Counted from the stretch's first letter, positions 1-32,000 are shown. The stretch: DNA of 32,000 nucleotides from Vibrio cholerae ATCC 14035 (GCF_000621645.1 NZ_JHXR01000004.1:90001-122000); one strand, 5' to 3'. The notes: a model not told the origin generated them from the letters alone. Program-made: numbers and translations.

Positions 1-1811
1 GTGACGAGTCTGACAAAGACGGTATGCGCATTGTGATTGAGTGTAAGCGTGATGCGGTTGGCGAAGTGGTTTTGAACAACCTGTATGCCAACACTCAGCT
101 GCAAACCACCTTCGGTATCAACATGGTGGCACTCGATAACGGTCAGCCTAAGCTGTTTAACCTGAAAGAGATGCTGAAGTGTTTCGTCGACCACCGCCGC
201 GAAGTGGTGACTCGTCGTACTATTTTTGAACTGCGTAAAGCGCGTGAGCGTGCCCACATCCTTGAAGGTTTGGCACTGGCTCTGGCTAACATTGATGAAA
301 TCATTGAACTGATCCGCCGTGCCGCCACGCCTGCAGAAGCAAAAGAAGGCTTAATTGCCCGTGGTTGGGATCTTGGCAACGTTGCGGCAATGCTTGAGCG
401 TGCAGGTACGGATGCGGCGCGTCCTGAGTGGCTTGAGCCACAATACGGCATCCGCGATGGCAAGTACTTCCTGACTGAGCAACAAGCGCAAGCGATTCTG
501 GATCTGCGTCTGCACAAGCTGACTGGTCTAGAGCACGAGAAGATCCTCGATGAGTACAAGCAGCTTCTCGAAGAAATCGCGGCATTGATGCACATTCTGG
601 CGAGCACAGAGCGCTTGATGGAAGTGATCCGTGAAGAGCTAGAAGCGATTCGCGCTGGCTTTAGCGATGCGCGCCGCACTGAAATCACGGCAGCAACGCA
701 CGACATCGACATGGAAGAGCTGATCGCTCGTGAAGATGTGGTTGTGACTCTGTCACACGAAGGTTATGTGAAGTATCAATTACTGAGCGACTACGAAGCA
801 CAGCGTCGTGGTGGTAAAGGTAAGAGCGCAACCAAGATGAAAGAAGAGGACTACATTGAGCGTCTTCTGGTTGCCAATACTCACGATAACATTCTGCTGT
901 TCTCGACTCGCGGCAAAACTTACCGTATGAAGGTATACCAACTGCCGCTCGCCAGCCGTACTGCGCGTGGTAAGCCAATCGTGAACCTGCTTCCTCTGGA
1001 AGAAAACGAGCGCATCACCGCGATTCTGCCAGTGACTGAGTTTAGTGAAGATAAATTCATCTTCATGGCAACCGGTGACGGTACTGTGAAGAAAACATCG
1101 CTGGATCAGTTTGCCAACGTTCGTGCGAATGGTTTGATTGCGCTCAACCTGCGTGACGAAGACTCGCTGATTGGTGTGGATATCACCGATGGCGAAAGCG
1201 AAATTATGCTGTTCTCTAAATTCGGTAAAGTGGTTCGCTTTAAAGAGTCCGAAGAAACCGCGGTTGTGGATGAAAATGGTCAACCTGTGCTGGATGAAAA
1301 TGGCCAGCCAGAGATCAAGTTCAAAGGCGTAAGACCAATGGGTCGTACCGCTGCGGGTGTTCGCGGCATGAAACTGGCTGATGGCGACCAAGTGGTATCG
1401 CTCATCGTGCCGAAGACCGAAGGTGACGTACTCACCGTAACTGAAAATGGTTACGGCAAACGTACCAGCCTATCTGAATACCCAACCAAAGGTCGTGGAA
1501 CTCAGGGTGTGGTTTCGATCAAAGTCTCTGAGCGTAACGGCAGCGTTGTGGGTGCAGTACAAGTGGCCGAGGGTGATGAGTTCATGATGATCACCAATGC
1601 CGGTACACTGGTACGTACTCGCGTGGCGGAAGTGAGCCAAGTGGGCCGTAATACTCAAGGCGTGACCCTGATCCGTACTTCGGAAGGTGAAAGTGTGGTA
1701 GGTCTGCAGCGTATCGATGAAATCGAAGAGTCGGAATTGCCAGAAGGTGAGGAAGCACTTGTCGAGAACGATGCACCTGTTGCACAAGATGATGATGGTG
1801 AACAAGAGTAA
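1..1811 (+). CDS. gyrA: DNA gyrase subunit A, C-terminal ~600 aa (5' end lies upstream of the window)
   Basis: The frame is open from the window edge to TAA at 1809-1811. The translation contains the GyrA-box QRRGGKG ([11 protein letters not shown]). It also has repeated beta-pinwheel blade-like segments ([65 protein letters not shown]) and an acidic tail (AQDDDGEQE), as in the E. coli GyrA C-terminal half. Confidence 0.97.
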
Positions 1812-1875
1812 TTTGCTCTGTCATACCCCTGCCTAATCACCCTTGGGTAGGGAAATTCATAAAGTGCCTAATCAA

Positions 1876-1900
1876 AGCCGGACAATCGTCCGGCTTTTTT
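1876..1900 (+). terminator. Rho-independent terminator after gyrA
   Basis: AGCCGGAC-aatc-GTCCGGCT stem-loop runs directly into a T-run, about 65 nt after the gyrA stop. Confidence 0.8.
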
Positions 1901-1991
1901 GATCCTGCCTATGCCTAGATAGCAGTACTATTGATCGCATCAGACGCTATACCCCCAAAAACACTCCGTATTTGTCATCGGTTTGCTTGGG

Positions 1992-1997
1992 TATAAT
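1992..1997 (+). promoter_or_regulatory. Candidate -10 hexamer for trhO
   Basis: Perfect TATAAT about 40 nt upstream of ATG 2039. The only TTGTCA nearby (1972-1977) is just 14 nt away, so the -35 is unconvincing. Confidence 0.3.
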
Positions 1998-2038
1998 GCC
2001 CGCCCAATTTATAGGTGTTGTAATTGAAAGGTCATACC

Positions 2039-3022
2039 ATGAGTCAATATGTTGTCTGTGCGCTCTACAAATTTGTTGAGCTCAATCATTACCAAGAGCT
2101 AAGAGCGCCGCTGCTGGCACTGATGGAAGAGAACCACATTCGCGGCACATTATTGCTGGCGCAAGAAGGCATTAACGGTACGGTCGCTTCTTCTCGCCAA
2201 GGGATTGATGCGCTGCTGGCGTGGCTAGAAAACGAACCGAGTTTAAAAGGCACTGTGTATAAAGAGTCTTCTGCCTCTGAGCCACCGTTTAACCGCACTA
2301 AGGTCAAACTCAAAAAAGAGATCGTGACCATGGGCGTAGAAGGCATAGATCCCCGTCATGTAGTGGGCACTTATGTGAAGCCGCAAGATTGGAACGCGCT
2401 GATTTCCGATCCTGAAGTCTTGGTGGTGGATACCCGAAACGACTACGAAGTACAGCTTGGCACCTTTAAAAACGCGCTCAACCCAAAAACGGAGACGTTC
2501 CGCGAGTTTCCACACTATGTACAGGAAAACCTTGATCCGCAAAAGCACAAGAAAGTCGCCATGTTCTGTACTGGCGGGATCCGCTGTGAAAAATCCACCG
2601 CATATTTGAAAGAGCAAGGCTTTGAAGAGGTGTATCACCTTGAAGGCGGCATCTTGAAATATCTTGAAGAAGTGCCTCAAGAGCAAAGCTTGTGGGAAGG
2701 GGATTGCTATGTGTTTGATGGGCGCGTTGCGGTAGGGCATGGCCTTGCCGAAAGTGATTATCAAATCTGTAATGCTTGCCGTTTGCCTATCACAGAAGAA
2801 GATAAGCAGAGCGAACAGTATGAACAAGGCGTCAGCTGTCCGCGCTGTTTTGGTACTCATTCCGAAGAGCAGCTAGAGCGTTTCCGTGAGCGTGAAAAGC
2901 AAGTTCAGTTAGCAAAGCTGCGTGGTGAAAGTCATATCGGTGAAGAGAGTGCGGCACTGATTGAAAAACGCCGCGCAGAAAAGCTGGCGCGCAAAGCGGC
3001 GCAGCGCGGCCAGAAAGGCTAA
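2039..3022 (+). CDS. trhO: Rhodanese-domain tRNA uridine(34) hydroxylase (YceA/TrhO family)
   Basis: Track ORF 2024..3022. I prefer ATG 2039 (MSQYVV...) over TTG 2024. The rhodanese active-site loop [10 protein letters not shown] and a C-terminal Cys cluster (CNACRLP...CPRC) match my memory of E. coli YceA. Confidence 0.88.
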
Positions 3023-3048
3023 CGAGTCGTGAGTGGGTGGCCGTTTTG

Positions 3049-3948
3049 CTACCCACTTACTGCTTGAAATCGTTGGCGAAACTCTCTCGGAGTCATGGTT
3101 TTGAGGGTTTTAAATTGGCGGTTAAAGTTCGACAAATTGCCAAACCCAGTTCGCTCGGCAATTAATGCAATCGGCAGCGCAGAACTGGCTAAAAGCTCAC
3201 ACGCTTTACCAATTCGAAACTGCTTTAAATGCTCAGAAAAACTCATCCCATAGTGCTTTTCAAATAAGCGATACGCCGAGCTTTCGCTCAAATGTAACTG
3301 ATGACATAAGTCGGTAATTTTTATTGCTTGTGCGTAGTGCTGCTCCACATATTGTTTGGCCAGTTGAATTTTCTTATGCGTGTCACTGTTGCTGGTGAGT
3401 GCCGTCATCACATAGGGTGCGACAGATAGACGCTGTGCCTGCGCATCGTCCGCCATCACAAGCAAGGACTCAATCACGCGCAGAGATTGGTAACTGTGAG
3501 GCTGTTGATCAACATTGGCTAGGAGTTCGGCGACGCGCGTAGCGGTTTGCTCACTGAGACGCACGCCATAGGAGGCATGTTGCTGCAAGCGTTGCAAAGC
3601 TTGAGCTTGAGGCAATACGCTCTGTAGCTTATCTAGCCACTCTTGTTTGAACCAGATAATCGTTGAGTGCAGAGTTTGGGCTTTATTGATCAGCTGTCTA
3701 CCCGCAATCATATGTGGTAAACCGGGGCCGTAAAGTAAAAGTGTGTTGTGCTCAACCGCGCCAATCGCATCCCCTGCAAAATAGTTACCGACAAAACGCT
3801 GATCAGGGTTCTGGTAGAGCACTAATTCATATTCGGTGTGGTAGTGCCAAGGACAGGAAAATTCTTGAGTTTGGCTCTTGCTGCGAAATTCACGCAGCAC
3901 CCAATCCTGACTAATACCGCTCATCACATTTTCAATTAAAGGTCGCAT
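3049..3948 (-). CDS. AraC/XylS-family transcriptional regulator
   Basis: 299 aa. It has an N-terminal cupin-like sensor region (WHYHTEYELVLY). The C-terminal double HTH is typical of the family (SESSAYRLFEKHYGMSFSEHLKQFRIGKACELL ... FGNLSNFNRQFKTLKTMTPREFR). It is divergent from the efflux gene at 4199. Confidence 0.85.
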   Translation of the reverse strand: MRPLIENVMSGISQDWVLREFRSKSQTQEFSCPWHYHTEYELVLYQNPDQRFVGNYFAGDAIGAVEHNTLLLYGPGLPHMIAGRQLINKAQTLHSTIIWFKQEWLDKLQSVLPQAQALQRLQQHASYGVRLSEQTATRVAELLANVDQQPHSYQSLRVIESLLVMADDAQAQRLSVAPYVMTALTSNSDTHKKIQLAKQYVEQHYAQAIKITDLCHQLHLSESSAYRLFEKHYGMSFSEHLKQFRIGKACELLASSALPIALIAERTGFGNLSNFNRQFKTLKTMTPREFRQRFQAVSG

Positions 3949-4198
3949 AACGATTTACGTGAGTTTTCATGCGCTCAATGCATGGAGATAGACTAGAGGA
4001 ATGGCTTATTTTCTGTCAAATCATCAAGTGATTTTGCCTGAATAGTATTAGAACTGGCTCGAATAACATCAATAACTCATGCCCAGATTCAGTACACTAG
4101 CCGCCATAATCCCCCCTGATGCTCTAAGTCGTTTAGGGATAAAGCGACGCTGCCAAGTAGGAAGGGGATTCCATCGAATATTGCTATGAGGTTACTGC

Positions 4199-5413
4199 AT
4201 GTATCGAGATAAAACCGCCTTACTGTTTATTATGTCGACACTGGTTACGGGTCTATGCGGAGCGTTTTTCTATCCACTCTCCAGTCTGTTTATTGTTGAG
4301 GCGCTCGATGCTTCACCGATGCAACTGAGCCTGTATATGGTGTTGGCAGTCGTCAGCTCAGTTATCGTGTCGCAGTGGCTTGCACGCCAATCAGATCGTC
4401 ATTGGCAGCGTAAAACCATCTTATTGGTTTCGTTAATCTGTTATCTCATCACTGTGGTCAGCTTTATGTTTATTCGCAGCTACAGTCTCGCCATCATGGT
4501 GGTGGTACTGTTTGCTAGCGTGAGTGGCGCGTCATTTGGTCAGCTTTTTGCGCTTGGCCGCGAATACGCCGATCAGCATTTAACTGATAAAACGACCTTC
4601 CTCTCTACCATGCGTGCCGGAATTGCGATTGCTTGGGTATTTGGCCCTCCGGCGGCGTTTATGCTTAAAGCCAGTTTCGGCTTTAATGCCGCCTTTGCGG
4701 TGTCTGCTCTGATAGTATTTTTAGGCATAGTGCTGATTGCTCGCTTCTTGCCAGCAGGGGTGAAAACCGCCTCAGCCGTTGGAACCACGCCAGTCGAACT
4801 TGGACAATATTCACCCCGTAAGCGTGCTTTGATCGTACTGTACTGCGTGACCTTGGTATGTACTTTTGGCTCAAACAATCTTTATATCACCAGTATGCCG
4901 CTCTATTTATCACGTGAGTTGATGGTGCCTGAACATTGGCTAGGGTTGCTGTTTGGCACGGCCGCATTGTGTGAAATTCCGGTCATGTTAATGGCGGGAA
5001 AACTTGCCGAGCGATGGGGAACAAATAAATTGCTGATGTTTGGGATCACCAGCGGCATCTTGTTTTACGGTGTGATGCTGACCCACACTGGGTTTGTTGC
5101 CATGATGGCCGCGCAAGTGCTCAATGGCTTTTTTATCGGCGTATGCGCGACGCTAGGCATGGTGGTGCTGCAGGACATGATGCAAGACCGATTGGGCACG
5201 GCTTCCACCTTATTTTCGAGCATGCTCAGTATCAGTACTTTGGTGGCGAGCTTATCGGTTGGCGTAGTCGGTGAGTTTTATAACTATTTCAGTACCTTGT
5301 ATGTTTCTTTAACTGGTGCTTTCAGTGCTTTACTGCTGTTGGCGTTGTTTAGTCAACTGCAGCGCAAAGCAATACCAACCGAAGCGGTGCAAAGTGGAGT
5401 CTCGGTTCATTAA
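4199..5413 (+). CDS. MFS transporter, SET (sugar efflux, SetA/SetB-like) family
   Basis: 404 aa and hydrophobic throughout, with about 12 spans. It is collinear with E. coli SetA as I recall it (QLFALGREYAD, AWVFGPPAAFML). GAGG lies 7 nt upstream of the ATG. Confidence 0.82.
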   Translation: MYRDKTALLFIMSTLVTGLCGAFFYPLSSLFIVEALDASPMQLSLYMVLAVVSSVIVSQWLARQSDRHWQRKTILLVSLICYLITVVSFMFIRSYSLAIMVVVLFASVSGASFGQLFALGREYADQHLTDKTTFLSTMRAGIAIAWVFGPPAAFMLKASFGFNAAFAVSALIVFLGIVLIARFLPAGVKTASAVGTTPVELGQYSPRKRALIVLYCVTLVCTFGSNNLYITSMPLYLSRELMVPEHWLGLLFGTAALCEIPVMLMAGKLAERWGTNKLLMFGITSGILFYGVMLTHTGFVAMMAAQVLNGFFIGVCATLGMVVLQDMMQDRLGTASTLFSSMLSISTLVASLSVGVVGEFYNYFSTLYVSLTGAFSALLLLALFSQLQRKAIPTEAVQSGVSVH

Positions 5414-5595
5414 GGGCAAAGAAAAATGCGTTGCGTTGGGATCGCTTGAGGTATTCGCCAAGGTACTCGCTGCGTAATTATTCTCTAAAGTGTAAAAATT
5501 ATGTGACCATACTTCCATATCTTATTGCGTGATAAGAAATAATTATGAAAGAAGGTATTATTTTTAAGAAATGGATGAAATTGTGGAGAGAGTAG

Positions 5596-5772
5596 GTGGA
5601 CAATTCGGTTGTTACCCAGCTGAAGAAAGAGTTCTACGCGCAGTTGAGCGCGTTGCAAGCTCATTCAGCGCCACAATCAAAACCGACACTCTCGGTATTA
5701 ACCGATGAAGAGTTACGTCAATTAGAGCAAATCTGGATTGAGTTGAGCGTCTGGAAGAAGTCGCAAAACTGA
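5596..5772 (+). CDS. Small hypothetical protein, 58 aa, GTG start (absent from the ORF track because it is under 60 aa)
   Basis: Hand translation gives VDNSVVTQLKKEFYAQLSALQAHSAPQSKPTLSVLTDEELRQLEQIWIELSVWKKSQN*. GGAGAG (5585-5590) lies 5 nt upstream of the GTG. A strong + strand terminator follows 32 nt after the stop. Codon choice looks like the neighbouring genes. No family recognised. Confidence 0.4.
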   Translation: MDNSVVTQLKKEFYAQLSALQAHSAPQSKPTLSVLTDEELRQLEQIWIELSVWKKSQN

Positions 5773-5803
5773 TTATTTTTATCCCTATTTTGATGCTTGA
5801 ATG

Positions 5804-5831
5804 AACCCAACCCACTCCGGTTGGGTTTTTT
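5804..5831 (+). terminator. Rho-independent terminator
   Basis: AACCCAACC-cactcc-GGTTGGGTT (9-bp perfect stem) followed by a T-run. Confidence 0.8.
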
Positions 5832-5996
5832 GTTGCTCAAAAAGGCATTTGTTATAACATAACAATTTAAGCCTTCGAGTGATCTTTTCTTTGAAAAAAG
5901 GGGTATGAGCCCTCATAGTTAGGTCACTAGTAGAGACAAGTTATGCAAATGTTGAGAAACGTGCATCCCGTTACAGAAATTCAAGTGAGTGCAAAC

Positions 5997-6593
5997 ATGG
6001 CGGAAGTAAGAGCCAGAGTCGATTTTAAAGTCGGTGCGAAAAGCAATATTGACGCAGAAATCCTGTCATTTCATGGACTGCAATCAGACAAAGAACACGT
6101 TGCAGTGATTTTCAAATCAGCGGATACCACCCAAGAAGCCCCGCTTGTGCGTATGCACTCGGAGTGTTTAACGGGCGATGTTTTCCATTCGTCTCGTTGT
6201 GACTGTGGTGAGCAGCTAGAAGAAACCATTACTCGCATGGGGCAGTCAGGCGGCATCATTCTGTATTTACGTCAAGAAGGGCGAGGTATTGGTCTGTACA
6301 ACAAGATTGATGCGTATCGCTTGCAAAGTCAGGGTATGAATACTTATGAAGCCAATAATCACCTCGGTTTTGGGGATGATCTGCGTGACTTTACGGAAGC
6401 CGCACAAATGCTACAAGCCTTGGGGGTGAAGAAGATCCGTTTGGTGACGAACAATCCGAAAAAGATCCGTGAGTTACAAGAACATGGCATTGAGATTGTC
6501 GAGGTGGTTCATACCTCGGCACACATCAAAGACGGTAATGAAAATTACCTGAAAGCCAAAGTTTCTCACGGTAAGCATCAACTCAAACTGTAA
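5997..6593 (+). CDS. ribA: GTP cyclohydrolase II
   Basis: Collinear with E. coli RibA as recalled ([25 protein letters not shown] zinc/Cys motif, [16 protein letters not shown]). I prefer ATG 5997 (198 aa, E. coli-like length) over the track start 5943. The start is uncertain. Confidence 0.92.
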
Positions 6594-6649
6594 CCTTCAG
6601 TTTTATAAATAGATTCGCGTTGCTGCCGATAATATCGCATGTTATTAAA

Positions 6650-6671
6650 CCCCACACTTGTGGGGTTTTTT
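6650..6671 (+). terminator. Rho-independent terminator after ribA
   Basis: CCCCAC-actt-GTGGGG stem followed by TTTTTT. Confidence 0.75.
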
Positions 6672-6723
6672 GTGTGTTCAGGTTGAAAAAAAATTGTAAA
6701 TTTGTATTATTTGCACCGAAATA

Positions 6724-6742
6724 ACAAATGATAATAATTTGC
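6724..6742. promoter_or_regulatory. Fur-box-like operator upstream of irpA
   Basis: ACAAATGATAATAATTTGC matches GATAATGATAATCATTATC at 13 of 19 positions by hand alignment, including the core AATGATAAT. It sits in an AT-rich promoter-like tract 31 nt upstream of ATG 6773. Confidence 0.6.
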
Positions 6743-6772
6743 AATTCATATCAAGCTCAACAAGGACGCTCC

Positions 6773-8035
6773 ATGAACGTTAAGTCTATTCTCTCTTCCA
6801 CCATCTTAGCTTCACTGACGCTCACTACATCAGCGAGCTTCGCTGCAGCGCCAACTCAAGCCCAAGTGGTTGAACATTATGCCGATATTGCGTATGCCGT
6901 TTATGCCGATTCACGTGTGACTGCGCAGCAACTGCAAAAAACCATCGACCGTTTCTTACAAGCTCCGACCGCACAAGGTCTGGAAGAAGTGAAACAAGCG
7001 TGGTTGGCGGCGCGTGTGCCTTATCAACAATCAGAAGTGTTCCGTTTTGGTAACGCGATTGTCGATGACTGGGAAGGTCAGTTGAACGCGTGGCCGCTAG
7101 ATGAAGGTTTGATCGATTATGTGGCAGGAAGTTATCAACATGAACTGGGCAATGAAGGCGCAAATGCCAATATCATTGCCAATACTGCACTGACCATTGG
7201 CGCAACGAAAGTTGATGTGAAAGAGATCACGCCTGAGCTGCTGGCCAGCCTCAACGAAATCGGTGGCTCTGAAGCCAACGTGGCATCGGGCTACCACGCG
7301 ATTGAATTTCTGTTGTGGGGACAAGATTTAAACGGCACCAAAGCCGGTGCCGGTGCTCGCTCATACACGGATTATCTGCAAGGCAAAGCCTGTACCAATA
7401 ACCACTGTGATCGCCGTGCACAATACCTCAAAGCCGCCGCGCAACTTTTGGTGACCGATCTTGAGTGGATGGAGAAGCAGTGGGCGAGTGGTGAAAAAGA
7501 TAATTATCGCCAACAACTGCTGAGTGAGTCGGCGGAAAATGGTCTGCGCAAAATGCTGTTTGGTATGGGCTCGCTATCACTGGGGGAATTGGCGGGTGAG
7601 CGTATGAAAGTCGCGTTGGAAGCGAATTCAACGGAAGATGAGCACGATTGCTTCTCGGATAACACGCATAACTCGCACTACTACAACGAACAAGGTATCT
7701 ACAATATCTACACGGGTAGCTACACTCGCGCCGATGGTTCTGAGCTAAAAGGCCCAAGTCTGTACCAATTGGTTGCAGAGAAAGATGCCAATGCTGCAAA
7801 AGAGATCCTGCAACAGTTTGAAGCGGCGCGCACGCAAGTGGGTGAGTTAGTCACGGCAGCTGAAAAAAATAACCAGCACTTTGATCAACTGATCGCGGCA
7901 GATAACGCGGCAGGGCATGCGATTATCAATCAAGCCATTATGGCGCTCGTCGCGCAAACGGGTTCGATTGAGCGCGCGGCAGGCATCATCGGGATCGATA
8001 ATCTAAACCCGGATACGGCAGATCACGAGTTTTAA
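6773..8035 (+). CDS. irpA: Exported imelysin / peptidase-M75-family protein (iron-regulated protein A-like)
   Basis: Track ORF 6728..8035. I prefer ATG 6773, which yields a Sec signal peptide (MNVKSILSSTILASLTLTTSASFA/AAP). It carries the GxHxxE-type motif SGYHAIEFLLWGQD (His 7295-7297, Glu 7304-7306). Family assignment is from memory of EfeO-M75/imelysin proteins. Confidence 0.82.
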   Translation: MNVKSILSSTILASLTLTTSASFAAAPTQAQVVEHYADIAYAVYADSRVTAQQLQKTIDRFLQAPTAQGLEEVKQAWLAARVPYQQSEVFRFGNAIVDDWEGQLNAWPLDEGLIDYVAGSYQHELGNEGANANIIANTALTIGATKVDVKEITPELLASLNEIGGSEANVASGYHAIEFLLWGQDLNGTKAGAGARSYTDYLQGKACTNNHCDRRAQYLKAAAQLLVTDLEWMEKQWASGEKDNYRQQLLSESAENGLRKMLFGMGSLSLGELAGERMKVALEANSTEDEHDCFSDNTHNSHYYNEQGIYNIYTGSYTRADGSELKGPSLYQLVAEKDANAAKEILQQFEAARTQVGELVTAAEKNNQHFDQLIAADNAAGHAIINQAIMALVAQTGSIERAAGIIGIDNLNPDTADHEF

Positions 8036-8241
8036 TCTCGTCACTGTCCTCATCCCTTTCTTCGCGCAATGGCCTTTGGTTTATGCATGGAGAAAGGGAT
8101 AACTTATTTTTGCAATAAAACCCAATCTCGCTTTACGTCGATGATAATTCCTCAATAGTTTGGTATGCAGCGTCAATTCCGCAGCTACTTATACGGTAAA
8201 GGGAATCAGGGATTGGGTCGTTTTTTTACAGGAACCATGTC

Positions 8242-9627
8242 ATGAAGTCGTCTTTATCTCTGTTATTACTCACGAGCGCCTTGAGCAACTTTGCTTTGGC
8301 AACAGAGATTAAATCGGGTGGGGAAACCAGTACCACGAAAGAGGGAGCCAATGCGTTTTCGATGCCGGCCGCGAATTTGCCGATGGCGAAACGCCTTGAT
8401 TTTAGTGTTGGTAACAGCTTTTTCCGCAATCCTTGGGTTCCCGCTCCCGCTTCGACGGATGCGCGCGACGGACTAGGACCTCTTTTTAATACCAATGGCT
8501 GCCAAAATTGCCACATTAAAGACGGACGAGGCCATCCACCAGAGCCTAATGACACCCAAGCGGTTTCCATGCTGGTGCGTTTGAGTATTCCTGCGGTTAC
8601 TGAGCAGCAAAAAGCCATCTATGCGGTCAATGGCGTAGTGCCAGAGCCGACTTATGGCGGGCAGCTACAAGATTTTTCGCTACCCGACCAAAAACCAGAA
8701 GGGCGAATCCACATTACGTATGATGAAGTGGTCGTCACTTTTGCCGATGGTACTCCTGTGGCACTTCGGAAACCGAACCTAAAGATTTTGGATCTCGCTT
8801 ATGGTGAGATGCACCCAGATGTGCAAATGTCGGCGCGGGTTGCACCGCCGATGATTGGACTTGGACTGTTAGAAGCGATCCCGGATGCGACCTTATTACA
8901 GTGGGCTGACCCTGAGGATCGCGATGGCGATGGTATTTCCGGCCGCGTTAACCAAGTGCGCGATGTACGCACTGGCGAAATGGCGATTGGCCGTTTTGGC
9001 TGGAAAGCGGGCCAACCCAACATCATGCAGCAAAATGCGGCCGCCTTTAATGGTGATCTGGGATTAACCAGTCATCTCTTTCCGCAAGAAAACTGCACCG
9101 AAAAACAGACACTCTGCCGTGATTTACCGAATGGCGGCTCACCAGAAGTAAGCGATAACATTCTGGATTTCGTGGAGTTTTATGCTCAGCACTTAGCGGT
9201 GCCTGTGCGTCGTAACGTGCAAGATCCTCAGGTGCAATTGGGTGAAAAACTGTTTGCTCAAGCGGGTTGCCAATCTTGCCATAAAACCAATGTGTTGACG
9301 CAAGAGCTGGCTGAGCGTCCTGCGCTTTCCAAGCAGCGAATTCAGCCGTACACCGATCTGCTGCTGCATGATATGGGCGAAGGCTTGAGTGATGGTCGTC
9401 CAGAGGCCTTGGCATCTGCGCGTGAATGGCGTACTGCCCCTTTGTGGGGGATAGGTTATACCCAAGAAGTCAATGGACACACCTATTTCTTGCATGATGG
9501 CCGTGCGCGCAATGTGCTGGAAGCGGTGCTGTGGCATGGCGGTGAAGCGCAGGCGAGCCGCGATAAGGTACTGCAGTTTGATAAAGCGCAGCGTGAAGCG
9601 CTGGTGGCCTTTTTGAATTCACTCTAG
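8242..9627 (+). CDS. Exported di-haem c-type protein, DUF1111 / cytochrome-c-peroxidase-like family
   Basis: Sec signal MKSSLSLLLLTSALSNFALA/TE. Two CxxCH haem-c attachment motifs are present: CQNCH at 8500-8514 and CQSCH at 9268-9282. Confidence 0.85.
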   Translation: MKSSLSLLLLTSALSNFALATEIKSGGETSTTKEGANAFSMPAANLPMAKRLDFSVGNSFFRNPWVPAPASTDARDGLGPLFNTNGCQNCHIKDGRGHPPEPNDTQAVSMLVRLSIPAVTEQQKAIYAVNGVVPEPTYGGQLQDFSLPDQKPEGRIHITYDEVVVTFADGTPVALRKPNLKILDLAYGEMHPDVQMSARVAPPMIGLGLLEAIPDATLLQWADPEDRDGDGISGRVNQVRDVRTGEMAIGRFGWKAGQPNIMQQNAAAFNGDLGLTSHLFPQENCTEKQTLCRDLPNGGSPEVSDNILDFVEFYAQHLAVPVRRNVQDPQVQLGEKLFAQAGCQSCHKTNVLTQELAERPALSKQRIQPYTDLLLHDMGEGLSDGRPEALASAREWRTAPLWGIGYTQEVNGHTYFLHDGRARNVLEAVLWHGGEAQASRDKVLQFDKAQREALVAFLNSL

Positions 9628-9636
9628 GAGAGAAAG

Positions 9637-10644
9637 ATGAAAAAAACAGTGACTCTGCTAGCGGTGTCTTTACTGGCTGCGTGTCAGAGTGCTCCAGACA
9701 TGGAGCATCCTAGTCAAGCGGTATTCGAGCTAGAGCGTGAATCTGCCCACCTTCTCGCTGAGCAAACCAAGCAGTTACAGCAGCGTATGGCTCACTATTG
9801 CCAAGCGCCGACGACGGATATATCAGCACTGAAACAAGAGTGGCAAGCCAGCATGCAAGGTTGGATGGCCTTACAAGGACAGCAGCGTGGGCCGAGTGCC
9901 GCATTAGATTTGAGCTGGAATATGCAATTCTGGCCAGATAAAAAAGACACGACTGGGCATAAAATGAAGCAGCTGCTCGCCAAACCGCCAGTATGGGAAG
10001 TCGACGATATTGCAAAACAGAGTGTGGCAGTGCAAGGGTTGGGGGCATTGGAATGGCTCATTTTCGATAGCGCATCGCCTTTGCTGACTGCACCGCAGCA
10101 AGCTTGTCCAGCCGCGATGGCTATCAGTGCGACTGTGCAGCGTAATGCCACTCACATTGCTAAGGCTTGGCAAGAGAACCCATGGCAATCTTTGGATGAT
10201 CGCACTTGGCGTGCGGAGTACATCGCGCTGCTTTCCAATCAGTTGGAGTTTACGCTCTCTAAGCTCAATCGGCCGCTGGCCAACATTGGTCAGCCACGGC
10301 CTTATTTCTCGGAGTCGTGGCGCTCGAAAACCTCGCTGAGCAATATGCGTTATAACTTGTTGGCGATTCAAGCCTTATACCTTGCCGATGGCAAAGGTAT
10401 GGATGCGATGCTGCGCCAACAAGGTATGGTTGCCACGGCGGATCGCGTCACCACGCAGTTGGCCGGGATTATCGAAACTTGGCCGCAACAAGCAAGCCTG
10501 TTTGATTTGCTGCAAACCAAAGCGGGGTATCGCGAGGGTTTAGTTTTGCGCGACAAGCTCGAGCAACTGAACTATTTGCTGCACGACGAAGTGGCTGTGG
10601 GACTCGGTGTGGTCATAGGGTTTAATGCAACCGATGGTGACTGA
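9637..10644 (+). CDS. Imelysin-like lipoprotein (degenerate motif paralogue of irpA)
   Basis: AGGAGAG lies just upstream of the ATG, 9 nt after the previous stop. Lipobox LLAAC (MKKTVTLLAVSLLAACQS). The segment QGLGALEWLIFDS aligns to the irpA GYHAIEFLLWGQD motif with Gly in place of His. Confidence 0.78.
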   Translation: MKKTVTLLAVSLLAACQSAPDMEHPSQAVFELERESAHLLAEQTKQLQQRMAHYCQAPTTDISALKQEWQASMQGWMALQGQQRGPSAALDLSWNMQFWPDKKDTTGHKMKQLLAKPPVWEVDDIAKQSVAVQGLGALEWLIFDSASPLLTAPQQACPAAMAISATVQRNATHIAKAWQENPWQSLDDRTWRAEYIALLSNQLEFTLSKLNRPLANIGQPRPYFSESWRSKTSLSNMRYNLLAIQALYLADGKGMDAMLRQQGMVATADRVTTQLAGIIETWPQQASLFDLLQTKAGYREGLVLRDKLEQLNYLLHDEVAVGLGVVIGFNATDGD

Positions 10645-11707
10645 TGCAACACGTCGCCACTTATTGCAAGTGGCGCTTTTTGGCTGCACGACACCTTGGC
10701 TAATCAGCGGTTGTAGCTCTGCGCGATCGCCCCAGCCAGCCTTGATTGGCTGTGCAATAGAAGGGCGAGAACGCTTTAGTGTAGTGATGGCAGATAACGC
10801 TGGGCAGGCGGTTGGTAAGCTTGCCTTACCTGCTCGAGGGCATGGTATTGCCATTCACCCAACGTTGCCGCATGCGGTGGCTTTTGCACGCCGCCCCGGT
10901 CAGTTTATGTCGGTGTTTGATTATCAAACGGCTCAGCAAATTGTGCTGCGTCCCGCCGATACGCAGCGTCACTACTACGGACATGGTGTCTATTCACATG
11001 ATGGCCGCTACTTATATGCCACGGAAGGGGGGCAGAAAACCAGTCGTGGTGTGATTGGCGTTTATGATGTGACTCACCACTATCAAAAAGTCGCGGAATG
11101 GAGCGGTTTTGGGATTGGTCCTCACGAAGTGATCTTGATGGCCGATGGTCGTTTGGTTGTGGGGGTTGGTGGCGTCCACACTTTTGGCCGTGAGCCGTTA
11201 AATCTAGAGAGTATGCAGCCAAGTTTGACTTACCTCTCAGCGCAAGGTGAGGTACTGGAGCAAATCACTTTACCTGATCGCCATCTGAGCATCCGTCATT
11301 TGGCTCATGATGGGGATAACACAGTCCTGTGTGGTCAGCAATATCGCGGCCAGCCAGACGATTATCCTCCCTTAGTTGCCATGCACACGGGGACTGGTCC
11401 GCTTAAGCCATTACAAGCAGAGCCTGAGCAGTGGGCGCGTTTTAATCACTATATTGCCAGTATTGCGGCGACCGATGAGTGGATTCTTGCCACCTCTCCC
11501 CCCGGGAATTGCTATGGGATCTGGTCAAAAGCCACGGGCGAATTGGTGGAATTAGCCGCTTTAGCCGATGCTTCCGGCGTGGTTGTTCGCCATGGTGCTT
11601 TTCAAATCAGTTCGGGGTCGGGCAAAATCATTTTGCAATCTGCACCTGAGCTCTCGCAATCGCATATGAGCAATGTGATGTGGGACAACCATTGGTCAGC
11701 GATCTAG
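10625..11707 (+). CDS. DUF1513-family protein with twin-arginine signal and lipobox
   Basis: The N-terminus MQPMVTDATRRHLLQVALFGCTTPWLISGCSS has a Tat-type T-R-R-x-L-L motif and an I-S-G-C lipobox. It overlaps the upstream gene by 20 nt (11 nt if ATG 10634 is used). Family name is from memory. The many short Gly/His-containing repeats suggest a beta-propeller, but I could not test that. Confidence 0.72.
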   Translation: MQPMVTDATRRHLLQVALFGCTTPWLISGCSSARSPQPALIGCAIEGRERFSVVMADNAGQAVGKLALPARGHGIAIHPTLPHAVAFARRPGQFMSVFDYQTAQQIVLRPADTQRHYYGHGVYSHDGRYLYATEGGQKTSRGVIGVYDVTHHYQKVAEWSGFGIGPHEVILMADGRLVVGVGGVHTFGREPLNLESMQPSLTYLSAQGEVLEQITLPDRHLSIRHLAHDGDNTVLCGQQYRGQPDDYPPLVAMHTGTGPLKPLQAEPEQWARFNHYIASIAATDEWILATSPPGNCYGIWSKATGELVELAALADASGVVVRHGAFQISSGSGKIILQSAPELSQSHMSNVMWDNHWSAI

Positions 11708-11956
11708 GCATAACCCTCCTACTTGATGTGGCAGCGGCGTTGGCCACGTTTGTTCACCCCATAGTCTCTCTGGGCTTATGGGGATGAACGTACTTGCCGC
11801 CGCCTTGCTTGCCATCATCCTGCAACGCTCATTCGTTTGGGAATAGAACGACCGACGATAAAGATGAGACACGAGTGAAAATAGTCCTATCAATAGCTTA
11901 ATTTTGCGGCTGAGTTTTGCCATACTTAGTGCATCTTCAGCCAGTAGGGCGTTTTG

Positions 11957-13528
11957 ATGAAAAGCCGAGTCGTTGCCGCTATCGCATTGTTATTCTTTGT
12001 TATTCCGTGTTCTGCCACCCAGCGTTTTGTTGAATTGGGGTGGATTGATAGCACTTCGCCGGTCAATGAACAGATCACCAACCCGGCTTTGGTTGAGCAA
12101 ATCTATCACAGTAACAATGATCAGTTACTGTGGAGCGATCTTGCCACAGCGAACCATTTTGAAGCTCAGCTTGAGGTGATTCACCGTGCGAGTTTCAGCC
12201 CTTTATTTAGCCGACAACTTTTCGCGCTCAAAAGCTATCGTCAGCAAGATAGATGGCATGAGTATGATGTGTTAGCGACCGACACTTTACTGCAATACCT
12301 CAGCTATGCTGAGCAGGCACCAAAAGTCGGTATTGCTTGGTTTTTTGAAGGTCAACTTGATCAACCTCTTGCTCTGCCGAGTGAAGAGGCGCAACTGGCT
12401 TTGCATATGGCGATCGGTAACCAGTCGCTCGCTCGCTTAATGGATGAATACACCCCACAAGACCCTGCTTATCAACAACTGCTGCAGGCGTATCAATCAC
12501 TCTCGAGCATTGAGTTTAATGAGGTGGCACTATACGAGCAGATGGAGCGGCTTAAGCGTCCGGGTGACCCATTAAGCCACCGTGAAGCTTTAGTGCAGCG
12601 TTTAGCTCTGGTGAATCTGGATACCACATCCATCTTGAATGATGTGGCCTATTACGACGCCTCGCTTGAAAAACCGATCAAGCAGTTTCAGAAGATGCAT
12701 GGCTTGCAGCCTGATGGCGTGATTGGCCCACAAACCATGAAGTGGTTGAACACATCCGTAACTGAGCGCCTTGCCTTATTAGCGCTTAATGCAGAGCGGA
12801 TTCGCTTATGGCCAACCCAGCAAGACAGCATGATTGTGGTCAATGTGCCCGGTTTTGATATGAAGTATTGGGATGCCGGCCGCGAAGTCTTTGAAGCCAA
12901 GGTTGTGGTAGGCAAAACCACCAGGCCGACACCGGTGATGAATACCAAACTCGATTCACTGATCATCAATCCAACTTGGAATGTGCCGCATAAAATCATG
13001 GTGGAAGACATCCTACCCATGGTGAAACGTGATAGTGAGTATCTCGCCAATCATCATATGGAAATCATTCGTGGTTGGAGCGATCCAGAAGTGATTGATC
13101 CTGCGCTGATTGATTGGGAAACCGTTGATCCGGCAACCTTCCCATACCGTCTGCGCCAACAGGCAGGCGTGCAAAATGCGCTTGGGACCTATAAGTTTAA
13201 TACGCCCAATTCACGCGCTATCTATCTGCATGATACGCCGAGCAAGCATCTGTTTAATAACGCGTCTCGGGCGTTCAGTTCTGGCTGTATTCGGGTAGAA
13301 AACGCTGAAAAGTTTGCGCAAACCTTACTCGCTAATCAGGGCATTACGCTCGACGATTTTCCAGTGAGCACCCAAGCGATTGCGCTCAAAAAGCGCATTC
13401 CAGTCCACATCATCTATCAGACCGTGTGGTATGAAGAAGGTGTGCTACATTATCGTGATGATATTTATCACTATGATGCTTTAGCTCTCGGCAATGGTGA
13501 CGCGTCTCCAAATTTGACTAAAATTTGA
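11957..13528 (+). CDS. ldtA: L,D-transpeptidase, YcbB/LdtD type (YkuD domain plus PG-binding domain)
   Basis: Signal peptide MKSRVVAAIALLFFVIPCSA. PG-binding motif KQFQKMHGLQPDGVIGPQTMKWLN. Catalytic YkuD motif YLHDTPSKHLFNNASRAFSSGCIRVEN. ATG 11957 is preferred over TTG 11954. The symbol follows my recollection of V. cholerae LdtA, the E. coli LdtD orthologue. Confidence 0.9.
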   Translation: MKSRVVAAIALLFFVIPCSATQRFVELGWIDSTSPVNEQITNPALVEQIYHSNNDQLLWSDLATANHFEAQLEVIHRASFSPLFSRQLFALKSYRQQDRWHEYDVLATDTLLQYLSYAEQAPKVGIAWFFEGQLDQPLALPSEEAQLALHMAIGNQSLARLMDEYTPQDPAYQQLLQAYQSLSSIEFNEVALYEQMERLKRPGDPLSHREALVQRLALVNLDTTSILNDVAYYDASLEKPIKQFQKMHGLQPDGVIGPQTMKWLNTSVTERLALLALNAERIRLWPTQQDSMIVVNVPGFDMKYWDAGREVFEAKVVVGKTTRPTPVMNTKLDSLIINPTWNVPHKIMVEDILPMVKRDSEYLANHHMEIIRGWSDPEVIDPALIDWETVDPATFPYRLRQQAGVQNALGTYKFNTPNSRAIYLHDTPSKHLFNNASRAFSSGCIRVENAEKFAQTLLANQGITLDDFPVSTQAIALKKRIPVHIIYQTVWYEEGVLHYRDDIYHYDALALGNGDASPNLTKI

Positions 13529-13673
13529 CAGCAGATATTTTTCCTTTCTGCTCAAGGAATAAGCGAGATTCTCTCTAGAATCAGTGATAGTTAGCACGTT
13601 TTATGCATTTGATATCGAACCCAGAGTCCGGTACTTTCCGTATCGATAGAGCCCAGTTCGGTAGGTAATTAAA

Positions 13674-14222
13674 GTGCAAACAACACGTCGAGATTTCTTA
13701 AAACTGACTGCGGGCGGATTAATTTTAGCCGCCTGTACGCCCAGCATCGCGTTCGCGAGTTATGCCGCCAAGCCAAGAGAATTGGCATTAAGCAACTTAC
13801 ATACAGGCGAAAGCATTGAAACGCGCTATTTTAATGGCAAAAATTACGTTCGTTCTGAATTGAAACGGCTGAATCATTTATGCCGTGATTTTCGTCGTGA
13901 CGAAGTGCATGCCATGGATAAGTTGCTGTTTGATCAACTGTGCCAAATCCAATTGCTACTTGGCACTCAAGCCGAGGTGCATATTGTCTCTGGTTACCGC
14001 TCTCCCGCGACCAACAAGCAGCTACGCAGTAAATCAAAAGGCGTGGCGAAGAAAAGTTACCACATGTCTGGGCAGGCCATCGATTTCCGTTTGGATGGTG
14101 TGTCGCTAAAGAAAATCCGTGAAGCGGCGATCAGTTTGCAAGCGGGCGGTGTTGGTTACTATCCGAAAAGCCAATTTATCCACATTGATACCGGCCCTGT
14201 ACGCCAATGGGTCGGTGCCTAA
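13674..14222 (+). CDS. mepK: Tat-exported peptidase-M15A/DUF882 murein endopeptidase (YcbK/MepK)
   Basis: GTG start. Consensus Tat motif TRRDFLK. Collinear with E. coli YcbK as recalled (LSNLHTGES, SGYRSPATN, GVAKKSYHMSGQAIDF, GGVGYYPKSQFIHIDTGP). Confidence 0.88.
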   Translation: MQTTRRDFLKLTAGGLILAACTPSIAFASYAAKPRELALSNLHTGESIETRYFNGKNYVRSELKRLNHLCRDFRRDEVHAMDKLLFDQLCQIQLLLGTQAEVHIVSGYRSPATNKQLRSKSKGVAKKSYHMSGQAIDFRLDGVSLKKIREAAISLQAGGVGYYPKSQFIHIDTGPVRQWVGA

Positions 14223-14285
14223 CTTGTCAAAGGCGGGCGTTAATGACATAGTGCCTGCCAGTTAAGAATCAGACAGGATAGGTTT

Positions 14286-14942
14286 ATGTCTTTACAATAT
14301 CAGGTGGTGCCTGTTACGGCCTTTGCTCAGAACTGCTCTATCGTGTGGTGTGATGAAACCATGGAAGGCATAGTGGTGGATCCGGGTGGTGATGTGAAAC
14401 AGCTCGCGATTTTGATCGCGGAGCTAGGCGTAAAAGTAACCCAACTGGTACTGACTCATGGTCACCTTGATCACGTTGGTGGTACGCAGTCACTGGCGCA
14501 AGCTCTCGGTGGAACTCGGGTTGTCGGGCCGCACAAAGCGGATAATTTCTGGCTACAAGGGCTCGAAGGGCAAAGCAAAATGTTTGGCTTTCCGCTTACT
14601 GAAGCCTTTGAACCTGATGAGTGGCTCGATGATGGTGATGTGATCCACTTTGGTCAGCAAACTCTGCAAGTTATCCATACTCCCGGACATACACCAGGTC
14701 ATGTTGTGCTGTTTAGTGAAGCGGCACGTTTGGCGTTTGTGGGTGATGTGCTGTTTAACGGCAGTATTGGCCGTACGGATTTCCCGCAAGGGGATTTCAA
14801 TACTCTGATTGCGTCTATCAAAAATAAACTCTGGCCGCTTGGCAGCGATGTCACCTTCATCCCCGGTCATGGCCCCCAATCTACCTTTGGCCGTGAACGT
14901 GCCAGCAACCCATTTGTCGCGGACGAAATGCCGCTCTACTGA
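14286..14942 (+). CDS. ycbL: Metallo-beta-lactamase-fold hydrolase (YcbL/GloC-like glyoxalase II type)
   Basis: HxHxDH motif THGHLDHVGG plus downstream HTPGHTPGH and GHG metal ligands. Same position after ycbK as in E. coli. Confidence 0.85.
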   Translation: MSLQYQVVPVTAFAQNCSIVWCDETMEGIVVDPGGDVKQLAILIAELGVKVTQLVLTHGHLDHVGGTQSLAQALGGTRVVGPHKADNFWLQGLEGQSKMFGFPLTEAFEPDEWLDDGDVIHFGQQTLQVIHTPGHTPGHVVLFSEAARLAFVGDVLFNGSIGRTDFPQGDFNTLIASIKNKLWPLGSDVTFIPGHGPQSTFGRERASNPFVADEMPLY

Positions 14943-15610
14943 AGATCCTCTGGCTCGGCAGCGGCAAGATAGCGCCGAGCCAATCCGACAAACTCTTCTG
15001 CACTGCGATCTAAGTCCTGCTCTGAAATAAAAATATCGTAACCAAAGAAGTCACGTTGATACTGCATTCGATTGGCCAGCATGGCTTGCAGTCCGGTGTA
15101 TTGTTTACCTTCGGCGTCCACATAGGGTGTGGAATCCAATACCAGATCTTCAAATTGATGATGCCGCGCTTTTTGTTGAGCACCGAGATAGAGTAAGGCG
15201 CGTTGGCTGAGCAACAGTTGGGTCGATAAGCGAGGGCAAATACTGTTGAGGTAGGGCGCGTAATGTTTAAGACGAATGCCAACCCAAGGTAGAGGTTGAT
15301 GCCAGCCTTCCCGCTCGTAACTGCACACACCAATCTGGCTGATATTATTCCATTTCACCACCCAACCGCCTTGATAAAAATGCTGCTGGAGATGGGTTGC
15401 CGTTAATGTGTAAGCCACTTGTCCTTTTAACATCAACCAGTAGGCAATGCCTGCCCAAGCCATGAGCGCGAGTATTCCGACCACGGCTTGCAAAAGGGAT
15501 TCGGCGATGCCAATGACTATCAAAGTGACAAGGCCAGCCAAGGCTAACAGTCCCTTTATCACGAAAGGCGTGAAATGGATCTGATGATTGTAAAGTTGCA
15601 AAGTGGGCAT
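14936..15610 (-). CDS. Hypothetical inner-membrane protein (two N-terminal TM helices plus a soluble domain of about 150 aa)
   Basis: Track ORF 14936..15652. I prefer ATG 15610 (MPTLQLY..., GAGAAGG just upstream); ATG 15652 is possible. TM segments are FVIKGLLALAGLVTLIVIGI and AVVGILALMAWAGIAYWLML. No family confidently recognised. Confidence 0.6.
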   Translation of the reverse strand: MPTLQLYNHQIHFTPFVIKGLLALAGLVTLIVIGIAESLLQAVVGILALMAWAGIAYWLMLKGQVAYTLTATHLQQHFYQGGWVVKWNNISQIGVCSYEREGWHQPLPWVGIRLKHYAPYLNSICPRLSTQLLLSQRALLYLGAQQKARHHQFEDLVLDSTPYVDAEGKQYTGLQAMLANRMQYQRDFFGYDIFISEQDLDRSAEEFVGLARRYLAAAEPEDLQ

Positions 15611-15782
15611 GCCCTTCTCACTCTTTGGCCGTGTCGCCCAAATTATAGTCATCTAAGCGGGCTAAAGATCATTTGTCGCCGAGAACTTGACCTCATCCCT
15701 ACAAACGTCGAACGTAATTTGCTATAAAGCGCGCTTCAAAATTTTATGACTGCCTTTGGGCAGTGAAATGGAGACCGACCCG

Positions 15783-16169
15783 ATGAGACTAGCTCATAAG
15801 CGTAAAGTGCAGGCTAAGCTGCAAAAACGCATTAAAGCGATCGTTGCTAACCTTGCCACGGTAAAATCGAGCACCTCTGTGCAGCAACCTGCGCAATCCG
15901 TGCACTCAAAGGCCCTTTCGGCGCACCAATCTGAGCAAGCAGCAACGCCAACTGTGGCTTGTCAACTGACGCCAAAACAGCAGCAAGTCCTTGAGATTGT
16001 GCGTGGCGCAGTAGAGGGGATTAACCCCAAAGCGATTGGTTTGCTTGCAGGCCAAGAGGAAGCGAAAGCTTCTGCATGGGCCGCGGGCGCGCTAAAAAAA
16101 CTGCTCGATGAAAAGCTGGTTGAGAAAAACCAAGTCGGCAATAAAGTGACTTACACTCTGGCGGTGTAA
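15783..16169 (+). CDS. Small basic protein with a C-terminal winged-helix-like domain, function unknown
   Basis: Track ORF 15756..16169 (TTG start). Candidate ATGs are at 15768 and 15783, and GGAG lies 9 nt before 15783. The N-terminus is basic (RLAHKRKVQAKLQKRIK). The C-terminal LTPKQQQVLEIVR...KLVEKNQVGNKVTYTL resembles a wHTH. A hairpin follows the stop. Confidence 0.55.
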   Translation: MRLAHKRKVQAKLQKRIKAIVANLATVKSSTSVQQPAQSVHSKALSAHQSEQAATPTVACQLTPKQQQVLEIVRGAVEGINPKAIGLLAGQEEAKASAWAAGALKKLLDEKLVEKNQVGNKVTYTLAV

Positions 16170-16177
16170 GTTCTAAG

Positions 16178-16201
16178 TAAAGCTCCGTTATCGGAGCTTT
16201 A
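16178..16201 (+). terminator. Stem-loop after the wHTH gene (weak U-tract)
   Basis: TAAAGCTCCG-ttat-CGGAGCTTTA, a 10-bp perfect stem. Only TTT lies within or after the stem, so termination efficiency is uncertain. Confidence 0.5.
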
Positions 16202-16312
16202 CTACTGCTGACCAAGGTATCTACTGGCTCCTAGTTCACTTGATCTGTTATTGTCTTGCAAGTGATAGCTATGCCTTTGTCACATTTTTTACTCTTTTCT
16301 TTAAAATCCTCT

Positions 16313-16332
16313 CACGTAGAAATGACTACGTA
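16313..16332. promoter_or_regulatory. Inverted repeat CACGTAG-N6-CTACGTA (candidate operator)
   Basis: ACGTAG (16314-16319) and CTACGT (16326-16331) are perfect reverse complements separated by 6 nt, in the AT-rich region upstream of the TRAP operon. Confidence 0.3.
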
Positions 16333-16398
16333 TATCCCCATCATATATTCATTAATCTTTCTTTATCCTTTTGTTTTTCAATATATTTTGTTTTTTTT

Positions 16399-16406
16399 CT
16401 ACGTAG
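16399..16406. promoter_or_regulatory. 8-bp palindrome CTACGTAG (second copy of the same motif)
   Basis: Self-complementary CTACGTAG, with context TCTACGTAGT. Its centre is 80 bp from the centre of the first repeat. It overlaps a TAGTAAT -10-like element. Confidence 0.3.
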
Positions 16407-16554
16407 TAATACTTAAGACGAATGGCTAAACCGTGCGGTTAGGGTGTTACTTGGCTGCGTGGTCTCGCCGATTTCTTGTCTTACGAATATCGACCACATT
16501 GTTGACGAGCCTGTTGCAGGGTGCGCAGGTATGGATAACCAAGGACGTCAAACC

Positions 16555-17649
16555 ATGAGTCTGATTCATCAATCTGTATCACGAGTTATGAAGCGAAGCG
16601 TGCTGCTTATTGCAGCGGGTGTTGCGCTGTTCACAACTTCCGCTTTTGCAGAAGAGAAAGTTTACCGTTTAACACTGGCTGAGACATGGGGACCTAACTT
16701 CCCAATCTTCGGCGACACCACAAAGAATATGGCGGCAATGGCGGAGAAAATGTCCAATGGCCGTTTACAAATTCGCATTGATTCTGCCAACAAACATAAA
16801 GCGCCACTGGGTGTGTTTGATATGGTGAAATCGGGCCAATACGACATGGGACACTCCGCGTCTTATTACTGGAAAGGCAAAGTTCCGAACACTTTGTATT
16901 TTACCTCTATGCCTTTTGGTATGACGACCGGCGAGCAATACGCATGGTTCTACCACGGTGGTGGTATGGAACTGATGGAGAAGGTTTACTCTCCACACAA
17001 TATGCTCTCATTCCCCGGTGGTAACACCGACGTGCAGATGGGCGGCTGGTTCCAAAAAGAGATCAACAGCGTTGAAGATCTGCAAGGGCTGAAAATGCGC
17101 ATTCCCGGTTTTGCCGGAGAAGTGTTAGCGGAGCTCGGTGCCAAACCCACCAACATTGCTCCGGGAGAGCTATACACTTCGCTCGAGCGTCGCACGATTG
17201 ATGCGCTAGAGTGGGTAGGGCCGTCACTTGATCTACGTATGGGTTTCCACAAGATTGCGCCTTATTACTACACCGGTTGGCATGAGCCAGCAACTGAGCT
17301 GCAATTCTTAGTCAACCAAAAGACGTGGGATAAATTGCCTGAAGATCTGCGTGAAATCTTACGTGTTGCGATGCGCACTGCGGCTTACGACATGTATGTT
17401 CAATCAGTTCATGAAAGTGGCAAAAACTGGGTTTCGATTACCCAAGAGTTCCCAGATGTGAAAGTGAAGACCTTCCCAGCGCCTGTGATTAAAGCCCTGC
17501 GTGAGGTTAACGACCGACTACTGGCGAAACACGCAGCAGAAGATCCACTGGCTAAAGAGATTCAAGAATCGCAAGCCAACTATCTAAAACAAACACGTAG
17601 TTGGACAGATATTTCACTGCGAGCCTACCTCAATAGCGAATCACAATGA
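16555..17649 (+). CDS. TRAP transporter substrate-binding subunit (DctP family)
   Basis: Track ORF starts at GTG 16444. I prefer ATG 16555 (AAGGA 9 nt upstream), giving the signal peptide ...MKRSVLLIAAGVALFTTSAFA/EE. Length and conserved regions are typical of DctP-type binding proteins. DctQ and DctM genes follow it. Confidence 0.85.
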   Translation: MSLIHQSVSRVMKRSVLLIAAGVALFTTSAFAEEKVYRLTLAETWGPNFPIFGDTTKNMAAMAEKMSNGRLQIRIDSANKHKAPLGVFDMVKSGQYDMGHSASYYWKGKVPNTLYFTSMPFGMTTGEQYAWFYHGGGMELMEKVYSPHNMLSFPGGNTDVQMGGWFQKEINSVEDLQGLKMRIPGFAGEVLAELGAKPTNIAPGELYTSLERRTIDALEWVGPSLDLRMGFHKIAPYYYTGWHEPATELQFLVNQKTWDKLPEDLREILRVAMRTAAYDMYVQSVHESGKNWVSITQEFPDVKVKTFPAPVIKALREVNDRLLAKHAAEDPLAKEIQESQANYLKQTRSWTDISLRAYLNSESQ

Positions 17650-17698
17650 TAAGCTGAACTGCGTGTGCAGGAAGCCCAAGAAAAGCACATAACGATAA

Positions 17699-17725
17699 GC
17701 TCCGTGCACATTCGTGACACGGAGC
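17699..17725 (+). other. Intercistronic stem-loop between dctP-like and dctQ-like genes
   Basis: GCTCCGTG-N11-CACGGAGC, an 8-bp perfect stem with no U-tract. Confidence 0.45.
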
Positions 17726-17750
17726 AATTTGATTAGACAGGGAGTGTGTA

Positions 17751-18284
17751 ATGAGAAGTCTGATTTATGTTGAGCGGTTATTTAACCGTCTTAGCGATCT
17801 ACTGGGGTGGCTCTCCAGTATTCTGTTTATTCTGTTGGTGGCCAACGTCGTGTATGACGTTGTGATGCGCTATGCCTTTAACGATGTTTCTATCGCCTTT
17901 CAAGAATTAGAGTGGCATCTGTTTGCCACGGTTTTTTTACTTGGTATTCCTTACGCCATTAAAGCGGGCGGCCATGTACGAGTCGATCTGTTCTATGAAC
18001 GTTTATCGATGAAAGCACAGGCGGTGATCGACATTCTTGGCACTCTGTTTTTCCTGTTGCCGTTTTGCTTGTTAGTGGTCTATTTCGGGATCGACTTTGC
18101 TAAAGAAAGCTACGCGCTGGGTGAAACGTCTGGTGACCCGGGTGGTTTGCCATATCGTTGGATTATCAAGGCGATGATCCCAGTCTCTTTCACTTTCATG
18201 GCGATAAGTGGCGTCGGCTTGATCATCCACTCGCTCAATAAAGTGTTTAACCCACGTCTGATGCACGCAGACCAAACCAAGTAA
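17751..18284 (+). CDS. TRAP transporter small permease (DctQ family)
   Basis: 177 aa with four hydrophobic spans. It sits between the binding protein and the large permease. GGGAG lies upstream of the ATG. Confidence 0.85.
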   Translation: MRSLIYVERLFNRLSDLLGWLSSILFILLVANVVYDVVMRYAFNDVSIAFQELEWHLFATVFLLGIPYAIKAGGHVRVDLFYERLSMKAQAVIDILGTLFFLLPFCLLVVYFGIDFAKESYALGETSGDPGGLPYRWIIKAMIPVSFTFMAISGVGLIIHSLNKVFNPRLMHADQTK

Positions 18285-18293
18285 GGGAAACGT

Positions 18294-19577
18294 ATGATTG
18301 GTATTGTGATGTTTTTCGTTGCCCTGTTTGCGCTATTACTGGGTTTCCCCGTCGCTTTTACTTTTGGTGGCATTGCGCTGATTTTTGGCGTGTGGGCTGA
18401 AGGCATAGAGATGTTTGCGTTCATGCCTTACCGCATTCAATCGATCATGGAAAACACCGTGTTAATGGCGGTGCCGCTGTTTGTGTTTATGGGTTTGGTG
18501 CTACAAAAAACCAAGCTGGCGGAGCAATTATTAGAGTCGATGGGGCGCTTATTTGGTGGCATTCACGGTGGTGTGGCGATTTCTACCGTATTGGTGGGCA
18601 CGTTACTCGCCGCTTCGACAGGGGTAGTGGGGGCATCGGTTGTGGCGATGGGACTAATCTCACTGCCTGTGATGCTCAAATACCGTTACGACAAAGGGTT
18701 GGCGTGTGGCACCATCTGTGCGTCGGGGACCCTTGGACAAATCATTCCGCCTTCTATCGTATTGATTCTATTGGGTGATGTGCTTGGGGTTCCGGTTGGC
18801 GATCTGTTCCAAGCCGCACTCTGGCCGGGCTTGATGCTGGTGGCGGCGTATATCATCTACATCCTGATTTACGCCAAGCTGAATCCGCAAGCGGCGATGC
18901 CTATTGAACCTGATGCCGATTTATCACGTCGTCAAGAAGTGGTGAAAGCACTGAAAGCGGTTATCCCGCCGTTGGCGCTGATTGTGGTGGTTCTGGGCTC
19001 GATTTTCGCTGGTGTGGCGACGCCCACAGAGTCCGCAGCACTTGGTGGTGCGGGCGCGATTTTACTGGCATTGGCGTATGGTCAATTCAGTTGGTCAATG
19101 GTCTATGATGCCTCTAAAGAAACCGTCAAAGTGACCGCCATGGTATTTGCTATTTTGCTCGGCGCGACCGCGTTCTCGATGGCGTTCACTTATACTGGTG
19201 GTGATGAGTTGGTCGAAGAATGGATGATGAATCTGCCCGGAGATAAATGGTGCTTCTTGATTGTCACTATGTTGGTGATCTTAATTCTGGGTTTCTTTAT
19301 CGACTTCGTAGAAATCTGTTTCATCATCGTACCGATTTTGGCTCCAGTCGCCGTGCTGATGGATGTGGATATGACGTGGTTTGCTATCTTAATTGCGATG
19401 AACTTGCAAACGTCGTTCTTAACTCCGCCGTTCGGCTTTAGTTTGTTCTATCTGAAAGGGGTTGCGCCAAAGTCGGTCACCACCATGGATATCTATCGCG
19501 GCGTGGTGCCCTTTATCCTGATCCAGATTTTGGTGTTGATTTCGTTGATGGTATTCCCAAGCTTTTATGGAATGTGA
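18294..19577 (+). CDS. TRAP transporter large permease (DctM family)
   Basis: 427 aa and highly hydrophobic, with about 12 spans. AAGGGA lies upstream, 9 nt after the dctQ stop. Confidence 0.9.
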   Translation: MIGIVMFFVALFALLLGFPVAFTFGGIALIFGVWAEGIEMFAFMPYRIQSIMENTVLMAVPLFVFMGLVLQKTKLAEQLLESMGRLFGGIHGGVAISTVLVGTLLAASTGVVGASVVAMGLISLPVMLKYRYDKGLACGTICASGTLGQIIPPSIVLILLGDVLGVPVGDLFQAALWPGLMLVAAYIIYILIYAKLNPQAAMPIEPDADLSRRQEVVKALKAVIPPLALIVVVLGSIFAGVATPTESAALGGAGAILLALAYGQFSWSMVYDASKETVKVTAMVFAILLGATAFSMAFTYTGGDELVEEWMMNLPGDKWCFLIVTMLVILILGFFIDFVEICFIIVPILAPVAVLMDVDMTWFAILIAMNLQTSFLTPPFGFSLFYLKGVAPKSVTTMDIYRGVVPFILIQILVLISLMVFPSFYGM

Positions 19578-19634
19578 TCCGACTCAAGAGTGAGCGTATC
19601 GAAATTCAATCCACATCAACAAGTTGTTAGAGTG

Positions 19635-19670
19635 AAACTGCTTTTCGAAGGGTCGGAAAGCAGTTTTTTT
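19635..19670 (+). terminator. Rho-independent terminator after the TRAP operon
   Basis: AAACTGCTTT-N12-AAAGCAGTTT, a 10-bp perfect stem running into a 7-T run. Confidence 0.85.
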
Positions 19671-19683
19671 ATGGGGAAATGGA

Positions 19684-21039
19684 ATGCCTCTCAAAGCCAA
19701 ATTGATTTTGCTGGCTTTACTGCCTCTCTTAATTGCCACAGCAAGCATCAGTTGGATTTCGATCCATCAGGCTAAAACCTTAGGCCAGCGTGAAATTGAG
19801 ATCTTCCGAGCTAAGCTGATGGAAGAGCGCGAAACCTCACTCAAAGACAGCGTCGAGGTGGCGTTTGATGCGGTGAGGTTGATTGCCAGTAATCCCAACT
19901 TAAGTGAAGCGGAAGCCAAACAGCAGGTCAAAGCGGTATTAACCAATATTCGTTATGGCTCTGATGGCTACTTTTTCGCTTATGATGCTCAGGGCACGAA
20001 CTTGGTGCATCCGATCCAGCCTGAGCTGGTAGGGCAAAACTTATGGCAGTTGCAAGATGAACGCGGTGACTTTCTCATCCAAGCGCTACTTTTCCAAGCC
20101 CAATCGGGTGGTGGGTATCACCAATATTTGTGGCGCAAACCCTCAAGTGGAGAAACTGTCCCTAAACTCAGCTATTCGGCTTGGCTTGACGACTGGGAAT
20201 GGATGATCGGCACCGGCTTGTACATTGAAGATCTCAGTCATGAAGTCGAGAAGATGCAAGCGGCAGTGAACGCAAATATTGATACCACCTTCTTTTCTGT
20301 TGTGGTGATTTTGATAGTCACTGTAGCGGTGATCATTGTGTTGACCTTAGCCATCAACCTGCATGAACACCGTTTGGCGGATAAGAATCTCAAAGATTTG
20401 GTACACAAAACCGTGTTGTTTCAGGAAGATGAAAAGAAGCATCTCGCCCGCGAACTGCATGACGGAATTAATCAGTTATTGGTGTCTAGCAAGTGTCATC
20501 TTGAGTTACTGGCCAACCAACTGAACGACCCTAAACAGATCGTGCATCTGGAAAAATCCCAGCACTCGTTGATAACTGCAATTAATGAAGTTCGGCGAAT
20601 TTCACACCATTTGCGCCCCAGTGCGCTGGATGATCTCGGTTTACAAGCGGCACTCACGACGCTGCTCGAGGATTTCAAACTGCATTCACAAATGGAGATC
20701 GAGATGTTGTTTGACACCCAACCCGGCAAGCTAAAATCGGAAGTGGCCACCACGTTGTATCGAGTGGTGCAAGAGTCACTCAATAATATTGAAAAACACG
20801 CCAAAGCCGAGAAAGTCACGGTGTTACTGCAGCAAATGGGTGATATGTTGCAGCTTATGGTGCGTGATGATGGGGTAGGATTTTCCAGCAAAGAAGCGCT
20901 GCAAAAACGCGGGATTGGTTTACGTAACATGCGCGAACGTGTGGAGTTTATTGGTGGGGAATTTGAATTAAGCAGCGAGCCACAATTGGGCACCGAAATT
21001 ACGGTTTTACTGAAGTTGGATGGAAGTGTTTATGGATAA
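19684..21039 (+). CDS. Sensor histidine kinase: periplasmic single-Cache-like domain, HisKA_3 (NarX/DegS-type) and HATPase
   Basis: TM1 is LILLALLPLLIATASISWISI. The periplasmic domain of about 170 aa carries the Cache-like motif YGSDGYFFAYDAQGTNLVHP. TM2 is FFSVVVILIVTVAVIIVLTLAI. The H-box is ARELHDGINQLL. The ATPase has an N-box (ESLNNIEKHA) and G-boxes (DDGVGF, GIGLRNM). Confidence 0.88.
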   Translation: MPLKAKLILLALLPLLIATASISWISIHQAKTLGQREIEIFRAKLMEERETSLKDSVEVAFDAVRLIASNPNLSEAEAKQQVKAVLTNIRYGSDGYFFAYDAQGTNLVHPIQPELVGQNLWQLQDERGDFLIQALLFQAQSGGGYHQYLWRKPSSGETVPKLSYSAWLDDWEWMIGTGLYIEDLSHEVEKMQAAVNANIDTTFFSVVVILIVTVAVIIVLTLAINLHEHRLADKNLKDLVHKTVLFQEDEKKHLARELHDGINQLLVSSKCHLELLANQLNDPKQIVHLEKSQHSLITAINEVRRISHHLRPSALDDLGLQAALTTLLEDFKLHSQMEIEMLFDTQPGKLKSEVATTLYRVVQESLNNIEKHAKAEKVTVLLQQMGDMLQLMVRDDGVGFSSKEALQKRGIGLRNMRERVEFIGGEFELSSEPQLGTEITVLLKLDGSVYG

Positions 21040-21670
21040 ACCAATCAGAGTGGTGATGGTGGATGATCATCAGGTGGTGTTGGATGGTTTTATTGCGCGT
21101 TTAGAGCAAGAGCCGGAAATCGAGGTCGTCGCCACCGCGAGTAATGGATTGGAAGCTTTAGAATTGGTCAAACTTCACCAACCGGATGTGGTGCTGATGG
21201 ATGTGAGTATGCCGATCATGAACGGTATTGAAGCCACCCGCTTGATCAAAGAAGAAGTTCCTCACACCAAAGTATTGATGCTGACCATGCATGATAACCG
21301 CGAGTACATTATGCAAGTGATGCAAGCCGGCGCAATGGGCTACATGCTCAAAGAAATCTCAGCACTGAAAATGGTGCAAGCGATCAAAACGGTTCATCAA
21401 GGCGCGACGTACTTCTGCGAATCCACCACCTCGACACTGTTTAGCCAAGAGATTTTACCTGTGGCGAATAAGCCAAACCCGCTGAGCCGCCGTGAAGAGG
21501 CAATTTTACGTATGGTTGCACAAGGTTGCAGCAGTAAAAAAATCGCGACCTTGCTGAATATCAGCTATCGCACGGTCGAAACCCATAGGCAAAATATTAA
21601 GCATAAGCTCGACATCCACTCCACGGCAGAGTTGGCTCAATACGCGCTACAACATGGTTTACTGGAATGA
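21032..21670 (+). CDS. Response regulator, NarL/FixJ (LuxR-type HTH) family
   Basis: Receiver domain (VVMVDDH ... VVLMDVSMP ... KVLMLT). C-terminal LuxR HTH (LSRREEAILRMVAQGCSSKKIATLLNISYRTVETHRQNI). The start is ATG 21032 or 21020, and either overlaps the kinase stop (21037-21039). Confidence 0.88.
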   Translation: MDKPIRVVMVDDHQVVLDGFIARLEQEPEIEVVATASNGLEALELVKLHQPDVVLMDVSMPIMNGIEATRLIKEEVPHTKVLMLTMHDNREYIMQVMQAGAMGYMLKEISALKMVQAIKTVHQGATYFCESTTSTLFSQEILPVANKPNPLSRREEAILRMVAQGCSSKKIATLLNISYRTVETHRQNIKHKLDIHSTAELAQYALQHGLLE

Positions 21671-21671
21671 A

Positions 21672-22151
21672 CTATTCTGGCTGCGTGATGCTACCAATCG
21701 TCAGCATCGGCGCGGCATCCATATCTTGCGCGTTCATCATGGCAGAGATGCGTTGTACAGAAGAGAGCAGTAAGCTCTGTTCCCAATCTTGTAATTGATG
21801 GAATTGCTCAACAAAGCTCTCTTGTAAAGGCTGTGGTGCTTGTGCGAGCAGCTTACGCCCCTCATCGGTTAAGTGTGCATGAACTTTGCGTTTATCACTG
21901 TTACTGCGCACGCGCTGTACATAGCCGTTACGCTCCAATCGATCCAAAATCGTGGTAGCCGTGCCTTGGCTCATATTGGTATGCACCGCGAGCTCACGGA
22001 TGGTGACCTGTTCACCTAAGTCATGAATTGAACGCATCAAAATCAATTGGGGGCCGGTGAGCCCTGCGTCCTTATTAAGTTTTTTGGAGTGTAGGTCAAT
22101 GGCGCGGATGATCTGGCGCAGTGCGACTAATACTTCTTCGTGTTTTTCCAC
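21672..22151 (-). CDS. cosR: MarR-family regulator, EctR/CosR type (compatible-solute regulator)
   Basis: 159 aa with a GTG start. MarR wHTH (VTIRELAVHTNMSQGTATTILDRLERNGYVQRVRSNSDKRKV). It is divergent from a BCCT transporter. The pairing matches my recollection of V. cholerae CosR/OpuD. Confidence 0.8.
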   Translation of the reverse strand: MEKHEEVLVALRQIIRAIDLHSKKLNKDAGLTGPQLILMRSIHDLGEQVTIRELAVHTNMSQGTATTILDRLERNGYVQRVRSNSDKRKVHAHLTDEGRKLLAQAPQPLQESFVEQFHQLQDWEQSLLLSSVQRISAMMNAQDMDAAPMLTIGSITQPE

Positions 22152-22326
22152 AGAGGGTTCACCCAGTTTGTGCTGAATCTGTCGCGAACCATACCTTACT
22201 TACCTTGATTTTTAAAGTGTTGAGCTAAGAGTAATCCATAGCTTTATTGCGATATTTTTTGAATTTTGCATTCCAGATAAATGCTTTGAATAGAAATTAA
22301 ATTTCGGTGGTTTCTGATATGGTTTT

Positions 22327-22354
22327 TTGACATGAACAAAGGGTTTTCTATCTT
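22327..22354 (+). promoter_or_regulatory. Candidate sigma-70 promoter for opuD
   Basis: Perfect TTGACA (22327-22332), a 16-nt spacer, then TATCTT (22349-22354). This would give a leader of about 165 nt. Confidence 0.4.
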
Positions 22355-22525
22355 TAACTGACTTAAATGGCCTGAAAACTGGATCTTTTCTGTGATCTAT
22401 GTAAAATAATCGTGCTTTTAATGAATGGAATTAACAATGAGTACAAAGCAATTTGTGATTAAAAAACCGAAAATGCTTTGTTGTCATTGTTGTTGAGCTC
22501 GATTTAAATGACTCAGAGAGGATAC

Positions 22526-24130
22526 ATGACAAAAGAAATTGATAAGTACAGTATCGATAATACGGACTACACCGTAGGCCAAGATAATGTGCAGAAATGG
22601 GGGTTTGATGTGCACAATCCCGTGTTTGGGATCAGTGCAGGTTTGATCGCTGCATTTTTACTACTGACCGTACTCGTGGATGCCCACCAAGCTAAGATTG
22701 GGCTTGATACCGTAAAGCAGAGCATTATTGCGAGCTTCGACTGGTTGTTTATCTGGTCGGGTAACTTATTCCTACTGTTTTGTGTCGGATTGGTCATTTC
22801 ACCGTTTGGTAAAATTCGGTTAGGTGGACAGGCCGCGAAAGCGGATCACTCTTTTCTATCTTGGTTAGCGATGTTGTTTGCTGCAGGGATGGGGATTGGT
22901 TTGATGTTCTGGAGTGTCGCAGAACCCGTGGCCTATTATACGGGGTGGTATGAAACACCACTGGGTGTAGAAGCCAACACTCCTCAAGCTGCGCAACTGG
23001 CGATGGGAGCAACCATGTTCCACTGGGGACTTCACCCGTGGGCCATTTATGGTGTTGTTGCTCTATCATTGGCTTTTTTCTGCTACAACAAAGGTTTACC
23101 ACTTTCAATGCGCTCGGTTTTTTATCCGTTACTGGGTGATCGCGCTTGGGGTTGGGCAGGGCATGTGGTCGATATTCTTGCGGTATTAGCCACGCTGTTT
23201 GGTCTGGCAACGTCTCTCGGTCTTGGGGCGCAGCAAGCGGCTTCAGGTATCCACCATGTATTTGGTTTTGAATCGGGCATCGGGCTACAAATTGCTGTGA
23301 TCTGTGTGGTGACAGGTTTAGCCACATTGTCTGTGGTTCGAGGTATTGATGGCGGGGTGAAAGTCATCTCTAACATCAATATGATTGTCGCGTTTTTATT
23401 GCTCGCACTGGTGGCTGTGATTGGTTATAGCGTCACATTGACTTCGATTCCGACGACTTTAATGGCTTACCTACAAAACCTAATCCCGCTGAGTAATCCT
23501 CATGGTCGTGAAGATGAAGTGTGGTTCCAAGGTTGGACAGTCTTCTACTGGGCATGGTGGATTTCATGGTCGCCGTTCGTTGGCATGTTCATCGCACGTG
23601 TTTCTAAAGGACGTACCATTCGTGAATTCATTGTGGCGGTATTATTGATCCCAACGTTAGTGACACTGGTGTGGATGTCGGTATTTGGTGGTCTGGCCGT
23701 GGATCAAGTGATTAATGAAATCGGCGTGTTAGGTCAAAATGGCTTAACCGATGTTTCGCTAGCCATGTTCCAGATGTTTGATTCGCTGGTTTTCGGTAAG
23801 GTGCTATCTGTGATTGCCGTGGTGTTGGTTTTGGTGTTTTTTATCACGTCGTCAGATTCGGGTTCACTGGTCATTGACAGTATTACCTCAGGTGGCAAAT
23901 TAGATTCACCAGTATTGCAGCGTGTATTTTGGGCAGTACTCGAAGGCGCAGTCGCGGTTGCACTGCTATGGATTGGAGGCACGGAGGCGGTACAAGCGCT
24001 GCAAGCGGGCGTTATCTCTACAGCCTTGCCATTTACGGTGATCTTGCTACTGATGTGCGTCAGCTTATGGAAAGGGTTAAAAACCGAACCTGAGTTCATG
24101 GCTTCCAGCAAGCGTCTCCACCAATCTTAA
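22526..24130 (+). CDS. opuD: BCCT-family betaine/choline/ectoine-type transporter
   Basis: Track start is 22508. I prefer ATG 22526 (AGAGAGGA upstream). BCCT signature segment WTVFYWAWWISWSPFVGMFIARVSKGRTIREF, with about 12 TM spans. Confidence 0.87.
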   Translation: MTKEIDKYSIDNTDYTVGQDNVQKWGFDVHNPVFGISAGLIAAFLLLTVLVDAHQAKIGLDTVKQSIIASFDWLFIWSGNLFLLFCVGLVISPFGKIRLGGQAAKADHSFLSWLAMLFAAGMGIGLMFWSVAEPVAYYTGWYETPLGVEANTPQAAQLAMGATMFHWGLHPWAIYGVVALSLAFFCYNKGLPLSMRSVFYPLLGDRAWGWAGHVVDILAVLATLFGLATSLGLGAQQAASGIHHVFGFESGIGLQIAVICVVTGLATLSVVRGIDGGVKVISNINMIVAFLLLALVAVIGYSVTLTSIPTTLMAYLQNLIPLSNPHGREDEVWFQGWTVFYWAWWISWSPFVGMFIARVSKGRTIREFIVAVLLIPTLVTLVWMSVFGGLAVDQVINEIGVLGQNGLTDVSLAMFQMFDSLVFGKVLSVIAVVLVLVFFITSSDSGSLVIDSITSGGKLDSPVLQRVFWAVLEGAVAVALLWIGGTEAVQALQAGVISTALPFTVILLLMCVSLWKGLKTEPEFMASSKRLHQS

Positions 24131-24202
24131 TACGCGGTATGCGTTGTCAAAAGGGCGGCGCAAACTAAAATCCGCATCAATCATTTCCTAGCCAAAATGT
24201 TC

Positions 24203-24230
24203 AAAAAAAAGCGCGGAGAGCTCTCCGCGC
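24203..24230 (-). terminator. Terminator for the deacetylase gene (GC palindrome, U-run on the minus strand)
   Basis: GCGCGGAGAG/CTCTCCGCGC is a perfect 20-nt palindrome at 24211-24230. An A8 run precedes it on the + strand, which reads as T8 after the stem on the - strand. Confidence 0.8.
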
Positions 24231-24295
24231 AAACTATCTGACGATAGAGATACCATCCCTACTTGAATCTGTAGGTTGACTATAGGAGCAGCTTT

Positions 24296-25591
24296 TTATA
24301 AAGCTGTGAATAAGGTGTTCTGAGTGTCTGGTGTCCAGTCTTGTTGTGAAACATGTGGGACACTGACTAAATAACGTTTACCTTTGTAATTGACGATGTC
24401 GCCTTGCTCATAGGAGACATTGAGTGTCCAGTTTGTCGCAGGATCGGCGTTGGTCCAAAGGCTTGACGTGGATGATGGAGCCCAATCCTGTTGCGCAGTG
24501 TGACTAATGACCGCTTTATACACCACACCTTGGTACAGAATATATTCTCCCGCTTGATACGTTTTACCTTCGCTCCAACGAGGAGTGTAATTATCCATCG
24601 TATCGAAAACATAACCTGCTTCTTTGGCAATCCGGATAAACTCGGCAAGTTTAGGTAAGTTTTGTGTCGCTCCCATACCGCGTTTGCCATCTTCAAATAA
24701 GAAATCATGGGTGAGCACAATCACTTTATCGGCGTGCAGTGGGGTGCCACAAGGGAACTCTTGTGTTTTCGAGTTAATTGGTTCGATAGTGGTTGGTGAG
24801 CAACTATTTAAGGCTTTATCCACATAGGCCAAAAAGGGAACGGCTTCGGTTAAGCTGTTGGCAGGCATAGGAATACCCCAGTTTTCGGGGGCCCAATCCA
24901 CATCCCATCCGTGAGTTTGATAGCCTTGATTAGCAAGAATATTCTGTACTTGAATCGAGGCTTTCACACTGTTTGATGGGTTAGCTGGATCGCACACATA
25001 ACCCGGCTCCCAAGGTTTTAAATTGTCGGATGTCGCGCATAAACCATCAGCTTGGAAGTGCTTTGTGACACGCCAACCGTTGGTATAGGGTAGGCGAGCC
25101 AACTCATATCCCTTGTAGTTTGGATAGCTACGAATAGTAGGCAGGTATTTTTCTAATGTGATCAAGTTTTGTTCAAAACTGGCCGCATCACGAACGGGAT
25201 CTTGATACGAGTGGATTTGATGGTTACCGGTTGCATTACAATCTGCGCCACTGGTGGGGCCAAACTCTTCCACACAGTTATGAATCATATGATCGTAGCT
25301 GTGGTTGCCGACAATATGGCCTGAATCTAGAGCTAACTTTAGAGCCTCTAGAGCACGATCTTCATTTTCATCACCGATACCATCCAAGTGCCAAGCGTTA
25401 AAATAAAAAGTGGCTTTTACCCCGCCTTGGTTTAGAACCTTAATGACTTCTACTGACGCATTGATCGGGCCATCATCAAAAGTTAAATAAATCGTGCCCT
25501 TAGGGGTACTGTTTGCAAAAGAATGACCGGAAATGGCTAACGATATCGCGGTAAATAGAGCCAAGTTTTTTAATTTCATCTTAGTATCCAT
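24296..25591 (-). CDS. cod: Secreted chitin oligosaccharide deacetylase (CE4 NodB domain plus two C-terminal chitin-binding repeats)
   Basis: Signal peptide MKLKNLALFTAISLAISGHSFA. NodB motif LTFDDGP, plus HSYDH. Two tandem Trp/Tyr-rich repeats lie at the C-terminus (WSEGKTYQAGEYILYQGVVYKAVISHTAQQDWAP and WTLNVSYEQGDIVNYKGKRYLVSVPHVSQQDWTP). ATG 25579 is an alternative start. Confidence 0.9.
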   Translation of the reverse strand: MDTKMKLKNLALFTAISLAISGHSFANSTPKGTIYLTFDDGPINASVEVIKVLNQGGVKATFYFNAWHLDGIGDENEDRALEALKLALDSGHIVGNHSYDHMIHNCVEEFGPTSGADCNATGNHQIHSYQDPVRDAASFEQNLITLEKYLPTIRSYPNYKGYELARLPYTNGWRVTKHFQADGLCATSDNLKPWEPGYVCDPANPSNSVKASIQVQNILANQGYQTHGWDVDWAPENWGIPMPANSLTEAVPFLAYVDKALNSCSPTTIEPINSKTQEFPCGTPLHADKVIVLTHDFLFEDGKRGMGATQNLPKLAEFIRIAKEAGYVFDTMDNYTPRWSEGKTYQAGEYILYQGVVYKAVISHTAQQDWAPSSTSSLWTNADPATNWTLNVSYEQGDIVNYKGKRYLVSVPHVSQQDWTPDTQNTLFTAL

Positions 25592-25751
25592 TATTTTAAA
25601 TCAGAAATTTAAGAGTGACGTTGCTAGTGTTTATATTGATAGAAATAACAAGTCCATCAGGTAGGCTTATATATTTCTTCTCATTATCCTATCTAGAAGT
25701 GTATCGATAAAAATAGCGCTAACTATCCGAAATGGGATTTTGTTCACGAAT

Positions 25752-25769
25752 AGCGCAACCGGTTGCGCT
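25752..25769. promoter_or_regulatory. Perfect 18-bp palindrome, candidate LacI-family operator
   Basis: AGCGCAACCGGTTGCGCT equals its own reverse complement. It lies 65 nt upstream of the chbB ATG in the divergent cod/chb region. The GCAA..TTGC arms resemble LacI/PurR-type operators. Confidence 0.45.
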
Positions 25770-25833
25770 TTTTAATGCGGATTTATTTTGCTACAGTTTT
25801 TAAGTCGATATTTAAACAAGGGAAGTGTAGAGC

Positions 25834-26139
25834 ATGAAAAAGATCCTACTCTGCTGTAGTGCTGGTATGTCTACCAGTATGTTAGTGAAGAAAATGCAGC
25901 AAGCTGCTGAAAGTAAAGGCATTGAGTGCAAGATTGATGCGTTATCAGTGAATGCATTTGAAGAGGCCATCCAAGAATATGATGTTTGCTTATTAGGGCC
26001 TCAAGTCCGTTTTCAGTTGGAAGAGCTACGCAAAACGGCCGATGAATATGGCAAAAACATTGCAGCTATCTCTCCTCAAGCTTACGGCATGATGAAAGGT
26101 GACGAGGTTCTTCAGCAAGCTTTAGATTTAATTAACTAA
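25834..26139 (+). CDS. chbB: PTS lactose/cellobiose-family EIIB (chitobiose type)
   Basis: 101 aa. The active-site Cys context LLCCSAGMSTSMLV matches E. coli ChbB (LFCSAGMSTSLLV). Confidence 0.9.
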   Translation: MKKILLCCSAGMSTSMLVKKMQQAAESKGIECKIDALSVNAFEEAIQEYDVCLLGPQVRFQLEELRKTADEYGKNIAAISPQAYGMMKGDEVLQQALDLIN

Positions 26140-26226
26140 ATCTGTTTTTCGGACAATATTTTCACTCAATCCTCATTAATTAAATGAGGATAGGGAACTC
26201 TTTATCTTAAATATAAGGTGAATCCT

Positions 26227-27558
26227 ATGAAGCTTTATGATGCGATAATTGGAATCGTAGAAAAGCATATAGCCCCCATTGCAGCAAAAGTGGGGAATCA
26301 GCCTCATGTACGTGCCATGCGTGATGGTTTTATTGTGGCAATGCCATTTATTATTGTGGGTAGTTTTATTTTAATTTTTGCATTCCCTCCTTTTGCTGAA
26401 GATACCACCAATGTTTTTGGTCGCGTGTGGTTAAACTTCGCTACGACGCATTTCGATATCATCATGATGCCGTTTAATATGTCGATGGGCATTATGACCA
26501 TATTTGTCTCGTTGGGTGTAGCATACAGCTTAGCGAAAGCTTACAAAATGGACGGTATCACGAGTGCAGTACTGTCACTGATGAGCTTTTTGTTGGTCGC
26601 GGCACCCGCCAAAGAAGACAGTCTATCGATGGCGCATATGGGCGGCACAGGGATTTTCACGGCAGTTATGTGTGCTTTTTTTGCCGTCGAACTGTATCGC
26701 TTTATGAAAAAGCATAACATTACCATTCGTATGCCAGAGCAAGTTCCACCTGCGATTGCTCGCTCATTCGAAGTTTTGTTGCCTGTCTTGGCGATTTTCT
26801 TGACGCTTTATCCGCTGAGCCTTTTTGTACAAGCCGAATATGGCATGTTGATCCCTGATGCTGTGATGGCGATGTTCAAACCGTTGATCAGTGCGTCAAA
26901 CACACTGCCAGCGATTATCGGCGCGCTGCTGGTGTGTCAATTGTTATGGTTTGCGGGCATTCATGGGGCTGCGATTGTGGTCGGTCTGCTATCTCCCATC
27001 TTCTTAACCAATATCAGTGCTAACATTGATGCGTTTGTTACTGGGCAGCCCGTCCCGAATATCTTCACACAGCCATTCTGGGATTTTTACATCTTTATCG
27101 GTGGTTCAGGTGCAACCTTAGCGTTAGTGATTTTGATGTCCTTCAGCCGCTCAGCTCATTTAAAAAGCATCGGTCGTATGAGTGCGGTACCAGGATTCTT
27201 CCAAATTAACGAACCTGTGATTTTTGGTAGTCCAGTGGTGATGAACCCGATTTTATTCCTGCCTTTCGTTTTCGCTCCCGTAATCAATGCCACCATTGCT
27301 TATTTTGCGATTCAGTTGGGCTTTGTCGGTATGGGAGTAGCAACCACGCCATGGACAACACCGGCCATTATCGGTGCGTCATGGGGTAGTGGTTGGACGT
27401 TTACGCCTGTGTTGCTGGTCGTGGGTTTACTCATCCTTGATCTGCTCATTTACTTACCTTTCTTCAAAATGTTTGAGAAGCAAGTGGTTGAACAAGAGCA
27501 ACCTGTGGAAAGTAAAGTCAAAGCAGCGCAACCAAGTGGACAAGGTGTCACGGCATAA
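26227..27558 (+). CDS. chbC: PTS lactose/cellobiose-family EIIC permease
   Basis: ATG 26227 (AAGGTG 6-8 nt upstream) is preferred over GTG 26218. The protein is polytopic and sits between the EIIB and EIIA genes. Confidence 0.9.
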   Translation: MKLYDAIIGIVEKHIAPIAAKVGNQPHVRAMRDGFIVAMPFIIVGSFILIFAFPPFAEDTTNVFGRVWLNFATTHFDIIMMPFNMSMGIMTIFVSLGVAYSLAKAYKMDGITSAVLSLMSFLLVAAPAKEDSLSMAHMGGTGIFTAVMCAFFAVELYRFMKKHNITIRMPEQVPPAIARSFEVLLPVLAIFLTLYPLSLFVQAEYGMLIPDAVMAMFKPLISASNTLPAIIGALLVCQLLWFAGIHGAAIVVGLLSPIFLTNISANIDAFVTGQPVPNIFTQPFWDFYIFIGGSGATLALVILMSFSRSAHLKSIGRMSAVPGFFQINEPVIFGSPVVMNPILFLPFVFAPVINATIAYFAIQLGFVGMGVATTPWTTPAIIGASWGSGWTFTPVLLVVGLLILDLLIYLPFFKMFEKQVVEQEQPVESKVKAAQPSGQGVTA

Positions 27559-27604
27559 ACGGTTTAAGGCTGCCGATGGGCAGCCTTAGCTTCGGGAGAG
27601 AGAA

Positions 27605-27940
27605 ATGGAACAAGAACTTATCGTGATGGAAATTATTTGCAACGCGGGTGAAGCGAGAAGCTTGTGTTATGAAGCATTACGTTTAGCGCGTACTCGATCT
27701 TTTGAGCAGGCAGAAGAGAAATTGTGTCAGGCTAAAGAGTGCTTAAACCGAGCTCATTTAATTCAAACACAATTGATTGAAGCCGATCAGGGTGAAGGCA
27801 AAGTACCAATGACCTTGGTGATGGTGCATGCTCAAGATCATTTAATGACGACAATTCTGGCACAGGAAATGGCGACTGAAATGGTGGCTTTACACAAACA
27901 CTTGGCGGGTGAGGAAGCAAAATGTCTCGAAATGCATTAA
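27605..27940 (+). CDS. chbA: PTS lactose/cellobiose-family EIIA
   Basis: 111 aa. VMVHAQDHLMT matches the phospho-His region of E. coli ChbA (LVLVHAQDHLMT). GGGAGAGAGA lies upstream. Confidence 0.9.
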   Translation: MEQELIVMEIICNAGEARSLCYEALRLARTRSFEQAEEKLCQAKECLNRAHLIQTQLIEADQGEGKVPMTLVMVHAQDHLMTTILAQEMATEMVALHKHLAGEEAKCLEMH

Positions 27941-29244
27941 AGCTGGCAGTCATCGGCGGTGGCAGTAGTTACACCCCAGAGCTTGTGGAAGGGGTTCTCA
28001 AAAGATTGGATTTTCTGCCAGTGAAGCAGTTGCACTTTGTGGATATTGAAGCAGGTGCGGAAAAATTACAGATCATTCGAGATCTTGCGCAGAGAATGGT
28101 CGACAAAGTTGGAGCTGACATTGAAATTAAAGCGGGCTTTGATCGCCGAGAGGCGATTACTGGCGCTGATTTCGTTATGACCCAGTTTCGGGTTGGGGGG
28201 CTTGCCGCTCGCGCGAATGATGAACGAATTCCACTGAAATATGATGTGATTGGGCAAGAAACCACAGGGCCTGGTGGTTTTGCCAAAGCACTTCGAACGA
28301 TCCCAGTCATACTGGATATTTGCCGAGACATTGAAGAGCTAGCACCCAATGCCTGGATGCTCAACTTTACCAATCCTGCGGGCTTGGTCTCGGAGGCAGT
28401 CAGTAAATACTCAAAAGTCAAAAGCATAGGATTATGTAATGTTCCCGTTTCTATGCAGATGATGATTGCTGAAATGATGGCCTGTGAACCTCAAGACCTT
28501 CAGCTCGAGTTCGCTGGGCTGAACCATTTAGTTTGGGTGCACCAAGCTTGGTTGGATGGTCAAAATATCACTCAAACCGTTTTAGAAAAGGTGGGTGATG
28601 GCGCCAATTTCAGCATGAAAAATATCTGGGAAGAACCTTGGGATCCTGAGTTCTTAAAAGCGTTAGGCGCGATTCCTTGCCCTTATCACCGCTACTTTTA
28701 CCAAACGGATGCTATGTTGGCAGAAGAGAAAAAAAGTGCTCAAGAGAAAGGAACGCGAGCTGAGCAAGTGATGGTCACTGAAAAGGCCTTATTTGAGCTC
28801 TATCAAGATCCACATCTGGCTCATAAGCCTAAAGAGTTAGAAGCGCGTGGCGGTGCTTATTATTCGGATGCCTCGTTAAATCTTGTTGATGCCATCTACA
28901 ATAATCGCAATAGTATTCATGTGGTTAATGTGCAGAATCATGGGGCGATCAGTTCATTACCTCATGATGCTGTGATTGAATGCAGTGCGGTGGTGGGCAG
29001 TTGGGGAGCAAAACCGATTGCGGTCGGAGAACTTTCACCAAAAATCAGTGGATTGCTACATCAAGTGAAAGCCTATGAGCAGCTTGCGATAGAAGCTGCG
29101 GTACACGGTGACTATCACCTTGCTTTAATGGCTTTAACGAATAACCCATTGGTGCCTGATATTGGTCGGGCGAAAGCCATTTTGGATGATATTCTGCGTG
29201 AAAATGCCGTTTATCTACCCCAATTTAAACTCACCACATGGTAA
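27922..29244 (+). CDS. chbF: GH4 6-phospho-beta-glucosidase (chitobiose-6-P hydrolase type)
   Basis: NAD-binding N-terminus KLAVIGGGSSYTPE. NFTNPAG, GLCNVP and RGGAYYSD motifs are collinear with E. coli ChbF. It overlaps chbA by 19 nt. Confidence 0.9.
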   Translation: MSRNALKLAVIGGGSSYTPELVEGVLKRLDFLPVKQLHFVDIEAGAEKLQIIRDLAQRMVDKVGADIEIKAGFDRREAITGADFVMTQFRVGGLAARANDERIPLKYDVIGQETTGPGGFAKALRTIPVILDICRDIEELAPNAWMLNFTNPAGLVSEAVSKYSKVKSIGLCNVPVSMQMMIAEMMACEPQDLQLEFAGLNHLVWVHQAWLDGQNITQTVLEKVGDGANFSMKNIWEEPWDPEFLKALGAIPCPYHRYFYQTDAMLAEEKKSAQEKGTRAEQVMVTEKALFELYQDPHLAHKPKELEARGGAYYSDASLNLVDAIYNNRNSIHVVNVQNHGAISSLPHDAVIECSAVVGSWGAKPIAVGELSPKISGLLHQVKAYEQLAIEAAVHGDYHLALMALTNNPLVPDIGRAKAILDDILRENAVYLPQFKLTTW

Positions 29245-29266
29245 CGGTAATAAGGTGAATCTCTCA

Positions 29267-30025
29267 ATGAAGGTAATTTTTAACGCGGACGATTTTGGTT
29301 TAACTCAAGGTGTCAACCAAGGTATTGTCAAGGCCCACCTTGATGGGGTCGTAAAATCAACCACTTTAATGGTGGGCATGCCTGCAGAGCAGCATGCAGT
29401 TCAATTGGCAAAACAGCTTCCCGAATTAAAAATTGGCCTTCATCTGAGGTTTACAGCAGGACGCCCTTTAACGGGAGAAAGAAACTTAACCGATGAACAT
29501 GGCGTATTCACCGCTTATCGTGATTTTTGGCAGCGTAGAGACTATCAACCTGAGGCGATATACCATGAAGCTATCGCCCAGGTTGAACATTTTCTAAAGC
29601 TTGGACTCACTTTAAGTCATCTTGATAGCCATCATCACGCCCATACTCATCCTCAATTGGCTCCGATCATTTATGAAGTGGCTAAAAAATACCATGTTCC
29701 ACTGCGGGATATTGGTATGGCAGGGGAGGAGGCGTTCGGCTGTCGTTATCATTTCACTGATTTTTTCTATGATCAACGTTTGGGCATCGACCCTTTAATG
29801 AAACATCTGCTTGAGCTAAAAGAACGCTTCGATCTGGTTGAGGTTATGTGCCATCCTGCGTTCGTGGATCCATTACTCGAAAAGTGCAGCGGTTATGCCA
29901 AGCAAAGAGAAGAAGAGTTGCGCATTCTGACTAGCGCACAATTAATACAATTGTTGGTAGCGCATGATATCGAAATCACGGATTACTCGGCTTTGATTTC
30001 TGCTCCTCTGCACTCCTGTGTATGA
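29267..30025 (+). CDS. chbG: YdjC-family chitooligosaccharide deacetylase
   Basis: ATG 29267 (AAGGTGA upstream) is preferred over the track start 29162, which would overlap chbF by 83 nt. Motifs NADDFGL, HLDSHHHAH and EVMCHPAF match E. coli ChbG. Confidence 0.88.
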   Translation: MKVIFNADDFGLTQGVNQGIVKAHLDGVVKSTTLMVGMPAEQHAVQLAKQLPELKIGLHLRFTAGRPLTGERNLTDEHGVFTAYRDFWQRRDYQPEAIYHEAIAQVEHFLKLGLTLSHLDSHHHAHTHPQLAPIIYEVAKKYHVPLRDIGMAGEEAFGCRYHFTDFFYDQRLGIDPLMKHLLELKERFDLVEVMCHPAFVDPLLEKCSGYAKQREEELRILTSAQLIQLLVAHDIEITDYSALISAPLHSCV

Positions 30026-30125
30026 TGGGAGCTGTCTCGCCGAGTGGAGACTTCCGTAAGGGAGTGTCGTGCAAGCTCGCAGTTCCTTGTTTTTCTGAAG
30101 TTTCTGACTTCCTATAGGCTCTAAT

Positions 30126-31148
30126 ATGGCAAGAATTAAAGATGTTGCTGAACTTGCAGGTGTGAACCGCTCTACCGTATCGAGGATCATCAATGGTGAG
30201 GGGAAATTTAAAGAGGAAACGCGGCGTAAGGTTGAGCAAGCAATGGCTCAACTTAATTATCGACCGAGTGCAATAGCCCGTTCTTTGGCGACCTCCTCAT
30301 CGAATATGATGGGTCTTCTAGTCACGTATTACACAGGTGGCTTTTTTGGTGAAATGATGGAACAGGTGCAAACCGAGTTGGATATGCACCATAAGTTTTT
30401 GATCACAGCACAAGGCCATCACTCTGCACAAGGAGAGAGAGAGGCGATACAGCGCTTTCACGATCTGCGTTGCGATGGGTATGTTCTGCACAGCCGGTAT
30501 TTATCAGACGATGATTTGCGAGCATTAGCTCAGCAGCCGACTCCCTTTGTTCTTCTCGATCGTTATGTGGCAGGTTTGGAAGAGCGCTGCATTACTTTTG
30601 ACCATCGTGGAGCAAGCCAGATAGTGGTGGAGCATCTCATTCAGCAAGGCCACAGGAAAATTGCTTGTATCACCGGACCGCTACACAGACACAATAGTCG
30701 TCTACGGCAGCAAGGCTATCTCGATGCCTTAGCTCAAGCGGGGATTCTCCCGAGCAAGTCACTGTGTGAAGAAGGCAATTACGGTCGCAAAAGTGGTTAT
30801 TTTGCGATGCAGCAGCTATTCGCTCGCCACCCCGAGATCACGGCTGTTTTCTCGTGTAGTGAGGAGATGACGACTGGGGCGCTGCAGTATTTACATGAAC
30901 AAGGTATTGCGGTGCCGGGGCGGATTTCTATCGTCAGTTTTGACAGTGTTGATTTGTGTGAGAGTCTATATCCAACGGTGACGGCGGTACATTTCCCGAT
31001 CAGCGAAATGGCACGTGCGGCGGTGCAGTCATTGATTGCGATGGTGAAACAGCAACCGACAGTCGGTCCGCAAAGCTTTCGTCCGATCTTAAAAAAGCGT
31101 CACGCCGATCAACCACTGTCGAAAATAGCTGAAAGGCAAGACTCATAA
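30126..31148 (+). CDS. LacI-family transcriptional regulator
   Basis: N-terminal HTH MARIKDVAELAGVNRSTVSRIINGEG ... YRPSAIARSLA, followed by a periplasmic-binding-protein-like sugar-binding core. Confidence 0.88.
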   Translation: MARIKDVAELAGVNRSTVSRIINGEGKFKEETRRKVEQAMAQLNYRPSAIARSLATSSSNMMGLLVTYYTGGFFGEMMEQVQTELDMHHKFLITAQGHHSAQGEREAIQRFHDLRCDGYVLHSRYLSDDDLRALAQQPTPFVLLDRYVAGLEERCITFDHRGASQIVVEHLIQQGHRKIACITGPLHRHNSRLRQQGYLDALAQAGILPSKSLCEEGNYGRKSGYFAMQQLFARHPEITAVFSCSEEMTTGALQYLHEQGIAVPGRISIVSFDSVDLCESLYPTVTAVHFPISEMARAAVQSLIAMVKQQPTVGPQSFRPILKKRHADQPLSKIAERQDS

Positions 31149-31214
31149 ACGACCCTCAGTGATTTGAAGTTTACAGCCAACGCTAACGCTGCTGTAAGCG
31201 TTAAGTAATAGGGG

Positions 31215-31265
31215 AGTAAAAAGTCAGCGGGGATAAAAAGTAAGAGCGGATAAAAAAGTGTCGCG
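31215..31265. repeat. Three tandem imperfect direct repeats, 17-nt period
   Basis: TAAAAAGT starts at 31217 and 31234, and TAAAAAAGT at 31251. Each is followed 1-3 nt later by AGCGG, AGCGG and GCG respectively. The third unit runs into the opgH terminator stem. Confidence 0.5.
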
Positions 31266-31289
31266 AACACAATCGTGTAGGCGACACTT
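31256..31289 (-). terminator. Rho-independent terminator for opgH
   Basis: AAGTGTCGC-N16-GCGACACTT, a 9-bp perfect stem. On the minus strand it is followed by TTTTTTAT. Confidence 0.7.
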
Positions 31290-31294
31290 TCAGT

Positions 31295-32000
31295 TTAGAC
31301 AGTCTGGTTCGCTAAGCTGGGCGGCAGTTTGGCTACCTGCTGGATCAGCAGGGGATTGCCAAGAACATAACTCAGTTCGACTTTGGTCAGTAGCGCCAAT
31401 AGGCTTTCCTGACTCTCCGCTTCCTGTACTTTAATGCGTGCTACCGCATCCAAAGGCTCAATCGCGGTGCCGGGTTGGCGCGACGGCAGTTTATCCATCA
31501 TCGCAATATGTAGAGCGATCAGGTTGTGATCAGCAAGTACCATGCGTGCGTTCCACACTTCCTGAAGATCCACCACATACTCGTCACGACGAGCTTGCGC
31601 AGCAAGCACAATAGCCGGTGTTTCAATTTCTTCTGGAGTCGCAAGAATGCGTTTTTGTTTAAACCAAGCTCCGATGGTGTATGACGCCGTGATCCCAGAG
31701 AGTGGTACAGAGAACCACAAACCGATTAAGGCTGGAGACATCCACGCCAGTAGGGTCCATGAGTCGAGCATCGCTGCATAACCAAGGAGTACTCCCGCTG
31801 TCATATGCCAACGGTGGCGGTACAGCAAGTCTTTGATTGGCAAGCTACCGTCATCACGTCGTTGAGGAGCCCAACCACTATCACGTCCAAACAAAATCGA
31901 CACAACCGCGCCACAGTGGATGAGCATCATGATGGGAGCGACCAGTGCAGACAGTAGGATCTCTGTCACCGCGCTGAGTATGACTCTCAGTCGTCCCCCT
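31295..32000 (-). CDS. opgH: Glucans biosynthesis glucosyltransferase H, C-terminal part (5' end beyond the window)
   Basis: The track ORF 31295..31969 begins at an internal GTG, and the frame stays open to the window edge (...GGRLRVILSAV-TEILLSALVAPIMML...). It is collinear with the E. coli MdoH/OpgH C-terminus as recalled (LLAPVRMLFH ... WNSPQRDDD ... LIPEE). Confidence 0.8.
   Translation of the reverse strand, partial: GGRLRVILSAVTEILLSALVAPIMMLIHCGAVVSILFGRDSGWAPQRRDDGSLPIKDLLYRHRWHMTAGVLLGYAAMLDSWTLLAWMSPALIGLWFSVPLSGITASYTIGAWFKQKRILATPEEIETPAIVLAAQARRDEYVVDLQEVWNARMVLADHNLIALHIAMMDKLPSRQPGTAIEPLDAVARIKVQEAESQESLLALLTKVELSYVLGNPLLIQQVAKLPPSLANQTV

Follow-up and report, generated by a model that had tools for sequence, protein, structure and literature searches.

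This study identified the four genes at positions 6773-11707 of the window, that is, the whole stretch of 32,000 nucleotides that was analysed, as the irpA operon VC1264-VC1267, since the window belongs to chromosome 1 of Vibrio cholerae. The exact protein of the fourth gene is encoded on V. cholerae chromosomes with the same genes around it, and the identity is near certain. It is also near certain that the irpA operon is one instance of a four-gene envelope module, widely conserved and switched on by iron starvation. The operon is clearly tied to the handling of iron and oxidants in the envelope, with only the chemistry being proposed, and the most likely reading is a redox module of the envelope that acts on iron and peroxide. 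Its order of genes, its control by Fur and its lack of the EfeU permease have been known since 2011, when VC1264/VC1266 and PA4370-4373 were named as a Fur-regulated operon without EfeU (PMC3143127), and the co-fitness of all four genes was reported in 2016 (bioRxiv 10.1101/072470). New here are a confident model of DUF1513 as a propeller of seven blades, in which five histidines are invariant and whose twin-arginine signal extends across the family, and a DHOR family that, judged by its sequences, has no detectable CcP/MauG membership.

The features of the operon are collected in Table 1, where g1 to g4 denote the four genes and their products.

Table 1. Features of the irpA operon, given as positions in the window.
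Feature	Positions	Strand	Basis
Promoter-like site: -35 TTGAAA, 16-nt spacer, -10 TATTAT (10/12)	6683..6710	+	consensus match only
Fur box; 19-mer 6724-6742, 13/19; 7-1-7 core TGATAATAATTTGCA 6729-6743, 12/14	6724..6743	+	
g1, VC1264 irpA, Sec-exported soluble imelysin (Peptidase_M75)	6773 (alternative start 6728)..8035	+	
Hairpin 8052-8100, then U-rich run to 8113	8052..8113	+	dG -25.5 kcal/mol, z -3.2
g2, VC1265, Sec-exported di-haem c protein, family DHOR (PF06537)	8242..9627	+	sequence motifs and Pfam
g3, VC1266, degenerate imelysin lipoprotein of IPPA type	9637..10644	+	
g4, VC1267, DUF1513 protein with twin-arginine signal and lipobox	10625..11707	+	
Long imperfect hairpin past g4, without U-run	11725..11820	+	dG -56, z -2.9

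The g2/g3 gap of 9 nt and the g3/g4 overlap of 20 nt are both exact, and the g1-g2 spacer measures 206 nt. Upstream of the operon lies ribA (5943-6593) with its terminator (6647-6668), and downstream a YkuD L,D-transpeptidase gene starts at 11954, beyond a 246-nt spacer. The export signals, read by eye, are Sec signal peptides in g1 (...SASFA/AA) and g2 (...FALA/TE), a lipobox in g3 (LLAA-C16), and a twin arginine in g4 (T-R10-R11-H-L-L) with the lipobox LISG-C30. A Kyte-Doolittle scan of g1-g4 found no 19-residue stretch above 1.6; therefore, none of the four is polytopic. The Pfam assignments were Peptidase_M75 (PF09375) for g1 (2e-89, 300.2 bits) and g3 (2e-42, 146.5 bits), each against a gathering cut-off of 23.5, DHOR (PF06537, formerly DUF1111) for g2 (8e-102, 341.7 bits, model positions 6-499 of 499), and DUF1513 (PF07433) for g4 (6e-122, 406.9 bits against a cut-off of 27). 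The original prediction, made from the sequence alone, had described four co-directional plus-strand reading frames, and their coordinates, gap and overlap were reproduced exactly, as were the flanks; its four family calls were confirmed by the hmmscan check it had proposed, and motifs and hydropathy agree with its export routes and its lack of a polytopic product. Its two CxxCH motifs in g2 were located at C87 and C343, and it had been right to keep the di-haem c protein apart from EfeB, the DyP peroxidase, two proteins that the 2011 paper (PMC3143127) conflated. Its statement that the neighbourhood had been flagged as iron-repressed is borne out as well, the same reading having appeared in print in 2011 and 2016.

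The hairpin behind g1 is stable and lies in a spacer that the original prediction had not emphasised; it could act as a partial terminator or as a site of processing, which may result in more g1 than g2-g4. By a crude test, structured g1-g2 spacers are common among other Vibrionaceae. The hairpin past g4 probably lies at the 3' end of the transcript or makes it more stable, or is a repeat element. A weak, sub-threshold match to Rfam V_AS5 was seen on the minus strand of this second hairpin.

The Fur box upstream of g1 is, as far as its sequence tells, real, because the 7-1-7 core (TGATAATNATTATCA) is rare in the window, where two matches of 12/14 compare with 0.19 expected, and is conserved, as 21 of 25 Vibrionaceae loci have it upstream of g1 with at most three mismatches, versus 61 of 1453 background windows (4%). 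The original prediction had relied on the 19-mer; its match and the Fur-type control stand, but such a score alone is not significant, being commonplace (17 sites of at least 13/19 in the window versus about 4 in shuffles), and the core is the better evidence. A weaker alternative promoter (TTTGCA 6710 / AATAAT 6733-6738) overlaps the Fur core, and promoter-like matches in the region upstream of g1 are overall not enriched compared with shuffles. Among non-Vibrio loci, an ICE/Irr-like box with at most three mismatches precedes g1 in 16 of 41, versus 27 of 2246 background windows, and in Rhizobiales the Irr/ICE-like boxes occupy the position of the gamma-proteobacterial Fur boxes. In the literature, Fur regulation of the irpA-type operon was stated by PMC3143127, co-regulation with iron genes is found in published expression data (PMC7600106, PMC4324432, PMC5816637), and the porin/DHOR/M75 locus of Bacteroides rises 60-320-fold in iron deficiency (PMC10434189).

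The order g1-g2-g3-g4 was observed in 65 of 66 related loci, with the g3/g4 overlap conserved, which, along with the reported co-fitness, supports one functional unit. In some alpha-proteobacteria, a porin, bfd or bfr is inserted between g1 and g2, the bacterioferritin being recognised by Pfam at 1e-35. The iron link drawn in the original prediction therefore has comparative backing, both in the change from Fur to Irr/ICE-like boxes and in bfr/bfd inside the alpha-proteobacterial clusters. Its statement that no permease, TonB receptor or ABC system lies in cis is right and holds family-wide: none of the 66 loci carries an EfeU/FTR1 permease in cis, no inner-membrane permease recurs alongside them, and EfeU (FTR1) and DyP-type EfeB are absent from the window flanks and from the recurrent neighbours of 80 related loci. 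Among membrane proteins, only a porin of the outer membrane recurs in cis, found within the cluster of locus L045 (Porin_4 2e-8, above the cut-off) and in the Bacteroides locus as well (PMC10434189). These porins and the lipoboxes of g3 and g4 support an outer-membrane setting.

The mechanism that we propose for an iron/peroxide redox module has five steps. When iron is scarce, Fur would leave the box at 6729-6743 and the operon would be transcribed, possibly with g1 in excess because of the hairpin 3' of g1. Then g1 and g2 would be exported by Sec, g2 would be given its two c-type haems and g3 would be lipidated, and g4 would fold in the cytoplasm, perhaps with a cofactor, before Tat export and lipidation; to judge by the +2 residues of their lipoboxes (Gln, Ser), g3 and g4 may be destined for the outer membrane. 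There, the four proteins might form an outer-membrane-associated periplasmic redox unit, in which the HxxE imelysin would use its His/Glu site and its acidic site to bind Fe(II)/Fe(III). The cytochrome with its two haems would pass electrons between the imelysin metal and an oxidant such as H2O2, yielding Fe(III) and removing both Fenton reagents, with the degenerate imelysin as a possible anchor or adaptor and the His-lined propeller, by guesswork, as a second substrate or cofactor site. Iron, which would cross the outer membrane via a porin encoded within the cluster in some lineages, would then be passed to importers encoded elsewhere, e.g., Fbp-type systems. V. cholerae strains without the known iron importers are not known to grow on iron; therefore, the operon is probably not a self-sufficient transporter. 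Iron binding or peroxide turnover by any component is a prediction from sequence. As a whole, this is the best explanation that we can offer, and a tentative one, while the five steps exactly as worded are somewhat doubtful.

A link between the module and oxidants is supported by the two invariant CxxCH motifs of g2, by peroxide induction in Leptospira (PMC7567364) and Dinoroseobacter (PMC8007024), by the poor colonisation of VC1264 mutants only in ROS-replete mice (PMC6226196), by a chlorite-specific phenotype reported for a DUF1513 mutant (bioRxiv 10.1101/072470), and by a true CCP_MauG gene adjoining g1 in two Shimia loci. The same induction, phenotypes and Shimia neighbour, as well as the lack of a permease in cis in any lineage, would also fit oxidant defence only, namely the periplasmic detoxification of peroxide or oxychlorine compounds with no part in iron acquisition; it would be induced together with the iron-starvation regulon because cells short of iron lose their haem and iron catalases. 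We regard this as unlikely, as bfr and bfd lie within the cluster, the fully conserved EfeM-like metal site of g1 is not explained by pure detoxification, and two imelysins and a propeller seem beyond a peroxidase's needs. Nevertheless, the phenotypes point at least equally to oxidative stress (PMC6226196; bioRxiv 10.1101/072470), and the function in iron rather than oxidants claimed by the original prediction is not established. The same applies to its EfeO/EfeB-style iron hand-off machine, given the EfeO score of g1 (21.7 bits against a cut-off of 270), and to an inner-membrane permease as the absent partner, given that only the outer-membrane porin recurs in cis; overall, its interpretation is partly supported.

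DUF1513 has 1835 cluster representatives at E<=1e-3, and the model of g4 (pLDDT 94) is a confident prediction of a seven-bladed beta-propeller. R10/R11 of the predicted Tat signal are conserved at 90% or more in 77 diverse members, and the lipobox is not conserved. Five histidines (H73, H120, H167, H225 and H356) are invariant together with R71, R224, Y276 and D354/N355, and these residues occupy equivalent positions in successive blades, the ring of histidines being placed from the sequence repeat and the predicted secondary structure. It is conceivable, although improbable, that catalysis in the module is centred on DUF1513, a Tat-exported propeller whose five histidines, one per blade, would bind a metal or a cofactor where the central channel opens; with DHOR as its dedicated electron partner, it would make a previously unrecognised periplasmic oxidoreductase (e.g., of Fe(II) or of oxychlorine/peroxide), with imelysin metallochaperones and a porin of the outer membrane as its helpers. 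A looser form, in which the invariant histidines carry a metal/cofactor centre much as in NosZ or thiocyanate dehydrogenase, DHOR serves as its dedicated electron wire, the imelysins are metallochaperones or substrate carriers, and the substrate is maybe not iron, appears quite improbable. The conserved signal, the blade-by-blade residues and the confident model would suit such an enzyme, as would the fact that no solved relative of DUF1513 was found and that, under peroxide stress, an RCC1 propeller accompanies another DHOR in Leptospira. However, the histidine placement rests on repeat and secondary structure, no known cofactor motif is present in g4, Foldseek with the g4 model returned generic propellers only, and Tat export may reflect fast folding rather than a cofactor.

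In g2, the haem motifs CQNCH (C87-H91) and CQSCH (C343-H347) are invariant in 44 and 61 homologues, respectively, and C285/C292 are also invariant. Residues 332-461, in the C-terminal part, make up a class I cytochrome c domain in which M378 is a candidate axial ligand, and no relative of the N-terminal haem domain was detected. No Pfam match of DHOR to CCP_MauG (PF03150) was obtained even at E<=10, hhalign put the probability at 8% for E. coli Ccp and at 5.6% for an alignment of three CCP_MauG sequences (range 6-8%), with colinear C-terminal motifs, and the structure model of g2 was poor and matched nothing in fold comparison. Therefore, the label 'peroxidase' for DHOR is an analogy. MauG-preMADH and MbnH-MbnP are pairs of a di-haem protein and its partner, and a similar maturation might be considered here, in which g2 would oxidise a residue of an imelysin or DUF1513 into a cofactor or metal ligand without turning over a small substrate. 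The strict pairing of the di-haem c gene with specific partner genes, the colinear motifs, and the invariant aromatic and Cys residues of g1 homologues are consistent with this, but the MauG homology has no statistical support and no modified residue is reported in the solved imelysin structures (PMC3143127, PMC9174327), and we hold maturation to be decidedly unlikely.

The metal-site motif of g1 (site III), GYHAIE (G173-Y-H175-A-I-E178), is invariant in 62 homologues, and the protein also has an acidic patch (98-116), an invariant E288/E290/H291/D292/C293 loop, a C207/C212 pair and a conserved C-terminal ...DHEF. The HxxE and acidic residues kept in g1 make up sites III/IV in EfeM, a binder of Fe, Zn and Cu (PMC9174327), which counts in favour of the metal site in the proposed redox module. 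The relatives of g1 in the PDB are 7XRX, 4ECG and 3N8U, and that of g3 is 3PF0. In g3, the acidic patch is lost, GLGALE without His replaces the GxHxxE of site III, which is the published IPPA-type variant (PMC3143127), and the C-terminal GFxxxDGD is invariant. The EfeO equivalog NF041757, for which g1 falls below the cut-off as given above, had no match in g3.

The PDB chain 7XRX is named IcmP and is 64% identical to g1 over 390 residues. This P. aeruginosa orthologue was reported to partner secreted ModA at the outer membrane during molybdate uptake that depends on the T6SS (Wang 2021, reviewed in PMC8602904, PMC9769707), which speaks against the redox module and for g1 as a ModA receptor in an operon for molybdate acquisition. 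Such a role is very unlikely here, since iron boxes rather than ModE or anaerobiosis regulate the operon, the neighbours are bfr/bfd with no mod genes in cis, and the IcmP claim covers one protein and not the four-gene unit; moreover, V. cholerae g1 has no lipobox, which occurs in just 5 of the 62 homologues, and is therefore not anchored in the outer membrane. That g1 is an M75 metallopeptidase acting on envelope or host proteins, the original 'insulin-cleaving' assignment, is scarcely credible: HxxE recalls the HExxH zincins and the MEROPS M75 assignment is historical, but the fold is unlike known metallopeptidases, the family was re-assigned to iron uptake (PMC3143127), and haem-protein operon partners are ill-suited to proteolysis.

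Concerning known systems, NosZ and thiocyanate dehydrogenase are Tat-exported seven-bladed propellers with His-ligated copper clusters, and g4 resembles them in its Tat signal, its seven modelled blades and its histidines that return from blade to blade; neither sequence comparison nor Foldseek linked g4 to them, and the likeness is a lead only. With the di-haem CcP/MauG/MbnH proteins (PF03150), g2 would share a periplasmic location and two c-type haem motifs, and with CcP/MauG the C-terminal cytochrome domain and the colinear motif TPxL...T..Y/F-x-H-x-G...L-EAV...AFL-SL, differing in the profile results and the N-terminal domain described above. The Leptospira LruB/imelysin and Bacteroides BT2473-82 / PIBO loci likewise combine an imelysin with a 'thiol oxidoreductase' (DHOR or cytochrome c) and are induced by iron limitation and peroxide; the Bacteroides locus adds a porin, as do some alpha-proteobacterial clusters, whereas DUF1513 is not reported in these loci and the topology of the Bacteroides imelysin is permuted (PMC3143127). 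EfeUOB/EfeM shares the M75/imelysin domain with HxxE (site III) and acidic site IV, iron repression, a haem redox partner and one Tat-exported component. In contrast to EfeUOB/EfeM, irpA-type loci have no EfeU/FTR1 in cis (0/66), no DyP peroxidase and no cupredoxin domain, g1 lies outside the EfeO equivalog, and the operon adds a second, degenerate imelysin and DUF1513. The P. aeruginosa icmP operon PA4370-PA4373, described by Xu et al. 2011 (PMC3143127) and Price et al. 2016 (bioRxiv 10.1101/072470), is the same system, with the same four families in the same order, Fur regulation, no EfeU and co-fitness; apart from the lipobox reported for IcmP, which V. cholerae g1 lacks, nothing essential differs.

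The four genes analyzed here, g1 to g4, are VC1264 (irpA) to VC1267, since the exact g4 protein is found on the complete V. cholerae chromosomes LT907989.1 and CP047059.1 in the same context (gyrA, ribA, then a TRAP transporter). The irpA locus itself is already known, and the window adds nothing beyond what the literature had flagged. Xu et al. reported that EfeU, the permease of the EfeUOB iron uptake system, is missing from the locus, that the second imelysin has GxxxxE in place of GxHxxE, and that imelysins nearly always adjoin DUF1111 (PMC3143127). Price et al. found that the genes of the module are co-fit in several bacteria, proposed ferrous iron uptake as its function, noted bacterioferritin in alpha-proteobacterial versions, and listed chlorite and metal phenotypes (bioRxiv 10.1101/072470). 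The statement in the original prediction that this neighborhood had been flagged as iron-repressed was borne out by papers in which VC1264-67 and orthologues are expressed with iron-starvation genes (PMC4324432, PMC7600106, PMC5816637), and its statement that no substrate or mechanism has been demonstrated agrees with our literature search, which found no paper establishing either for VC1264-67. Protein record P0003, a 254-aa piece of sequence with 100% identity to g4, bears the public annotation 'mechanosensitive ion channel [Vibrio cholerae]', evidently in error.

The four co-directional ORFs were found at the coordinates originally described and with all four expected Pfam families, as listed in the table, and re-checking gave the same 9-nt gap between g2 and g3 and 20-nt overlap between g3 and g4. 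The flanks, identified from Pfam and the sequence, are likewise ribA with a strong terminator (6647-6668) and, after 246 nt, a YkuD L,D-transpeptidase gene. An alternative in-frame ATG for g1 at 6728, inside the Fur box, is taken as the start in some annotations. The 206-nt spacer between g1 and g2 (8036-8241) contains a stable hairpin at 8052-8100 (dG -25.5, z -3.2) and, behind it, the U-rich run UAACUUAUUUUUG. Unusually stable structure directly 3' of g1 is shared by roughly half of 26 loci in Vibrionaceae, that of the window among them. This hairpin may be an attenuator keeping g1 in excess over g2-g4. A second Fur box ahead of g2 was dismissed on reading the spacer by eye. Downstream of g4, a long imperfect hairpin (dG -56 kcal/mol) lies within 11713-11846, a region that also gives a weak, sub-threshold minus-strand match to Rfam V_AS5, a Vibrio antisense RNA (29.7 bits vs a gathering score of 96, E 0.004).

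Coordinates of the operon genes in the window and of genes neighboring g1 in related loci; g1-g2 insertions comprise porin, Bfd, and bacterioferritin genes
Feature	Locus	Position	Strand	Evidence
g1	window	6773-8035	+	ORF; Pfam Peptidase_M75 2e-89
g2	window	8242-9627	+	ORF; Pfam DHOR/PF06537, ex-DUF1111, 8e-102
g3	window	9637-10644	+	ORF; Pfam Peptidase_M75 2e-42
g4	window	10625-11707	+	ORF; Pfam DUF1513 6e-122
g1-g2 insertion	L045	5717-6999		
g1-g2 insertion	L083	5721-7052		
g1-g2 insertion	L041	5346-6401		
g1-g2 insertion	L046	5870-7201		
g1-g2 insertion	L043, L058, L063, L068			
Small Cys-containing family	L045	3609-4373		
Small Cys-containing family	L083	3601-4323		
Small Cys-containing family	L068	303-842		
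Small Cys-containing family	L043	4520-5119		
Small Cys-containing family	L046	3660-4295		
Small Cys-containing family	L047, L044, L063			

A Fur box matching 13 of 19 consensus positions had been placed at 6724-6742. The match itself is present, but this level is common in the window, where 17 sites reach it compared with about 4 in shuffled sequence; therefore, the 13/19 score was dropped as evidence and replaced by the palindromic 7-1-7 core and its cross-species conservation. The core, TGATAATAATTTGCA at 6729-6743, matches at 12 of 14 positions (two such sites in the window vs 0.19 expected) and lies directly downstream of, or overlaps, promoter-like hexamers. With three or fewer mismatches, a core was found upstream of g1 in 21 of the 25 other Vibrionaceae loci, compared with 61 of 1453 equal-size background windows. 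Among the 41 non-Vibrio loci, ICE/Irr-like boxes lie upstream of g1 in 16, belonging to Rhizobiales and relatives (three or fewer mismatches; 27 of 2246 background windows), and Fur-like cores in 8, from several further lineages (21 of 2246). Since Fur-type boxes give way to ICE/Irr-like boxes, iron control of g1-g4 appears to persist across taxa while the regulator switches. Of the computational evidence for a role related to iron, this persistence, as judged from predicted sites, is the strongest.

The sole other 12/14 core in the window, TGATGATATTTATCA at 13456-13470, falls within the 3'-terminal part of the L,D-transpeptidase gene and precedes a DUF882/M15 peptidase gene (13674) by about 200 nt; it may be due to chance. 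A Fur-like site at 5765-5783 (14/19) precedes ribA (5943-6593), which is monocistronic, by about 160 nt. ribA is immediately upstream of g1 in 22 Vibrionaceae loci, an adjacency that may exceed mere synteny, and riboflavin has been reported to repress VC1264 and VC1266 (PMC5816637).

The module has a wide distribution: one DUF1513 peptide pattern, taken from a 12-sequence alignment, recovers at least 596 confirmed relatives in species-representative genomes; the 77-sequence DUF1513 alignment has no stretch conserved enough for such a pattern. Eighty loci from Vibrionaceae, other gamma-proteobacteria, and many alpha-proteobacteria were examined, with gene order determined by six-frame HMM searches, as simple ORF calling misses g1 or g3 in many GC-rich loci; the variant architectures that such calling suggested were ruled out by these searches. 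Of the 66 loci that extend far enough upstream, 65 have the order g1-g2-g3-g4 on one strand. Hoeflea sp. TYP-13 (L049) stands alone among loci with ample upstream sequence in showing g3-g4 only, g1 and g2 being undetected. In the V. cholerae assembly GCA_050486925.1 (L001, 6146-9003), g1 is broken into two parts of 227 and 194 aa and g2 is 5'-truncated, reflecting either pseudogenization in one strain or assembly frameshifts.

Clustering of the neighbor genes of the 80 loci revealed no recurrent inner-membrane permease, TonB-dependent receptor, or ABC importer, as had been noted for the window itself. Vibrionaceae keep a wider synteny (ribA-g1..g4-ldtA-DUF882-MBL), and in some other lineages the module is linked to iron-storage genes and a porin: in alpha-proteobacteria, inserted bacterioferritin (Ferritin 1e-35) and Bfd [2Fe-2S] ferredoxin genes separate g1 from g2, and a Gram-negative porin gene occupies this position in Rhodobacterales (Porin_4 2e-8 in L045, above the curated cut-off). 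The recurrent membrane protein in cis is a porin, not a permease. In L054, an IS transposase occupies the interval between g1 and g2. In Shimia, the gene about 90 nt ahead of g1, read in the same direction, encodes a genuine CCP_MauG di-haem peroxidase (Pfam 9e-51; L050 4831-5955, L079 4734-5858). Directly upstream of g1 in alpha-proteobacteria, a small Cys-containing protein family (core of about 150-190 aa, with no signal peptide or Pfam match) was also observed, the gap to g1 being just 12-16 nt in 5 of 8 loci; it could be an unrecognized fifth component or a regulator.

g1-g4 form a four-gene unit whose products are exported and whose control is iron-responsive in several phyla; the proteins carry an EfeM-like metal site, which is conserved, and two sites for haem c. 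The reading that fits best is an outer-membrane-associated periplasmic redox module, in which, as we infer for every catalytic step, oxidation of imelysin-bound Fe(II) would be coupled to peroxide reduction; the resulting Fe(III) would pass to importers encoded elsewhere, and Fenton reagents would be removed. Published phenotypes link the module to oxidants: VC1264 mutants colonize poorly only in ROS-replete mice (PMC6226196), the Leptospira (PMC7567364) and Dinoroseobacter (PMC8007024) homologues are peroxide-induced, and a DUF1513 mutant is chlorite-sensitive (bioRxiv 10.1101/072470). Pure oxidant defense is a rival reading.

The Tat signal and lipobox attributed to g4 were seen by inspection (TRRHLL, then LISG-C30); among 77 diverse members, conservation of at least 90% is seen for the twin arginine but not for the lipobox. 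The g4 model is a high-confidence propeller of about seven blades (pLDDT 94, pTM 0.88); generic propellers were the only matches in the fold search, and sequence and profile searches of the PDB gave nothing specific. The invariant residues include H73, H120, H167, H225, and H356, each placed where the first strand of the sequence repeat starts (RGHG, YGHG, GPHE, IRHL, WDNH), and these histidines probably ring the mouth of the central channel of the predicted propeller. A predicted Tat-signal propeller with blade-periodic invariant histidines is a point added here, and it is the feature on which a second rival, an enzyme centered on this propeller, would turn. DUF1513 proteins with N-terminal extensions contained no informative fused domain.

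For g2, the Sec signal peptide and two CxxCH haem-c motifs (CQNCH at 87 and CQSCH at 343, both invariant) were recovered as predicted. C285 and C292 are a further invariant pair, and the C-terminal part is a class I cytochrome c domain in which Met378 is a candidate axial ligand. Sequence and profile searches found no relative in the PDB, and CCP_MauG gave no Pfam match even at E<=10. Profile comparison reached 8% probability against E. coli Ccp and 5.6% against a small alignment of true CCP_MauG proteins, the C-terminal motifs lining up in both. The AlphaFold model is poor (pLDDT 64) and drew no match below E 0.9 from Foldseek; therefore, no fold-level statement on DHOR is possible. By sequence, DHOR is not detectably a CcP/MauG member, and because it resembles other di-haem enzymes only weakly, 'peroxidase' is here an analogy, not a finding. 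The same comparisons, with their aligned C-terminal motifs and very low probabilities, bear on a third rival, MauG-like maturation.

In the imelysins, inspection confirmed the Sec signal peptide of g1 and the lipobox of g3 (LLAA-C16), and none of g1-g4 has a membrane-spanning stretch, so that none is polytopic, as predicted. The motif reads GYHAIE in g1 and GLGALE in g3. Homologue alignment shows g1 to be extremely conserved; beyond H175/E178, it retains an acidic W-E-G...N-A-W-P-L-D-E stretch, an E288-x-E290-H291-D292-C293 loop, the C207/C212 pair, and a C-terminal DHEF. Similarity of g3 to g1 is marginal (BLASTP E 0.016); g3 has lost the motif histidine and acidic patch, has kept a Cys pair and an invariant C-terminal GFxxxDGD, and resembles IPPA (PDB 3PF0), the published imelysin type without the motif His. 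A lipobox-like motif occurs in 5 of 62 g1 homologues vs 25 of 50 g3 homologues. The g1 tail (residues 414-420, ...DHEF, D417 invariant) is identical in 7XRX, the chain of the P. aeruginosa orthologue IcmP, and the g3 tail (residues 328-335) is the same in the solved homologue 3PF0; these tails could dock into a partner's active site. A molybdate role, as reported for IcmP-ModA, is a fourth rival. A fifth, the reading of g1 as an insulin-cleaving peptidase, was rejected on published structural grounds (PMC3143127).

The four-gene module matters in that it is strongly iron-starvation-induced in pathogens and gut commensals and is linked to surviving host oxidants, and two of its four families, DHOR and DUF1513, are still without a solved structure or demonstrated activity. 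Its chemistry, once worked out, would fill a real gap in envelope iron/oxidant biology and could explain the periplasmic separation of Fe(II) and peroxide. The value of this study lies in sharper hypotheses rather than in discovery of the locus, and the points added are modest: a better Fur test, the apparent regulator switch across taxa, a porin in cis, the lack of detectable CcP/MauG membership for DHOR, and the predicted DUF1513 propeller.

Concerning known systems, the EfeO/EfeB-style iron machine originally envisaged is a reasonable though unproven interpretation that repeats published proposals. The conserved g1 features have counterparts in EfeM, a protein that in vitro binds Fe, Zn, and Cu, namely its sites III and IV (PMC9174327), and the iron-induced Bacteroides genes BT2473-82 likewise combine a porin, a 'thiol oxidoreductase', and a peptidase M75 (PMC10434189).
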